Positions 1-64,000 of a DNA stretch of 64,000 bases are shown here, one piece after another. Source of the stretch: Candidatus Latescibacterota bacterium. Its GTDB lineage: Bacteria > Latescibacterota > UBA2968. The position numbers and the translations under genes were made by a program. How positions within the stretch are numbered: the stretch's first letter is position 1; every line of letters begins with the position of its first letter. The DNA lies in NCBI GenBank assembly GCA_965208125.1, contig OZ242320.1, positions 3,616,001 to 3,680,000 on the forward strand, read 5' to 3'. Under the pieces are notes generated by a model. It ran no database searches. It saw only the letters and a list, made by a program, of their open reading frames with translations, and was not told where the DNA came from.

Positions 1-149
1 TACATCCCGATCAAATAGGTGCGGGAAAGATGGCAAAAGCTATTGCCGAAATGCTCGAACGTTCTGTGTCCGAACACGATCTATCCATAGATGGTGCCGA
101 GCAAACGCGAAAGTTCATAGAGCAGCAGTTAGCAAAACAGAAAAAATGA
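1..149 (+). CDS. 3' end of a probable glycosyltransferase (COG4671/GT28-C-like), truncated by window edge
   Basis: Frame from base 3 reads HPDQIGAGKMAKAIAEMLERSVSEHDLSIDGAEQTRKFIEQQLAKQKK* (TGA 147-149). The 'HPDQ...DGAEQT' ending resembles GT-B C-termini. Stops 8 nt before the next ATG. Not in the ORF track. Confidence 0.55.
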   Translation, partial: HPDQIGAGKMAKAIAEMLERSVSEHDLSIDGAEQTRKFIEQQLAKQKK

Positions 150-157
150 GGTAAAAA

Positions 158-1561
158 ATGAAAATTTACGTGCCACACCCATATTGCGACCGCGAGAAAG
201 TGATAGCGTCAAATAGTGGGGCGTCTCTATCAGGTTTTAACCATGTGCTGGCGTTATCGAAGTATTGCGAGGTGTATATGCCAGCGTCTGAAGCGGTGGA
301 TTATGGTCCGAATTTGCACGGTATTCGACTCGCATTTGAGACGATTGATTCGTCTCGCCAGTGGTTTGCGCGGCAGGGATTTGACGGGGTGCTGATGTTT
401 GAACCCAAAGCAGATGACCTGGCATTTTTTCGCCATGTGTGTCCCGCACCCATTGTGATTCGGCTGTCGTGTTCTTTTGGGCGCAATCGCGATTTTGTCG
501 ATAAAGTGCTTCAATGTTATTCGCTGTTGCGGCCTTATGATGCCTTGTCGCCCAAGTCGGCGTATGTCGCTGACGAAGTGGGCAAGTTGGTGTTTGACAA
601 GTCGTATTTGCGTCCGATTACCAATGGGGTAGATGCCGAGGTGTTCAAACCGATGGATAAGTTGCAAGCGCGCAAAGAGGTCGTGGATAAGACAGGTGAT
701 CAACGCTTTTTGGAGATGCCTGTGGTGGGTTTTTGCGGGCGGTTTGAACCGGGCAAGGGCGCGTATTCATTTTTGCGAATGGCCGATCTGAATCCCAATG
801 TGTTGTTTACAGTGATTGGCAAGCAGTTCGCTCCCGTGACGCATCCTCCCAATGTGATCTTTTTGGGCGCGCAACCCTATACGGATATGCCGCTGTATTA
901 CAATATGCTGGATGTGTTGTGCGCGTTGTCGGTGTATTCGTATGAGTCGTGTCCCTCAACTGTGATAGAGGGCATGGCGTGTGGTCTTCCGGTTGTGGCG
1001 ACAAATTTTGCGGGTGCGCCAGAGTTGTTGGGCAGTTGTGGGCAGTTGATAGAGATTGAGCGATTTGAAGATGAGCCATTGAATGTGACGGGTTATATCG
1101 ATCCTGAGGTGATTTCAGATGCTGTGCGCGGTTTGTTGAATAGCAAAACGGAGCGGGAGAAATTGGGTGAGTGTGCTCGCAAACGCGCACTCGAATTTTC
1201 CTGGGATTGTATGGCACAGCAGCACCTGGCATTGTTTGAAGATCTGCTGACCAAACGCGATACACCCGCGTGTCCGATTCCACTAACCGTGAGTTTTACA
1301 CAGGGTTGTGATATATCTGGTGTGCCGAAGAGTGTGTCTAAGGGGTTTAACTATTTGGGCAGCAGGCAAGGCCCATTGCCGCGTATCCCGTTTTTGGGGC
1401 AGGATATGTCCCTTATTGAGGGTCTGGGCCTTCACTTGATGCAACATTTACATCCAAACGAAGTCGAAGCCGTCCTGTTGGGATTATGTGAAACGCGCGC
1501 TACAGCCTACAAAACGCTTCGCAAAATCCGACGCTTCAGCGATATGCTCACTGCTCCCTGA
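158..1561 (+). CDS. GT4 (GT-B) glycosyltransferase with ~100-aa C-terminal extension
   Basis: Motifs ITNGVD, VGFCGRFEPGKG, E-x7-E (ESCPSTVIEGMACGLPVVAT) and FSWD. GAGG RBS upstream. Confidence 0.9.
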   Translation: MKIYVPHPYCDREKVIASNSGASLSGFNHVLALSKYCEVYMPASEAVDYGPNLHGIRLAFETIDSSRQWFARQGFDGVLMFEPKADDLAFFRHVCPAPIVIRLSCSFGRNRDFVDKVLQCYSLLRPYDALSPKSAYVADEVGKLVFDKSYLRPITNGVDAEVFKPMDKLQARKEVVDKTGDQRFLEMPVVGFCGRFEPGKGAYSFLRMADLNPNVLFTVIGKQFAPVTHPPNVIFLGAQPYTDMPLYYNMLDVLCALSVYSYESCPSTVIEGMACGLPVVATNFAGAPELLGSCGQLIEIERFEDEPLNVTGYIDPEVISDAVRGLLNSKTEREKLGECARKRALEFSWDCMAQQHLALFEDLLTKRDTPACPIPLTVSFTQGCDISGVPKSVSKGFNYLGSRQGPLPRIPFLGQDMSLIEGLGLHLMQHLHPNEVEAVLLGLCETRATAYKTLRKIRRFSDMLTAP

Positions 1562-2077
1562 TGGATAGAAGGATACAGCTTGCGCTGAGGTAGTGAAGAA
1601 AGGAGGTGATAGAGATGAAGAGACGAGTTATATCAAATCCCGAGCAATCGGTCGCTGATGTGACCCCTCTACCGATTAAAACGAGTGATCTGGACGCGTA
1701 TCAAATTGCTCATATATCTGGTGGATCTATATTGGATGTCATCGGTGATTATATCAGTGAGGAATTGGGTATAGACGTACCAGATTTAGATGTTCATCCA
1801 TGGTCCTGGTAAGTTTTTGGTAGAGTGAATATTGGGCTTCCTGATAGTAATCGCGCTACACCTGCAAAAATCGACACTTCAGCGACACGCTCACGGCTTC
1901 TTGCGTCCCCAACAAGGGATGCTATTTGCACTGCGCTGAGGTGGTAAAGAAAGGAGGTGAGGAAGAATGGCGAGACGAATCATATCAAATCCTGAGCAAT
2001 CGGCTTCCTGTGTGACCGATCTACCGCTTGAAACGACGGATCTGAACGTGCATAAATTTTCTCAGGTCTCTGGTGGA
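1521..2077 (+). repeat. Degenerate direct repeat (1521-1725 vs 1864-2077): GT 3' end + RBS + leader of precursors 1/2
   Basis: gcaaaatccgacgcttcagcgatatgctcactgct vs gcaaaaatcgacacttcagcgacacgctcacggct; tgcgctgaggtagtgaagaaaggaggtga vs tgcgctgaggtggtaaagaaaggaggtga; the leader codons are then similar. Confidence 0.85.
1615..1812 (+). CDS. RiPP precursor peptide 1 (37-aa GG leader + 28-aa acidic core ending HPWSW)
   Basis: AGGAGGT RBS at 1601-1607, ATG 1615. Leader has L(-12), I(-7), I(-4), GG. Paralogous to the next ORF and upstream of a C39 transporter. Confidence 0.85.
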   Translation: MKRRVISNPEQSVADVTPLPIKTSDLDAYQIAHISGGSILDVIGDYISEELGIDVPDLDVHPWSW

Positions 2078-2182
2078 TGTTACCCGACCCCGGAGGAAGA
2101 GTTCAGTGAAGAATATGACCCAACACTGGAAGGTATTTTGGATGATGTTGACCCCTTTTACCCCTGGTCCTGGCCAATGTAA
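1967..2182 (+). CDS. RiPP precursor peptide 2 (37-aa GG leader + 34-aa acidic core ending YPWSWPM)
   Basis: AGGAGGT RBS. Leader RRIISNPEQS...LNVHKFSQVSGG aligns without gaps to precursor 1. Confidence 0.85.
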   Translation: MARRIISNPEQSASCVTDLPLETTDLNVHKFSQVSGGCYPTPEEEFSEEYDPTLEGILDDVDPFYPWSWPM

Positions 2183-2328
2183 TTCAGAACCCGGTAAGTA
2201 TTTGGCTCAGTGGAACCTGTTGGTCATTTGTTGTAAATCTCTAATTTTTATTTTTCAAGTACTAAAAAACCAGCTTTATTCTACAAAGTACTTGATAAAT
2301 TTTACAATTCATTTATTCGGAGGATATC

Positions 2329-2637
2329 ATGTCTGCTGTCGCATTAAATAATCGCGTGACTTCAGATTCAGACGCTATTTTTGCGTCTTGCACATCACTG
2401 CCCATCCAGCAAACAACGCTCAATTGTGAAAAAATGGCAGGTATTGATGGTTTATGCCTGTGGGGGACAGTTTTTGGTGAAGTGCACGAGCTTATTTCTG
2501 AATGGGAAGATCAGTTGGAAGATGTTAATACTGTAGCTTCGCTATATTATTATGGCGGTGTTGTTGTTTTGTCTGCCGACCCTCCTGAGCCTGGGGTTGA
2601 GTATCCCCTAATAATACCTAATAAGAAGCTGTTTTGA
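2329..2637 (+). CDS. RiPP precursor peptide 3 (42-aa leader ending GL + 60-aa core)
   Basis: GGAGG RBS. Leader is closely similar to precursor 4 and aligns ungapped to precursors 1/2 (T-x-LPI...L-N...A-x-I-x-G). Confidence 0.8.
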   Translation: MSAVALNNRVTSDSDAIFASCTSLPIQQTTLNCEKMAGIDGLCLWGTVFGEVHELISEWEDQLEDVNTVASLYYYGGVVVLSADPPEPGVEYPLIIPNKKLF

Positions 2638-2747
2638 AATTATTGGGACCTATCCCTTTACTCCTATCCGCGTCAATTTAAGGGGTAAATCACTGTCACT
2701 CCTGCACATGTGGTATCACAATTCCTTTCATTTACCCGGAGGCTATC

Positions 2748-3011
2748 ATGTCCCCTATTGCATCAAATAATCGCTTGACTACGTATTCAGATGCCGCTTT
2801 CGCCTCTTGCACGGCACTATCTATCCATCAAACAACGCTCGACATTGAAGAAATGGCAGGTATTAATGGATTGTGTCATTCTGAGCAAGAAGAAGAAGAG
2901 AATTCTGCAATCCCGACACCACCCAGTCAAGCGGTCATTATGTATTACATATTGAAAGCTAAGAGGCGAATGGAAACCCCCGTGATTTACTGTTCCTATT
3001 CTATTTGGTAA
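2748..3011 (+). CDS. RiPP precursor peptide 4 (42-aa leader ending GL + 45-aa core)
   Basis: GGAGG RBS. Leader NNRLTTYSDAAFASCTALSIHQTTLDIEEMAGINGL is conserved with precursor 3; the core is unrelated. Confidence 0.8.
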   Translation: MSPIASNNRLTTYSDAAFASCTALSIHQTTLDIEEMAGINGLCHSEQEEEENSAIPTPPSQAVIMYYILKAKRRMETPVIYCSYSIW

Positions 3012-3032
3012 GGTGCATCAACCCGTTATTTC

Positions 3033-3064
3033 TGTGGCTACGCCGTGGGCATGGCGTAGCCACA
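3033..3064 (+). promoter_or_regulatory. Stem-loop between precursor array and transporter (attenuator or mRNA stabiliser)
   Basis: Perfect 12-bp stem tgtggctacgcc/ggcgtagccaca with no U-tract. Confidence 0.6.
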
Positions 3065-3083
3065 CCACATAATGGATTGAAAA

Positions 3084-6000
3084 ATGAATCTTTCCCACTT
3101 TTTCTTAAAAAACTCGGTGTGGACGCAGTCTGTTCATTTTCCCTTTGGAGGTGTTGTTTTTCAACAGGGGCAAGCGGGTGAGGCGTTTTATATTGTGGAG
3201 TCTGGACGGTTGCGGGTGATTAAGCAGGATGCGAATGGTACTTCGACAACTGTGGGATATTTGTATGCGGGCGATCATTTTGGTGAAGGGGCACTGTTGA
3301 CCAGGCAGGGGCATCGGGCAACGGTGCGAGCGGTTGAGGATGCGGAGGTGTTGCAGGTGCCCAAGGATGAGTTTTTTAAGGCTGTGAGAAAAAGTTCTGA
3401 TGTACGAGCCTACCTCGAAGAGCAGGTTGCCTGTATTGCATATCGGGATTTTACGCGATTTTTGAAAGGAGATGTTCCGGGCGAGGCGATGCGGGTGTTG
3501 TTCGCGCGGTTGAAGCGCGAGGCAGCTGAGGAGGGTGTGACCGTTGTTGAGCGAGGTCAGTTGGGTCAGCGATTTTATTTGCTTGGTAGCGGTCAGTTGG
3601 AGGCTGTGTTAGAAAATGGTGATACGGTGATTCTACGCCCGGGTGATTATTTTGGCGATGGTAGAGATGATGAAACGATCATTCGCAGTCGGCGTGATGG
3701 TGTACTCTTTTATATAGATAAAAGCAATTTTAATAAGCTAAAAGCTATGATGCCGGGATTCGAGGAGGCGTTGGATAAAGGCTGCATATTGCGTGGAGAA
3801 GAGGGATCAAGAGGGGAATTGCGACCTGTGCTTGAGCCGCCTGTTGTGCGATCTGTTACCCAAAAAGATACAGAGCCTAATACAGCATCCAATGTGGTTA
3901 ATATCAGAATAGACGGTGAAAAACCACAAGTACCTACATTGTTGCGTTTTCCGTTTTTGAAGCAACACGATCAATCAGATTGCGGCGCGGCGTGTTTAGG
4001 CATGATCTGTAAGTATTACAAGATGCCTATTGGATTAAACAGGTTGCGCGATATGTCCAATGTGTCGCGGTATGGCACGTCAATGGCGGCATTGGCCGAG
4101 GCTGCGGAGACACTGGGCTTTGTCACGCGCGGTGTGCGAACGGGTTATGAAGCTCTGATGCGAACAGAATTGCCAGCTATTCTCCACTGGGAAGGCAATC
4201 ATTTTGTGGTCCTGTATCAGATGAATAAAAAGGAAGTGAACATAGCGGATCCAGGTGTGGGTATTCGCAAGCTGTCGCGGGCAGAGTTTGAAAAGGGTTG
4301 GACAAACATGGCGCTTTTGTTGGAATACACGGATCAGGTGGCAGAGAATGAACCCTCTCGGTCTTCTTTTAAGCGGTTTTTTCCATTAATCAGACCCTAT
4401 ACAAGCATTTTGATTGAGGTATTGTTGGCGTCTTTGGTACTCAGTTTGTTTGGTCTGGCATCACCCATTTTTATGCAGACGATTGTCGATCAGGTCTTAG
4501 TGCATCACGATGAGGATTTATTGAATTTGATGCTGGTGGGTATGGTCGTTGTCGCATTGTTCCAGATGGGTACATCGACGTTGCGTGTCTATTTAATCGG
4601 GTATGTGAGTGCGCGATTGAGCATTGCGATGTTGTCGCGTTTTTATCGGCATTTATTGGCACTATCCATGCGGTTTTTTGCCCTCAGGCGCACGGGCGAT
4701 TTGACCACGCGGTTTCGGGAGAATGCAACGATTCAGCGTTTGTTGACGGATACGACGGTTTCTGCGGTTCTGGATTTTATCATGCTTTTTGTCTATCTGG
4801 GTCTGATGTTTTATTACAATGCGGAACTGACGCTGGTCATGTTGATTTTTGTGCCGCTATCTGTGGGTCTCACGCTGATTTACACACCCATTTTGAAGTC
4901 TTTTAGCCAGCGTGCTTTTCTGGCGCGTGCCGAACAATCCTCGGTTTTAATTGATGCGCTGCACGGTATTGATGTGGTTAAAGCCGAGGCGGTGGAGCGC
5001 GCGACACGGTGGCATTGGGAAGGTAAGTTCACAAGGGAAATTCAGATTGGCTTTCAACGGTTAAAAATGCAGATGTTGTTTGGGGGGATGGGAAGGGTAA
5101 TTAATTTGCTGAGCAGTACGGTGATTTTGTGGTATGGTGCCTCATTAGTGATTGCGGGGGACCTGTCGGTTGGGCAGTTGATGGCGTTTAATGCGCTGAT
5201 TGGCAATGTGATGGGTCCCATTATGGGCTTGATCGGAATATGGCCTCAGGTGCAAGAAGCGCGTATTGCCCTGGATCGGCTGAATGATGTGTATGACACG
5301 CAGATGGAAGATGCGCGGCAGCAAGGTCAGGGTTTGATCTTAAAGCATTTGGTAGGGCGCGTGGTTTTTGATGCGGTGTTTTTTAGATATGGTGTTGGTT
5401 CTGATGAACCTTATGTGTTGAATAATATAGACCTGACGCTTGAGCCAGGTCAAAAGGTTGCAGTTGTGGGACGCAGTGGTGCGGGTAAGACGACGTTGGT
5501 CAAGCTGTTGCCCCGTTTGTTTGATCCGTCAGAAGGTCGGGTGATGATAGATGGTATGGATGTGCGAGATCTGGATCCCCATTGGTTACGGCGACAGGTG
5601 GGTATGGTGATGCAGGAGCCGTTTTTGTTTTCTGGCACGATTGCAGAAAATATCGCTATAGGTCAGTCAGATGCGGATATGGATCGCATTTTGGAAGTGG
5701 CGAAACTATCGTGTGTCCACGATTTCGTAAGTGATATGCCTTTGGGGTATGAGACAAAGGTGGGTGAGCAGGGCGTGGGGCTGTCTGGCGGACAGCGACA
5801 GCGGATTGCCATTGCCCGAGCACTTTACCATGATCCGAAAATTTTGATTTTTGACGAGGCGACCAATGCGTTGGATACAGATTCAGAACAGGCGATACAG
5901 GCGAATTTAGATCTGTTTTTGGATGATCGCACGGCGTTGATTATCGCGCATCGGTTGAGTACGGTGCGCGATGCGGATGCGATTGTGGTCTTAGATAAGG

Positions 6001-6092
6001 GTCATATTGTAGAGATGGGCACGCACGATGAGTTGATGGTGCAACAGGGTTTGTATTATCACATGTGTAGTCAACAGTTGCAGGTGGTGTGA
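3084..6092 (+). CDS. Peptidase-containing ABC transporter (2x cNMP-binding + C39 peptidase + TMD + NBD)
   Basis: cNMP motifs (FYIVESG...GDHFGEGALL; FYLLGSG...GDYFG). C39 motifs QHDQSDCGAAC, HWEGNHFVV, IADP. Walker A GRSGAGKT, signature LSGGQRQR, Walker B ILIFDEAT. Confidence 0.95.
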   Translation: MNLSHFFLKNSVWTQSVHFPFGGVVFQQGQAGEAFYIVESGRLRVIKQDANGTSTTVGYLYAGDHFGEGALLTRQGHRATVRAVEDAEVLQVPKDEFFKAVRKSSDVRAYLEEQVACIAYRDFTRFLKGDVPGEAMRVLFARLKREAAEEGVTVVERGQLGQRFYLLGSGQLEAVLENGDTVILRPGDYFGDGRDDETIIRSRRDGVLFYIDKSNFNKLKAMMPGFEEALDKGCILRGEEGSRGELRPVLEPPVVRSVTQKDTEPNTASNVVNIRIDGEKPQVPTLLRFPFLKQHDQSDCGAACLGMICKYYKMPIGLNRLRDMSNVSRYGTSMAALAEAAETLGFVTRGVRTGYEALMRTELPAILHWEGNHFVVLYQMNKKEVNIADPGVGIRKLSRAEFEKGWTNMALLLEYTDQVAENEPSRSSFKRFFPLIRPYTSILIEVLLASLVLSLFGLASPIFMQTIVDQVLVHHDEDLLNLMLVGMVVVALFQMGTSTLRVYLIGYVSARLSIAMLSRFYRHLLALSMRFFALRRTGDLTTRFRENATIQRLLTDTTVSAVLDFIMLFVYLGLMFYYNAELTLVMLIFVPLSVGLTLIYTPILKSFSQRAFLARAEQSSVLIDALHGIDVVKAEAVERATRWHWEGKFTREIQIGFQRLKMQMLFGGMGRVINLLSSTVILWYGASLVIAGDLSVGQLMAFNALIGNVMGPIMGLIGIWPQVQEARIALDRLNDVYDTQMEDARQQGQGLILKHLVGRVVFDAVFFRYGVGSDEPYVLNNIDLTLEPGQKVAVVGRSGAGKTTLVKLLPRLFDPSEGRVMIDGMDVRDLDPHWLRRQVGMVMQEPFLFSGTIAENIAIGQSDADMDRILEVAKLSCVHDFVSDMPLGYETKVGEQGVGLSGGQRQRIAIARALYHDPKILIFDEATNALDTDSEQAIQANLDLFLDDRTALIIAHRLSTVRDADAIVVLDKGHIVEMGTHDELMVQQGLYYHMCSQQLQVV

Positions 6093-7475
6093 ATGGCAGA
6101 ATCGCTTTTAGAGACACCAGCAGAGACAATGTCTCCAGGTATAATCCAGGGACAAGATGACGCGGCAGAAGAGGTGCATGCGTTTATGGGATCCTTGCGG
6201 CCCTTTTGGGGTCGTGCATTGCTCTATATTGTCCTGCTATTTGTAATTATTGCCATTATCTGGGCATGGTGGGGCAAGGTGGATGTGGTGGCATCAGCGC
6301 CTTTTCGGCTGGTGCCCCTCGGACAGGTGAAGACGATGCAGGCGCGGCGAGGTGGTGAGATTGAGTTGATTGGTGTGAAAGAGGGAGATCAAGTCGAGAA
6401 AGGGCAGGTATTGTTCAAGCTCAAATCGTGGGAGACCTGGGGAGAGTTGCGGGAATGGGAACAGGCAAAGATGGCTTTTCAAAAGGCAGAGTATGATCTC
6501 AAGACGGTGTTGTCTCAAAGGGCGAGGTTAAATCGAGAGACGATAGAGGCATTGGAGCAACGTCTTTCTGTTTTGCAGCAGTTTATGGAGGCACATCAGG
6601 ATGCGTTGGAAGATTATCAAAGCGATGTGGCCGGTGTTGAGGGATCGAAAAGCAAAGTATCTGACGTGGGGTTGCAAGCGCAGATCGGGTTTCGTCAGGC
6701 TGAAATTGATCATTTGAAGGGGGAGTTTTTGCAGCAAAAGACGCTGTTTGAGCGCGAGTTGATCAGCCGGGCGGATATGAATCGCGCGCGCGTGCAGTAT
6801 TTAAGTGCTCTGTCTGCGCTTCCCTCGCGTATGTCGGAGATATACAAGAATGAAATGGCTGTACAGGATCTCAAGCGTCAAATCACAGAGGCGCGCATTG
6901 CACATGGTCGCGAGACTTCGCAGATGCAATACGCTTATGAGACTGCACAATTGCGATTGGAACAGGCGCGCAAACGCATTGATCGGACCCTCGAAGCCGA
7001 GTCGGATTTGATTCTGGCACCTGAGTCGGGCGTTGTAACACAGGTGATAGTGAATGCGATTGGACAGGTGATCAACAAGGGGCAGGCTCTCATTGCACTG
7101 GCACCTGCTTCAGCACCGATGGTTGCAGAGGTGAGGGTTTTAAATAAAGATGTGGGCTTGCTCAAACTCGGGCAATTGGTCAAGCTGAAATACGATGCGT
7201 ATGCCTTTCAGGATTTTGGTATCAAACGCGGGTGGCTTACATCCATCTCGCCCGATGCGGTGATCGATGAACGTATTGGACCGATATTTAAGTGCGTTGT
7301 TGAATTGGAAGAAAATACCATGCGCGTGAAAGGATATGACAAACCTCTGATGTTTGGTATGAAGGGCACGGCGGAGATGATGACAGATCGGCAATCGGTT
7401 TTGCTGATATTACTTTCTCCTTTGCGACAGCTTTACGAGTCGGCGAGGTACGATGTTGAGGAGGGTGCGTTGTGA
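6093..7475 (+). CDS. HlyD-family membrane fusion protein (type I secretion)
   Basis: N-terminal TM helix, GVKEGDQVEKGQVL hairpin, long coiled coil, APESGVV, VKLKYDAY, GMKGTAE. Starts directly after the transporter stop. Confidence 0.93.
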   Translation: MAESLLETPAETMSPGIIQGQDDAAEEVHAFMGSLRPFWGRALLYIVLLFVIIAIIWAWWGKVDVVASAPFRLVPLGQVKTMQARRGGEIELIGVKEGDQVEKGQVLFKLKSWETWGELREWEQAKMAFQKAEYDLKTVLSQRARLNRETIEALEQRLSVLQQFMEAHQDALEDYQSDVAGVEGSKSKVSDVGLQAQIGFRQAEIDHLKGEFLQQKTLFERELISRADMNRARVQYLSALSALPSRMSEIYKNEMAVQDLKRQITEARIAHGRETSQMQYAYETAQLRLEQARKRIDRTLEAESDLILAPESGVVTQVIVNAIGQVINKGQALIALAPASAPMVAEVRVLNKDVGLLKLGQLVKLKYDAYAFQDFGIKRGWLTSISPDAVIDERIGPIFKCVVELEENTMRVKGYDKPLMFGMKGTAEMMTDRQSVLLILLSPLRQLYESARYDVEEGAL

Positions 7476-8251
7476 TGGTGGAGGATGCTATGTTGATTCA
7501 GGTCAATAGTATCGCAGTATCATTGCACCATATTGTGCGACAATTAGGAGTTGCCGATAATCTACGTTTTTTTGATGAATTTGCGCGTAGAGAATTGATC
7601 CGGCAACTCGCGCTACGTGAGGGTGTTTGTGCAGCGCGTGAAGATATTCAGCGTAAGGTGAATGAATGGCGGTATCAACATCGCCTCGAACGGGTGGAAG
7701 ATACAGAGGCTTATCTTGCAAAGCGGGGTATTACGCTTCAGGATGTGGCAGAAGATGCCGAGGTGAGGCGGCTGGAGTTTTTGCTGTCTGAGAAGATTGC
7801 CGAGGGACAGGTCGAACCCTATTTTGCACAACACACATTGGAATTTGATGAGGCGGAGATTTGCTGGATTTTTCACACGGATGAGGGTGTGATCGACGAG
7901 GTTGATTTGCAGATACGAGAAGATGGTGCAGATTTTTACGCGATGGCGCGTCGGTTTTCTCAAGATGCACACACGCGGCCAGGTAGTGGCTTTTTGGGTC
8001 GTGTGAGGCGCAAGCAGTTGCCAAAGGGGATTGCTGCACGCGTGTTTGCCGCTTCACCGGGTGAAATTTTGGGTCCAGAAAAAGTATCGAAAGGCTTTGC
8101 GCTGTATTTGTTGCAGGAACGCTATCCGGCAATGCTGGACGAGCGGATTAAAAAAGAAATTCGCAAGCACCTGTTTAATCAGTGGTTGCAACGAGAGATG
8201 CAGCGGGCAGATATACGATATCCGATTTGGCAGGCGAAAGTCTCTAAATAG
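7472..8251 (+). CDS. PpiC/parvulin-like peptidyl-prolyl isomerase-related peptide maturation protein
   Basis: DFYAMARRFSQD...SGFLGRVRRKQLP...GEILGP rotamase-like motif. GTGA overlap with HlyD. Confidence 0.85.
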   Translation: MMVEDAMLIQVNSIAVSLHHIVRQLGVADNLRFFDEFARRELIRQLALREGVCAAREDIQRKVNEWRYQHRLERVEDTEAYLAKRGITLQDVAEDAEVRRLEFLLSEKIAEGQVEPYFAQHTLEFDEAEICWIFHTDEGVIDEVDLQIREDGADFYAMARRFSQDAHTRPGSGFLGRVRRKQLPKGIAARVFAASPGEILGPEKVSKGFALYLLQERYPAMLDERIKKEIRKHLFNQWLQREMQRADIRYPIWQAKVSK

Positions 8252-8264
8252 AAGGAGAATATGG

Positions 8265-9344
8265 GTGAAAATTATTCTTGTTGCGGGTGCGCGGCCCAAT
8301 TTTATGAAAGTTGCCCCGCTGTGGAATAGACTGATCAAGATGCCCGATGTGTTTGATCCGATTTTGGTGCATACGGGACAACACTATGACGATTTTATGT
8401 CCGAGATTTTTTTTCGAGACTTAAATCTTCCCAGGCCACATTATGAATTAAATGTGGGGTCGGGCAGTCACGCGTACCAGACAGCGCAGATCATGATGGG
8501 ATTTGAGGATGTTTTACTTCAAGAAAGGCCGGATTGGGTTCTTGTCGTTGGCGATGTAAATTCCACTCTGGCATGTGCGATGGATGCAGCAAAATTGCAA
8601 ATCCCCGTTGGACACATAGAGGCAGGGTTGAGAAGCAGGGATAGGTCAATGCCCGAAGAGATCAATCGGCTCGTTGTGGATGCCATATCCGATCTTTTGT
8701 TTGCACCTTCGATGCAGGCGTGTGAAAATCTGAGGCGCGAAGGCATAGAAGAGAGCCGCATTCATTTTGTGGGCAATGTGATGATAGATTCCCTTGTGTT
8801 GCTATCTCCCAAAGCCGATGAATCCCGCATTCTGGATATACACGGTTTATCAGTTCAAGAGTACGTTTTTCTGACTCTCCATCGAGCCTCAAATGTCGAT
8901 TGCCCAGATACGTTGGCTGGCATTGTATCCGCGTTGCAAACCTTCAAATGTCCAATCGCCTGGCCTTTACATCCGAGAACCCGCAATCGCCTATCCCAAT
9001 TTGGTTTTTTGCAAAGGCTTGAGATGATGGACAATATCAAACTTATGGATCCGGTGGGCTATCTCGATTCTTTAAAACTTCAGAAGAATGCAAAATGTGT
9101 GATGACAGATTCTGGAGGATTGCAAGAAGAGACGACGGCTTTGGGTGTGCCGTGTTTGACGCTTAGAGAGCATACAGAACGCCCAGAGACTATAGATATT
9201 GGGACGAATACACTTGTGGGTGTTTGTCCCGAACGCATTGTTGCAGAGGCTGAATCTGTTTTGAAAGGGCACTATAAATCCGGTCGCTTGCCCGAGTTGT
9301 GGGATGGCAATACCGCAGAGCGAATTGTTGCTTTGCTTTGTTGA
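8265..9344 (+). CDS. wecB: UDP-N-acetylglucosamine 2-epimerase (non-hydrolysing)
   Basis: Motifs GARPNFMK, HTGQHYD, GDVNST, HIEAGLRS, PEEINR, TDSGGLQEE, TERPET. GTG 8265 with AGGAG RBS. Confidence 0.95.
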   Translation: MKIILVAGARPNFMKVAPLWNRLIKMPDVFDPILVHTGQHYDDFMSEIFFRDLNLPRPHYELNVGSGSHAYQTAQIMMGFEDVLLQERPDWVLVVGDVNSTLACAMDAAKLQIPVGHIEAGLRSRDRSMPEEINRLVVDAISDLLFAPSMQACENLRREGIEESRIHFVGNVMIDSLVLLSPKADESRILDIHGLSVQEYVFLTLHRASNVDCPDTLAGIVSALQTFKCPIAWPLHPRTRNRLSQFGFLQRLEMMDNIKLMDPVGYLDSLKLQKNAKCVMTDSGGLQEETTALGVPCLTLREHTERPETIDIGTNTLVGVCPERIVAEAESVLKGHYKSGRLPELWDGNTAERIVALLC

Positions 9345-9440
9345 CGTATGGCGTACGCCAAGTTCTCAATTGTGTCAGAAATGTAATTTCTCTATAATTG
9401 TATGAAGAGGAAGTATATTAAAAAAAGAGGCTGTAACAGG

Positions 9441-9854
9441 ATGGCAGAAAAAACAGACGAAGAAAGGGTGTCTATTTGGAGCACAGGAGATAAAGAAAGA
9501 ATATGGTTTATATCCTTAGCCTCGGCATTCTTTTATACTTCACTTATACTGATTCTTTGGCACAAAATTATTGAAGTTGATTACAATGCGATTGTTGAAG
9601 TAATCAATGTCATAGGATCTGCAAGTCTTGCTGCCATAGCATTAGCATTCTTCATTATAGAGGGGGTAAATCTTATGATTATTCCAGTTGAAAAATATCG
9701 CCAAAAACAACGACAGAAAGGTCGACAGGAGGGTCGGCGAGAAGAGCGGCAAAAGATTTTTAAAGCAATAGAGTTGGCCTGTCCGGAGGTTGATATAGAG
9801 GCCATCCGTGCTGCATTAGAAGACCAGAATAGGAGTGCAGAAAACAGTAAATGA
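9441..9854 (+). CDS. Hypothetical membrane protein with charged GRQEGRREE tail
   Basis: Two hydrophobic segments followed by RQKQRQKGRQEGRREERQ. AT-rich coding sequence. Start could be 9402 or 9441. Confidence 0.65.
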   Translation: MAEKTDEERVSIWSTGDKERIWFISLASAFFYTSLILILWHKIIEVDYNAIVEVINVIGSASLAAIALAFFIIEGVNLMIIPVEKYRQKQRQKGRQEGRREERQKIFKAIELACPEVDIEAIRAALEDQNRSAENSK

Positions 9855-9886
9855 TTGCGCCAGAAGACGAAAGATATCTGTAAAAT

Positions 9887-9929
9887 AAAATAGCCCGTGT
9901 TAAATACATCAACGCGGGCTATTTTGTTT
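9887..9929. terminator. Bidirectional rho-independent terminator
   Basis: aaaatagcccgtgtt / aacgcgggctatttt hairpin between convergent genes. Confidence 0.8.
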
Positions 9930-9967
9930 GATATTTTACCATTAACGGGATAAGCACATGGGGCATG

Positions 9968-10819
9968 TCAAGGCATCACAGCTTCTTTCCCCTGATATTC
10001 TCGGATCCAGCCTTTTAATGGCACGTCCTCTTCTGTTGGGGATGTGTAGCCGTGAATGCCCGATGGAGAATGCCGGCACATTTGCTTTCGGATTGGACTT
10101 AGTTCATCCCAGAAATTTTCCACATTGCATTCGCCGCGGGCTTGAAGCCAGCGATAAGCGTAGCCGTAGAAGAGCACCTTGCGGGGTTGTGTCCAGTAAT
10201 TTGCACTTGCCGAATGCCACAATCGACGGTCAAAAATAACGGCTGTACCCCGGGGGGCGAGGATGGGTACGGCGCGTTTTACCATCTGATTGCGATTTCC
10301 GTTCGGCCAATTCATTTTATTTTTTAACTGGCTTCCCGGAATGACGTGAAAATTGCCGCGTCCCGGTTCACTTGTATCCGATAGGAAGTAGGCCACTTTG
10401 ACCGATAAGCGAGGCCTCGGGTTTGTCTCCATCTCTTGATTCACGCGCCCGGTATCTTGATGCCAGCCGATCCCCAAACCGCGTTTGCTATCTGGTGGTT
10501 CGGGAGGTGTCACGTTCAGGTGTGCCAGATAGATTTGAATATTCCATCCCAAAATTCCCCAAACTTTTGGGAATGTGGTGTAGTGATCTATCAGGTCAAT
10601 AAACACTTGATCCCGCCCCAGAAAGTCGCGTTCGTGAACACGCTTATGGGGTTCGATTTTTTGCTTTTCGCGTTCTTCGGCATTGACGCGATCAACTGCT
10701 TTGGTCAGTTGTCTTCTCTTGGCGTCGCTCAGCGCGTTTTCAATGATGAGATAACCCCGATCGTCAAATTCGAGCCGTTCGTCTTCTGTCAGGCAATGGT
10801 GTAGCCAGCGTCTGTTCAT
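9968..10819 (-). CDS. Phytanoyl-CoA dioxygenase (PhyH) family Fe/2OG oxygenase
   Basis: FDDRGYLIIENAL, WHQD, VIPGSQ, IFDRRLWHS motifs. Confidence 0.9.
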   Translation of the reverse strand: MNRRWLHHCLTEDERLEFDDRGYLIIENALSDAKRRQLTKAVDRVNAEEREKQKIEPHKRVHERDFLGRDQVFIDLIDHYTTFPKVWGILGWNIQIYLAHLNVTPPEPPDSKRGLGIGWHQDTGRVNQEMETNPRPRLSVKVAYFLSDTSEPGRGNFHVIPGSQLKNKMNWPNGNRNQMVKRAVPILAPRGTAVIFDRRLWHSASANYWTQPRKVLFYGYAYRWLQARGECNVENFWDELSPIRKQMCRHSPSGIHGYTSPTEEDVPLKGWIREYQGKEAVMP

Positions 10820-10832
10820 AGCGTATCTCCTT

Positions 10833-11300
10833 TCAAGAAAAGAGGTTGGCCTTCCTTTTTTTTCGATCCAGAATATAAAATTTGATAAGCCCTATCCCGC
10901 CGATCAGACCACAGGGGATTACAATGAAGCGGTACATTGATACTTCATCATATCGAAGCGATGCACCGGTCGCGCCCATTGTCGCTACGACAAATGACAG
11001 GTGAATGAGTTTTTGAGATAGGTTTTTATTTACAAAGGTTGAGATCAGAATCAACGCGAGTGCGGTGTGGAAAATGACAAATCCCGCATAACCGTTTCGC
11101 ACGGCGAGATCGAATTGCCAATCATAGCGATAAATCCATACCATGAGCACATGTACCAGAATGATGAGTGCTATAGCGCGCCACAGCGTGGTCGGATGTT
11201 GTCCTCGCAGGGTGAGTACGACCACAGTGGTTAAGCCCACATATCCTGTGATAGCCAATAAAAAAGTGATGAAAATTTCCGTTGTTCCTGTCCCTACCAT
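10833..11300 (-). CDS. Hypothetical integral membrane protein (~5 TM)
   Basis: Several hydrophobic helices. GGAG upstream of ATG 11300. Confidence 0.65.
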   Translation of the reverse strand: MVGTGTTEIFITFLLAITGYVGLTTVVVLTLRGQHPTTLWRAIALIILVHVLMVWIYRYDWQFDLAVRNGYAGFVIFHTALALILISTFVNKNLSQKLIHLSFVVATMGATGASLRYDEVSMYRFIVIPCGLIGGIGLIKFYILDRKKRKANLFS

Positions 11301-11410
11301 CAAACGATTCTCCCATCCCATAGCTCTGTGTCGCGTTTGATATGCAATATATGGCATGATATTCTGAGGACAAGAGCGTTTCACAGGGCAAGCCGAGGAG
11401 TATAATACAA

Positions 11411-11448
11411 AACGGGTTATGACGTATTGTCATAACCCGTTGTTTTTT
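11411..11448. terminator. Terminator downstream of tRNA-Thr
   Basis: Perfect 13-bp stem aacgggttatgac/gtcataacccgtt with T tails. Confidence 0.8.
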
Positions 11449-11449
11449 G

Positions 11450-11525
11450 TGGAGCCGCCCAGCGGACTCGAACCGCTGACCGCCTGATTACAAATCAGGT
11501 GCTCTACCAGCTGAGCTAGGGCGGC
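11450..11525 (-). tRNA. tRNA-Thr(TGT)
   Basis: Reverse complement GCCGCCCTAGCTCAGCTGGTAGAGCACCTGATTTGTAATCAGGCGGTCAGCGGTTCGAGTCCGCTGGGCGGCTCCA is 76 nt, folds as a cloverleaf, has anticodon TGT and an encoded CCA. Confidence 0.97.
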
Positions 11526-11572
11526 TGGTCGTCAAAGATATACAAGCGGACTATTTTTGGCAACTCTTACCT

Positions 11573-12655
11573 TTAAAAAAAAGAGGTTTTGTGTTTTTGT
11601 TCGCGTTCGTAGCGTTCAATGCCCAGTTGGATGAGGCGATCAATCAATTCCGAATAAGAAATGCCACTGGCTTCCCACAGCTTGGGATACATGCTGATCC
11701 GCGTAAAGCCCGGAATGGTATTGATTTCGTTTACCACAAAGGTGCCATCGTTTTTTAAAAAGAAATCCGCGCGTGCCATGCCCTCACAGCACAGGACTTG
11801 AAATGTGCGAATGGCAAGGGCCTGTACTCGTTTTACCGCTTCTTCGGATAAATTAGCGGGGATGTGCAATACGGCGCCTTTTTCATCCAGATATTTTGCT
11901 TCGTAAGAATAAAACTCGTGCTGAGGCAAGATTTCGCCAGGGATTGAGACAATGGGCGTTTCGTTGCCCAATACCGAACATTCGATTTCTCGACCCTCGA
12001 CAAAAGCCTCAATCAGTACCTTCTTGTCGTATCGAAATGCTTCTTTTAACGCGGGGATTAGCGCGCTTTTGTCGTGTACTTTACTCACGCCGACTGATGA
12101 GCCTAAATTTGCCGGCTTTACAAATAGGGGTAAACCAAGTTCTGAAATGATATCACTTACATCCAGATTGTCCAATTGGAATTGAAGTACTGTTCGCCAC
12201 GCGGCAACGGGAATACTGGCATCGCGCAACAAGCGTTTCATGACGTCCTTGTCCATTCCCACAGCTGAGCCGAGTACATCGGCACCTACATAGGGGACAT
12301 CGGCCAATCTCAAAAATCCCTGTACTGTGCCGTCTTCTCCCAGTGGCCCGTGCAAGACGGGAAAAACCACATCGACCGAGTCGGATGCAGACTTCCCTAC
12401 GAGTTCACCGCGCCCTTCTGGCATCAATGTAATCAGCGCGTTTTGATCTGCGCCAGAGAGGCCCTCTGTATTGGCTTCTGGCAATAGTTGTTCGGCCTCG
12501 TTTAAGAACCATTGACCCGATTTGTCGATTCCTATTGGCACGACTTCGTATTTGGTTTTGTCAATGGCGTCAATGATGTTGCGCGCAGATTGCAGTGATA
12601 CTTCGTGCTCTGCTGATTTCCCGCCAAATAATATTCCCACGCGGATCTTTTTCAT
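11573..12655 (-). CDS. ddl: D-alanine--D-alanine ligase
   Basis: FGGKSAEHEVS, LHGPLGEDG, KPANLGSSVG, FYSYEAKY, NEINTIPG. ATGA overlap with dedA. Confidence 0.96.
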   Translation of the reverse strand: MKKIRVGILFGGKSAEHEVSLQSARNIIDAIDKTKYEVVPIGIDKSGQWFLNEAEQLLPEANTEGLSGADQNALITLMPEGRGELVGKSASDSVDVVFPVLHGPLGEDGTVQGFLRLADVPYVGADVLGSAVGMDKDVMKRLLRDASIPVAAWRTVLQFQLDNLDVSDIISELGLPLFVKPANLGSSVGVSKVHDKSALIPALKEAFRYDKKVLIEAFVEGREIECSVLGNETPIVSIPGEILPQHEFYSYEAKYLDEKGAVLHIPANLSEEAVKRVQALAIRTFQVLCCEGMARADFFLKNDGTFVVNEINTIPGFTRISMYPKLWEASGISYSELIDRLIQLGIERYEREQKHKTSFF

Positions 12656-13311
12656 TTTTCTCTTTGCTTTTTTTTTCGTCGCCACCACCAGAACCCGATT
12701 ATGCCTATAGCCATTAATATTGCCAGTATGCGATTATAAGTTTTCAGTACAGCGACTACGATTTGCCAGTTTTCACCGACCGTAAAGCCGAAGTAGATCA
12801 GCAGACTATTCCACAATAATGTGCCAAATAACACGTAAAGCGTCATGCGCAGGGGGTGCATCTGGCTGATGCCAGCCACAATGCCGACAAATATCCGCAC
12901 GGCGGGCAAAAATCGGTTGAAAATGACGATTTTGTCGCCATAGCGATTGAACCATGTTTCGGTGCGGTGCAGGTTTTCTTCATTTAAGAACTTTATATTC
13001 AACCGCAAGAAGAACGATCGCCCTTTTACAAATGCGATGGCGTAAAGAAGCAAACAGCCCACTGCGCTGCCTATCCACATTGCGAAATACGCAGGCCAGA
13101 CGGCGATTATCCCAATGCCAGCCAAATACGCGCCGAATACAATCAGGGTATCACCAGGAATGATAGGTACTATGTTCTCTAAAAAAGCACCCAGACATAA
13201 AAAAAAGTAAATCCACTCTGGCGGTTGGTCTCTCAAATAGGTGAGAAAAGAATTCCAGAGTTCGGTAAAGTAGGTGAGGAAAGAACCCCAGAGTTCAGTA
13301 AAGTACTCCAA
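12652..13311 (-). CDS. DedA family membrane protein
   Basis: LENIVPIIPGD, WFNRYG, RFLPAVR motifs. TTG start. Confidence 0.9.
   Translation of the reverse strand: MEYFTELWGSFLTYFTELWNSFLTYLRDQPPEWIYFFLCLGAFLENIVPIIPGDTLIVFGAYLAGIGIIAVWPAYFAMWIGSAVGCLLLYAIAFVKGRSFFLRLNIKFLNEENLHRTETWFNRYGDKIVIFNRFLPAVRIFVGIVAGISQMHPLRMTLYVLFGTLLWNSLLIYFGFTVGENWQIVVAVLKTYNRILAILMAIGIIGFWWWRRKKKQREK
13238..13303 (-). repeat. 33-bp tandem repeat (2 copies) in dedA 5' end
   Basis: taggtgagaaaagaattccagagttcggtaaag / taggtgaggaaagaaccccagagttcagtaaag encode YFTELW(G/N)SFLT twice. Confidence 0.9.
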
Positions 13312-13373
13312 TTGCGTATCCTTTGGATGTGATACCCGAGGCGATTACATTTTTGAATAAACTGCGCAAGAAG

Positions 13374-14540
13374 TCAATAACTTTTTATTAACGCTACCGC
13401 CTGTGATGCTATGCCTTCTTCGCGTCCGACAAAACCCAGATGTTCGGTTGTTGTTGCTTTTACCGATATAAGATCAACCGACACTTCCAATGCGCGTGCC
13501 ATGTTTTCGCGCATTTGTTCAATATACGGCGATAGCTTTGGCCGTTGCGCCATCACAGTTGCATCCACATTGAGTACCTGCGCGTGCGATTCTTTCAGGA
13601 TGTGGGCCACGCGTGCCAGCAATGTGAGACTCGAGATATCTTTGTACGCGGCGTCTGTATCGGGAAAGATCTGACCTATGTCGCCAGCACCCAGTGCGCC
13701 CAATAGGGCATCGATGACGACATGGGTCAATACATCTGCATCTGAGTGGCCCAGCAATCCTTTTTCGTGGGGAATGTGTACGCCACCCAAAATTAGTGCA
13801 CGGTCTTCTATGAGTTGATGTGCGTCATAGCCCTGGCCAATTCGCAATGTCGGTGTCACGTCACCTCGTTTTTCTAAAATGTACAACCCCATGTCGAGGT
13901 CTTCTGGCGATGTAATTTTAATATTGTCCGCTCGTCCGGGCACAATGGTTACTGCTTCGCCCAGACGCTCTACCAGAGCCGTGTCATCTGTACCCAGGTA
14001 TCCCGATTCGCGTGCAGCACGATGGGCGCGGAAGATCACATCGCGGCGAAATGCCTGGGGTGTTTGTACGGCTCGCAATGTCGATCTGTCCAGAGTTTTT
14101 GCGACTTGATCGCCCTGCACGCGTTTTATCGTGTCTGTTACTGGTGTGCCTAAAACAGCAGCACCGCGTTCTGCCGCTGCCAGAACCACGGCATTGATAT
14201 CTTCGGGTGTTACATAAGCCCGCGCGCCATCGTGGATAGCAACTATGTCGGCATCTTGCGGTATCGCCTGTAGTCCGCAGGCCACAGAATCCTGTCGTTC
14301 TGCACCGCCAGCGACCACATCGACGACTTTGGAAAATTTTTTCTTTTCGAATTGTTCTCGACAAGTATCGATGTCTTCACGCCCCACGACCAGCACAACG
14401 CGATCAATGCGGTCTGCGCGTTCAAACGCGGTCAATGCCCAGGCCAATACGGGACGTCCGGCAAGATCGAGAAATTGCTTTGGGATATGCGTGCCCATTC
14501 GCTTTCCCGACCCGGCAGCGAGAATGATGGCGTAGTTCAT
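13374..14540 (-). CDS. ispDF: Bifunctional IspD/IspF (MEP pathway)
   Basis: ILAAGSGKRMG, IHDGAR, QTPQ (IspD) followed by RIGQGYDAH, GHSDADV, KATTTE (IspF). Confidence 0.95.
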   Translation of the reverse strand: MNYAIILAAGSGKRMGTHIPKQFLDLAGRPVLAWALTAFERADRIDRVVLVVGREDIDTCREQFEKKKFSKVVDVVAGGAERQDSVACGLQAIPQDADIVAIHDGARAYVTPEDINAVVLAAAERGAAVLGTPVTDTIKRVQGDQVAKTLDRSTLRAVQTPQAFRRDVIFRAHRAARESGYLGTDDTALVERLGEAVTIVPGRADNIKITSPEDLDMGLYILEKRGDVTPTLRIGQGYDAHQLIEDRALILGGVHIPHEKGLLGHSDADVLTHVVIDALLGALGAGDIGQIFPDTDAAYKDISSLTLLARVAHILKESHAQVLNVDATVMAQRPKLSPYIEQMRENMARALEVSVDLISVKATTTEHLGFVGREEGIASQAVALIKSY

Positions 14541-14563
14541 GGTAAGTTTTCAGCTTTTTGCTC

Positions 14564-15745
14564 TTATGCGTTATACTGATCCTGTTCCCGTTTGGCCCAG
14601 TCGGCGTTGACAAACATGTTCAGGCCCGGATCGGCGTATATGCCGTCTATTTTGTCGCCATCGTGTTGTCGCAAGAAATCGATGTCGATCTCTACGCCCC
14701 AGCCCGGACCACCGGGCAACTCGAAATGACCATCTACGACTTCGGGGTACGGCGTTCCCGCGCGTTTGACGTGCTCATCTGCAAAGTCATTAAAATGTTC
14801 GAGCACTTTGCCATTGCGGAGGGTTGCCATCAGGTGAAGGGTCGCAACGGTGGTAATAATTCCGCCGACATTGTGCGGCGCGACCATCACATTGTAGGTT
14901 TCAGCCGTTGAGGCGATTTTCTTGGTTTCCAGCAGGCCGCCACACTGGTTCAAGTCTGGCTGGATGATATCCACGACCCGCATGGGAAACAGGTCTCTAA
15001 ATTCTGCGGCTTTGTAAAGCCGTTCTCCGGTCGCAATTGGAATGGATGTATGTTGCGCCACTTTGGTCAATGCGCCCAAATCTTCCGGACGCGTCGGTTC
15101 TTCAATCCATCCCGGGCGCAGGTGTTCAATTGCTTTGGCGATTTCGATGGCCTGATGCGCTGCAAACCGACCGTGCATTTCCACAAAAATTTGTACGCGA
15201 TCACCCACGACGGAATGCACGGCTTCGATCAATTCAATGGATTTGAAAAATTCGTCGCGCGTCAGTTCCAGATTGCCATTGCCAAACGGATCGAATTTTA
15301 GACCGATATATCCGCGGTCAATCACTTTTTGAGCTGCTCTGGCATATTCTTCTGGCGAACGTTCCACTGTGTACCAGCCATTTGCATACGCGGGCACGCG
15401 TTCAATGGTTTTGCCGCCGATCAGATTGTACACAGGCTGATTGGTCAATTTGCCAATGCAATCCCAGCACGCCATCTCTACGAGTGCCAGTCCCGTCATC
15501 ACAACTTCGCCCGGTACACCGAAATCGTGGAGTGTAAATCGGCAATAGAGATCTTCAATATCGTACACACTGTGCCCGATAAAATGACGTCTGGTGTCTT
15601 TCAGAAATTCCAGCACAGTATGTGTTTTACCCAGTACGCGCGCTTCGCCAACTCCGCGCGTGCCGTCTTCCAATTCGATAAATACATAAGTCAAATTGCG
15701 CCAGGGCGTTCCCAGCACATAAGTTTCGTAATTTTTGATTTTCAA
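14564..15745 (-). CDS. Mandelate racemase/enolase superfamily acid-sugar dehydratase (DgoD-like)
   Basis: YANGWY, KFDPFG, EMHGR, WIEEP, ATGER, APHN motifs. TTG 15745 with AAGGAG RBS. Confidence 0.88.
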   Translation of the reverse strand: MKIKNYETYVLGTPWRNLTYVFIELEDGTRGVGEARVLGKTHTVLEFLKDTRRHFIGHSVYDIEDLYCRFTLHDFGVPGEVVMTGLALVEMACWDCIGKLTNQPVYNLIGGKTIERVPAYANGWYTVERSPEEYARAAQKVIDRGYIGLKFDPFGNGNLELTRDEFFKSIELIEAVHSVVGDRVQIFVEMHGRFAAHQAIEIAKAIEHLRPGWIEEPTRPEDLGALTKVAQHTSIPIATGERLYKAAEFRDLFPMRVVDIIQPDLNQCGGLLETKKIASTAETYNVMVAPHNVGGIITTVATLHLMATLRNGKVLEHFNDFADEHVKRAGTPYPEVVDGHFELPGGPGWGVEIDIDFLRQHDGDKIDGIYADPGLNMFVNADWAKREQDQYNA

Positions 15746-15762
15746 GGGGTGCTCCTTTTTCG

Positions 15763-16800
15763 CTATAATATCATCATTGCATCGCCGTAGCTGTAAAACC
15801 GATAGGCTTCGCGCACGGCTTCCCCATATGCCCGCATCGCAAAATCGCGCCCCATGAATGCGGCGATGAGCATGAGCAAAGTGGATTCTGGCAGATGGAA
15901 ATTTGTGATTAGACCATCTACCAATCGAAAATTGTAGGGCGGATAGATAAAGATATGCGTCCAGTCCGAGCCGGATTTTAGTTGCCAATTCGATCCGATT
16001 TTCACTGCTGCAGACTCAAGTGTTCGCACCGATGTCGTTCCCACTGCTATGACGCGTCCGCCATTTGCCCGGCATCGGTTGATGGTTTCTGCTGCGCTTT
16101 CATCGATTTTCCAAAATTCCGCAGCCATGTTGTGATCGCGCACATCGTCTGCTTTCACGGGTTTGAATGTACCGGGTCCTACATGTAGCAGGATTCGCGC
16201 TAAACTTATGCCCAATGCTTCAATTTTGGCCAATAGGTCGGGAGTAAAATGAAGTCCTGCAGTGGGGGCGGCGACCGATCCGCGCACGCGCGCATAGACC
16301 GTCTGATACCGCTCTTTGTCAGAGGCGCGATCTTCCCGCCGAATATAGGGCGGCAATGGCACATGGCCATGCGTTTTTAGGAGTTCGTCAAGCGACCCTT
16401 TGCCCTCAAACCGAACGCGGCGGTTGCCCGAATCCAGTACATCTACGACAATGGCGATCAGATCAGATCCTTCAAAAGCAATTTCAGCCCCAACTCGCAA
16501 TCGCCGTCCGGGTCGCGCCATTGCTTCCCAGCTATCGCCATTGGGATGCAGGAGCAAAAGTTCTACCGCGCCTCTGGTGATTGGTCGGTATCCTTTTAAT
16601 CGTGCGGGAAATACCCGCGTTTCGTTCAATACCAGACAGTCACCTGCGCGCAAATAGTTCGGTAATTCTCGAAATGTTCGATGTGCAATCTCGCGATGCG
16701 TGCGATTTGCCACCATCAAGCGCGATCCATCGCGCTCAGCGGTTGGGTATTGTGCGATCAGGTGATTGGGCAATTCGTAATAAAATTCAGAACGCTTCAC
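15763..16800 (-). CDS. queA: SAM:tRNA ribosyltransferase-isomerase
   Basis: PLPPYI, YQTVYA, AAPTAGLHF, VGTTSVR, TNFHLP, YRFYSYGDAM. Confidence 0.96.
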   Translation of the reverse strand: MKRSEFYYELPNHLIAQYPTAERDGSRLMVANRTHREIAHRTFRELPNYLRAGDCLVLNETRVFPARLKGYRPITRGAVELLLLHPNGDSWEAMARPGRRLRVGAEIAFEGSDLIAIVVDVLDSGNRRVRFEGKGSLDELLKTHGHVPLPPYIRREDRASDKERYQTVYARVRGSVAAPTAGLHFTPDLLAKIEALGISLARILLHVGPGTFKPVKADDVRDHNMAAEFWKIDESAAETINRCRANGGRVIAVGTTSVRTLESAAVKIGSNWQLKSGSDWTHIFIYPPYNFRLVDGLITNFHLPESTLLMLIAAFMGRDFAMRAYGEAVREAYRFYSYGDAMMIL

Positions 16801-16846
16801 TGGACGAGTTTTTGAAAAAGTGAGAATATGGCAGTACGGCGTCATT

Positions 16847-17626
16847 TCATTCAAAGAGCGATGGGAAGTGACGAAGGGGTTCTGCTGGCTCTCTGAAGAG
16901 TATCTGCTGACGCGGTGTCAGTTCTGTGTTGGTTGGCGGTTGTACGCGATTGGGTCTCCAGGCTGTATGCGCTACGCAATATTTGTAGAGGAGAGAGCGG
17001 CGTTCGTGCTTGCCGTACCAGGCCGATGTCCCGTGTGTTAGAGCTTCGGTAAATAAAATAGCGGAGCCAGCGGGTGCCTGTGGAATGATTATAAGGGGCG
17101 ATTTTTCAGGGGCATCGAATATCTTTTGGGGCAATCGGTAGTTGCTTTTGTGACTGCCGGGAATGCAGCAGAATCCCCCGTGGTCTGGCCCTGCGTCTGT
17201 GAGGCTCCACGCTACAACCAGGAATCCGTCGGTTATCTCGTGTTTGGGAAAATTAAAGTATTTGCCCGGCATTGATCCCGAAATGGGTGACATGGCACCG
17301 TAGTCGGCGTGCAGACGCCCTCTTCCCATGCCCGCTTTCATGTACATGCCATAGAGGCGGTCAAGACGAAAGCAGTCGCCCAATCGGAAGCGCAATATGG
17401 GCATAATTTGAGGGTGGTCGAGGAGTTCGCAAAAGGGTTTTCCCCATTGCAGAAAGCCCGGCCCGTCAGGTGCGCTGCCAAATCGCTGCGTTTTGCCCGG
17501 TGGGGGCAGTTTTTGTTGGTCAAATAGTTCATTGAGTGTTGCTACTTCGTCTGCGTTTAAGACATTTTCAACGACGAGGTAGCCCTGCAAGTCGAGCAAA
17601 TACTGTTGTATTTCAAGGTCTTCCAT
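16847..17626 (-). CDS. PhyH family Fe/2OG oxygenase
   Basis: DLQGYLVV, LHAD, CIPGSHKSN, FTEALTHG. AGGAG RBS before ATG 17626. Confidence 0.88.
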   Translation of the reverse strand: MEDLEIQQYLLDLQGYLVVENVLNADEVATLNELFDQQKLPPPGKTQRFGSAPDGPGFLQWGKPFCELLDHPQIMPILRFRLGDCFRLDRLYGMYMKAGMGRGRLHADYGAMSPISGSMPGKYFNFPKHEITDGFLVVAWSLTDAGPDHGGFCCIPGSHKSNYRLPQKIFDAPEKSPLIIIPQAPAGSAILFTEALTHGTSAWYGKHERRSLLYKYCVAHTAWRPNRVQPPTNTELTPRQQILFREPAEPLRHFPSLFE

Positions 17627-17871
17627 AATGTTCTCCTGTTTTTTTAGATGATGTGGTGTATTAAAATTCCGGTTGATCCTCAGCGTGTCTTGGAATATCA
17701 TTTTGATTGGACTATATTAGATTTCGACTTTGGACGCAAGGAGAAAGACCAGCAAATGGTCAGTTGCAAAATCAGGTAGGTGGTATTATATTTTTTCGTG
17801 CCTTATTATTTTATGTAAAGAAACGGTGTGTATCACGCCGTTTCTTTTTTTCCGAATAACAGGAGTGAGCT

Positions 17872-18912
17872 ATGGCAGTTAAAACGTGTCTTATGGTGGG
17901 CGGCGGTGGTATGGCAGGGGGCTGGATCAATCGCATGACGCAAAAATTTGGAGATCGCATCAAAATTATCGGTCTCGTCGATGTCAATCGGGATGTGCTG
18001 GACCATCAGGCTCAGGCACTCGGTCTGTCTAATGATCAACTTTTTACCTCACACGAAGATGCTGTGTCCGCTGTCAAAGCCGATTTTTGTGGTGTGGCAA
18101 CGCCGCCGCCGTTTCACGCGCCGGCAACGGTTGCCGCGCTTGAGGCGGGCATGCCTGTGATATCTGAGAAGCCGATTGCGGATACTTTCGATGCGGCCAA
18201 AGACATGGTTCTCGCTGCCCAAAAGACGGGCTTGCCCTGCGCTATTATTCAAAATTATCGCTATGCCCGAAATAAGCAGGAACTCGTTCGCATTCGCAAT
18301 GAGGGACGCCTCGGTCGCCTCCAGCATATTGTTGGACGATATGCTTGCGATTACCGGGAATTTGAATCCTGGGGCAAAGCCTGGCGACATACGATGGAAT
18401 TTGGCCTTCTCTTTGAAGGCTCAGTGCATCATTTTGACATGCTGCGGTTTCTTTCGGGTGGCGATCCCGATACGCTTATGGGATTTGGCTGGAATCCCGA
18501 ATGGTCGAGTTTTGATCACCATTCGAGCGGGATGTATCTCGTAAATATGGACAATGGCACACATGCGTTTTATGAGGGCAACAGCTCGGCGGCGGGTATT
18601 ACCAACTGCTGGCATCGAGAACACTATCGCGCTGAATTTGAAGAGGGTACGGTCGAAATAGCCGAAGGCGCTACCGTGACGATTCACCGCGTTGGGCAAG
18701 AGTCCGAAGTTTATGAAGCACCTGAAATAGAGTGGGAAGGTCACGATCATCTCTTTGATGAGTTTCTCAATTGGCTCGACGGAGGACCGCCTTCTGAGAC
18801 GCGTATTGAAAAGAATATTATCTCGTATGCGATGGTCATCGCCGCTATGGAGACGACGCTGGATGGGCAGCCGAAGAAAATCGCAGATTATGTTTCGGAC
18901 CTTGGATTGTAG
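17872..18912 (+). CDS. Gfo/Idh/MocA family oxidoreductase
   Basis: VGGGGMA, SEKP, HHFD motifs. Confidence 0.9.
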   Translation: MAVKTCLMVGGGGMAGGWINRMTQKFGDRIKIIGLVDVNRDVLDHQAQALGLSNDQLFTSHEDAVSAVKADFCGVATPPPFHAPATVAALEAGMPVISEKPIADTFDAAKDMVLAAQKTGLPCAIIQNYRYARNKQELVRIRNEGRLGRLQHIVGRYACDYREFESWGKAWRHTMEFGLLFEGSVHHFDMLRFLSGGDPDTLMGFGWNPEWSSFDHHSSGMYLVNMDNGTHAFYEGNSSAAGITNCWHREHYRAEFEEGTVEIAEGATVTIHRVGQESEVYEAPEIEWEGHDHLFDEFLNWLDGGPPSETRIEKNIISYAMVIAAMETTLDGQPKKIADYVSDLGL

Positions 18913-18927
18913 TCATAGAACAATTGG

Positions 18928-19731
18928 TTATATGCCCGACAATATTCCCTTGATATATCCCAGTGTGAACGCGAGGTCGCGGTCGATACCCTCAAGCGTT
19001 TTAGAGCCGACGCATTCTACGTAGAGAGGACCTGTGAATCCCCCGCCGGTTAGTCCGGATAAGATGCGGTGAAAATCGACTTCGCCATCGCCTGCTGTAG
19101 TCTGTACATTGGGGTTGTTGTCGGAGTCCAATGCACAATCTTTGATGATCGCTGTTGAGGTGTATTTTGCAATATCATCCACTTCCTGCTCTGGGCGCAC
19201 TTCGCCGCGCGTGTAGTGAATGATGTTGCCCGGGTCGTAGCTTACTGCAAATGCGGGGTGATTGACCTGGTGATACAGGTCGATCAATTCTTTTGCTGTC
19301 AGGCTGATGCCCCCGTGAGGCTTGAGGGAAATTCCCAGGTCTAAGGTTTCCGCGTGTTCAGAGGCACGGCGCATGACTTCGGGATAGATGCCGTAATATT
19401 CTTTTTTGCCCGTTCCCAATTCCAATATCCACTTTGCGCCGAGTTCGGCGGCGTTATCCAATAATTGTTTATACGCATCTGCTGCACCATCCACTCCGCG
19501 CTCCAACAGCGCTCTGCCGAGCAACATGGATGGATTGACGCCTGCCTGGGCAGCAGCTTTTTTGGTGTCTGCGATTTTCGCGGCACTGCTTTCATTATTT
19601 ACGGGTATAACCCCATCATGTGCAAATACAGCTACATCTGTGTATCCCGCGCTTGCGATGTGTTCACACGCCTCTGCAAATGACAGGGCGTTGAGAGGCC
19701 GCGTTGTGCTGCCAATGACCAGTTCCATCAT
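18928..19731 (-). CDS. Sugar phosphate isomerase/epimerase (xylose isomerase-like TIM barrel)
   Basis: YDPGN, IKD, GDGEVDF, GFTGPLYVE. Confidence 0.82.
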   Translation of the reverse strand: MMELVIGSTTRPLNALSFAEACEHIASAGYTDVAVFAHDGVIPVNNESSAAKIADTKKAAAQAGVNPSMLLGRALLERGVDGAADAYKQLLDNAAELGAKWILELGTGKKEYYGIYPEVMRRASEHAETLDLGISLKPHGGISLTAKELIDLYHQVNHPAFAVSYDPGNIIHYTRGEVRPEQEVDDIAKYTSTAIIKDCALDSDNNPNVQTTAGDGEVDFHRILSGLTGGGFTGPLYVECVGSKTLEGIDRDLAFTLGYIKGILSGI

Positions 19732-19760
19732 TTACTCCTTCCTTATTTTATCCGGATTGT

Positions 19761-20558
19761 TTACCCGTGGTTGTTAAGGTCTTTCCCGCAATGTGGGCAT
19801 TTATTTTCGCGAGATTCCTGCATGGCTTCGACAAAGCCAGAACTCAAGATGCCGGCGGGTAAGGCAAACATCCCAACGCCCAGTACGGCAATTATTGCCC
19901 CCAGGAATTTGCCCAATGGCGTTATGGGAAAGACATCGCCATAGCCCACGGTTGTCAGGGTTACTATTCCCCACCACATGGTTGTTGGAATACTCGAAAA
20001 TGCTTCGGGTTGTGCATGGTGTTCGACAAAATACATCAAGCTGGATACAATGACCAATAAAAGTATTAGTGCAAATGCCACGATATAGAGTTCCCGGCGT
20101 TTTTGCCATATTACCCGGCCAAACATTTGCATCGAATGCGAATATCGACCCACTTTGAGCAGGCGAAATAATCGCAACAAGCGCAGGGGGAGCGTGTAAT
20201 CGGGTGGTATTGTTACAAGCAAGAAGATGTAATAGGGAAATATGGCGATGAAATCAATGAGCGCCAGAGGCGTCAGCATAAATGCCAACCGCCCGATCAG
20301 GGGACGCGCGAATTTTGTATCTGCCGTGCAACACCAGATGCGCAGCAGGTATTCAACGGTGAAGATCAGCACGCATACAGTTTCAAAAAGCTCGATAAAC
20401 TCGCCATAAGTCTCATTAATTCCCTCAACGGTTTCGAGTATGACCATTGTCACATTCAGGACGATGAGGGTGATTATAAAAAGATCAACTACGCGGCTCA
20501 GCAGATCACCTTCTTCGGCTTTTTCCAGGATTGCGTACAAGTGTGTTTTTGCGGTCAT
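19761..20558 (-). CDS. Voltage-gated K+ channel (6TM)
   Basis: S4 segment LRLLRLFRLLK, selectivity filter TTVGYGD, C-terminal CPHCG. Confidence 0.93.
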   Translation of the reverse strand: MTAKTHLYAILEKAEEGDLLSRVVDLFIITLIVLNVTMVILETVEGINETYGEFIELFETVCVLIFTVEYLLRIWCCTADTKFARPLIGRLAFMLTPLALIDFIAIFPYYIFLLVTIPPDYTLPLRLLRLFRLLKVGRYSHSMQMFGRVIWQKRRELYIVAFALILLLVIVSSLMYFVEHHAQPEAFSSIPTTMWWGIVTLTTVGYGDVFPITPLGKFLGAIIAVLGVGMFALPAGILSSGFVEAMQESRENKCPHCGKDLNNHG

Positions 20559-20702
20559 CGCGTTTACCTCCCGCTCCAAAATAGAATTGTTTTGTACTCT
20601 TTACAAGTGAATATTAAGCGGTGAGATGTAAGAGGCGAGAGTCCGCAGTCCCCAGTCCCTTGTAATGGGTTGCGGGACGGGGTTCATCAAAGGAGATTTT
20701 AT

Positions 20703-22670
20703 TTGTCCGATCTTTTAAAAAATCCAATTGTCCGGGTTATTTTTGCACTTATTCTTGCAATGGTTCTGGTGAGCATTTTGCCGGGGAACCGGGAGCGCGT
20801 TTTACACGAGCAACTGTTGACTGCGATTCCCAAATTGGCGGAACAGTTTGGCGATTATCCATGGATGCTATCGCCAGATGCAGACCGCGTGTTGCAGAAG
20901 GCTTTTGCCGAAGCACAAGGTCGTCGGCCTGATGCGTCTGATGAGGGTGCAGAGATTGTATTTCGCAGCGCGGCAATCTCCGAGGGTTATCACCTCGTTG
21001 CTGTGCGCGGTTCTGATGAACGAGGAGAAGTTTTGTCGCCGGTTACTGCGTGGAGTCTTTTTCCGCCCGTTGCTGCGATTCTGGTGGCTATTATCAGCGG
21101 GCGTCTTATTCTGGGGCTTTCGCTTTCTATTCTCGCGGGGGGATTTCTCGCGTCGCTGGGTGAACCTCTTTATTATTTGCCGATTATTGCGCTGCAAAAA
21201 TCCCTGATTGGCTATGTTTGGACGCCTTTGGAAAGTTCGTTTCAGCTCTATATTCTCGCGTTTACTGCAGGGCTTATTGGTATGGTGCGCGTTACCACGC
21301 TTTCGGGTGGCAATCGCGGTATTGCCAATGTGCTCGCCCGACGTGCCGAGGGCGCGCGCTCAACGCGGTTGGCGGCATTTTTTATGGGTCTTGCCATTTT
21401 TTTTGACGACTATGCCAATTCTATTGTGGTTGGCTCTACGTTGCGCCCGATAGCCGATCGGTTCAGGGTGTCGCGCGAAAAACTCGCGTATATTGTCGAT
21501 TCAACAGCAGCCCCTATCGCAGGTATTGCGATTATCAGTACGTGGATTGGATACGAAGTCAGCCTTTTTCAGGATTTGATGACGGATCTCAAGACTGGAC
21601 TGTCGGGATACCAGCTTTTTTTTAATGCTCTCCCTTTGCGTTTCTATTGTTTGCTCACGCTCACTTTTGTTCTGCTTTCGGCTTATCTTCGCCGCGATTA
21701 CGGGCCTATGCTCGCCGCCGAACGCCGCGCACAAACAACGGGTCAGGTGATGCGCCCCGGTGCGACGCCAATGACCGGGCGTGCACAGGATGAAATTGGT
21801 CCTGTTGAGGGCGTCCATCCCGTGTGGTGGGCGGCTGTTTTGCCTGTGATTCTCGTTATTATATGCGTCATTGGGGGGATGGCTTTTGATACTTGGGATC
21901 ACGAGAGGGTGCTGGCAGCACGGCGGGATTATGGCTTGATGAGCAGCGCGTTTTGGAGTGCGTGTTTTTCAAATGCCAATACGGCACAGGTTCTTTTTGT
22001 GGCGGCAATGCTCGGTTCCGCACTCGCGATTGTGATAGCTATTACGCGCAGGCATGGTGAAACAGGTGCGCGGATTATTTCTGTGGGGAATGCTATCTCG
22101 ACATGGGCGCGCGGTATTGTCGGCGTGTGGTATGCGATTGTTATTCTGATTCTCGCATGGGCGATCAAAGAGGTCTGTGCAGATGCGGGTACGTCAACTT
22201 ATCTCACCGCAGCACTTTCTCCGCTTATATCTCCAGGGCTGCTGCCTTTGCTGATTTTTCTGCTCGCTGCTCTTGTTGCATTTTCAATTGGCACGTCCTG
22301 GACGACTATGGCGATTCTCATTCCTACGGTTGTTCCGCTCGCACATGCGTTGGGGGGACTACCGCTGACGATCCTGGCAGCAGCGGCTGTGCTCGATGGG
22401 GCGATTTTTGGCGACCATTGCTCGCCTATTAGCGATACTACAGTGATGGCGAGTATCGCGTCGTCGTGTGACCACATGGATCACGTTAAAACACAGCTCC
22501 CCTACGCGCTGACGACGATGAGTGTCGCGGGCATTTTTGGCTATCTGGGGACGGCGCTGATTTATCCGGGCTGGGTTGGGCTTATTTTTGGACTGATCAC
22601 TATTCCAATAATTCTTCTCGCCATAGGTAAAAATCCGGATGAGCCCATCCAGTCTTCCAATCGGCTTTAG
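20703..22670 (+). CDS. NhaC-family Na+/H+ antiporter-like transporter
   Basis: IFFDDYAN, SREKLAYIVDSTAAP, GTSWTT, FGDHCSPISDTT. TTG 20703 after AGGAG. Confidence 0.9.
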   Translation: MSDLLKNPIVRVIFALILAMVLVSILPGNRERVLHEQLLTAIPKLAEQFGDYPWMLSPDADRVLQKAFAEAQGRRPDASDEGAEIVFRSAAISEGYHLVAVRGSDERGEVLSPVTAWSLFPPVAAILVAIISGRLILGLSLSILAGGFLASLGEPLYYLPIIALQKSLIGYVWTPLESSFQLYILAFTAGLIGMVRVTTLSGGNRGIANVLARRAEGARSTRLAAFFMGLAIFFDDYANSIVVGSTLRPIADRFRVSREKLAYIVDSTAAPIAGIAIISTWIGYEVSLFQDLMTDLKTGLSGYQLFFNALPLRFYCLLTLTFVLLSAYLRRDYGPMLAAERRAQTTGQVMRPGATPMTGRAQDEIGPVEGVHPVWWAAVLPVILVIICVIGGMAFDTWDHERVLAARRDYGLMSSAFWSACFSNANTAQVLFVAAMLGSALAIVIAITRRHGETGARIISVGNAISTWARGIVGVWYAIVILILAWAIKEVCADAGTSTYLTAALSPLISPGLLPLLIFLLAALVAFSIGTSWTTMAILIPTVVPLAHALGGLPLTILAAAAVLDGAIFGDHCSPISDTTVMASIASSCDHMDHVKTQLPYALTTMSVAGIFGYLGTALIYPGWVGLIFGLITIPIILLAIGKNPDEPIQSSNRL

Positions 22671-22764
22671 TGTCTGCGCTCTATTGTTTTCTTGACTTCT
22701 ATTTTAGAGTGATTCATGCATGTCCTGTAACGTTTTTTTAGTTTGAGATTCGAAGGAGGTCGCT

Positions 22765-23706
22765 ATGACCATTCAGGAGCAGTTGCACTACGAGCAGGTG
22801 AATGATGAGTCGCTGAGTTTTCTCAAAGCGATTGGCGTTGACTATCTGACGATCAATCCGTCGATGGATATGCGCGATGGCAAAGATCGCCGCGCGTACT
22901 GGGAAGAGACGCGGGATAGGGCTGCTGATCACGGCCTGATTTTGCGGAATGCCGCCAGCTATGGTTGGGATGAGTTTACTCTGGATTTGGAAGATCGAGA
23001 TGAAAAAATAGATGCCTGGTGTATGTTCATCCGCAATTTAGGAGAAGCGGGCATACCTACTTTGGGATACAATTTTAAGCCGATTGGCAATTTTCGCACA
23101 GAATCGGCGACGGGACGCGGTGGCGTCAAATACAGCACGTTTGATTACGACGAATGGGCGCGCGAGCGCGTGTATGTGCCCGACAAAGTAATTTCAGAAG
23201 CTGGCATGTGGGAAAATATCGAATATTTTTTGAAGCGCGTGATACCCGTGGCCGAGGAATACGGCGTGAGGATGGCATTGCATCCGGATGATCCGCCCAT
23301 TCCCGAACCGATGGGTGGGGCCGCTCGTATTGTATCGACATTGGAGCAATATCATCGCATCTTTGACCTTGCTCCCAGCCCGTGTAATGCCATGCTATTT
23401 TGTCAGGGTTGCGTGGCGGAAATGGGCGAAGATGTTTGCGAAGCGATCCGCGATATTGGTAGTCGGGATAAAATTGTGTATGTGCATTTTCGAGATATTC
23501 AGGGTACGCCGAAAAGTTTTCGAGAGGTGTTTATCGATGAGGGACAAAATGATATGCACAAAGCGATGCAAACCTACAAAGACGTGGGGTTTAATGGCCC
23601 GTTTATGATGGACCACACTCCCAGGTTCTGGCAATCGGGTACTGAGTGGGCAGGACGCGCGTTTGCCGTGGGGTACATGCGCGCGTTGATTCAGGCGGTT
23701 TATTAA
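22765..23706 (+). CDS. uxuA: Mannonate dehydratase (UxuA-like)
   Basis: GYNF, ALHPDDPP, FCQG, VHFRD, MDHTP, AFAVGY. Confidence 0.82.
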   Translation: MTIQEQLHYEQVNDESLSFLKAIGVDYLTINPSMDMRDGKDRRAYWEETRDRAADHGLILRNAASYGWDEFTLDLEDRDEKIDAWCMFIRNLGEAGIPTLGYNFKPIGNFRTESATGRGGVKYSTFDYDEWARERVYVPDKVISEAGMWENIEYFLKRVIPVAEEYGVRMALHPDDPPIPEPMGGAARIVSTLEQYHRIFDLAPSPCNAMLFCQGCVAEMGEDVCEAIRDIGSRDKIVYVHFRDIQGTPKSFREVFIDEGQNDMHKAMQTYKDVGFNGPFMMDHTPRFWQSGTEWAGRAFAVGYMRALIQAVY

Positions 23707-23718
23707 AAGGAGAGCAAT

Positions 23719-24711
23719 ATGGGAAAGAAGACGGCAAGTTCTCAGAAGGTCGTCAAGGTTGCCATGATCGGTGCGGGGGGGCGGTCGCGCAGTGTACACT
23801 ATCCCTCGCTGAACGATATGGACGATGTCAAAATGGTGGCCGTATGCGAGTTGAATGAAGTGCGTATGATCGAGGTGGCGGGGGAGTACGATATTCCCGC
23901 GCGATACACCAATTATGTGACGATGATCGAACGGGAAAAACCCGATGTGGTGTATGCGATTATGCCACCGCATCACATATACGATCTGGCGGCGAATATT
24001 ATGGATATGGGCGTTAATATCATTATTGAAAAACCACCTTCAGTAACGACCGAGCAGGCCAAACAGATGGCATTGTTGGCAAAAAAGAACAATGTGATTA
24101 CGGGCGTGACATTCCAGAGGCGGTTTGCGCCGGTGATTCGCACGGGAAAAGAAATATGCGAGAAAAATGGGCCGGTGCACAGCGCGGCGTCGTATTTTTA
24201 TAAAAACGAAGTGGGTGGGCGGCCCATTTACAAGGGCGCAATGGAAAAACTGACCTGCGATGGCATTCACGCGGTGGATACGCTGCGATATTTGTGTGGT
24301 GGAGAAGTAGAAGCCGTGGCGAGCGATGTGCGGCGATTGGATGCTACGTTTAGAAATATGCACACAGCCCTGGTGAAGTTTTCGTCTGGCGCGACAGGTG
24401 TGCTACAAAATTGTTATATGATGGGACGTCGGATGTTCACGGTGGAAGTACATTCGACGGGTATTTCGATGTTTGGTGATCCCGAAGAGGGCGGGCAGGT
24501 ATTTGCCGATGGCAAAGTCGAACCCGTGCGCTCGCTCGATCCATGGATACTGGGCGAAAGCGAGCAGCCGCATGTCGCTTTTGGGGCTTATGCTATCAAC
24601 CGCCATTTTATCGATTGCGTAAAAACGGGGCAACAACCTGAAACAAATTTTGAAGATGCGGCAAAATCCATGGAATTGGTCGATGCGATTTACGATTCGC
24701 AAATCGGATGA
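23719..24711 (+). CDS. Gfo/Idh/MocA family oxidoreductase
   Basis: IGAGG, IEKP, DGIHAVD. Confidence 0.9.
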   Translation: MGKKTASSQKVVKVAMIGAGGRSRSVHYPSLNDMDDVKMVAVCELNEVRMIEVAGEYDIPARYTNYVTMIEREKPDVVYAIMPPHHIYDLAANIMDMGVNIIIEKPPSVTTEQAKQMALLAKKNNVITGVTFQRRFAPVIRTGKEICEKNGPVHSAASYFYKNEVGGRPIYKGAMEKLTCDGIHAVDTLRYLCGGEVEAVASDVRRLDATFRNMHTALVKFSSGATGVLQNCYMMGRRMFTVEVHSTGISMFGDPEEGGQVFADGKVEPVRSLDPWILGESEQPHVAFGAYAINRHFIDCVKTGQQPETNFEDAAKSMELVDAIYDSQIG

Positions 24712-24731
24712 GATGTAATTATTAAGAAAAG

Positions 24732-24765
24732 AAAAGGGCGGGATATATCGCATTCCGCCCTTTTT
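24732..24765. terminator. Bidirectional terminator
   Basis: aaaagggcggga...ttccgccctttt between convergent genes. Confidence 0.75.
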
Positions 24766-24781
24766 GTTATTAGAATACCGA

Positions 24782-25339
24782 TTAAAGCCCTAAGTCATCG
24801 GAAATATTATGCATCGCATCGCGTACAAAAGCAATATGGTCGTCTAATTCTATACCGAGTTCTTCGGCGCCAATTAGAATGTCTTCTCTCGAGACATTTC
24901 GGGCAAAGCTTTTTTGTTTTATTTTTTTTTGCACTGAAGAGACTTTGAGGTCTGCGAGTTTTTTGGTGGGTTGCATTAGAGTTACAGCCACGATAAATCC
25001 AGTCAGTTCATCTACTGCAAAGAGGGCTTTATCGAGCAGGCTTTCTCTGGGCACTCCCAAATAGGGCGCGTGTGCTTTAATCGCATGGATCATTGCTTCT
25101 GGATATCCCTTTTCTTCGAGTATTGCCACGCCAAACATGGGGTGTTCGTCTGGCGTAGGATGTTTTTCATAGTCAAAATCGTGTAGCAATCCGGTAATGC
25201 CCCACAAGTTCTCATCTCGACCAAATTTTCGCGCATAGGCACGCATTGCAGCTTCTACTGCGAGCATGTGTTTGATGAGATTGATGTTTTCTGTGTGCTC
25301 GGTCAGCAATGCAAAGGCATCATTGCGGTTGAGTGACAT
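24782..25339 (-). CDS. HD/HDIG-domain metal-dependent phosphohydrolase
   Basis: KHMLAVE, GLLHDFDYE, AVDELTG. Confidence 0.88.
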   Translation of the reverse strand: MSLNRNDAFALLTEHTENINLIKHMLAVEAAMRAYARKFGRDENLWGITGLLHDFDYEKHPTPDEHPMFGVAILEEKGYPEAMIHAIKAHAPYLGVPRESLLDKALFAVDELTGFIVAVTLMQPTKKLADLKVSSVQKKIKQKSFARNVSREDILIGAEELGIELDDHIAFVRDAMHNISDDLGL

Positions 25340-25354
25340 GAGAATTCCTCGGGT

Positions 25355-25954
25355 TTATAACAGGTGTCCATTTCCACGTGTCCGGTGCTTTACTTCGCGC
25401 AGGGTGACGAGTGACTTTTCGAGTGCATTGGACACGGTTTCAAGGCGTTTGTTGGGTGAGGTATTTTCCAGAAGTGCTTGCTGTTCGTCGAGGGATAAGC
25501 TGAGATTTGCTGCGAGGATGTATGAGAGCACACCCAGTTCCAGGGCGGGTATTTGGGGCGATATCCAGCCCGATGAGAGCTTCAGGGCTTCGGAATAGAG
25601 TTTTTTGGCGCGGTTCCCCAAAGCGATGTCAAAGGCTTCGTCGTCGTCTTCTACGTCTTCCACAAAGCCCGATATATACGGATGGATATCGTATTGCTGA
25701 ATAACGCGAAAGCGTCGCGTTCCTTCAATCATGATGTTCATGCGGCCGTCGGGAAAACGATTGATCAGGCCGACAACACGCGCTGCGCATCCGATGTCGC
25801 TAAAATCGTCGTCCGTACCCCATACAAGACCAAATTCGGTATCGTTGTCAAGACACTCACCGATCATTTGCTTGTATCGCTCTTCGAAGATGTGCAGGGG
25901 AACACGTCGGTGTGGCATCAGCACCAGGTCGAGAGGGAAGAGGGGAAGTTCCAT
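25355..25954 (-). CDS. Lon protease N-terminal substrate-binding domain protein
   Basis: LPLFPL...PLHIFEERY, DGRMNI..G..RF. No AAA or protease domain. Confidence 0.9.
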   Translation of the reverse strand: MELPLFPLDLVLMPHRRVPLHIFEERYKQMIGECLDNDTEFGLVWGTDDDFSDIGCAARVVGLINRFPDGRMNIMIEGTRRFRVIQQYDIHPYISGFVEDVEDDDEAFDIALGNRAKKLYSEALKLSSGWISPQIPALELGVLSYILAANLSLSLDEQQALLENTSPNKRLETVSNALEKSLVTLREVKHRTRGNGHLL

Positions 25955-25958
25955 TGGG

Positions 25959-26858
25959 TCAGGGAGCGGGTTTTTGATCGCTGTTTAAAAGAATATCGAG
26001 CAATTTTTGAGTGGCGATTGACAAACTGCGTCCTTTGCGAAAGAGGATGCCCAATGGCCGATCAAAATCTCGATCTACAAAGTGCAGATATGCAAGGGTT
26101 TTGCGAGCGAGTTCTTGCTCAATGGAATTGAGTGGCAAAATAGAGATGCCAATATCGACTTCTACAGCGTGTTTGATAGGGGCTATGTGGTCGAGTTCCA
26201 TGACGATATTGGGAAGTATTTTGTATTTTTTTAGGAACTGATCAATGGCACGCCGCGTTGGGGTTTCGGGAGTAAAAAGAACCAGAGGAAATTTGTTGAG
26301 TTCTTGTGGTAAGAATGCGTTGCGAGAGGCCAATGCATGCTCAGGATGCATGGCTACGACCATTTTGTCTTGTGTAAAAGGCATTATATCTACATTGCGT
26401 TGGGTGCGGGGATACGGCACAATGCCCAAATCGACTTCGCCATTGGCAACATCGTCATAAATTTTGTTTACTTGATCGTATTGGAGACGGAAATTAACCC
26501 GGGGATAGGCTTTGAGATAGGTTTTGAGAAAGGGGGTGAGTTCGAGCATACCCACACTGTAAATAGATGCCAGACGAACAGTTCCCGAAACCACCCCACT
26601 CAGAGCCTGGATACGGTGTTCCATTTCTTCGTAGCGCCGGACAATGTCTCGGGCATAAGAGTAAAAAATTTCGCCTTCTGCAGTGAGTGTCAGGCGTCTT
26701 TTTTCAACGCGTTCGATGAGTTGTTTTCCCTGGCGTTTTTCAATGCTTTTGAGTTGCTGGCTTACCGCGGATTGAGTAACGGAATTAAGGACAGCTGTTT
26801 TGGAAAAACTCTGCGTTTCAATCAGGTCACAAAAGACTTTCAGGCTCGTAATCAGCAA
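25959..26858 (-). CDS. LysR-family transcriptional regulator
   Basis: SFSKTA...TQSAVSQQLKSIE...LT.EG HTH followed by a substrate-binding domain. Confidence 0.93.
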   Translation of the reverse strand: MLITSLKVFCDLIETQSFSKTAVLNSVTQSAVSQQLKSIEKRQGKQLIERVEKRRLTLTAEGEIFYSYARDIVRRYEEMEHRIQALSGVVSGTVRLASIYSVGMLELTPFLKTYLKAYPRVNFRLQYDQVNKIYDDVANGEVDLGIVPYPRTQRNVDIMPFTQDKMVVAMHPEHALASRNAFLPQELNKFPLVLFTPETPTRRAIDQFLKKYKILPNIVMELDHIAPIKHAVEVDIGISILPLNSIEQELARKTLAYLHFVDRDFDRPLGILFRKGRSLSIATQKLLDILLNSDQKPAP

Positions 26859-27112
26859 GGGGCTTTCTCCATCGTTAAAATTATAAGAGGATATGAAATT
26901 GTGAGGGGGTGTAAAGTAGAGTGACGAATCTATAAGAAAATTGAAACTATGTCAATAGAAAAACTGGATTTTAAAAAATAGTGCCCATTTTGAGCAACTC
27001 GTGGAAACAATGAATAGGGACTACTGATAGAACATCAATTTTGGATTTGCCCTTGTAAAAAACGCCAGAACATCTTATACTTCAATTTGTTATCGCTATG
27101 TGGAGATCACTT

Positions 27113-27982
27113 ATGAACTGGTTTAACAAGCTCAAATCTGGTATTCGGACGCTTGTGCGAAAGCGTATGCCCGAAAATATTTGGATTAAATGCGAGCGAT
27201 GTGAGCAAATAGTTTATCGAAAGAAACTCGAGCAAAATACAGGTATTTGCCCGCATTGCAAACATCACTTTCGCATATCCAGTGCCGATTATATAGTCGC
27301 TGTGCTCGATGAAGAATCGTTTGAAGAAATAGGCCAGGAGGTCAAATCGGCCGATCCGCTCGTATTTGTCGATCTACAGCCCTACCCCGATCGGATCAAA
27401 GAATATCGCAAACGCACCAATATGGATGCCGCTGTGCTGGCTGGCGTGGGGAAGATCGATGGTGCGCCTGTGGGTATTGCCGTACATGAATTTGGTTTTA
27501 TGGGGGGGTCGCTCGGTTCGGCTGAAGGCGAGCGAATTTGTCGGGTGATTGATCGATGTATGCGCGATCAATTGCCGCTGATTATTGTGTGTCGGTCCGG
27601 CGGTGCACGCATGCAAGAGAGCATTTTTTCGCTGATGCAAATGGCGAAAGTCAATGCCAAGTTGTCCCAATTTGCAGATGCGGGACTGCTGTTTATTTCT
27701 ATTCTTATAGATCCCACAACAGCCGGTGTAAACGCCAGTTACGCTTCAATTGGCGATATCAATATCGCCGAGCCAAATGCGCTGATCGGGTTTACGGGAT
27801 CGCGTATTACAGGGTCTTCTGTGAGTGCCTCCGAGATGGAAGCCCTGCGCCAGGCACAACGCGCGGAGCAAGTGCTCGAACACGGTTTTGTCGATATGAT
27901 TGTTTCTCGAGATAAAATGAAAGCTACTCTGTCTCAGTTGATTGAGATGTTAAGCAAAAAGTCCCCCGAGGTTACTTCATGA
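27113..27982 (+). CDS. accD: Acetyl-CoA carboxylase carboxyltransferase beta subunit
   Basis: C4 zinc finger, FMGGSLG, SGGARMQE, DPTTAGV, AEPNALIGF. Confidence 0.93.
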   Translation: MNWFNKLKSGIRTLVRKRMPENIWIKCERCEQIVYRKKLEQNTGICPHCKHHFRISSADYIVAVLDEESFEEIGQEVKSADPLVFVDLQPYPDRIKEYRKRTNMDAAVLAGVGKIDGAPVGIAVHEFGFMGGSLGSAEGERICRVIDRCMRDQLPLIIVCRSGGARMQESIFSLMQMAKVNAKLSQFADAGLLFISILIDPTTAGVNASYASIGDINIAEPNALIGFTGSRITGSSVSASEMEALRQAQRAEQVLEHGFVDMIVSRDKMKATLSQLIEMLSKKSPEVTS

Positions 27983-28428
27983 AGATTCTCGTTTTACAAG
28001 GTCCCAATATTAACATGCTGGGACGGCGCAAAGCCGAGCACTACGGTACTGTGACAATGGACGAGATTCACATGCATCTCGAACAAAAGGCGGATGAACT
28101 GGGGTGCGAAATTGTGTGTTTTCAGTCGAATCACGAGGGGGCACTCGTCTCAAAAGTGCAGGAACTGCGCGATTCTGTAAATGGTATTCTTGTAAATCCC
28201 GCAGGGCTGACTACAACAAGTGTATCGCTGCGGGACGCATTTGAAGATGCGGGTTTACCACTGGTTGAAATTCACCTGTCCAATATCCACGCGCGAGAAG
28301 CATGGCGGCGACATTCTCTGTTTTCTGAAATTGCCGTGGGTATTATTGCCGGATTCAGGTGGCGCGGCTATGTGTCGGCACTTGATATGCTGGTGGGCAT
28401 GTTGAGAGAAGTAAGAAGTGAGAAGTGA
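27979..28428 (+). CDS. aroQ: Type II 3-dehydroquinate dehydratase
   Basis: GPNINMLGRR, QSNHEG, NPAG, EIHLSNIHARE. Confidence 0.95.
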   Translation: MKILVLQGPNINMLGRRKAEHYGTVTMDEIHMHLEQKADELGCEIVCFQSNHEGALVSKVQELRDSVNGILVNPAGLTTTSVSLRDAFEDAGLPLVEIHLSNIHAREAWRRHSLFSEIAVGIIAGFRWRGYVSALDMLVGMLREVRSEK

Positions 28429-28433
28429 GAAGT
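28406..28433 (+). repeat. Heptamer tandem repeat (GAGAAGT x4)
   Basis: gagaagt aagaagt gagaagt gagaagt spans the aroQ stop. Confidence 0.75.
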
Positions 28434-28543
28434 CCACCCCGCTCCACCCAAAAACTGGTATATCATCCTACCTTTTGCTTCATCTTCACCCTTCCTACTT
28501 CACCGTGAACTGGTCTGCGACCAGTTGTACCCCGTTTCCTACT

Positions 28544-29269
28544 TCATTTGTAAAGGTCGAATGTCTCAATAAATTGGGCAATAGATTCTGGCACGAGATC
28601 TGTGATAGGATCTCCTGCTCGGATGCGTTTGCGTACTTCGGTAGAGGAAATATTGCCAAAGGAAGGGGGTAGTTGAAGAGGGTGTACGCGGTTCGCAAAA
28701 GGCGCGCATTCAGGGCGTGACATAAATCTGTGAAAGACTTCCCGCGAAGGATTTTCGCGGTTGGCAGATACAATGTGGCACAGTGAAAATAGCACTTTGA
28801 GTTCGGCGGGCATGTCGGTGTAATAGCGCGGGTCAAAGATGCGTATCAGGGTGTCGTGTCCGACGAGAAAGTAGATTTGGGCGTTGGATGAAAAATGTGC
28901 TCTGAGTGCGTGTGCTTTGTCGATAAAGCGGGCATGGCTACATCCCGCAATTGACAGGCAGGTGTCCAATTGGGTATCAGAATTCGCGTAATTGACCATC
29001 ATGGCGAGGCGTTGGCTCAGGTCTGCACCAAAGAGGGCTTTATCGACATTGGTTTTGGCGAGGAGGAGGACGATTTCGTCAAAGTTAAAAGCATTTTGTG
29101 CATGGCGTACAAGTGCCTTATGGGCAAGGGTAAGCGGATTGAAGGATGCGTCGAGTACCCCGATATGCTTGGGTTGCCGAGGTGCGACTCGATGTACAAA
29201 TCGCACCACAGGGGGACTTTGGGGATCAAGGCTATCCATGAGGATGCGGTAGTTTTCAAGGGTGTTCAT
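28544..29269 (-). CDS. Nicotinate/nicotinamide-nucleotide adenylyltransferase-like (Pof1-type)
   Basis: LDASFNPLTLAH, GHDTLIRIFDPRYY, ISSTEVR. Confidence 0.82.
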   Translation of the reverse strand: MNTLENYRILMDSLDPQSPPVVRFVHRVAPRQPKHIGVLDASFNPLTLAHKALVRHAQNAFNFDEIVLLLAKTNVDKALFGADLSQRLAMMVNYANSDTQLDTCLSIAGCSHARFIDKAHALRAHFSSNAQIYFLVGHDTLIRIFDPRYYTDMPAELKVLFSLCHIVSANRENPSREVFHRFMSRPECAPFANRVHPLQLPPSFGNISSTEVRKRIRAGDPITDLVPESIAQFIETFDLYK

Positions 29270-29364
29270 GATGAGGAAAATTTATGTTAGAGGCAGGTGG
29301 GGGGCAAGTATAAATAGCGATTAGTCCAGATAACCTATCGCCGAAATGCATGAGGATATCATAA

Positions 29365-30117
29365 ATGATTTACCGATTGTTTTTAATGGTTCTTGTCATT
29401 CTGTTTGCCAATCCCGTTGTGCCGTTGGCATCTGAGCAAGATGTGGAATCTATTGTGAGAAAAATTGACGCGCTCTACCGCAGCAAAACCAGCGTGGCGG
29501 ATATGGAGATGCAGATTGTTACGCCACACTGGGAACGCACGTTGTTGATGAGGGTGTGGACAAAGGGAATGGATAAGACTTTCATCCGCATTGACGCACC
29601 CAAAAAGGAAAAGGGCGTTACAACGCTGCGCATCGGCAACGAGATGTGGAATTATCTTCCAAAGACCAACAAGGTGATAAAGGTGCCGCCATCGATGATG
29701 ATGGGGTCGTGGATGGGGTCGGATTTTACGAATGATGACCTCGTCAAAGAGTCGTCAATGCTCAACGATTATATCTACGATTTGATTGTGCCGGATGACG
29801 CGGAACCGGGTCATCTTTACATTCGGTTCATTCCGAAGGAAGATTCTCCGATTGTTTGGGGCAGGCTCATCACGGCTGTGCGGGTAGATGATCTGATTCC
29901 GGTGTGGCAACATTTCTATGATGAGAAGGGCAATTTGATGCGGGTCTTGAATTTCAAAGAGATTGTGTCGTTCGGCGGCAAGACGATTCCAACTTTGATG
30001 GAGATGATCCCCCAGAACAAGGACAGGCACAAAACCGTTATGCGTTATCTCAAGGCCGAATTTGATGTGCAGATAGATGACGATGTATTCACGCGGCGCA
30101 ATCTTCAGAGAAAATGA
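29365..30117 (+). CDS. LolA-like outer-membrane lipoprotein-sorting protein
   Basis: Signal peptide, MWNYLP, SWMGSDFTNDDL, FTRRNL. Confidence 0.85.
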   Translation: MIYRLFLMVLVILFANPVVPLASEQDVESIVRKIDALYRSKTSVADMEMQIVTPHWERTLLMRVWTKGMDKTFIRIDAPKKEKGVTTLRIGNEMWNYLPKTNKVIKVPPSMMMGSWMGSDFTNDDLVKESSMLNDYIYDLIVPDDAEPGHLYIRFIPKEDSPIVWGRLITAVRVDDLIPVWQHFYDEKGNLMRVLNFKEIVSFGGKTIPTLMEMIPQNKDRHKTVMRYLKAEFDVQIDDDVFTRRNLQRK

Positions 30118-31331
30118 CGATGCTCAAAATGGCATTTCGCAATATCTTTCGTCAAAGACGGCGCACTGTGTTGACTGCGCTTGCAATGATCGTGGGGTTC
30201 ACGCTTTCGTCGGTCTTTATCGGCTGGTCAGATGGCGCGTATTCAGATATTATTTCGATGTTCACGCGGAATCGCATCGGGCATATTCAGGTGCATCGAG
30301 CGGGCTACCTCGACAAGCCGTCGCTTTACGATGTGATCGACAGTTATGAATCCATTGGAGAAAAGATTGCCGGTGTTGCTGGCGTTGAGGCGTGGACGCC
30401 GCGCATCTATTCGGCGGGGCTCGGTTCGGTGGGCGATAAGACGATGGGGGTGCAAATCATCGGCGTAGATGTGGAGCGCGAGGTGAAAGCCACGCGGTTT
30501 GATCGGAAGATCACCAGTGGGGCGATATTTTCAGAGACTGCCACGGGCGAAGCGGTTCTCGGTGTTGGGCTGGCGCGCATCCTGAAGACGGATGTTGGTC
30601 GCGAAATTGTGCTCGTCACACAGGGCACGGATGGTGCTATTGCCAATGATTTGTACACAATTATCGGTATAGCAGAAAGCGGCGACAAAGCGACTGATCG
30701 GATGGCGTGCTATCTTCATATCGATGACGCGCAGGATTTGCTCGTACTCAATGGGCGGGTTCATGAAATCGCTGTGATCGTCGAGGCGTTGGATCGCGTC
30801 CCCAAAATTACCGCGGAGATTGAGGTGCGGCTCAACGACACAACGCTCGAGGTGTCGCCGTGGCAGGTCGTCGCCAAATCATTTTATCGCGCGATGCAGG
30901 CCGATAGACAGGGCGATCTTATTGGACGCATGATTATTATGCTGATTGTCGCCATTGGCGTGCTGAACACGGTTCTGATGTCGGTGCTGGAGCGCACGCG
31001 AGAGTACGGTGTGTTGAAAGCGATGGGAACAAAACCGAGTCAGATCTTCGGAGTGGTGGTGGCTGAGGTGACGTTTATCGCGCTTGGTAGCATTTTTATT
31101 GGTGCATTGTTCGGTGCGGGTCTCAACTATTGGCTGTCTATCTATGGCATCTCACTGCCGCAAGAGTTTTCCTATGGCGGTATTGTGTTTCAGACGATGT
31201 ACGCTGCGGTCACTGTGCGAAGTCTTGTAATTCCCGCAGTTACGGTCCTTGTCTCGGCAATTTTGGTCAGCCTGTTTCCCGCGCTGAGAGCAGCGCGAAT
31301 TGCCCCGGCCAACGCGATGAGAACGCATTAG
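30114..31331 (+). CDS. ABC transporter permease (LolC/E, FtsX-like)
   Basis: AFRNIFRQRRRT, SVLERTREYGVLKAMG. Confidence 0.9.
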   Translation: MTMLKMAFRNIFRQRRRTVLTALAMIVGFTLSSVFIGWSDGAYSDIISMFTRNRIGHIQVHRAGYLDKPSLYDVIDSYESIGEKIAGVAGVEAWTPRIYSAGLGSVGDKTMGVQIIGVDVEREVKATRFDRKITSGAIFSETATGEAVLGVGLARILKTDVGREIVLVTQGTDGAIANDLYTIIGIAESGDKATDRMACYLHIDDAQDLLVLNGRVHEIAVIVEALDRVPKITAEIEVRLNDTTLEVSPWQVVAKSFYRAMQADRQGDLIGRMIIMLIVAIGVLNTVLMSVLERTREYGVLKAMGTKPSQIFGVVVAEVTFIALGSIFIGALFGAGLNYWLSIYGISLPQEFSYGGIVFQTMYAAVTVRSLVIPAVTVLVSAILVSLFPALRAARIAPANAMRTH

Positions 31332-31336
31332 GAACT

Positions 31337-32566
31337 ATGTCCTGGATACTGATAAAGCTCGCGTGGAAGAATCTCTTTCGACATAAACGCCGCTCCGTCA
31401 TAGCTGCAACAGCTATGGGAATTGGACTTGCTGCACTTATCTTTGCCGATGCACTCTGGTTGGGGATGGAGCAGAACATGGTCAAAACGGCGACGGCGTC
31501 ATTTCTGGGAGATGGCCAGATTCATCGGGAGGGGTTTTCCGACGAGCAAGCAGTTGAGTTGACGATTAACCATCTCGATGCGGTGGTAGCCAATCTTCGG
31601 CGGGAAGGTATCGTGGCGCACTTCACCTTGCGGACGTTCGCCTTTGGTATGATAACTTCACCTGCAACTGTTGCGGCGGTCAATCTCGTGGGCGTCGAAC
31701 CATCTACCGAGCAGTATCTGTCTCAAATTGACGATGCGATTGTTGAAGGCGCGTTTTTTGAGGGGGCAAATCCGCGGGACATTGTCATCGGTGAGGAACT
31801 CGTGGAACGCCTTGAGGTGGGGTTAAACGATAGGGTTGTCGTGACGATGGCGCAAGCCGGGAGCGGCGATCTCTCGCAGGAGATGTTCCGCGTTTCTGGA
31901 ATTTATCGTTTTGCCGACGAGGGGATGAACAGCGGCATGGCGTTTATTCGATTGGAGAAGGCGCAGCAGATGCTCGCTCTCGGCGCAGGAGCGCACGAGA
32001 TCGCACTGAAGTTCATTGATTCAATATCTGCGGAGGATCAGAGTCTGCTGTTTTGGAAAACTTATTCGCAAGGTGGAAACAAAGCGCGCAGTTGGACAGA
32101 GGTTTTGCCAGAGGTTCAAGCGATGTTCGAGATGTCGAAGTTCAGCAAGTACATTATGGGCTTTGTGCTGTTTGGCGTGGTTGTTTTTGGCATTGTCAAT
32201 ACGCTGTTTATGTCGCTTTACGAACGGATGTTTGAATTTGGCGTGTTGCGCGCAATTGGCACGCGTCCGTTTGGCATGGCGCGGCTGATTCTGTTTGAGG
32301 CAGGAGCATTGGCAGTTCTGGGTATTATTTTGGGTACGATTTTTGGATTCTGTGTCACTTTGATTTTTTCAACGATTGGCATTGACTACACGGGGATCGA
32401 GATGATGGGTATCACCATGCAGGAGTTGATCTATCCGGAGATGCGCATTCAACCATTCATTTTTTATTCGATCTGGATCTTTGTTTTTACAATTATCGCG
32501 GGGCTGTACCCGGCGCGATATGCAGCGAAGATGTCTGCGGCGACGGCGATGCGAAGGAGTTTTTGA
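31337..32566 (+). CDS. ABC transporter permease (LolC/E, FtsX-like)
   Basis: AWKNLFRHKRRS, SLYERMFEFGVLRAIG. Confidence 0.9.
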   Translation: MSWILIKLAWKNLFRHKRRSVIAATAMGIGLAALIFADALWLGMEQNMVKTATASFLGDGQIHREGFSDEQAVELTINHLDAVVANLRREGIVAHFTLRTFAFGMITSPATVAAVNLVGVEPSTEQYLSQIDDAIVEGAFFEGANPRDIVIGEELVERLEVGLNDRVVVTMAQAGSGDLSQEMFRVSGIYRFADEGMNSGMAFIRLEKAQQMLALGAGAHEIALKFIDSISAEDQSLLFWKTYSQGGNKARSWTEVLPEVQAMFEMSKFSKYIMGFVLFGVVVFGIVNTLFMSLYERMFEFGVLRAIGTRPFGMARLILFEAGALAVLGIILGTIFGFCVTLIFSTIGIDYTGIEMMGITMQELIYPEMRIQPFIFYSIWIFVFTIIAGLYPARYAAKMSAATAMRRSF

Positions 32567-32584
32567 AGGAGGGAGATATCCGCG

Positions 32585-33274
32585 GTGCCTGTGATTGTGA
32601 CAGAAGGGGTGACCAGAGTTTATTCAGACGGTGGCGTGCCCGTTCACGCCTTGCGCGGGATTGATCTGTCCATCGAGCATAGTGAATTTGCAGCGTTGGT
32701 TGGGCCGTCTGGGTCGGGGAAGACGACTTTGCTCAATATCATCTCCGGGCTGGATGCACCAACGGATGGTAAGATATGGCTCAATGGTAAACTTTTGTCG
32801 CGCATGAGCGGTAATGCGCTTTCGGATTTTCGGCGAGACAATATCGGTTTTGTCTTTCAAGCGTATAATTTGATTCCGGTGCTGACCGTTGAGGAGAATA
32901 TTGAATACATTATGCTCCTGCAAAAGGTGCCCAAATCCGAACGGCACAAGCGCGTGCTGGCGATACTGGAGGAGGTGGGATTGGGCGGGATGGCGAGTCG
33001 CAAGCCGACGCAACTTTCGGGTGGGCAGCAACAGCGGGTCGCGATTGCGCGGGCCATGGTGTCTCAGCCAGCGATTATTCTGGCGGATGAACCGACGGCG
33101 AATCTCGATTCAAAGATCGGTGCAGAGTTGCTCGATATGATGTATCGGCTCAATACGCAGACTGGAATGACATTTATTTTTTCCACGCACGACCCGATGG
33201 TGATGGCGCGCGCGCGACGGCTGATTACGCTGAAAGACGGAGAGATTGAGCGCGATGAGGTAGGGGCACTATGA
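32585..33274 (+). CDS. ABC transporter ATP-binding protein (LolD-like)
   Basis: GPSGSGKT, LSGGQQQR, LADEPT. Confidence 0.95.
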   Translation: MPVIVTEGVTRVYSDGGVPVHALRGIDLSIEHSEFAALVGPSGSGKTTLLNIISGLDAPTDGKIWLNGKLLSRMSGNALSDFRRDNIGFVFQAYNLIPVLTVEENIEYIMLLQKVPKSERHKRVLAILEEVGLGGMASRKPTQLSGGQQQRVAIARAMVSQPAIILADEPTANLDSKIGAELLDMMYRLNTQTGMTFIFSTHDPMVMARARRLITLKDGEIERDEVGAL

Positions 33275-34458
33275 GATGGGTTATTGGAGCAATGATTGTG
33301 CTTTTGCCACAAGCTGTCACATCTGCACAACTGAGCGGTTTTTACAAGAGTTTTTCCGTCGCCTTTGATTCGCCACAGGTGGGTGTTCCTGTGAAGGGTA
33401 TGGTGAGTAATCGGCTGCGGCTTAGTCTCGCCAATTCGATTAGCGAGCACTTGTCGTTTGATTTCGCCTACGACTTTATCCTGCGTATTCAGGATCCATT
33501 GCTATTTGAGAACCGGGTGGAAGTCGCCACCATTGATCTGTACGATTATCGCGTTGTCGATCTGGAGTCGTCTGTTTATCCCGGCGACAATGATTTCGGT
33601 GGTAGCGTTGGCGTGTTTCAAAACCTCGACCGGGCCAGTGTGACAGCGCGTTTGTCATTTGCAGATGTGATTGTCGGACGTCAGGCGATTGCGTGGGGAA
33701 GTGCGCGGGTCGTCAATCCGACGGATATGATCGCGCCGTTTACCTATAGCGAATTGGATACGGAAGACCGCTCTGGTGTCGATGCCGTGCGCGTGCGCGT
33801 CCCGATTGGAGCACTAAGCGAAGTCGATGCAGGGTATGTGTTTGGGCGAGACTTCGCGGTTGATCGGAGCGCGTTTTTTGTTCGCGGTCAATTCAATGCG
33901 GTGGAGACCGATGTGTCGCCGATGCTCGTCCGTTTCCGCGAGCAGTTGCTTGTTGGTATTGATGTCGCGCGTGGCGTTGGAAGTGTTGGCACATGGATAG
34001 AGGGGGCCCGCGTTTTTACGATGGAGCAGGATGACGCGATTGGCGACTATTTTCGCGTATCTACGGGCATGGATTACAGTTTTGGTGGCGAGACTTATGG
34101 ATTCATCGAATACCACTTCAACGGAGCAGGGGTGCGCGACCCTGAAGATTATCTCGTCAACCTAAATCGCTCGGCATATCGCGACGCTGCTGTTTATCTT
34201 ATGGGCACCCACTACTTCGCGCTCGGTATCACCCATCAACTCACGCCACTGGTCGCGTCGAGCGGGCAGTTTCTCGCCAATATCACTGATCCGTCGTTCT
34301 TTTTTTCTTCTGTTATAGAATACAATATTGAGCAGGATTTTTATCTTTCTGCTGGTGCGTTTATCGGCGTTGGTGATCGACCGCAAGATGGACAATTTCA
34401 ATCTGAGTTCGGCGGGTATTCCAATATTCTGTTTTTTGCGTTCCGTATTTACTTCTGA
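33271..34458 (+). CDS. Putative outer-membrane beta-barrel protein
   Basis: Signal peptide, alternating beta strands, GRQAIAWG, C-terminal aromatic residue (RIYF). Confidence 0.7.
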   Translation: MRWVIGAMIVLLPQAVTSAQLSGFYKSFSVAFDSPQVGVPVKGMVSNRLRLSLANSISEHLSFDFAYDFILRIQDPLLFENRVEVATIDLYDYRVVDLESSVYPGDNDFGGSVGVFQNLDRASVTARLSFADVIVGRQAIAWGSARVVNPTDMIAPFTYSELDTEDRSGVDAVRVRVPIGALSEVDAGYVFGRDFAVDRSAFFVRGQFNAVETDVSPMLVRFREQLLVGIDVARGVGSVGTWIEGARVFTMEQDDAIGDYFRVSTGMDYSFGGETYGFIEYHFNGAGVRDPEDYLVNLNRSAYRDAAVYLMGTHYFALGITHQLTPLVASSGQFLANITDPSFFFSSVIEYNIEQDFYLSAGAFIGVGDRPQDGQFQSEFGGYSNILFFAFRIYF

Positions 34459-34570
34459 CGCAATTCAGACTTTGATCATTTTTCTTGACTTCACCTTCAC
34501 TACGCGTTTTCATATCAGCGTAGCTGAGACAACAGATAACAGTTTTTTTATTTTAATAGGAGGTAGCGCA

Positions 34571-35434
34571 ATGCATGTGGGTATGCGAATCCCGCCGATG
34601 GGGCGGGAGATGGGGTTGGAGGGCATTATTCAATGGGCAGCAGAAAATGGCTTGGGGTCAATTGATCTGCCAGAAGTAGATGCTGAAATTCGCAAGATGT
34701 GTGATAGTGCTGAGATTGGGATTGGCACTGTGGATTGGGGGGCAGGCGGTGGGTTGTTGAGCAAAGATGACGGTGTGCGAGAAGACGCTGTGGCCGCGAT
34801 GAAAGCGCGGATTCAGGCGGTTGGCGAATACGGTTCAGGGGTGATTTTTTTGTGTTTGGCTCCAGACGACCGATTGCAAGCGCGAGCCGAAACCTTTGAG
34901 GTGTTTAAGCAGGTCTATCCAGGGATTGTGAAAGAGGCAGAAGCGCACGAGGTTTTTCTCGCGATTGAACCATGGCCTGGTCCGGCACCAGCATACCCGA
35001 ATTTGGGTTGTACGCCCGAGACCTTGCGAGCAGTTTTTGAGGTTGTTCCATCACCCAATCTGGGTATTTGTTACGATCCGTCGCATTTTGCGCGCATTGG
35101 CGTCGATTACAAGCGGGTATTGATGGAGTTTGGCAATCGGGTGCGGCATGTGCATGCAAAGGATACCGAGTTGTTGGCGGATGGGCTGTACGAGTTTGGC
35201 TGTTTGGGCCAATCGTTTGGTCAGCGCTACGGTTATGGCGAGGGGTGGTGGCGTTATTGCATTCCGGGATGGGGTGTGGTGGATTGGAAATGGGTGATTG
35301 CGCGTCTGGAGGAATTGAGCTATGACGGGCCGTTGGCCATTGAATTGGAAGACCACCGCTACAGCGGCAGCGCCGAAAAGAATGCAGCGGGTATTTTGGC
35401 TGCGAAAAGCTATCTCGAAGATATTTTGGGATAA
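34571..35434 (+). CDS. Sugar phosphate isomerase/epimerase (TIM barrel)
   Basis: AIEPW, YDPSH, HVHAKD, PGWGVVDW, AIELE. AGGAGG RBS. Confidence 0.88.
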   Translation: MHVGMRIPPMGREMGLEGIIQWAAENGLGSIDLPEVDAEIRKMCDSAEIGIGTVDWGAGGGLLSKDDGVREDAVAAMKARIQAVGEYGSGVIFLCLAPDDRLQARAETFEVFKQVYPGIVKEAEAHEVFLAIEPWPGPAPAYPNLGCTPETLRAVFEVVPSPNLGICYDPSHFARIGVDYKRVLMEFGNRVRHVHAKDTELLADGLYEFGCLGQSFGQRYGYGEGWWRYCIPGWGVVDWKWVIARLEELSYDGPLAIELEDHRYSGSAEKNAAGILAAKSYLEDILG

Positions 35435-35456
35435 ACCGCTCGGTATTGAGCAAGAC

Positions 35457-35499
35457 AAAGCCCCCATAAGCGATGTACTGTGGGGGCTTTTTGTTTTTT
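35457..35499. terminator. Terminator between convergent genes
   Basis: aaagcccccata...tgtgggggcttt followed by a T tail. Confidence 0.8.
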
Positions 35500-35507
35500 A
35501 AGCAGTA

Positions 35508-36395
35508 CTACTCCGATAGGGCACGTTTCATTGTTGCGCCCATTTCGGCGGGGCTTTCGCATACGTGAATGCCGGCTTCTTGAAGCGCGGCCATTTTGTC
35601 GGCGGCGGTGCCCTGTCCGCCGGAGATAATCGCGCCCGCATGCCCCATGCGCCGTCCCGGAGGTGCTGTTTGGCCCGCGATAAAACTGACCACGGGTTTG
35701 TCAAAGTGCGCTTTGACATAAGCGGCGGCTTCTTCTTCTGCGGTACCGCCAATTTCCCCGATCATGATGACGGCGTCTGTGTCGGGGTCGTCCTTGAAGA
35801 GCGCGAGGCAGTCTGTAAAGGTAGTGCCGATGATGGGATCGCCGCCAATGCCTACACACGACGATTGACCAAAGCCGCTGTCGGTGAGTTGCGAGACCGC
35901 TTCATAGGTGAGCGTGCCGCTGCGCGAAATGACACCAATGCGACCTTCGCGGTGAATGGCGCCGGGCATAATGCCAATTTTGCACTTGCCCGGAGAAATC
36001 AGGCCCGGACAATTGGGGCCGATCAAGCGCGTGTTTTTATCGGCCAGATAGTGTTTGGCTTTTAGCATGTCGAGCACGGGTATGTTCTCAGAGATGCAAA
36101 CGACCAGAGGCAGGTCTGCATCGGCCGCTTCCATGATGGTGTCGGCTGCAAAGGGCGCGGGAACAAAATTGGCCGATGCCGTGGCACCTGTTTCTTCTAC
36201 GGCATTGGATACAGTATCAAAAACGGGTATGCCAACCACGCTCTCGCCGCCTTTGCCCGCGTTGACCACGCCGACGACTTGCGTGCCGTAATCTACCATT
36301 TGTTCCAGGTGAAATCGCGCTTCGCCGCCCATCGCTCTGCTGCTGGAAAAGCTCTGGACGATCACGCGGGTGTTGTTGTCAATGAGGATGCTCAT
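35508..36395 (-). CDS. sucD: Succinyl-CoA synthetase alpha subunit
   Basis: [34 protein letters not shown]. Confidence 0.96.
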
Positions 36396-36413
36396 AAAAT
36401 CTCCAGTGTTCGG

Positions 36414-37094
36414 TTACTCAAGCGTTCGTTCTTCGATTGTGCCATCTGTTTTGCCGATGATGATACGGTCTGTAAGTCCTATAAAAAGGCCGCATTCGAC
36501 CACGCCGCATAAGGCGTTGATTTTTGCTTCGAGCGCGGGCGGGTCGTCAATGCGACCAAAATCGCAATCGATGATGTAATTGCCGTTGTCTGTGACAAAA
36601 GGCGCGTTGTCCTGTGCGTTGCGAAGTGTGGGATGACAGCCCAGGTCAGCGAGCAGGCGTTGTATGGCTTGCCAACCAAATGGGATGACTTCAACGGGCA
36701 AGGGAAAAGCCCCAAGATGCACCACTGGTTTGGATTCGTCGGCGACGATGATTTCTCTGTCGGATAGAGAGGCGACGATTTTTTCTCGCAAAAGCGCGCC
36801 GCCACCACCCTTTATAAGATTAAAGTCCGGGTCAAATTCATCTGCGCCGTCAATGGTAAGGTCAATGCGGGTGACTTTGGCGAAGTCGATGAGTGGTATA
36901 TTTTCAGATTCCGCCTGAATGCGCGATTGTTCTGAGGTGGGTATGCCGCATATATCGAGTCCTTCAGCGATGCGCTGGCCGAGTTTTTGGATTGCAAAAA
37001 AAGCCGTTGATCCCGTTCCCAGACCGACGACCATGCCATCTTCGACATATTCGGCAGCCCGTTCTCCTGCTAATTGCTTGGGGTTAATTGTCAT
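36414..37094 (-). CDS. rpiA: Ribose-5-phosphate isomerase A
   Basis: GLGTGST, DGADE, KGGGGALLREK, TDNGN. Confidence 0.96.
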   Translation of the reverse strand: MTINPKQLAGERAAEYVEDGMVVGLGTGSTAFFAIQKLGQRIAEGLDICGIPTSEQSRIQAESENIPLIDFAKVTRIDLTIDGADEFDPDFNLIKGGGGALLREKIVASLSDREIIVADESKPVVHLGAFPLPVEVIPFGWQAIQRLLADLGCHPTLRNAQDNAPFVTDNGNYIIDCDFGRIDDPPALEAKINALCGVVECGLFIGLTDRIIIGKTDGTIEERTLE

Positions 37095-37268
37095 ATCTAT
37101 TCCATCCTTACGCAATAAAAACAAGCGAAAGATAAACGGAAGATAGTGATTTGGCAATGATTTTGACTCAGACAGGCACGGTATTTTTCTGTTTATTTTT
37201 TTTAGAAATTGTCATACTCTATCAAATAGGCAGGACAAAGTTGAATATGATTAAATTCGGAGAAGAAG

Positions 37269-38105
37269 ATGGCTTATCGCACACTGGAAGATTTTTTTGG
37301 TGATATTGTGGGGAAAGCGCGTCGGGGACAGGGGATTTCGGAATCGGAACTGGCGCAACAGGTGGGGCTGAGTGTTCGAGAAATCGGGCAAATAGAATCG
37401 TACGAGTTGACACCTGACGATCAGACCATTTGCCGACTTGCAGACGCTCTTCATCTCGATGGCGAAAAATTGGCGGAGGTGGCGCGTGGATGGGTGCCAA
37501 CGCAGGGCAATGCGGCGTTTGAAGACGAGAATATGCGGGTTGATCGATTGATTCTCGATGCGGGCATGACAGTGAATTGTTATGTGCTAATATGCAAGAC
37601 ATCGGGCAAAGGAGCTGTGGTTGATCCCGGTGGGCAGGCGCAGTTGATTTTGAATGCGATTGCCGATGTACAGGTGACGCACATTTTGCTCACACACGGA
37701 CACGGCGATCACGTTGGGGCACTCGAAGCAGTTGCCGAGGCGACACGGGCACAGGTATGTGGTTGCGAGCGCGATTTTGGGTTGATGGGAGGGCGCAGTC
37801 AGCGGGTGACTGAACGCGTGGATGAAGGGTGGCAAACAGCGATTGGCGAACTCGGTATTGATACGGTGAGTTTGCCCGGGCACACGGGCGGAGGCATTGG
37901 GTATTATACCGCACCTGTGTTTTTTTCGGGCGACGCGCTATTTGCGGGTTCTCTGGGAGGGGCGAGGGGTGATGCCTACCGCGGGCAAATTCAGGCTGTG
38001 CGTGCGAAGGTGCTCTCTCTGCCTGGAGAAACGACGATTTTTCCCGGTCATGGTCCGATTACGTCTGTAGCGCAAGAACTGGCGCACAATCCCTATTTTG
38101 TTTGA
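37269..38105 (+). CDS. XRE-type HTH fused to metallo-beta-lactamase-fold hydrolase
   Basis: N-terminal ARRGQGISESELAQQVGLSVREIGQIE; then THGHGDH, PGHT, SGDALF, PGHG. Confidence 0.85.
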   Translation: MAYRTLEDFFGDIVGKARRGQGISESELAQQVGLSVREIGQIESYELTPDDQTICRLADALHLDGEKLAEVARGWVPTQGNAAFEDENMRVDRLILDAGMTVNCYVLICKTSGKGAVVDPGGQAQLILNAIADVQVTHILLTHGHGDHVGALEAVAEATRAQVCGCERDFGLMGGRSQRVTERVDEGWQTAIGELGIDTVSLPGHTGGGIGYYTAPVFFSGDALFAGSLGGARGDAYRGQIQAVRAKVLSLPGETTIFPGHGPITSVAQELAHNPYFV

Positions 38106-38123
38106 GATGGATCCGGGGACTTT

Positions 38124-38321
38124 TTATTCTTGCTCGGATGCCTGGGTTTCAACCCATTGTCCAATGGCCTGGCGAATGGATTCGACTGCGGCTTTTTTGC
38201 GCTCAAGGCGGTCAATATGCACGCGTAGCTGGTCAATTTGTGCGTCGATGTCTTGAAGTTCACCATTTGCTGCTTCAAGTGCTTGTTGATACAGGGGTTC
38301 GCTATGGGTCGGTTCTGCCAT
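38124..38321 (-). CDS. Small coiled-coil hypothetical protein
   Basis: AAGGAG RBS upstream; heptad pattern LQDIDAQIDQLRVHIDRLE. Confidence 0.65.
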   Translation of the reverse strand: MAEPTHSEPLYQQALEAANGELQDIDAQIDQLRVHIDRLERKKAAVESIRQAIGQWVETQASEQE

Positions 38322-38451
38322 GAATTAAGCTCCTTGTAGTATAAGAAATGAAGTATGCGATTCAGCTAAACATAACCTGTGTGGCCTTGTGTCGTCAAGC
38401 GCGAAAAAGTCCGCTTGCTGTTGGTTTGTGAAAGTGGTGTATTTTTTGTCT

Positions 38452-38477
38452 TTACAACCCGTTACAATTTATTACAA
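38452..38477. promoter_or_regulatory. Three TTACAA direct repeats at 10-bp period (putative transcription-factor site)
   Basis: ttacaa at 38452, 38462 and 38472 in a divergent intergenic region. Confidence 0.5.
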
Positions 38478-38677
38478 CTTTCATGGGAACGAAGAGGTTC
38501 TGCCAGTTGTTTAATGCCGTAAATACTGATTCTTAGAGATATGCAACTTTCTTTTGATTCACGCATTTAAAAAAAGTAGTAAATTCCAATATATAACGAG
38601 CTTTGGGAGTATGTCAGCACTGTTTTACAAGGATAAGGATATTTCTCAAAGTTGATTACGTCGCAAAGGAGCTAAAC

Positions 38678-41600
38678 ATGGCTCGGTGTTGTCTTTTCGT
38701 GCGAAGCGCCATATTCGTCCTCATTTTGGGGGTTTCAATCTCTGCTTTTGGGCAAGAATATTTTGGCAAAAACAAGGTCAATTACAGCCAGTATGTGTGG
38801 CATTATATCGACAGTGAACACTTCACGGTTTATTTTGACAAGGGTTCACTCGGGCTGGCCGAGTTTGTTGCCAAAGAAGCCGAAAGATCACTGGTACACA
38901 TTGAGAAAACGCTGAAATATACGATGAAGGATCGCTATCCCATTGTTATTTACAATTCTCACAATGGGTTTTCGGTATCGAATATTATCAGCGGGGAACA
39001 GTCTGAGTTTACGGGCGGATATACCGAGTTTGCACAGGGGCGCGTGGTGATTCCCTTTACGGGATCTTATGGGGATTTGCAGCACGTCATCCATCACGAA
39101 CTCGTTCACGCTGTTACAATTGAGTTGTGGACCGGTGGCGGCTGGTTGGGGTCTCTGGTTTCTCAAACATCGACGTTACCTCCGCTGTGGATTGCCGAGG
39201 GTATTGCCGAGTACGTATCTCGATATGGCTGGCATAAGGAGCACGATAATTTTATGCGCGATGCAACCATTACCGGATATGTGCCGACTATCGAAATGAT
39301 GTCCATGAGTTATTTTGCCTATCCCGGTGGCAATTCAGTTTTTTACATGATAGAACAGGAATACGGCAAGGACAAAGTGGCATCTTTTATTTCTTCTTTC
39401 CGCACGGCCAAAAATCCCGATAAAGCACTCAAAGCATCTCTGGGATTTGGGATGAAAGAATTGGAGGAAAAATATCAATTGTGGCTCAAGCGGCAATACT
39501 GGAATGAGATCAATTTGCGCCATACGCCCAAAGAGATGGCAACAAATTTGACAGAGCACGAAGATAGGCGTTCGGCGTATAATTTAGCTGCTGCGTTATC
39601 TCCACAAGGCGACAAGGTCGCGTATTTGACCGACCGAAATGGTACTTTTGATATTTATTTGATGTCGGCGATTGATGGCAAAGACCTGGGGCGTTTGGTC
39701 GAGGGACAGAAGTCGTCTGCTTTTGAGTCAATGTTTGTTTTACGGCCCGGATTTACCTGGTCACCGGATGGTCGGCATATTGCATTCGCTGCCAAATCGA
39801 ATAACAAAAATACCCTGTATATTCTCGAAGTTAAAAATAAACGAATTCGCAAGCGATTTAAGTTTGACCTCGATGGCTTGTTTGAACCCACCTGGTCACC
39901 CGATGGAGAAAAAATTGCCGTCGCGGGTATTAAAGATGGCTGGTCTGATATCTATGTGGTCGATGTGAACGACGAGTCGCTTACGCGGCTTACAAATGAT
40001 CCCTATGACGAGCGGCATCTGGATTGGTCGCCCGATGGCACATGGATCGCCATGAGTTCTGATCGTCCCGATACCCATTTGAAATTCAGCGGTGGGAAGG
40101 ATTTTGCTTTCGGTCAATACGATATTTTTTTAATGCGTACAGATGGCTCTGAAATGCGCCGGATTGTCGCGTCTGAAGACGCCGAAGATTCACATCCCGT
40201 GTGGGGTGCCGATAGCAAACACATTGCCTTTGTTTCTGACCGTACGGGTGTGGGCAATATTTATATTGCAAATGTTGACAGTACTCAGGAGATATATCCC
40301 ATTACCAATTTATTGTCGGGGGCGCAATATCTCGATTGGTCAGCCGATGGCAAAAAGATCGTGTTCAATGCTTTTCACAAGGGTGCCCTGGATATATTTG
40401 TGATGCGCGACCCATTCGCGCAGCGAAAAGAAATGGCGGATTTGCCGCGTACTCGATTTGTCAAGCGCCTCGCCGGTGAAGATGAAAAGATGTTTGTTGA
40501 GTTACAAAAAGAAAAGTATGCAAGCCGCAAGATTGCCAAAGTAGAAGTCGATAGCACCGCGATCGATTCGACAGCAAAAAAAACAGAGAAGAAAGTGGCG
40601 CAGTGGATCTCCGATCAGGAAGCACTTGCAGCGGCAGAGAGCGCGCCTACAGATAGTACGGCTGAGATCGATACCACGCATCCGGTCGCAGGTAGTCCAG
40701 AAATGGCCGATACTGGCAAACAAGGGGTAAAAAATTGGGGTGAAAAGGAATTTCAGGTTAAGAAGTACAAGCTGAAATTCAAGCCTGAACTGTTTGGTGC
40801 ACAGGCGGGATTTGATACGTTCTACGGCGTGAGTAGCTCTATCGTATTGTCCATGAGTGATGTGATGGGTGATCACCGCGCCACATTGGTGACGAGTTTA
40901 AATTTTTCACTCAAAGACAGCGACTTTCTGCTTGCGTATGCCTATTTGAAGAATCGTACAAATTACGGTGCGCAGCTTTTTCACACGCGGTTCTTCTTCT
41001 TTGATAATACAGGTCGTCTAACTGCGGATCGATATTACGGGCTTGCCGGAATGCTCGAGCGACCATTTAATCGGTTTGCCCGTTTAGAACTCAGTACGCG
41101 TTTTGTATCTGTTGATCGCGAAGAGGTTTTTACTGATATCAACAATTATTTGTATCAGCCGGGCTTTCGCGGCGTTGGGCGGTTTTCGAGCCAATTGATC
41201 GACCGTCGTCGGGCGGCTATCGGCGAAGTGGCTCTGGTGGGCGATAGCGCGCTGTACAGTTTGTTTGGCGCGGTAGATGGGCATCGCTATCGGTTGAATT
41301 TTGAAGGTTCTGGTGTGGGCATGAAATTTGCCACATTTGCGCTGGATTATCGCAAATATATGCGGTTATTAAACGAATACACCTTTGCCATCCGAATGTC
41401 GGGCGGGACGAGTTATGGCCCCAACAGCACCGTATTTTTCTTAGGCGGTGTGAACAATCCGGTCAATCCAACATTTTCCACCATTGCCAGTGTTGACCAG
41501 AGTCGCGTGTTTTTCTCTTCTTACGTCTGGCCCCTGCGCGGCGCGAGATTGCTCGAAATGGCGGGTGATTCTTATGTGCTGGCCAATGTCTCATTTCGGT

Positions 41601-41944
41601 TCCCACTCATTCGGCAATTGGCCATGGGCTGGCCCCTGCCGTTTTTCTTCCAGAATGTACAGGGCGAGTTGTTCTTCGACATCGGGGGGGCATTTAACCG
41701 CGCCGATTGGAGAGATGGATGGGTGTCCCGAGATGGGGGTTTTGAACTCAATGTACCGCAGCATTTTCGCAGCGGATCGAGACATGGACTACCAAAGCCC
41801 CAAATGGCTGCCGGGTACGGGTTTGGCGTGCGGGTAAATTTGGGCTATTTCCTGTTCCGATACGATTTGGCCTGGCCTACAGATCTCGCGCAAACATATC
41901 ATCCATACCAGTATTTTTCAATTGATTTCACGGGTTTGTTCTAA
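38678..41944 (+). CDS. Outer-membrane protein: zincin metallopeptidase + TolB/PD40 propeller + BamA-like barrel
   Basis: Signal peptide, FGKNKV, HELVH...WIAEGIAEY, repeated WSPDG, C-terminal GYGFGVRVNLGYFLFRYDLAWP...F. Confidence 0.8.
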   Translation: MARCCLFVRSAIFVLILGVSISAFGQEYFGKNKVNYSQYVWHYIDSEHFTVYFDKGSLGLAEFVAKEAERSLVHIEKTLKYTMKDRYPIVIYNSHNGFSVSNIISGEQSEFTGGYTEFAQGRVVIPFTGSYGDLQHVIHHELVHAVTIELWTGGGWLGSLVSQTSTLPPLWIAEGIAEYVSRYGWHKEHDNFMRDATITGYVPTIEMMSMSYFAYPGGNSVFYMIEQEYGKDKVASFISSFRTAKNPDKALKASLGFGMKELEEKYQLWLKRQYWNEINLRHTPKEMATNLTEHEDRRSAYNLAAALSPQGDKVAYLTDRNGTFDIYLMSAIDGKDLGRLVEGQKSSAFESMFVLRPGFTWSPDGRHIAFAAKSNNKNTLYILEVKNKRIRKRFKFDLDGLFEPTWSPDGEKIAVAGIKDGWSDIYVVDVNDESLTRLTNDPYDERHLDWSPDGTWIAMSSDRPDTHLKFSGGKDFAFGQYDIFLMRTDGSEMRRIVASEDAEDSHPVWGADSKHIAFVSDRTGVGNIYIANVDSTQEIYPITNLLSGAQYLDWSADGKKIVFNAFHKGALDIFVMRDPFAQRKEMADLPRTRFVKRLAGEDEKMFVELQKEKYASRKIAKVEVDSTAIDSTAKKTEKKVAQWISDQEALAAAESAPTDSTAEIDTTHPVAGSPEMADTGKQGVKNWGEKEFQVKKYKLKFKPELFGAQAGFDTFYGVSSSIVLSMSDVMGDHRATLVTSLNFSLKDSDFLLAYAYLKNRTNYGAQLFHTRFFFFDNTGRLTADRYYGLAGMLERPFNRFARLELSTRFVSVDREEVFTDINNYLYQPGFRGVGRFSSQLIDRRRAAIGEVALVGDSALYSLFGAVDGHRYRLNFEGSGVGMKFATFALDYRKYMRLLNEYTFAIRMSGGTSYGPNSTVFFLGGVNNPVNPTFSTIASVDQSRVFFSSYVWPLRGARLLEMAGDSYVLANVSFRFPLIRQLAMGWPLPFFFQNVQGELFFDIGGAFNRADWRDGWVSRDGGFELNVPQHFRSGSRHGLPKPQMAAGYGFGVRVNLGYFLFRYDLAWPTDLAQTYHPYQYFSIDFTGLF

Positions 41945-41970
41945 TCAACAAAATCAACCGCTGCATTTTG

Positions 41971-42000
41971 GGAGAGGCGTTTTACGTCTCTCCTTTTTTT
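41971..42000 (+). terminator. Rho-independent terminator
   Basis: ggagaggcgt-ttt-acgtctctcc followed by T7. Confidence 0.85.
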
Positions 42001-42082
42001 GTCAGGTTGATGAAAGGTGATTTTTTGTGTATTATTGAAGGGCAAGACGCACGTTAAACCACAAATAAAATGAGGTCCTTAC

Positions 42083-42397
42083 ATGGCAACCAAAGAGTAT
42101 TATATGGCGGGGTTGAGTAAGTTGGGAACTGGAGACCTGGAAGGCGCAATTGTCGAATTTGAGAAGGCTGTTGCAGACGATGCCTCGTTTTACATGGCGC
42201 ATCTGGGATGGGCGCAGGCACTGGATCGGCAGGGGAAGATTGACAAGGCGATTGAACAGGTCAATCTCGCTTTGCAAATTGTTCCCGATGAGGCACTGGC
42301 CCATACGAGTCTGTCGCGTTTGTATCAGCAGAAAGGGATGATTGACGAGGCCGAGGAGGAAATGGCTATTTCTCACAAACTCTCTCAAAATATTTGA
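42083..42397 (+). CDS. Small TPR protein
   Basis: About three TPR-like helical repeats (AHLGWAQAL..QG, AHTSLSRLYQQKG). Confidence 0.82.
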   Translation: MATKEYYMAGLSKLGTGDLEGAIVEFEKAVADDASFYMAHLGWAQALDRQGKIDKAIEQVNLALQIVPDEALAHTSLSRLYQQKGMIDEAEEEMAISHKLSQNI

Positions 42398-44424
42398 AAA
42401 TGGCTCGTGTACTGAAAATGAGGACGTCCTGTTTGGGCGTCCTCTCTGTTTTTGTGTTAATGGCGTGTGTAACAGCAAATGCAGATTCAGTTGATTCGTT
42501 GCTGGCACGCGCGCAAAGCGATACGTTGAAACCGCTTGATTATCGCATTGATTTGCTTCGAAAAGCACTCAGTGTGGATGGTGATCGCGCAGATGTCTGT
42601 GCGGCATTGGGCGCGTTGTTTATGCAAAAGAACACGCCTGCGAGCAGGCTGCGTGCAGACCGCTATATTTATCGCGCAATTGTATTGGATCCTGAGAATA
42701 TAGACTATCATCTGTCTTACGCGACTCTGCAGCGCAAGAAGGGTTTTCGGTACAATGCCAGGCGATATTTTGAAAAGGTGCTCAGCATAGATTCAACGCA
42801 GGTTGAAGCAGCCTGTGAAGTGGGCGATTATTATTTGCAGGATATGTTGAAATACGTCGATGCGCGACGTTTTGACGGAGGTGGAAGTATGCGGTCTTTT
42901 GCAATGGAGAGTGTGCAAACGGCCGCGAATTATTACCACTACGCACTTGCACATGATCCCTATTGCAGGCGCGCGTATCACGGGTTGGGTATGCTGAGTA
43001 TAGAGGGTGGGTATAACGAGGATTTGATTGTTATTGCACGGGCACTTTTAGACCGATGGCCACAGGATCGGGACGGTCTTTTGTTTTTGGGATTGGGGTA
43101 TTATGCAGCCGAAAATTTTGAGGCAGCGGGCAAAGCATTTGATCGCGCGTACGCACAGATGGATTCGGTTGGGCAGGCGGCAATGACTTCAATAGAATTG
43201 TTGGGTGGTGGGGATGAGGCACACGCGCTTTTTTGGCAAAAGCGCGATCCTTTGTTTCTCACGCCTGTGAACGAAAGAAAGCTGGCACATCGCGGGCGGG
43301 TTGCTTATGCAAATTTGAGATTTGGTCTGCCCGATGAGGGGATTGCGGGTTGGGAAACGGATATGGGCAAGGTCTGGATCCGCTATGGTCGCTATGTCAA
43401 TCGCGTGAGAACGCTTATTCCGCATCGGGAGATCTGGACATACGAAGATTTTTCAATGGACTTTTTTTCTTATGATTCTGTGCATTGGAAATTGGAATCA
43501 ATGAAGGATGAGCGATGGGCACTCGTTCCAGGCGGGTGGGGCAGAAGTCAGATTCTGTCGTCCAATTTTTATTTGCCTGAGCGCTATGTCGATCCATATC
43601 GAGATCAAAAATACGGATTGCCCGTGCAGGTGGGATTTTTTAAGGCTGAGGAAGGACAGATCAAAGTGGCACTATCGTGGGGTATTCCCAAGCGTCAGTT
43701 GCAGTATCTCAAGCTCTATGAGACCTATCAAGTCGATTTAGATGCCGGTATTTTTGTACACAGAAGCAATGGGCAAGAGGTAACAAGTGCCAGATGGCAA
43801 CCAGAGGTATTGCGGGATGTTTGGACCGATTCATTAAAGGCGCAGTATTTATTGGGTCAACGCGATCTGGTTTTGGCAGCAGATCAACAAGACGCCGATT
43901 CACTTGCGTTGTCTTTAGAAATTAGAGATGTGGGAAAGAAAACAGTGGGCATGTTCCGCGATACCGTTTTTGTACAGGCATTTCCCGATGATGTGATTTC
44001 TATGAGTTCTGTATTGCTGGCTTCACACGTAGGGGAGAGCAAAGAGGGAATTGAAGTGACACCCAATCCGTTGAGAACTTTTGACGCGGACGAGTTGTTG
44101 TATATCTATTTTGAGATCTACAATCCGGTACGCGATGAGTTTGGGCAGACTGATTTCTCTGTGACGTACAGAGTCGGACCACCAGATTTGCGGCGTTTTT
44201 CCGATAAGCGAGATCGAAAGGCGATTGCGCAATTGGGTATAAGTGATGACAGGTGGCGTATTTCCGTTAGTACAGATTATCGAGGCGGGGATATGCTGGA
44301 GCCGATTTATTTATCTATTGATTTAAATGAACTGGGATCTGGCGTGCATCTGCTATCCATAGTCGTCACTGACCGTCAGACGGGGTTACAGGCCTGGCGA
44401 GAAATCCTGTTTCGCATTTTGTGA
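42394..44424 (+). CDS. TPR + GWxTD domain-containing protein
   Basis: Signal peptide, TPR repeats, FWQKRDP...NE, GWETDMGKVWIRYG. Exact start uncertain. Confidence 0.85.
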   Translation: MKMARVLKMRTSCLGVLSVFVLMACVTANADSVDSLLARAQSDTLKPLDYRIDLLRKALSVDGDRADVCAALGALFMQKNTPASRLRADRYIYRAIVLDPENIDYHLSYATLQRKKGFRYNARRYFEKVLSIDSTQVEAACEVGDYYLQDMLKYVDARRFDGGGSMRSFAMESVQTAANYYHYALAHDPYCRRAYHGLGMLSIEGGYNEDLIVIARALLDRWPQDRDGLLFLGLGYYAAENFEAAGKAFDRAYAQMDSVGQAAMTSIELLGGGDEAHALFWQKRDPLFLTPVNERKLAHRGRVAYANLRFGLPDEGIAGWETDMGKVWIRYGRYVNRVRTLIPHREIWTYEDFSMDFFSYDSVHWKLESMKDERWALVPGGWGRSQILSSNFYLPERYVDPYRDQKYGLPVQVGFFKAEEGQIKVALSWGIPKRQLQYLKLYETYQVDLDAGIFVHRSNGQEVTSARWQPEVLRDVWTDSLKAQYLLGQRDLVLAADQQDADSLALSLEIRDVGKKTVGMFRDTVFVQAFPDDVISMSSVLLASHVGESKEGIEVTPNPLRTFDADELLYIYFEIYNPVRDEFGQTDFSVTYRVGPPDLRRFSDKRDRKAIAQLGISDDRWRISVSTDYRGGDMLEPIYLSIDLNELGSGVHLLSIVVTDRQTGLQAWREILFRIL

Positions 44425-44434
44425 CGTCAGGAAT

Positions 44435-45421
44435 TTATTTTTTTTTGTGCCAGAGGAGGCTAATCAATGGCGGACCGCCAAATAAAATAAAGCCGAAGAT
44501 CGCGACCGCGTGTACAGACGTGGCAAATGCCACTGCTATTTCTGTCGGCACATGGTAGAAGTGGTGGAGAGTTTCAGCGCAAAAGAAATGATAGGTGCCT
44601 ATACCCCCCGGAGCGGGAAGGACAAATCCGATCGTGGCGATGGTCATCACAACCATAGCTTCAAACAAGCCGAGGTTGTACTTATGTGATAGGTCAAAAC
44701 TATAGAAGGGCAAGTACATAGCGAACAGATAAAGGCTGTTGAGAATCAGGGTTGACACCAATATCCCCGCGTAGCCTTCCACAGTGTGAATAGCTCTCAT
44801 TCCCTGTAAAAAAGAACGCAAAATGTGGGTTGCACCATCGGCCAGCCGGGGAGAGAGGCGTGCCAGCAGGCGGTGGAAAATGGACAGGCCGCGTTCTTCG
44901 CGGGCGGAGAGCAGTCCTAAAAATACGAAAGCAAACAGAATGAGGGGCAATGTCAGTAAGGCGACTGGTTCAAGCCAGGGAAATGCCGCGCCGATCTGCT
45001 CTCTGGCAAAAAACAAAACCACGCCAAAGATGATCAAGAGGGTGAGTACATCGAGCAAGCGTTCTACAATCACTGTCGCCAGGATTGCACCGATGCCGGT
45101 AGGGTGATCCCTTTCGAGGGCAAGGGCACGCGCAACTTCGCCAGCGCGTGGGAATACGACATTGCCCGCATAGGCGACCATGACAGCCCAAAATGCCGAG
45201 CGAATGGAAATATTTGAGGCAACGGGCAATAGCAAAATGCGCCAACGCCAGGCTCGGGGCAAACCCGAAAGGATTATTGCGATGGCCGATAAGAGCAACC
45301 ACAGGGGATTGGCTGTTTGGAGGGCCTCCACAAGGAGCGTTCCATCGACATCTCTAAACGCTGCCCAGAGAAAGGTCCCCATTAGCACGAGACTGGCTGC
45401 GAGTTTGAGAAAGTTTTTCAT
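44435..45421 (-). CDS. Lysylphosphatidylglycerol synthase TM / flippase-like (UPF0104) protein
   Basis: RAWRW, PRAGEVAR, ERLLD, PGGIG. Confidence 0.88.
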   Translation of the reverse strand: MKNFLKLAASLVLMGTFLWAAFRDVDGTLLVEALQTANPLWLLLSAIAIILSGLPRAWRWRILLLPVASNISIRSAFWAVMVAYAGNVVFPRAGEVARALALERDHPTGIGAILATVIVERLLDVLTLLIIFGVVLFFAREQIGAAFPWLEPVALLTLPLILFAFVFLGLLSAREERGLSIFHRLLARLSPRLADGATHILRSFLQGMRAIHTVEGYAGILVSTLILNSLYLFAMYLPFYSFDLSHKYNLGLFEAMVVMTIATIGFVLPAPGGIGTYHFFCAETLHHFYHVPTEIAVAFATSVHAVAIFGFILFGGPPLISLLWHKKK

Positions 45422-46308
45422 GATAGGCCATATCCCAGACTGCGGAGGGCGGTGTCTTTTTTGCGCCAGTTCTCATAGACTTTGACGTGCAGGTCGAGGT
45501 AAATTGGACGTTCCAAAAAGGCCTCGATTTTTTTTCGTGCCTGATGTCCAATGGTTTTGAGGGTCTTACCCTTCCGTCCGATGACAATGCCTTTTTGTGA
45601 ATTGCGTTCGACAATAATATTGGCTTGAATATAGACTTTGGGGCGGTTTTCTTCAAAAGCCTCAATGCTGATTGCCGTTGCATAAGGTAATTCTTGACGC
45701 AGGTGGTGAAACACTTCTTCGCGAATGAGTTCCGCAACAAAAAATCTTTCGGGCTGTTCGGTGAGTATATCCTCCGGGTAGTATTGTGGTCCTTCTGGCA
45801 GTGCATGGCGCAGAGTTGTATGAAGCTCTTGCAGGCCCTGTCCAGTGATGGCCGACACAGATAAGACGGTCTGCGTCGCGAGTGAGGTGCGAATCTGTTG
45901 CTCGCAGCGTTGTGCTCGCGCGCGCGAGATGAGGTCGGTCTTGTTTACGGCAATGATTTTTGGAATATTCCATTGTCCAAAGGTTTGTCGCACTTCGGCG
46001 TCATAGGAAGTGTCAAATTCTGAACCATCAACGATGCCCAAAAGCACATCGGCACTTTGATATGCACGCCCAATTTGCCGGTTCATAAATTCGTGAAGGC
46101 GATAGCGCGCAGACAAGATACCGGGGGTGTCGAGAAATATCATTTGAGTCTGTTTATCTGTGACAATCCCCAGGATATTATTGCGAGTTGTTTGGGGTTT
46201 GGGCGAAATAATGGATAGACGCTCCCCTACGAGTGCATTAAAAAGCGTGGATTTGCCAACATTGGTGCGTCCGGCGATTATGATATATCCAGATTTGAAA
46301 GTCATCAC
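45418..46308 (-). CDS. era: GTPase Era
   Basis: GRTNVGKST, QTTR, DTPG, NKTD, and KH domain IVIGRKG. Confidence 0.96.
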   Translation of the reverse strand: MMTFKSGYIIIAGRTNVGKSTLFNALVGERLSIISPKPQTTRNNILGIVTDKQTQMIFLDTPGILSARYRLHEFMNRQIGRAYQSADVLLGIVDGSEFDTSYDAEVRQTFGQWNIPKIIAVNKTDLISRARAQRCEQQIRTSLATQTVLSVSAITGQGLQELHTTLRHALPEGPQYYPEDILTEQPERFFVAELIREEVFHHLRQELPYATAISIEAFEENRPKVYIQANIIVERNSQKGIVIGRKGKTLKTIGHQARKKIEAFLERPIYLDLHVKVYENWRKKDTALRSLGYGLS

Positions 46309-46315
46309 TCTCCAA

Positions 46316-47287
46316 TCAAAAAAATAAACTGGCCGAAATGCGGTACGTATTGTCGAGTTGGTCGTGTTCCATGAAGGCGAAGTCTACGCCAATCCGACGA
46401 AGTTGCAAGCCAGTGCCTGCTGTAAAGTGCCCGTCTTTGTATCCGAGGCGAAATGCAAGGCGGCGTTGCAAGCGGTATTCTATACCGAGTTGTATGCTGC
46501 GTGTTTTTTCCAGTGTTGATTTTTTATCATTCAGGTGTGTGCTAAAACCGACTTTCATATCGCCGCCGGGCACCCTGTGGTGGAGGGCGGAGCCAATGAG
46601 AAGAGATGGGGAAATACGATCTACAATGCCGTCGGGAAATGCAATGCGCGTTTTTGTGAGATCGCGTATTGTCGCGCCAATGCGAAACATCGATGTGGGC
46701 AGATAGAGCAGACCGATGTCCAGGCCAAAGCCACTTCCGATGCCCACGCTGAGATCGCGTCTGATCATTTTTATACCTGCCCCAAGACGCAATTTATCTG
46801 TGATATGTCGGCCATAAGCAATTCGAAAGACGTAATCTGCCGTGCCGCTTTTATCGATTATTACGGGGCGATTGTCTGGACCAATTGGACGGTCAGAATC
46901 TTCCAGGCCCGTCAGAGCAATCCCATCAACGCCAGCGCGAACAATGCCCAGACCAATGCCGCCTTTTCTTATGGGCAAGCGCAATGCAAAAATATCTTGA
47001 TTCACACTGCCGCCAAATTGCTCTGCATGTTGTAAGTGAATTTCACGTTTTGGCAGCGATGAACTGCTGTCCAGTCCAGGGTTGTACACCTCTGGAGCAA
47101 GTCCTGCGGGATTCCAATAGATCGCCGTTGCATCAAAACTGATCGCGACATAAGCACTGCCCATGCCCAGGGCGCGGGCACCGGCACCCAATAAGAGTGG
47201 ATCCCCTGCATAATGGGATGTCTGCGCATGGGTTGGGCTTGTAAGCGCGCACGCGCAATACAATGCCAGGGTCGCAAGGCGTTTCAA
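46316..47287 (-). CDS. PorV/PorQ-like (FadL-type) outer-membrane barrel
   Basis: GARALGMGSAY...DATAIYWNPAGL; C-terminal F. Confidence 0.82.
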   Translation of the reverse strand: MKRLATLALYCACALTSPTHAQTSHYAGDPLLLGAGARALGMGSAYVAISFDATAIYWNPAGLAPEVYNPGLDSSSSLPKREIHLQHAEQFGGSVNQDIFALRLPIRKGGIGLGIVRAGVDGIALTGLEDSDRPIGPDNRPVIIDKSGTADYVFRIAYGRHITDKLRLGAGIKMIRRDLSVGIGSGFGLDIGLLYLPTSMFRIGATIRDLTKTRIAFPDGIVDRISPSLLIGSALHHRVPGGDMKVGFSTHLNDKKSTLEKTRSIQLGIEYRLQRRLAFRLGYKDGHFTAGTGLQLRRIGVDFAFMEHDQLDNTYRISASLFF

Positions 47288-47790
47288 TGATTGGCCTCTG
47301 CATGGGGGATGAAGATGGCGATATTGCCGGGGTGCAATGCCGACCCCAGGGCTTTGATGTCGAGAGGAGATAAAGTGAGGTACGGGGCAGCACCTGCTAA
47401 AATTCCGTCCGCTCGAATGACGAGATTTGGCGTAAAGTAGAGGCGGGAACGGTGGCGAGGCCCTTCTATCAGGCGCCCGGAGAAGTCGAGGGGAAAAAGC
47501 CGCCCGCGAAGTCGCAGATTTGCATTGCCGGGTTCAACAGAGATGGGATCAATTCTGTTTATAAAGTGGTAGTTCTGAGTGAGGCGTGTTTCTATGGGCG
47601 ACAAGTTGAGAATAGGGCATGTTCTCAGCACGTTGCCCTGTAATTTGAGGTGAATTTGTTTGGACGAAAGGTCTATAATAAGGTAGAAATCGCCCGGTGA
47701 TGTTTTGACTTGATCAAGTTCGCGAACAAGGGCTTCGCGGTAGTTTTGGAGAACGATTTGGTCCTGACCAAATACAGGTATTTCCACCAT
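47284..47790 (-). CDS. Degenerate L,D-transpeptidase-like protein lacking catalytic His/Cys
   Basis: Aligns by eye with the neighbouring LDT (YLIIDLS..QIHL; C-terminal LTLSPLDIKALGSALHPG). Start uncertain. Confidence 0.6.
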   Translation of the reverse strand: MVEIPVFGQDQIVLQNYREALVRELDQVKTSPGDFYLIIDLSSKQIHLKLQGNVLRTCPILNLSPIETRLTQNYHFINRIDPISVEPGNANLRLRGRLFPLDFSGRLIEGPRHRSRLYFTPNLVIRADGILAGAAPYLTLSPLDIKALGSALHPGNIAIFIPHAEANH

Positions 47791-47801
47791 AAGGAAACAA
47801 A

Positions 47802-48386
47802 TTAGTAGATATAGACCCGGTCGCCAACTTGAAGTGAGCGATACACAAAAGCCAGGTCTTCGTCGTTGAGGCGAATACATCCGTGCGTGATATGCCGTCC
47901 GAGCAATGTGGGATAAAGGGTGCCGTGAATTTCGTACCCATCGCCCAATTTAAGAGCGTAAGCACCGAGGGTTGTCTGATCGAGACGCCGAAATTCCCAG
48001 GGCAATACAGTGGGTTCTTCACCATTTTCGATAAAGGCCCACAGGGGCTTGGCCCAGATGGGGTCTGTCACTTTGTGCAAAATAGTTCTGACACCCAATG
48101 GGGTGTAAAATTGCCAGCGTGCCGAAGCACCCGGATGAAGCAGTACTTTGCCGCTGCCTGTCGCACACGCAGCTTCTCGTATTATCTGGTTATTGTACCA
48201 AACTTGAAGACGGTTATGTACGGTATCAATAACGATGTAGGTTTCTGCTGAGTGTCGTTTTAACGCTTCCTGCAGTGATGCGATGTCAGCTTTGAGTTGT
48301 TCGATCTCTGTTTCTCGCGCGGGTATATGCAGGGAAAAACAGAAGAACAAATAGAGAGCGAGCAATATGGTGTAAAAGCTGTGCAT
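47802..48386 (-). CDS. L,D-transpeptidase (YkuD family)
   Basis: YIVID, TPLG, IHGT...THGCIRL; signal peptide. Confidence 0.92.
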   Translation of the reverse strand: MHSFYTILLALYLFFCFSLHIPARETEIEQLKADIASLQEALKRHSAETYIVIDTVHNRLQVWYNNQIIREAACATGSGKVLLHPGASARWQFYTPLGVRTILHKVTDPIWAKPLWAFIENGEEPTVLPWEFRRLDQTTLGAYALKLGDGYEIHGTLYPTLLGRHITHGCIRLNDEDLAFVYRSLQVGDRVYIY

Positions 48387-48404
48387 GTATGGCTCAGAAA
48401 TTGT

Positions 48405-48437
48405 AAAACCGAGGTGCTTTTTGCGCGCCTCGGTTTT
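48405..48437 (-). terminator. Intra-operon terminator or attenuator after lipoprotein gene
   Basis: aaaaccgaggtgc / gcgcctcggtttt hairpin. Confidence 0.65.
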
Positions 48438-48472
48438 TGTCTTTATCTAAGAAGATATTTAGATGGTGTTAC

Positions 48473-49099
48473 CTACAGGCGGAAGTACCAGGGTTTATGT
48501 CGCTCTTTCCAATCTTCGATTTTCTGGAGCGCGACCGAAACAGCTCCCTGAACCTCAGCAAGTTTGTTTTCTGCATCCTGAGCTTGAGCAAGAGCATCTC
48601 TGTATTGCCCGTTGTCGAGGCTGCTGCGTGCATCGCTTATACTGGTCTCGGCCTGATTCAGATCGGCGTTGAGTTGATCGAGATCATCGTCTGCGCCTTT
48701 TCCCCGAGGTGCTTCGCCCAAACCGACTCTGGTATCTGAAATACCGGGCATTACGCGTTCGATAATTGCCTGGGTATCGGCCTCCAGTTGCCTATTGGTA
48801 TCAGCTTCTGATTTGGCGCTATTGGCTAACTCTAGAGCTTCTACATAAAGAGGCTCGGCCTCGTCAAATTTATTAAAAAAGAAGAACTTTTTTTCTTCAA
48901 ACTTCTTGGCGGCACTGTCTATGGCAGCAGTTGCTATGCGATATGCTTCGGGCGCATAAGCCTCGGCCTGAGCCGCTTGGGCTGCGGCATAAGCGGCCTC
49001 AGTATCTGCTTTCAATTTTACCAATTGTTCGGAAGGCCCACAACCCGTTATGGCAAGTGCCATAACCAGAACAGTGCAAAGGCTTAAAATGGATCGCAT
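48473..49099 (-). CDS. Alanine-rich coiled-coil lipoprotein (DUF4398-like)
   Basis: Lipobox ITGC, AEAYAPEAY, helical Ala-rich body. AGGAG RBS. Confidence 0.75.
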   Translation of the reverse strand: MRSILSLCTVLVMALAITGCGPSEQLVKLKADTEAAYAAAQAAQAEAYAPEAYRIATAAIDSAAKKFEEKKFFFFNKFDEAEPLYVEALELANSAKSEADTNRQLEADTQAIIERVMPGISDTRVGLGEAPRGKGADDDLDQLNADLNQAETSISDARSSLDNGQYRDALAQAQDAENKLAEVQGAVSVALQKIEDWKERHKPWYFRL

Positions 49100-49156
49100 C
49101 CTTAGACTCCTTGAGTTTGTTGTCAATAAAGGCTTTACGCATTGCTTTCTTTGCGG

Positions 49157-49185
49157 AAGATAAAACACAAATTTCCGCTTGTCAA
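49157..49185 (-). promoter_or_regulatory. Sigma70-type promoter of lipoprotein gene
   Basis: TTGACA-17 bp-TATCTT on the minus strand. Confidence 0.6.
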
Positions 49186-49241
49186 CACCAATTTTGGGAT
49201 ATGGGAAATGGCGTTGAGCAGTTGGTGACGATGTATTTTAT

Positions 49242-50093
49242 TTATCGCCGTTCACTTTTTTTATAAAAAAGTTTGTTCAGTGGGCTTTTGGGGGCCGTAA
49301 GGTATTTGGCTTCGTCGGGCGTCAGGGCTTTGTCAAAGATGGCGATTTCGTCGATCTGTCCGGGGTATTTGTAATGATTAAATCGCATCACGAGGGTTTC
49401 TATATCCCAGGTCATATTCTGCTGAAGCGGACCTTTGCGTCCTGCTTCCACGCCATCTATATACAGTGCCCATTCTGCATCGGCTTTGCCGCTGTTAAAG
49501 TTGGACCATGTAATCGCGACGTGGTGCCAGTCATTTGCACGCCAATTGACGGGAATAGAAATCACGTATTTATCGACCTCGCTATCGCCAATTTCCTGTT
49601 TTTTATCGGGATAACATCCAAACCGAAGCGTGCCATCGGCTTTTTTGAAATCGACGAATACAACTGCGTCATCCCACGGATATTTTTCACCATCTTTTTT
49701 TCCTACATGAAAAGGTTCTGGATAATTGTCTTCAAAGCTGGCGATGTCGGTTTGGAGCCAGAATGCAATGCTGCCAGACCACGCGCTGTTTGCACTGTAG
49801 GCGAGGTTGTTTTTACCGCTGTAATTGAGCGCGCCTGCATTTGGGTTAAAAGCCAAATACCCGTCGGGATTGCCACCCTGCTTAATGTGGTTGGTATTGG
49901 CTGTGTCAAAGGTCGCCAACGGATCGCCGAGGCTATCGAGGGCATCCACGCCTTTTTCAAAGTTAGCAAAAAAAAGTATGTGTGCTCGCAGGCTCTCTTC
50001 AATGGCCTTTTCGGGACCACCACAAGCTGTTGTGATTACCAGAAATACGAGGGTTAGAGTGCCGCGAGATATATGGGGAAGATGGAACGACAT
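49242..50093 (-). CDS. LamG/concanavalin-like jelly-roll lipoprotein
   Basis: Lipobox TTAC, WHHVAITW, LYIDG, GQIDEIAIFDKALT. Confidence 0.85.
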   Translation of the reverse strand: MSFHLPHISRGTLTLVFLVITTACGGPEKAIEESLRAHILFFANFEKGVDALDSLGDPLATFDTANTNHIKQGGNPDGYLAFNPNAGALNYSGKNNLAYSANSAWSGSIAFWLQTDIASFEDNYPEPFHVGKKDGEKYPWDDAVVFVDFKKADGTLRFGCYPDKKQEIGDSEVDKYVISIPVNWRANDWHHVAITWSNFNSGKADAEWALYIDGVEAGRKGPLQQNMTWDIETLVMRFNHYKYPGQIDEIAIFDKALTPDEAKYLTAPKSPLNKLFYKKSERR

Positions 50094-50147
50094 GTGTAAG
50101 GTCTCCTAAAAAAAAATTGGCGCGTTGTTAAGTTGAGTGTACAAGTT

Positions 50148-50278
50148 GATATACTTCCAAAATGCGGGTATGTCAATACTAAAATCACGAGATTACTAAA
50201 GATAGCTTAAGTAATCGAAAAACTAACTGTGTGCGTCTCGGAAATTGTCTTGACATCTCAAAAGTTATTTGTTAGCAT
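50148..50278. promoter_or_regulatory. Divergent sigma70-type promoters
   Basis: Minus strand: TTGACA(50176-50171)-17-TATATC. Plus strand: TTGACA(50250-50255)-17-TAGCAT. Confidence 0.6.
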
Positions 50279-50327
50279 AAAAATTCAATTTTTTAAAATG
50301 TTCAGCATTTTAACAGGAGCCTCCTCG

Positions 50328-53300
50328 ATGCGTAAAATCGGCACAGGTATTCTCTGGGTCATCACGATTTTGATGTTGTCTTCGGTGACCATTTTTAATC
50401 CGGGACAGGTGACGGATTTTTTTGTCACGCTTTTTAATATTAAACCGAGTATTCCCGAACTCAAACCCATTGAAATTTCAGAACGCGATCGAGAAATTCG
50501 ATCCATTGCAGCGTCCATTACACAAGAAGATGTGCATCAAATCATTGCCGACCTGTCGGGGATGGGGTCTCGGGTGCCTGGCTATGCGGGGCACAGGCAG
50601 GCTTTTGAATATGTCAAACAGCATTTTGAGCAATTTGGTCTTGAAGATATCGTGGTCGAAGAGCACACGGTAACGGTTCCTATCGACAAAGGTGCTTCAC
50701 TCACTTTGACGGATACCGGTGAAGAAATTGCGATCTACGGTTTTTGGCCCAACCATGTACAAACGCCCTCTGTGCCCAGCGCTGGAATTTCGGGGGCACT
50801 TATTTATGGGGGCCAGGGGTCATTTTCAGAACTGAATGGCAAAAAGGTCGAAGGCAGCATTGTCCTGATGGACTTCGATTGTGGCCAGGGCTATTTAAGC
50901 CCGCGTATGCTGGGGGCGCAGGCCATTTTATTTTACGACAATGGGCGGGTTACACAGGGGCAAGCTATGGATAAGTTTTTGCCCGTGCCCGTTGATGTGC
51001 CCCGGTTCTGGGTCAAAAAAGACGATGCTGTGCGTTTGCTCGAACTGGCCCAAATGCAATCTCCCGAAGTGCGTTTAACATCAAAGATGGATTGGGAAGA
51101 GGTGCCGACCTGGAATATTTTTGCAACTCTTCCAGGATCCGAAGACTATATCACGGAGCGCGAAGAGCGCAAGTGGAAAGATCAGCAGATTGTGTTGAGT
51201 GCTTTTTACGATGCCATTTCCGTGGTACCCGCTCTTGCGCCGGGTGCTGAAAATGCGTCGGGGATGGCTGCGCTTTTACACACTGCCCGCGTGTTGAAAC
51301 AGAATCCGCCCAAATATTCGGTAACCTTTTTGGCAACGGGTTCTCATTTTCAAGGTCTGGCTGGCATCAATGATTTTGTGTATCGCCACTCGCGCGAAAG
51401 CGATCATTTCCGCGATAAGATTCCCGATAGTGTGTCGGTTGCTGGTGCTTATCTCGATGGCGAACTTATTCCGCGCGACAGCGAAGATTTTGAAGAACTC
51501 ATTCCCAATAGCTATAAAATCGATTTCCGGTTATTTATCGGGTTGGACCTGTCGAGTGAATCCGATCAGTTGGCGAGCTTTTCGCACGGCACTTTTAACA
51601 ACCCAAATTGGCAGACAGACAATTATTTGAATAATCTGCTGGCGCCTTATGCGGATAAATTCGATAAATATATGGCCAAAGTTTTTCCGGACGAAGACGT
51701 GCGCCATGTCGATGCGATTGCACCGCCAAAACGCACCTGGAAGAATTTTATGCCCATTCGCCTGGGATTTGATAGCGAGGCCGTTACTTTTGTTGGGAAA
51801 GAAGGCATTACACTGGCAACGCCATCAACCGTGAGGCGGTTTGTCGATACGCCTATTGATCGCGTTGAACACGTCAATATGGACAATTTGACGCGCCAGA
51901 TCCAAACGGCGATCGCTGCCATGATGAAAGCGGGCGAAGATCCCGAGTTTTTCCGGGTGTCCAAGCTCAAACTGCAAGATCGGGGACACAGTTTGAGAGG
52001 GCAGGTATTGTGGTTTGATCGCAATGTCGATTTCGCGTTGCCCCGCGTGCCTGTCCCAGGGGGGGTTGCGACGTATCGACAGCCAGGCAATGTTCATAGC
52101 TGTGCGGGGGTGCGTACGCTGATTATTGACAAGACGACAGAAGGTCCCATTTACGATATCGATAAATTGGCAGACAATCAGACAGAAGATGCAGATCTAA
52201 AATTGTTTGGCGACAAAGAGAAGGTAAAGGAAACTGGATGGTTTTCCTTTGATATTATGCGAAATCGGTTTACCAATCGCATTTTGGCTTATGATATTGA
52301 TGAAGAGGGGACAATTACGTCGGCACCCGACATGGGGACTGAGGGCGACAAAAAATTCCCACTGACGCAGCGATATGGCTGGTGGGAAAATGAAATGCTG
52401 ACAGTTCTGTTTAAGAGCCGCTCCATCAGCGTTTTTGAAATTATCGACTCGAGCTATTTGTCCGCGCTCGATTTTATGACGGTGCTCAACGACAACGATA
52501 CGCAGCCCATAGAATTTGGCTATACGTATTTGCCGGGACAAAGCACCAAAGAGGGCGACGTGACGCGCGCTGCCGTGACGTTTGCGCGTGTGGATGAATA
52601 CACGGGAGAAGCCGAGCGGTTGAAAGTTTTGATGAGTACGGGCTTGTTTGGTGTTAAGTATTTGCTGATCAATGCGCCCCAGAAGTTTTTGGACAATCCC
52701 GTTGATAAAAGCGAGGTAAATCCCGAGCTTCTGGAAGAGGCGCGAGGTGAGGGGTATGAACCAGGTGTCATTTTCAGACCTTCGTATCAGGCCGCTAAGG
52801 ATATGTGGGTAATTGACGATGTGCGGATGAAACAGTTGGCGCAATTTGGTATTGAAAACAATCGGCTCACCCTGTTGCACAACAGCGCGCGTGAGGCATT
52901 GATCGAAGCGCGTCAGCACCTTGAAAATTTGGATTATGAAGGGTTTATGAACGCATCCCGACGGGCCTGGGGGCTGGAGGCGCGGGGGTATCCCGAAGTG
53001 ATGGCGACGGCCAATGATACTGTGCGGGGTATTATTTTTTATTTTATTTTGTTGTTGCCGTTTTCATTTTTCTGTGAGCGGTTGTTGATCGGCGCGTCGA
53101 GTATTACCGCGCGATTGAGTTGGTTTGCCGCATTTTTTGTATTTTTCTTTATCGTTTTGCGCTTTGTCCATCCGGCTTTTCAGTTGAGCAATTCCCCCTA
53201 TATTATTTTTCTCGCATTTGTGATTATGGCACTCGGCGGCGTGGCGATGGTTATTGTGGTGTCTAAATTTGGCGATGAAGTACGCAAGATGAAGCAGGCG

Positions 53301-55181
53301 TCTGCCGGGACTTATGAAGCCGATGTCGGGCGCATTAGCGCGACGTCGGCTGCGGTTGTGCTGGGCATTTCAAATCTGCGAAAGCGCCCCATGCGCACGG
53401 GGTTGACGGCCATTACGCTAACTTTATTGACTTTTACGACATTGTCTTTTACCTCGGTGCAGACTTCGTTGAAATTTTACAAATTGCCCCGGGATAACGA
53501 GCCGTCATATCAGGGAGCACTCGTGCGCGATCGATCCTGGCGCGGGATGCAAGAATCCGTGCTCAATTATCTCAATAGTGCTTTTGAAGGCCGCGCCGAT
53601 ATTGTGCCGCGATCGTGGTATTTGTCACAGGTGCGTGGTGAGCGCGCTTATGTGAATTTTTCTCGCGTGACAGAGGCCACAGCCGATATGGGACCCAAGG
53701 AGATTTACGTCGATTTCGATGTGGGCATTACCACGGGGAAAGACAGTTTTGTCAATGCGCTGTTGGGGCTTACGCCAGACGAACCCAAAATTACCGGGGT
53801 TGATCGCTATTTGATGAGTGGGCGATGGTTTGAACCCGGAGAAGAGTTCGTTTGCCTGTTGCCAAATGATCTGGCCGAGCTCGTCGGTATTTTCCCCGAA
53901 GACGCCGGTACAGCCAAAATTGAAATGCAGGGACAGGTTTTTACGGTGATTGGCATTCTGGATTCTGAAATGTTTAATAAGTTCAAAGATCTGGATGATG
54001 AAAAACTGACGCCTGTTGATACGGTTAAAGAAAAAGACGATTTGGCAGATGCACAGGATCAGGATCCGAGGGTTGTCGCGGCTGCGCCGATTGAGACCTT
54101 TACCCATTTGGAATCGACCAATGTGCTTGTCGTGCCCTATGAGTATATTCGGGATATCGGGGGCGTGTTGGCCTCAGTGGCGATTGCGAATTTCAAGGAT
54201 GAGAGCGGACAGCCTAAGTTGAATTTTGTCCCCGACATTGAAGAGTTTATGGCGCGCGTGTCTTTAACGATGTTTGTGGGCAAGGATGATGGTGTAACCG
54301 TCTATAGTTCGATTGGTTCGACATCGCTTTCTGGATTGGGCAATTTGTTTATTCCTATCTTGATTGCGGCGCTTATTGTGCTCAATACTATGATGGGTGC
54401 TGTGTATGAGCGTTTCCGGGAGATCAGTATTTATTCTTCGGTGGGATTGGCCCCCAATCATATTGCCGCACTTTTCCTCGCGGAGGCCGGCGTATTTGCC
54501 ACACTCGGTGCGGTTATGGGATATTTAATTGGACAGGTTCTGGTGCTCATACTTTACAATGAGGGATTGTTGGGAGGCCTGGAATTGAATTATTCGTCGT
54601 TATCTGCAATTTCCGCCACGTTGATTGTGATGGCAACGGTATTTCTCTCCGCGCTTTATCCAGCCAAAAAAGCCGCTGATATGGCCGTGCCCGATGTGAC
54701 CCGCAAATGGGAATTTCCCGATCCAGATGGCGATCGGTGGATATTTGATTTTCCCTTTACAGTAGGCGGTGCTGAGGTATTGGGTATGTACTCTTATTTG
54801 ACCCGGGTTTTTGAATCTTATGGTGAGGGATCGGTAGGTGATTTTGTTGCAGATCATGTGAAATTCTGGTCTGAGGATCACGAGGGAGAACCGCAATACA
54901 ATATTGACCTGACGGCATGGTTGGCACCTTATGATCTGGGAATTAGCCAGGAAGTGCAGTTAAAAGCTATTCCAACGGGTGAGCACAATATTTATAAAAT
55001 TGAAGTGGTGATCAATCGCTTGAGCGGCGATGTGGCGTCCTGGAAACGGATCAATCGCGGATTTTTGAATGTGTTGAGAAAGCGATTCCTGGTCTGGCGC
55101 ACAATTCCGGGCGACATGAAGTTCAATTATGCAGAAGACGGACGCCGGATTTTGGCTGGCGAAGTCGCGGCAATAGCATAA
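50328..55181 (+). CDS. Giant membrane protein: M28-peptidase-like/PA ectodomain fused to FtsX/MacB-like permease
   Basis: GSRVPGYAG, PA-like segment, PGAENASG; later SNLRKRPMRT and GAVYERFREISIYSSVGLAP. AGGAG before ATG 50328. Confidence 0.8.
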   Translation: MRKIGTGILWVITILMLSSVTIFNPGQVTDFFVTLFNIKPSIPELKPIEISERDREIRSIAASITQEDVHQIIADLSGMGSRVPGYAGHRQAFEYVKQHFEQFGLEDIVVEEHTVTVPIDKGASLTLTDTGEEIAIYGFWPNHVQTPSVPSAGISGALIYGGQGSFSELNGKKVEGSIVLMDFDCGQGYLSPRMLGAQAILFYDNGRVTQGQAMDKFLPVPVDVPRFWVKKDDAVRLLELAQMQSPEVRLTSKMDWEEVPTWNIFATLPGSEDYITEREERKWKDQQIVLSAFYDAISVVPALAPGAENASGMAALLHTARVLKQNPPKYSVTFLATGSHFQGLAGINDFVYRHSRESDHFRDKIPDSVSVAGAYLDGELIPRDSEDFEELIPNSYKIDFRLFIGLDLSSESDQLASFSHGTFNNPNWQTDNYLNNLLAPYADKFDKYMAKVFPDEDVRHVDAIAPPKRTWKNFMPIRLGFDSEAVTFVGKEGITLATPSTVRRFVDTPIDRVEHVNMDNLTRQIQTAIAAMMKAGEDPEFFRVSKLKLQDRGHSLRGQVLWFDRNVDFALPRVPVPGGVATYRQPGNVHSCAGVRTLIIDKTTEGPIYDIDKLADNQTEDADLKLFGDKEKVKETGWFSFDIMRNRFTNRILAYDIDEEGTITSAPDMGTEGDKKFPLTQRYGWWENEMLTVLFKSRSISVFEIIDSSYLSALDFMTVLNDNDTQPIEFGYTYLPGQSTKEGDVTRAAVTFARVDEYTGEAERLKVLMSTGLFGVKYLLINAPQKFLDNPVDKSEVNPELLEEARGEGYEPGVIFRPSYQAAKDMWVIDDVRMKQLAQFGIENNRLTLLHNSAREALIEARQHLENLDYEGFMNASRRAWGLEARGYPEVMATANDTVRGIIFYFILLLPFSFFCERLLIGASSITARLSWFAAFFVFFFIVLRFVHPAFQLSNSPYIIFLAFVIMALGGVAMVIVVSKFGDEVRKMKQASAGTYEADVGRISATSAAVVLGISNLRKRPMRTGLTAITLTLLTFTTLSFTSVQTSLKFYKLPRDNEPSYQGALVRDRSWRGMQESVLNYLNSAFEGRADIVPRSWYLSQVRGERAYVNFSRVTEATADMGPKEIYVDFDVGITTGKDSFVNALLGLTPDEPKITGVDRYLMSGRWFEPGEEFVCLLPNDLAELVGIFPEDAGTAKIEMQGQVFTVIGILDSEMFNKFKDLDDEKLTPVDTVKEKDDLADAQDQDPRVVAAAPIETFTHLESTNVLVVPYEYIRDIGGVLASVAIANFKDESGQPKLNFVPDIEEFMARVSLTMFVGKDDGVTVYSSIGSTSLSGLGNLFIPILIAALIVLNTMMGAVYERFREISIYSSVGLAPNHIAALFLAEAGVFATLGAVMGYLIGQVLVLILYNEGLLGGLELNYSSLSAISATLIVMATVFLSALYPAKKAADMAVPDVTRKWEFPDPDGDRWIFDFPFTVGGAEVLGMYSYLTRVFESYGEGSVGDFVADHVKFWSEDHEGEPQYNIDLTAWLAPYDLGISQEVQLKAIPTGEHNIYKIEVVINRLSGDVASWKRINRGFLNVLRKRFLVWRTIPGDMKFNYAEDGRRILAGEVAAIA

Positions 55182-55218
55182 CGCGCAGATTTTGTGAATT
55201 TCCTTCTGGGAGGCAATT

Positions 55219-57273
55219 TTGGCAACCGACGAACCAAGAGAGACAGAAGAAACAAAAGAGGATCTGACAGAATACGAACAGATTATGCCAGAGGACGCGC
55301 CCTTTGAAGATGGCTTTGGCTGGAAGACGATATGGGCGACGGCGTTCGTTGGGATTGTTATGTTGCCAGGGGCGATTTATTTGGGCCTGGTGACCGGGCA
55401 GAGCATGGCTGGCGCGTCTGAGTGGGTGACGATTATTCTCTTTTTAGAGATTGCCAAGCGCTCTTTTGTTCGGCTCAAGACACAGGAAATTTTAATCATC
55501 TATTGGGTCGCCGCTGGGCTGCTGGGTATTGGGGTAAAACTCGGTTCTGGCGCGCACCTTTACGGTGGACCTTTTGGAGGGTTGATCTGGGATCAGTATT
55601 TGATTCAGTCACCCGCAGCAAAAGGTCTGGATAGTTATATCCCAAATTGGGTGACGCCACCTTTGGATTCGCCGGTTTATGCCGAGCGCACGTTTGTGCA
55701 TCCCGACTGGATTTTGCCGGTTTTGATTCTGTTTCTGGTCATGATTATCAATCAGGCTGCGCGGCTGTCCTTTGGGTATGTGATGTTTCGCATTACCAGC
55801 GATATCGAGCAATTGCCCTTTCCCCTCGAGCCAGTTCAAGCACGCGGTGTCACTGCACTGGCTGAAACATCGGCCAAAGCCGAGGGTTGGCGATGGCGCG
55901 TGTTCAGCACGGGAACGTGTATTGGTCTGGTGTGGGGATTGCTCTATGTGGTTGTGCCCACGTTGTCGGGCATTTTTCTGACGGAGACCGTTCAGGTTTT
56001 ACCCATTCCATTTATTGATTTTACCGCCGAAGTAAAAACCATATTGCCCGCTGCCGTGTTTGGCATAGGAACGGATTTGGGGCATTTATTGTATGGTTTT
56101 GTCCTGCCGTTTTACGTGGTGGTGGGGTCGTTTATCGGTGCTGTGCTCGCCAATCTGGTAATTAATCCAGCCCTTTATCACTATGAAATTTTGACCCGAT
56201 GGGCACCGGGTATGACGGCGATTCCCGCGAGTATTTCCAATCGTTTCGATTTCTGGCTGAGCTTTGGAATCGGTACTTCAATCGTGATTGCGCTCACCGG
56301 TTTTTATATGATAGGCAAAACCTTGCTGGAACAGCGCAAGCTGAAACAGGAGACAGGACATCATTCGATAAACATTAGTATGGAGGATTTGCCCGAAGGC
56401 CGGGGTGATATGCCGATGAAGTGGCCTCTCGTGTTGTGGGTCATGGCTTCTTTTGCCGCCATTGGACTATGCCAATGGCTCGTGCCGGAATTTCACTGGG
56501 GATGGCTGGTTTTCTTCGCGTTTATTTATACGCCTGTTTCGTCTTATATCGGTGCCCGAATGATTGGTCTTACGGGCAGTCCTTATGGGGCGAGTATTCC
56601 CTATATTCGAGAAGCAGCTATTTTGTTGTCGGGATATAAGGGGGTGGCGGTGTGGTTTGCCCCCATTCCATTGCACGACCACGGGCTGGCCGTGCGGCAG
56701 TTTAAGCAACTGGAATTGACCAAAACAAAGATCGGCAGTTATCTCAAAATGGTCGTGGTTACGATGTTTGTGATTTTCATTTGCAGCTTTATGTTCTATG
56801 AGTTTATCTGGCGGTTGGGACCCATTCCATCTTCTACATATCCTTATGTCCAGCTATTTTGGCCCTATGAAGCCACAATGCAAACCGTATGGCTTAAATC
56901 GACTTTGCCGCCTGGAGAAGTACAGGGTGCTGTAGGTATGGATCTCTTAAGAGAAATTATCATCCCCAAATACATTCTCACAGGGTTGGTTTCTGGTGGA
57001 CTTCTCTATCTGGTACTGGTCGCAGCCAAGGTCCCCGTTCTGGCGTTTTTTGGTTTTGTGAATGGCCTGGCGCAATGGCCGCATTTTGTCATTTTGAATT
57101 TTGCCGGGGCCATGCTGGGGCGATATCATTTTCAAAAGCGGTTTGGCGAGTCCAAATGGAAGGCTTACGCTCCTATTTTAGTAGCGGGTTATTCCTGCGG
57201 CATGGGGCTTATTGGCATGACTTCAATTGCCGTGGCATTGATATCCAAAGCCGTGTCTCAGGTGGTTTTCTAA
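55219..57273 (+). CDS. OPT-like multi-pass 'peptide transporter' membrane protein
   Basis: About 15 hydrophobic helices; DIEQLPFP, PIPSSTYPY. Co-oriented with the FtsX giant. Confidence 0.7.
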   Translation: MATDEPRETEETKEDLTEYEQIMPEDAPFEDGFGWKTIWATAFVGIVMLPGAIYLGLVTGQSMAGASEWVTIILFLEIAKRSFVRLKTQEILIIYWVAAGLLGIGVKLGSGAHLYGGPFGGLIWDQYLIQSPAAKGLDSYIPNWVTPPLDSPVYAERTFVHPDWILPVLILFLVMIINQAARLSFGYVMFRITSDIEQLPFPLEPVQARGVTALAETSAKAEGWRWRVFSTGTCIGLVWGLLYVVVPTLSGIFLTETVQVLPIPFIDFTAEVKTILPAAVFGIGTDLGHLLYGFVLPFYVVVGSFIGAVLANLVINPALYHYEILTRWAPGMTAIPASISNRFDFWLSFGIGTSIVIALTGFYMIGKTLLEQRKLKQETGHHSINISMEDLPEGRGDMPMKWPLVLWVMASFAAIGLCQWLVPEFHWGWLVFFAFIYTPVSSYIGARMIGLTGSPYGASIPYIREAAILLSGYKGVAVWFAPIPLHDHGLAVRQFKQLELTKTKIGSYLKMVVVTMFVIFICSFMFYEFIWRLGPIPSSTYPYVQLFWPYEATMQTVWLKSTLPPGEVQGAVGMDLLREIIIPKYILTGLVSGGLLYLVLVAAKVPVLAFFGFVNGLAQWPHFVILNFAGAMLGRYHFQKRFGESKWKAYAPILVAGYSCGMGLIGMTSIAVALISKAVSQVVF

Positions 57274-57381
57274 AATAAAATCATGGGTGGAACTTTTATC
57301 CGGGCATGTGTCGTCTAATTTGTTGCGATATATGCCTGGATTTTTATGGGTATTTTTACAACCTTTTTAAAGGAGCGGATT

Positions 57382-57879
57382 ATGCAGAGGTTTCGACTCT
57401 TCGGTTTTTTGGCAGTGGCAATGCTGATGGTTGCGTCCTGCGATGTGTGGGCACAGCCTCAAAGAGGCGGTCAAGGTCAGCGCGGACAAGGTCAACGCGG
57501 CGGCGTTCAGGTGCAGCGTTTTTTGCCGGTTGAACAGGCGCTAACTTATCTGGCATTTAACGAGAATGTGGCTTTGAGCGATGAGCAACTCGTCAAGGTG
57601 CGTGCGTCACTTAAAGGCGTTTATGCAAAACGTCAGGAGTTGCAAAGAAGCCTGCGTGGAAGTAACGACCAGCAGGCGGCGATGCAGAAAGTGCGCGCAC
57701 TGCGAATGGAAATGATGCAGGGCCTGACAGCAATTCTCAATGAGAATCAGACGAAGGTATTTCAAGAACAGATGCAGCGGATGGGTCAGCGCGGGCAACG
57801 CGGAGGGCAAGGTCAGCGCGGTCAGCGTGGAGGACAAGGTGGTCGTGGCGGTGGTGGCGGTGGCGGAGGTGGTGAATAG
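57382..57879 (+). CDS. Secreted helical protein with GQRG/RGG low-complexity tails (Spy/CpxP-like)
   Basis: Signal peptide, LSDEQ and LNENQ (LTxxQ-like) motifs, GQRG repeats at both ends. Confidence 0.7.
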   Translation: MQRFRLFGFLAVAMLMVASCDVWAQPQRGGQGQRGQGQRGGVQVQRFLPVEQALTYLAFNENVALSDEQLVKVRASLKGVYAKRQELQRSLRGSNDQQAAMQKVRALRMEMMQGLTAILNENQTKVFQEQMQRMGQRGQRGGQGQRGQRGGQGGRGGGGGGGGGE

Positions 57880-57918
57880 AGCAGATGTTTCGCTATCTGT
57901 TTAGCGTTGAAGATATTA

Positions 57919-57957
57919 AAACGCGGGTTTCTTCAAAGAAGCCCGCGTTTGTTTTTT
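57919..57957 (+). terminator. Rho-independent terminator
   Basis: aaacgcgggtttct / agaagcccgcgttt followed by a T tail. Confidence 0.85.
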
Positions 57958-58020
57958 GGGCACGCTTGTTTATTGTAAAAAAATGGGTTACATTATCTCA
58001 CATTGCAAGGGGAGGGTTCT

Positions 58021-59376
58021 GTGATACCTGAGTCTTTCAAACATCTCAAGCGGCCTTTTTCATTTGCGGTTGTGAGTGATACGCATTTTGTGACGCGAGA
58101 TTTTATTGGGCAGGCATTTGACGCGACAAGACCGCTCAGCACTGAGGGGTATGTGGAAAATGTGACCTATTCGCTCGCGCCAATGATGGATGCTCTGCGC
58201 CATCTCAAACCGGATTTTATAGTTTTGACCGGCGATGTGGCCGAACCCCCGCTGGATCCAGAACGCCACCGCGAGAATCTTAAGGCAGCACTGGATTTTT
58301 TTGCCACATGCGATATTCCTCTGATCGTCGCTCGTGGGAATCACGATGGCACTTCGGCTTTTGATGAGGTTGTGGGACCGCGTATTGCACAGTTTTTAGG
58401 TGAGACGCGCAAAGCGCATTATTTTTCGTTTGAGGTGGATGGTTGCCAGTTTATTGTTCTGGATACACCGTTTTGGAATACTGAGCAATGTCAGTGGTTG
58501 GATGCCGTGTTGAAAGAAAATGCTTATGCACCATCGTTATTACTGGGACATCATCCTATATGGCCGGTAGCACGCGCTTTTTTTTATAACCGCGATTTTC
58601 AGAAGGATATGGTCAATCTTCTGTCTCGGCACGCGATTGATGCCTATTTTTGCGGGCATTCACACAATCAAAGTATTGTGTTGCACCGCACGCCCCATTT
58701 GCCGGTGCTGCAGTGTATGGGTGCTCTGGTTGGATTGTCTGATGCGCCGCCGCTTCCGCTCAACCACGTTCAAGCCCTGTTGCCTACACCCGATGATCTC
58801 ATGGCTGTTTGGCCTGGATATATTGAAAATACGGCTCCAGGATGGTTTATGGGATATGTTGCACAGGGCCTGGCGCGTGTGGAATGGCATCATATTAACC
58901 GCGGGGCTGAAGCTATGGTGCGTTGGTTTCGGCCTGGTGACATTCAGACTTTTTGGGCAATGGATCCCGCGCCTCCTGCCCAACTCATTGAAGCAAATTT
59001 GCGGCGTATTCGCCAGGGAATGCTCCGCTTTTGCGCCTGGGATAGTATGGGAGATGCGCGCGTATTTCTCAATGGGAATGAGATTGGCCTTTTGCCGCGT
59101 GCAGATAATTTTACGCCCAGTCGCCTGTTTTTACCTCCCAACGCGCTTGCTTGTTTGCAAATGGAAAATAAGGTGCGTATTGAACCAACTGCGGGAAGTG
59201 AGATGACGCTTGGCAATCTGGTTCTCGAAGTGGTATTGCCCGGTGGTCGTTATGTGCGGTCGCAGGTTTTTGATGATATTTATACGTGGTCTAACCGGTG
59301 GGAGGGGTATGAATATGAGACGTTGCAAAAGATGAAACCGGGACGGTCGTTGAGGACGGTGTTGGCTTTCAGATGA
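58021..59376 (+). CDS. Calcineurin-like metallophosphoesterase with C-terminal beta domain
   Basis: SDTH, TGD, GNHD, GHHP, GHSH. Confidence 0.88.
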   Translation: MIPESFKHLKRPFSFAVVSDTHFVTRDFIGQAFDATRPLSTEGYVENVTYSLAPMMDALRHLKPDFIVLTGDVAEPPLDPERHRENLKAALDFFATCDIPLIVARGNHDGTSAFDEVVGPRIAQFLGETRKAHYFSFEVDGCQFIVLDTPFWNTEQCQWLDAVLKENAYAPSLLLGHHPIWPVARAFFYNRDFQKDMVNLLSRHAIDAYFCGHSHNQSIVLHRTPHLPVLQCMGALVGLSDAPPLPLNHVQALLPTPDDLMAVWPGYIENTAPGWFMGYVAQGLARVEWHHINRGAEAMVRWFRPGDIQTFWAMDPAPPAQLIEANLRRIRQGMLRFCAWDSMGDARVFLNGNEIGLLPRADNFTPSRLFLPPNALACLQMENKVRIEPTAGSEMTLGNLVLEVVLPGGRYVRSQVFDDIYTWSNRWEGYEYETLQKMKPGRSLRTVLAFR

Positions 59377-59379
59377 TGG

Positions 59380-59451
59380 TAGTTGTCAGTTGTCAGTGCC
59401 ACCACCCAACCCCGGTGTGGCGGTGCGGGGTAACTGGCTACTGACTACTGA
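59380..59451. repeat. Inverted heptamer-repeat element
   Basis: tagttgtcagttgtcagt ... aactggctactgactactga flank a GC-rich core. Confidence 0.55.
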
Positions 59452-59469
59452 TTTTCAAGTGAGGATGTG

Positions 59470-61509
59470 ATGGACGATAGAATAGATACCAATAGATTGA
59501 TCCACGAGACCAGTCCGTATTTATTGCAGCATGCACACAATCCCGTTGCGTGGTTTCCGTGGGGTGAAGAGGCGTTTGAGAGGGCTATTGCTGAAGACAA
59601 GCCCATTTTTTTAAGTGTGGGATATGCGGCCTGTCACTGGTGCCATGTGATGGCACACGAGTGTTTTGAAAACGAGGAAATCGCGCAGATTATGAACGCG
59701 CATTTTGTCAATGTGAAGGTCGATCGCGAAGAACGCCCCGATGTGGATGAAATTTATATGAATGCGGTACAGGTTATGACTGGGTCTGGCGGATGGCCCA
59801 TGAGTGTGTTTTTGACGCCGCAGGGCGTACCGTTTTACGGGGGCACTTATTTTCCACCTGAGAGCAGACACAACATACCGGGTTTTCCCCAGGTTCTGGA
59901 ATCCGTTGCCAGGCATTATCGAGAAAAAGGTGAAAATGTCGCAGATGTGGCGAATCGGTTGCACGAGCATTTGCGGGCAATGGCGCATATTGATGCGTTG
60001 GCAGATGACCTGACTGAAACGGATTTTGATGGTGCATTTCAAAAGATCAGATCGAATTTTGATTTTCAAAATGGCGGGTTTGGCACACAGCCCAAGTTCC
60101 CAAATTCGATGAATCTCGACGTATTTTTGCGAACTTATTTGCGTACGGGGGACATAGAGGCACGCGCGATGGTGAAATTGACGCTCGAAAAAATGGCACG
60201 GGGAGGTATTTACGATCAGCTCGGCGGGGGATTTCATCGCTATTCTGTGGATAGCCGCTGGTTGGTACCCCATTTTGAAAAGATGCTGTATGACAATGCG
60301 TTGCTCGCACTGCTTTATACGCAGACTTATCAGGTGACGAGGCAACCGTTTTTTGCGCGCATTGCCAGGTCAATTCTGGATTATACGCGTCGAGAGATGA
60401 CTGCGCCAGAAGGCGGTTTTTATTCTACGCAAGATGCCGATAGCGAAGGAGAAGAGGGCAAGTTTTTTGTGTGGACGCCGCAGGAGGTGGTGGATCTATT
60501 GGGCGAAGAAGAAGGGGCGGTATTTTGTCGGTATTTCGATGTGACGGAGCGGGGCAATTTTGAAGGTAAAAATATTTTGAATATTCCTCGTATTTATGAG
60601 GTGGATGAAGACGCAATGGCACGCAGGTGTGCAATATTGTTTGAGGCGCGAGAAAAGCGCGTAAAACCCGGGCGAGATGAAAAAATTCAGGTGAGTTGGA
60701 ATGGGCTGATGATTTCGGCTTTTGCCCAGGCGTATCGGGCGTTTGGCGATCCCATTTTCCTGGAGAGTGCATCGGATGCAGCTCAATTTATCTTGGAGAA
60801 TATGAGAACAGATCGCGGGCTTTTGTTGCATACCTATACTGATGGCCGCGCGCGTTTCAATGCCTATCAGGATGATTATGCCTGTTTGATCGTCGGGTTA
60901 GTCGATCTGTACGAGGCGAGTTTTGAGCCTTCTTATCTCGTTGCTGCCCGCGATTTTATGGAGGTGATGATCGATCAGTTCTGGGATGATGTAGATGGCG
61001 GATTTTTCTATACGGGGAAAGATCACGAGGAGCTGATTGTGCGTTCAAAAAATCCCTTTGATAATGCCACGCCGTCTGGTAATTCGATGGGGGCTATAGC
61101 ATTGCTGCGATTGGGAACGCTGCTGGAGCGCGAAGATTGGCGAGATATGGCCGCCCGTATTTTGCATCTTTTTGGCAGGCATATTCGGGAGGTACCTTCG
61201 GGCTTTGGCAATATGATTTGTGCCCTGGATCTCTATTTAGAAGGAGCAGTTGAAGTCGCTGTTTTGGGTGATCGAGATAGAGAGGATACGGTTGCTCTAC
61301 TCGATGTGGTGAATAAAACATGGCGACCCAATGTCGTTTTATGTGGGGGAAGTGATCCCGTGTCCGACGCTATTCCGCTTTTGAAAAATCGCGGCATGAT
61401 TGACGGACGCGCCACAGCTTATGTCTGTCGCAATTTTGTCTGCTCTGAACCCGTTACAGATGCCGGGGCACTGGAAAAATTACTGGATGAAGTTGGTTCG
61501 GGATACTAA
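59470..61509 (+). CDS. YyaL/SSP411-family thioredoxin-domain + (alpha/alpha)6 barrel protein
   Basis: [36 protein letters not shown]. Confidence 0.93.
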
Positions 61510-61576
61510 TTTGAATGGAAGAGTTAACAATCTAACAACTAAATTCCAAATTTTAAATTCTAAGAAAGGATATGTT

Positions 61577-62122
61577 ATGGCAGATGTTTTGATTATAGGC
61601 GATGGGCCTGCGGGGTTGAGTGCCGCGTTGTTTTTGGCGAAGAATGGTCAGAATGTGACGGTGTTTGGGCAAGATGGGACGCCGATGCACAAGGCGATGC
61701 TTTACAATTATCTGGGTATTCCCGAGATGACGGGGAGCGAGTTTCAGCGGGTAGGTCGCGCGCAGGTCCAGAATTTGGGCGGCGAAATTGAGGATGTAGA
61801 AGTGACCGATGCCGAAAAGACGGATGGTGGGTTTGCGGTTACAACGGCGGATGGAGGCCGAAGAGAGGGGAAGTATCTCATTTTAGCCACCGGTACAAAT
61901 ACCAAATTGGCCGAGGGGCTGAGTTTGGCTAAGGAAAACAAGGGTATTGTTGCCGATGGAGATGGTCGTACCTCCGTCGAAGGGCTTTTTGCGGTGGGTT
62001 GGAATACGCGCCTCATTCGTACGCAGGCGATTATTTCCGCTGGACAAGGTGCCGCAACGGCGCTGGAAATACTATCGCTCGAAGCTGGCGAAGATTTCCA
62101 TGACTTTGATGTGGTTGAATAA
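61577..62122 (+). CDS. Short FAD-dependent thioredoxin reductase-like protein
   Basis: IIGDGPAGLSAA, ILATG, TSVEGLFAVG, QAIISAGQG. Only 181 aa. Confidence 0.82.
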   Translation: MADVLIIGDGPAGLSAALFLAKNGQNVTVFGQDGTPMHKAMLYNYLGIPEMTGSEFQRVGRAQVQNLGGEIEDVEVTDAEKTDGGFAVTTADGGRREGKYLILATGTNTKLAEGLSLAKENKGIVADGDGRTSVEGLFAVGWNTRLIRTQAIISAGQGAATALEILSLEAGEDFHDFDVVE

Positions 62123-62139
62123 GGTGTATAGAGGAAGAC

Positions 62140-62382
62140 ATGAAAATTACCGAGACCAATACCACTATTGGCGCACTGATTGAACGGCTCGAAGCTACGG
62201 GAAAGCCTAAGACGACGAAGGCCCGAGCCTTCATTATCATAGAGGATGAGTCCGCACAGACACGCGAAGATATCCGAGAGGCTGTGGCGCAGTTTCGGGC
62301 GAGTTTTAAGGATATACCCTCTGAGGAGATCGAACAAATTATTGGTGAATCCAGACGGGCAGTAAGAGCGCGAGGATCATGA
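62140..62382 (+). CDS. Putative antitoxin
   Basis: 80-aa ORF with ATGA overlap to the PIN toxin; helical C-terminus EEIEQIIGESRR. Confidence 0.65.
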   Translation: MKITETNTTIGALIERLEATGKPKTTKARAFIIIEDESAQTREDIREAVAQFRASFKDIPSEEIEQIIGESRRAVRARGS

Positions 62383-62813
62383 CGCGAATTGTGCTGGATA
62401 CCAATGTATTAATCAGTGCTATCCTGAATCCGCACGGGAGTCCAGGCATTATACTTGACCGGGTCTTTGATCAGAAAGTATCTCTTTGTCTCTCTGCGCC
62501 CCTTATAGATGAAATTCAGCGCGTCATTCATTATGAAAAGATGGTTGATTTGCTAAAAAGAGGGGGAAGGACCGTTGAGCAGGCGGGAGAGATTGTAGAT
62601 AAGATTGTTGGGATAGCGGAATTAACCGCTGGTCGCAGAGAAGTAAGCCTGATAGATGCGGATCCTGATGATAATATGGTGCTGGGGTGCGCTCTTGAAG
62701 CCGAGGCAGATTACATCATTTCTGGAGATCGACATCTCACTGCCTTAGGTGATTTTCAAGATATACCCATTCTCACGCCCAGGGCTTTCTTGGATATGCA
62801 GGTTAATTCTTGA
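62379..62813 (+). CDS. PIN-domain (VapC-like) toxin
   Basis: VLDTNVLISA, DPDDN, ADYIISGDRHL. Confidence 0.92.
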   Translation: MTRIVLDTNVLISAILNPHGSPGIILDRVFDQKVSLCLSAPLIDEIQRVIHYEKMVDLLKRGGRTVEQAGEIVDKIVGIAELTAGRREVSLIDADPDDNMVLGCALEAEADYIISGDRHLTALGDFQDIPILTPRAFLDMQVNS

Positions 62814-62930
62814 ATATCCTGATCTTATTCTGGCTTTCAACGATGAGTTGGCTCAGTCTATGTCTGATGGTTTCTTGTCTCGTGTATGGAAATTTTGATG
62901 TTGTGGAATAAGGTAAGATAAATTTTTTCG

Positions 62931-62980
62931 GGAGGTTCCATGTATGCCCTGTGCAGATGGGTACCTGGAGCCTCCTTTTT
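62931..62980 (+). terminator. Rho-independent terminator-like hairpin
   Basis: ggaggttcca...tggagcctcc followed by ttttt. Confidence 0.6.
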
Positions 62981-63047
62981 GTTTATATATAAGGTAGATA
63001 CTGTAAGGGCAAACCCCTGTGTTCGCCTATTGTTAGAGGATATCCTT

Positions 63048-64000
63048 ATGCGTATTTTTTTAGTTGTACATTTCATGGTATTTCTATTCTTCAGTCCTGT
63101 ATTTTCAGAAATAGATGTTGGTGTCGTATCTGAAAGTATTGTGCAGGTGCGTGCGTACAAGAATAACAGAATTATAGCTGAAGGAAGCGGCTTTGTTGTC
63201 AATGAGGAAGGGTATGTGCTAACCAATGCACATCTTTCAGCAGATGCGGAAAGATTAACTGTATTAGCCTTCAAAACAGGTGTCGAGATCGTGTCACAGC
63301 AGGTCTTTGCCAACCGGGATTTAAATCTCGCTTTATTGCGAGTACAGGGACTGGGTTTACCGTCCCTCAACTTATCCGAGCAAGGATCCGCTGTGGGGCG
63401 GGTCGTGCAAACCCTGAAGTTGACTCTTCAGGATAGTATCCAGATTGCTCGCGGGACTATTGGTGCATACCAGGATGTGCCGGGAAAAAAAGTGAGTGAT
63501 CCCGTGGCACATTTGCTACAGCACAATGCCATAGTGACTTCCAAAGCATTCGGTATGCCACTGTTTAATGAGTGTGGGGATGTTATCGCTATCAATCTGC
63601 CAGATCCGGATAGCGGACGCTGGCCGTTTCGGAAAGCAGCCCCCAAAGGAATAATTTTTGCCTTGCGTAGTAGCGATATCATTGCCGTGCTTAAAGACTT
63701 GGAAATTGCACATTCATTGGTTGAGGAAGAATGCTTGAGTGCCGTGGAACGAGCTGAACGAGATAGAAAAATCGCAGAAGGTCGTATCAAAGCGGCACAA
63801 GATAGTGCCCAGGCAATAGCAAAAGCGGCAAGAGATAGTGTTAGTGCAGAAAGAGCTGCCCGGTTGGCGGCAGAAAGAGCGATCAGAGCTAAGCAACAAG
63901 AGGCCGAAAAAGCAAAAGCACGGGCAGATTCAGCAAGCAAGGCGGCAATAGATAGTATCAATACAGCCCGGCTGGCATTAGAACGAGAAAAGGCTAAGAC
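63048..64000 (+). CDS. Secreted trypsin-like (S1C) protease homolog, probably inactive, with Ala-rich coiled coil; truncated by window edge
   Basis: Own translation: MRIFLVVHF...GSGFVVNEEGYVLTNAH...DLNLALL...SKAFGMPLFNECGDVIAIN, then AERAARLAAERA. GAGG RBS. The frame is open to the window end and absent from the ORF track. Confidence 0.8.
   Translation, partial: MRIFLVVHFMVFLFFSPVFSEIDVGVVSESIVQVRAYKNNRIIAEGSGFVVNEEGYVLTNAHLSADAERLTVLAFKTGVEIVSQQVFANRDLNLALLRVQGLGLPSLNLSEQGSAVGRVVQTLKLTLQDSIQIARGTIGAYQDVPGKKVSDPVAHLLQHNAIVTSKAFGMPLFNECGDVIAINLPDPDSGRWPFRKAAPKGIIFALRSSDIIAVLKDLEIAHSLVEEECLSAVERAERDRKIAEGRIKAAQDSAQAIAKAARDSVSAERAARLAAERAIRAKQQEAEKAKARADSASKAAIDSINTARLALEREKAK

Follow-up and report, generated by a model that had tools for sequence, protein, structure and literature searches.

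Serine and cysteine at position +1 of double-glycine-type precursors in a Latescibacterota glycosyltransferase cassette: a class-restricted pattern

Introduction

Four small open reading frames of a Candidatus Latescibacterota bacterium (assembly GCA_965208125.1), located between a glycosyltransferase gene and a gene for a peptidase-containing ABC exporter (PCAT), encode predicted peptide precursors in which the aligned leader is followed by Ser, Cys, Cys and Cys, respectively. This raises the question whether the first core residue (+1) is a modification site common to all these peptides, with a constant spacing from the leader, as the preliminary description of the locus proposed, or a property of particular peptide classes. 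We addressed this question by analysis of a 64,000-nucleotide stretch of contig OZ242320.1 (positions 3,616,001 to 3,680,000, forward strand; hereinafter, the window) together with homologous cassettes and precursors. Within the set of sequences compared, Ser or Cys at +1 characterises certain peptide classes and is not a shared rule.

If the two glycosyltransferases of the cassette act on the peptides, the locus would represent a new RiPP-like class of glycopeptides from an uncultivated phylum, involving enzyme families so far not tied to peptide glycosylation; if, furthermore, glycosylation of the lone Cys discussed below is real, neither S-glycosylation by a GT4 enzyme nor S-glycosylation of a neo-N-terminal residue would have a precedent. 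If the glycosyltransferases do not touch the peptides, this would be an ordinary double-glycine bacteriocin-type locus.

Gene content and conservation of the cassette

The genes of the cassette are listed in Table 1. The fused glycosyltransferase (bigGT) combines a GT4 N-terminal half with a GT28-C-like C-terminal half (PF00534, E 8.5e-31; PF13579; PF04101, E 1e-9). In the adjacent GT4 protein, the E263-x7-E271 motif is invariant in 16 homologues, and the AF2 model (pLDDT 71) gives the best Foldseek matches to GlgM, MshA, PglA, PimA/B and BshA; the solved structural relatives of this enzyme glycosylate hydroxyl acceptors. The C-terminal domain of the GT4 protein (residues about 365-467) is family-specific, with no match in Pfam and no usable match in a protein atlas search, and is found only in Latescibacterota records, except for one labelled Poribacteria and one labelled 'bacterium'. 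We considered and dropped an RRE-like, leader-binding role for this part of the protein, in which three helices with a pLDDT of about 70 follow a disordered segment (372-414), a model too uncertain for such an assignment. A complex prediction from the GT4 and precursor alignments, in a run that did not include controls, scored 0.02 against a mark of 0.32 and is given no weight in either direction.

Table 1. Features of the cassette, with coordinates in the window
Feature	Position	Strand	Description
Fused glycosyltransferase (bigGT), 3' end	1..149	+	about 861 aa; begins upstream of the window (L008:15564)
GT4-family glycosyltransferase	158..1561	+	467 aa; Pfam PF00534, E 9.8e-19
Precursor pA1	1615..1812	+	65 aa; leader 1615-1725 ending ISGG; codons GGT GGA at 1720-1725
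pA1 +1 codon	1726..1728	+	TCT, Ser
pA1 core		+	SILDVIGDYISEELGIDVPDLDVHPWSW; 28 aa, 0 Cys, net charge -7
Precursor pA2	1967..2182	+	71 aa; leader 1967-2077 ending VSGG
pA2 +1 codon	2078..2080	+	TGT, Cys; after GG
pA2 core		+	CYPTPEEEF...YPWSWPM; 34 aa, 1 Cys, net charge -10
Precursor pB1	2329..2637	+	102 aa; leader 2329-2454 ending GIDGL
pB1 +1 codon	2455..2457	+	TGC, Cys; after G-L
pB1 core		+	CLWGTVFGEV...; 60 aa, 1 Cys, net charge -8
Precursor pB2	2748..3011	+	87 aa; leader 2748-2873 ending GINGL
pB2 +1 codon	2874..2876	+	TGT, Cys; after G-L
pB2 core		+	CHSEQEEEEN...VIYCSYSIW; 45 aa, 2 Cys, net charge -2
Peptidase-containing ABC exporter (PCAT)	3084..6092	+	1002 aa; two cNMP-binding stretches, C39 peptidase (residues about 285-420), transmembrane domain, ATPase
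HlyD-family membrane-fusion protein	6093..7475	+	460 aa; TIGR01843, 216.5 bits vs cutoff 208.65; HlyD_3, HlyD_D23
PpiC/SurA-like rotamase-domain protein	7472..8251	+	259 aa; PF00639, E 1.7e-12
UDP-N-acetylglucosamine 2-epimerase	8265..9344	+	PF02350, E 9.8e-108; probable GTG start at 8265, frame open from 8031

The PCAT matches PF00027 (in two stretches), PF03412 (E 2.8e-40), PF00664 and PF00005, and exceeds the TIGR01193 cutoff (530.2 bits vs 523.85); its C39 motif, QSDCGAACL, retains the catalytic Cys. The PpiC-like protein aligns with TIGR04500 only over profile positions 87-336 and at 86.2 bits, below the cutoff of 180; the excerpts of the literature consulted place TIGR04500 in a graspetide context.

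The order bigGT-GT4-precursor(s)-PCAT-HlyD-PpiC recurs in paralogous cassettes with GT4 proteins at 52, 67-69, 82 and about 90% identity, which are present in four genera, several per genome. The bigGT gene is kept upstream of GT4 in these paralogues, GT4 lies directly upstream of the precursor wherever a precursor was detected, down to 52% identity, and the PpiC gene follows HlyD in all complete cassettes. The epimerase gene comes after PpiC in four cassettes of about 90% identity (L039, L040, L043 and L070), and a PhyH gene takes this place in L052 and L060; the comparison for the epimerase is limited by the extent of the regions containing the 50-69% cassettes, most of which end 0.3-1.5 kb past PpiC (0.6 kb in L041 and L042). 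In a set of 168 genomes from the phylum, 25 encode the GT4 C-terminal domain and 41 the leader family described below, and there is no genome with the former that lacks the latter (0 of 25). The glycosyltransferases are true members of the cassette. Genes for CPBP/Rce1-like, DUF3267 and small membrane proteins are also found with the cassettes, much as bacteriocin loci contain immunity genes.

These observations bear on the possibility that the glycosyltransferases do not modify peptides at all and instead build a glycoconjugate, either for self-protection of the envelope or as a moiety that is attached later, in which case the +1 pattern would be unrelated to them. The three glycosyltransferase domains and the UDP-GlcNAc 2-epimerase resemble an oligosaccharide pathway; precursor sets without a plausible +1 acceptor, described below, still retain the glycosyltransferases; and class IIb microcins, in the sections of PMC10233263 consulted, offer a precedent in which enzymes of a PCAT cluster attach a separately made siderophore moiety. 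However, the co-occurrence of the GT4 C-terminal domain with the leader family and the fixed position of GT4 next to the precursors speak against this possibility, and neither a flippase nor a polymerase was found in the cassettes. On balance, we regard it as unlikely.

The four precursors and their leader

Direct reading of the sequence bears out the reported Ser, Cys, Cys and Cys at +1, namely GG↓S in pA1, GG↓C in pA2, and GL↓C in pB1 and pB2 (the arrow marks the aligned end of the leader); the interval given in the preliminary description, 1726..2876, spans precisely the first to the last of these four codons. In all four open reading frames, a ribosome-binding site of the GGAGG type precedes the start codon by 6-9 nt; in pA1, this start codon is the ATG at 1615, picked by alignment of orthologues (MKRRV / MARRI / MTRRI). 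The four are the sole members of their leader family in this 5.75-Mb genome, and none of them matched any family or leader model in Pfam and NCBIfam. The description of the cores as otherwise unrelated between subfamilies is broadly right, with the qualification that both cores of subfamily A have PWSW at the C-terminus; the C-termini are HPWSW in pA1, PWSWPM in pA2, PNKKLF in pB1 and CSYSIW in pB2.

Because the four open reading frames form two pairs of paralogues, they amount to at most 2-3 independent events at +1. Cys or Ser occupies +1 in 29 of the 66 unique GT4-adjacent cores of relatives, so that finding either in all four peptides by chance within the lineage has a probability of approximately 4% (0.44^4); the related cassette L070 has Cys at +1 four times. 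The Ser of pA1 is a one-off, with Cys (2) or Tyr (4) at +1 of the orthologues, and its TCT codon is one base apart from the Cys codon TGT.

The region between pA1 and pA2 (1850..1966, + strand) is a degenerate copy of the GT4 3'-end and the ribosome-binding region (mean column identity of 74% with 1440-1620 in a pairwise alignment).

The precursors belong to a single leader family: in an alignment of 25 leaders, the last 31 columns are gap-free and G(-2) is invariant, followed at -1 by G (15), L (5), A (2), E (2) or Q (1). The consensus over 54 clusters of homologous cores (see below) is L(-12), E(-8), M(-7), I/V(-4), G(-2), G(-1), which matches the pattern recognised by C39 domains according to the portions of PMC6363468 consulted, Leu(-12)-X3-Glu(-8)-Leu(-7) and Val-4/Leu-7/Leu-12. 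The pA1 and pA2 leaders show the double-glycine features (L-12, I/F-7, I/V-4, GG), and the pB1 and pB2 leaders fit at L-12, E/K-8, M-7, I-4 and G-2, with Leu at -1. This Leu, which is kept in about 40 relatives, is outside the canonical GG/GA/GS, and in pB1 and pB2 the true cut could fall at another point, such as directly behind the invariant Gly. For the B leaders, we considered and rejected cleavage after MAG, both because this would put E at -4, N at -7 and Q at -12 and because the family alignment is gapless. Equally rejected was the possibility that GG↓C and GL↓C belong to lipoproteins. In a lipobox signal, L-[AS]-[GA]-C comes after a hydrophobic h-region; the leaders analysed here are polar, with no hydrophobic stretch, and in pB1 and pB2 residue -1 is Leu.

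The leaders are 37-42 residues long in the four precursors of the window and up to 44 residues in relatives, and include an extra conserved N-terminal half with the motif NR-V/I/M-T..P...F..C..LP..Q/E. This motif is also retained in g10, a sister genus that lacks GT4, and therefore provides no evidence for recognition of the leader by the glycosyltransferases. The cassette clearly exemplifies the combination of a conserved leader with hypervariable cores, and its multi-copy occurrence (up to 8 precursors and 4 GT4 copies per genome) makes it useful for studying the diversification of such loci.

Residue +1 across homologous cores

The survey of position +1 covered 148 distinct homologous cores grouped into 54 clusters by greedy clustering, which replaced single-linkage clustering without composition correction after the latter merged 101 of the 148 cores into one component. 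Among the best 150 matches of the leader profile, 86 come from proteins 264-1654 aa in length in which only the N-terminal portion of the profile is matched (within profile positions 1-34, most within 2-23), nearly always in several stretches; these long repeat proteins were left out of the survey as non-precursors.

The majority residue at +1 is N in 11 clusters, G in 9, W in 7, C in 5, T in 5, S in 2 and another residue in 15. Thus, C or S dominates in only 7 of the 54 clusters, or in 12 if T is included, and there is no enrichment of Ser over these clusters (binomial p 0.94 vs a background of 8.1%). Among 34 distinct precursor sets located directly downstream of GT4, nine contain no C, S or T at +1 (six have N only, one D, one K, and one W+Y); the GT4 proteins of the cassettes of this kind that were examined (L039, L040, L041, L043, L044, L045, L085, L086 and L083, the last being that of the W+Y set) share 67-90% identity with the one in the window. 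Within a peptide class, the residue in question can also be shifted: a conserved Cys is found at +3 in variants of the pA2 class (SGA↓DGC, SGT↓DGC, AGA↓GGC) and in the pB1-like core GG↓SCC, and the Ser that matches that of pA1 is at +5 in the pA1-class variant GG↓YVGWS.

The proposal of the preliminary description, that all precursors are O- or S-glycosylated at +1, as a common acceptor with constant spacing from the leader, has in its favour the Ser or Cys that begins all four cores both in the window and in L070, and the position of GT4 as a conserved neighbour of the precursors. Nevertheless, with the +1 residue so varied, nine of the 34 GT4-adjacent sets devoid of C, S and T, and Cys or Ser shifted in variants, a universal acceptor at a fixed distance is unlikely judging from the cores compared, and, given in addition the lack of Ser enrichment, the proposal in its complete form appears to us very improbable. 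The comparison of +1 over homologous precursors that was suggested there as a check comes out differently for the two residues: Cys is enriched at this position and invariant within classes, whereas Ser is not enriched, and neither makes +1 a family-wide site.

Cysteine near the core N-terminus and the glycosyltransferase pair

Cys is concentrated at +1, where it amounts to 5.0 cluster-equivalents compared to at most 1.6 at any position from +2 to +15, and does not vary in individual classes, namely the CILPGED-type (17 of 17 cores), the pB1-type (9 of 9) and the pB2-type (6 of 6). Most of the cores with Cys(+1) contain exactly one Cys, with a second one in three of the six pB2-type cores, and four of the five representatives of Cys(+1) clusters have a charge per residue of -0.17 to -0.31. 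In sharper terms, some five acidic core classes, including three that are represented in the window, conserve by these alignments a single Cys at the new N-terminus or close to it, and this Cys occurs only where the glycosyltransferases occur; the same glycosyltransferases also accompany peptides without such a Cys. The Cys is functionally constrained.

Cys(+1) is restricted to lineages in which the cassette contains the GT4/fused glycosyltransferase pair. It is found in 24 of the 66 GT4-adjacent cores and in none of the 50 cores from g10 (Fisher p 2e-7, computed on related, not independent sequences). At the homologous +1 position of the A-iii peptides, Cys is present in 17 of 18 peptides of the glycosyltransferase lineage compared to none of 16 in g10, and the sole exception in the former is encoded in an orphan cluster without glycosyltransferases (L053), which also retains a CILPGED peptide. 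The comparison set without GT4 comprises this one genus, with 15 genomes, in which a GtrA/TMEM260-like GT-C pair occupies the same place in the cassette; the contrast, seen in two peptide families, comes down in essence to a single split between lineages, and could stem from a general shift of the cores from basic/hydrophobic to acidic, rather than from the glycosyltransferases.

The near-N-terminal Cys cannot be a general acceptor of the glycosyltransferases. Given that it is constrained and confined to lineages with the glycosyltransferase pair, it can reasonably be regarded as a candidate site of a class-specific modification, such as S-glycosylation, or of disulfide formation; on these comparisons, the Cys may have a class-specific acceptor role.

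With respect to S-glycosylation, GT4 or bigGT might modify the lone Cys in the acidic Cys classes only, and other peptides elsewhere or never. The positional concentration and class invariance of the Cys, and both lineage contrasts including the exceptional peptide of L053, are consistent with this scenario. They have to be weighed against the single split that underlies the contrasts, the CILPGED peptide retained in L053 without glycosyltransferases, and the nature of the enzymes themselves, which are GT4 and GT28-like, with solved relatives that use hydroxyl acceptors; to our knowledge, the peptide S-glycosyltransferases described so far are SunS-type GT2 enzymes. We consider class-specific S-glycosylation to be a minority possibility.

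Alternatively, the lone Cys could act after export, in a disulfide-linked homo- or heterodimer of peptides secreted together or by attachment to another thiol, with the glycosyltransferases acting on other residues or on another molecule. Exported peptides enter an oxidising compartment, and the prevalence of single-Cys cores, several of them per cassette (here pA2 and pB1; pB2 has two Cys), would suit such a role. Conversely, no thiol-disulfide oxidoreductase was detected among the cassette genes examined, and the second Cys is present in only half of the pB2-type cores. This alternative seems doubtful to us.

The explanation that we favour, with somewhat better than even confidence, is that the four open reading frames encode substrates of the adjacent PCAT, each with a double-glycine-type leader of one family and a hypervariable, mostly very acidic core, and that Ser, Cys, Cys and Cys reflect a class-restricted lone Cys, with one replacement by Ser in pA1, and not a family rule. 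Under this explanation, the precursor would be made in the cytoplasm and might be modified there by the two glycosyltransferases that are constant members of this Latescibacterota-specific cassette; the C39 domain would then cut after G(-2)-X(-1), and the core would be exported through PCAT-HlyD. In view of the nine GT4-adjacent sets without C, S or T at +1, the glycosyltransferases may or may not act on the peptides. A bolder extension, to which we give little credence, is that the products of the cassettes are ribosomal glycopeptides of a new kind: a dedicated retaining GT4 and the fused GT4/GT28 enzyme, with a sugar supplied by the epimerase, would decorate the precursors in the cytoplasm, the acceptor of the acidic classes would be the lone Cys at or within two residues of the new N-terminus, and PCAT cleavage and export would follow; the GtrA/TMEM260-like pair of g10 may then glycosylate after export.

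Comparison with known systems

The cassette shares features with several known systems. Like glycocins (sublancin, glycocin F, pallidocin, enterocin F4-9), it combines a double-glycine leader, a PCAT, a glycosyltransferase encoded in the cluster and possible Cys/Ser/Thr acceptors, as far as these are covered in the parts of PMC12457901, PMC6405829 and PMC8620827 consulted, where the glycocin sites lie inside the core and not at +1 (Ser37 and Thr46 in the case of enterocin F4-9). The nested disulfides of glycocins (at least 4 Cys) are absent from the four peptides, whose cores have 0, 1, 1 and 2 Cys. A glycosyltransferase of the SunS type, which we take to be GT2, is also absent from the cassette, where only GT4 (PF00534, PF13692) and GT28-C (PF04101) domains were found and the structural neighbours of the GT4 protein are themselves GT4 enzymes. 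Class IIb (siderophore) microcins resemble the present system in being double-glycine peptides exported by a PCAT and a membrane-fusion protein, with cluster enzymes that decorate a defined terminal residue; in the relevant sections of PMC10233263, an enterobactin derivative is attached to the Ser that closes a C-terminal Gly/Ser-rich tail, and none of the four peptides has such a tail ending in Ser.

The leader pattern of class II bacteriocins and microcins, such as microcin V, with L(-12), E(-8), hydrophobic residues at -7 and -4, and G(-2), as given in excerpts of PMC6363468 and PMC10233263, is the one observed here, and so are the adjacent C39-ABC exporter and HlyD-type protein, several unrelated cores per exporter, and immunity-type membrane proteins nearby. 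In contrast to these systems, the cassette leader has 37-42 residues with the extra N-terminal half, and -1 may be L, E or Q; furthermore, many cores are strongly acidic and two glycosyltransferases are fixed in the cassette. Our literature search found no description of a GT4-associated PCAT cassette or of this leader family.

Closely comparable exporters are those of the cyanobacterial bacteriocin gene clusters of groups I/II (Wang et al. 2011) and the HetC-type long PCAT, in which, according to the passages of PMC3140520 and PMC10986499 consulted, the C39 domain is preceded by an N-terminal CAP_ED domain and accompanied by HlyD and a SurA-like rotamase. The Latescibacterota cassette differs from these clusters in phylum, in the glycosyltransferases encoded upstream (the word 'glycosyltransferase' is absent from the text of PMC3140520) and in the leader family. 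The architecture itself, CAP_ED-C39-ABC with HlyD and a rotamase beside double-glycine precursors, is found here in full, in a host that is not a cyanobacterium.

Precursor genes and the first core residue

Four small open reading frames in positions 1615-3011 of the window, each with a GGAGG-type ribosome-binding site, encode double-glycine-type precursors that form two paralogue pairs, pA1/pA2 and pB1/pB2. The preliminary description read a nucleophile as the first core residue (+1; leader residues are counted back from -1) of all four, and this reading is correct: the +1 codons are TCT (Ser, 1726) in pA1, TGT (Cys, 2078) in pA2, TGC (Cys, 2455) in pB1 and TGT (Cys, last base 2876) in pB2. 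The respective cores contain 0, 1, 1 and 2 Cys and carry net charges of -7, -10, -8 and -2. The four peptides have no match among Pfam or NCBIfam models, and a genome search found no further copies of the precursor family elsewhere in the window's genome.

Precursors and neighbouring genes in the window (arrow, aligned leader end)
Feature	Position	Strand	Location	Sequence or domains
GT4 glycosyltransferase, 467 aa	158-1561		upstream of precursors	PF00534, E 9.8e-19
bigGT (fused glycosyltransferase), ~861 aa			upstream of GT4, crosses left edge	GT4 half and GT28-C-like half
CPBP/Rce1-like protein and DUF3267 membrane protein			farther upstream, beyond bigGT	
pA1	1615-1812	+		MKRRVISNPEQSVADVTPLPIKTSDLDAYQIAHISGG↓SILD...HPWSW
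Degenerate copy of GT4 gene 3' end and downstream ribosome-binding region	1850-1966		precedes pA2	compare 1490-1614
pA2	1967-2182	+		...KFSQVSGG↓CYPTPEEE...PWSWPM
pB1	2329-2637	+		...LNCEKMAGIDGL↓CLWGTV...
pB2	2748-3011	+		...LDIEEMAGINGL↓CHSEQEEEE...
Exporter (PCAT), 1002 aa			downstream of precursors	two cNMP-binding stretches, C39, transmembrane domain, ATPase
HlyD-family protein			downstream of precursors	
PpiC/SurA-like rotamase protein			downstream of precursors	
UDP-GlcNAc 2-epimerase			downstream of precursors	
PhyH-family dioxygenase	9968-10819	-	~1.7 kb past PpiC gene, epimerase in between	

Leader alignment and cleavage register

In 25 leaders from different cassette types, the last 31 columns align without gaps; the Leu of the 'LP' motif and G(-2) never vary, and residue -1 is Gly in 15 leaders, Leu in 5, Ala and Glu in 2 each and Gln in 1. 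The leader consensus across the 54 core clusters is L(-12) in 47, E(-8) in 25, M(-7) in 40, I/V(-4) in 32, G(-2) in 54 and G(-1) in 39. It agrees with the Leu(-12)-X3-Glu(-8)-Leu(-7) and Val-4/Leu-7/Leu-12 recognition described for C39 domains (PMC6363468). Given this gapless alignment and consensus, the register adopted in the preliminary description is the best available; Leu(-1) of pB1 and pB2 is non-canonical, and the cut site of these two is putative. According to PMC6363468, tolerance at P' positions is high, so the protease supplies no reason for Cys at +1.

Residue +1 among homologous cores

A search of 5.8 billion proteins yielded 6 relatives of pA2, all with the Cys (one reads ISGTDG-C), and 17 relatives of pB1, in which G-L/V is followed by Cys in 11, Trp in 3, Gly in 2 and another residue in 1. 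More homologues came from genome searches (168 genomes of the phylum) and from a profile search of 1.84 billion representatives with 272 matches at E <= 1e-3, the best 150 of which comprise 64 short precursors and 86 long repeat proteins; the similarity of the latter is confined to the N-terminal part of the profile, and they were left out as not precursors. These ~86 proteins (264-1654 aa, including P0024, P0029 and P0032) match within profile positions 1-34, mostly 2-23. Nearly all show 3-15 repeated matching stretches, two being listed with a single stretch, and they probably represent a repeat family similar in composition to the leader's N-terminal half.

The +1 statistics cover 148 distinct cores, those from protein databases coming without genomic context, which greedy clustering grouped into 54 clusters, a count that shifts with clustering thresholds. 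The majority +1 residue is N in 11 clusters, G in 9, W in 7, C and T in 5 each, S, L, I, D and Q in 2 each, and Y, K, A, E, M, V and F in 1 each. In the test of +1 that the preliminary description proposed, Cys exceeds its 2.5% core background (binomial p about 0.01, the clusters not being independent), but Ser does not exceed its own (p 0.94 over the 54 clusters). Cys amounts to 5.0 cluster-equivalents at +1 and to at most 1.6 at each of +2 to +15, and is invariant within the CILPGED-type (17/17), pB1-type (9/9) and pB2-type (6/6) classes. In the acidic classes, the single Cys near the core N-terminus is constrained.

The position itself is less rigid. Variants of the pA2 class (SGA↓DGC, SGT↓DGC, AGA↓GGC) place the Cys at +3, GG↓SCC occurs in one pB1-like core, and in the pA1 type +1 varies (S 1, C 2, Y 4), with GG↓YVGWS cores having the matching Ser at +5. 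The further proposal that +1 is the common modification site at a fixed distance from the leader is disfavoured by these variants and by the GT4-adjacent precursor sets devoid of C, S or T at +1 that are described below, and a universal acceptor at +1 is very improbable even though all four cores of the window begin with a nucleophile.

The core C-terminus is conserved within classes at least as well as +1. Acidic cores of the glycosyltransferase-bearing lineage end in the aromatic motifs HPWSW, PWSWPM and SEWWASW (window 1795-1809 and 2159-2179; relatives), whereas their orthologues in the GT4-less sister genus g10 have C-termini of the form DYFDD(E/G)x or short neutral tails. Many hydrophobic or Gly-rich cores of the leader family end in Cys-rich tails (CCCCCCCDD, RCRCCCCDD, CCSCSCKK, SCCSCCCCKR, CKCDCACCN, CTCKCAG), in genera with and without glycosyltransferases alike (in fetched loci of relatives, L049:7620 and 9483; L050:8392-8514; L096, L099, L105, L106, L107; L056:10047-10427; L057:7250).

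Glycosyltransferases and the occurrence of Cys at +1

As far as genomics can tell, the glycosyltransferases belong to the system. Each of the 20 other genomes of the genus has GT4 homologues, as does one genome from another genus in the family. A copy directly adjoins a precursor match in 17 genomes, and the E-x7-E motif is invariant in 16 homologues. The common order, in 20 further and 7 later regions, is bigGT (or its C-terminal half)-GT4-precursor(s)-PCAT-HlyD-PpiC, with 0-3 kb of CPBP, DUF3267 and small membrane genes before PCAT. Paralogous cassettes, from four genera, have GT4 at 52, 67-69, 82 and about 90% identity to that of the window, with up to four copies per genome. Residues about 365-467 of GT4 form a family-specific C-terminal domain without a Pfam match. 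Scanning one genome per prokaryotic species located it in 36 loci, all in records titled Latescibacterota or Latescibacteria except one Poribacteria and one 'bacterium'. Of the phylum's 168 genomes, 25 have this domain and 41, including all 25, have the leader family; the 16 leader-only genomes are the whole of g10 (15/15) and one 82%-complete genome. The exceptions lie in one rearranged genome, G090, which has a bigGT cassette lacking GT4, precursors in an orphan cluster, a solitary GT4 and a GT4 pseudogene. In two relatives, too, precursors have fragments or pseudogenes of GT4 beside them (L055:4554-4691; L054:5511-5884); together with the degenerate copy before pA2, these suggest that recombination at the GT4 3' end duplicates or exchanges precursor genes.

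Residue +1 of the 66 distinct cores that follow a full-length GT4 within 3 kb is C in 24, G in 12, N in 7, W in 6, S and D in 5 each, Y in 3, and T and K in 2 each. The 50 distinct cores of g10 (51 by a separate tally) have I in 9, L in 8, D, F and A in 7 each, W and H in 3 each, G and N in 2 each, R and V in 1 each, and none has C, S or T. For Cys(+1), Fisher's test gives 2e-7, where the sequences are kin and the GT-less side is a single genus, so that the real contrast is one lineage split. It recurs in two orthologous peptide families, GG↓C-ILPGED...SEWWASW (Cys 17/18) versus GG↓(I/L/F/V)..LP.G...AEAIVDYFDD (Cys 0/16), and GG↓(C/S/Y)...DYISEEFGIDLP versus GG↓(A/D/G/R)...FGIDLG or FGVTLPEP. 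A simple link between the glycosyltransferases and Cys(+1) is opposed by 9 of 34 distinct GT4-adjacent precursor sets, in which +1 is N (six sets), D, K or W+Y and never C, S or T; overall charge differs in g10 cores as well. For the near-N-terminal Cys of the acidic classes, S-glycosylation appears unlikely, and a disulfide or another post-export use of the thiol about equally so.

Where the window has bigGT-GT4, g10 loci carry two divergently oriented genes just upstream of the precursors, one GtrA-like and the other for a TMEM260-like GT-C protein bearing TPR repeats (PF04138, PF11028); both are present in four of five loci examined and GtrA only in one (L056:11809-14408; L113:11681-14175; L115:11699-14298; L116:6143-8664; L114:11654-12097). 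This pair could reflect chance synteny or post-export glycosylation. The TMEM260 orthologue of the window's genome (68% identity) lies 1.65 Mb away, and no cassette genes or leader ORFs were found about 18-20 kb either side of it.

Predicted mechanism and related systems

The precursors would be made with a leader of 37-42 residues, or as many as 44 in relatives. Its last 12-15 residues would dock in the C39 domain, and its conserved N-terminal half would bind some other cassette protein; this half is not GT-specific because g10 keeps it without GT4. Cytoplasmic decoration by the glycosyltransferase pair, using a sugar from the epimerase, is probable for at least some cores; PCAT would then cut behind G(-2)-X(-1) and, working with HlyD, export the core. 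The exporter's C39 peptidase domain (E 2.8e-40) keeps the Cys of DCGAACL. CPBP, DUF3267 and small membrane proteins would shield the producer.

Judged from its genes, the cassette would function as class II microcin or bacteriocin loci do. Its transport half matches the 'long-type CAP_ED-C39 ABC + HlyD + SurA' set of cyanobacterial bacteriocin clusters of groups I/II/VI (PMC3140520), and the cassette has the architecture of the group I/II exporter set; the PpiC/SurA-like protein is not a TIGR04500 member because it scores 86 bits against a cutoff of 180. The transport half also matches the HetC-type exporter (PMC10986499). A glycocin locus was ruled out given that the cluster has no SunS-type GT2 and no disulfide-paired core, and a class IIb microcin locus given that the peptides have no Gly/Ser tail. 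In the literature searched, neither a GT4/GT28-associated PCAT cassette nor the present leader family is described; the accessible sections of a paper on sponge-associated Latescibacterota give generic antiSMASH classes only (PMC12993501).

Accessory genes

Nearly every cassette has, alongside its precursors, between one and four CPBP/Rce1-like proteins (L008:13534-15285, directly upstream of the window; L040:6699-8094; many loci), DUF3267 'zincin' membrane proteins and a ~100-aa protein, with no Pfam match and putatively a small membrane protein by reading, that usually directly follows WDWGD Gly-rich peptides. All three are likely immunity genes. The PhyH gene lies 50-700 bp past PpiC in L052 and L060 (97% identity), which may be plain synteny or point to a further tailoring enzyme. 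Inside one cassette, between the exporter and CPBP genes, a 261-aa ORF (L040:5853-6638) resembles, by reading alone, an insertion-sequence transposase.
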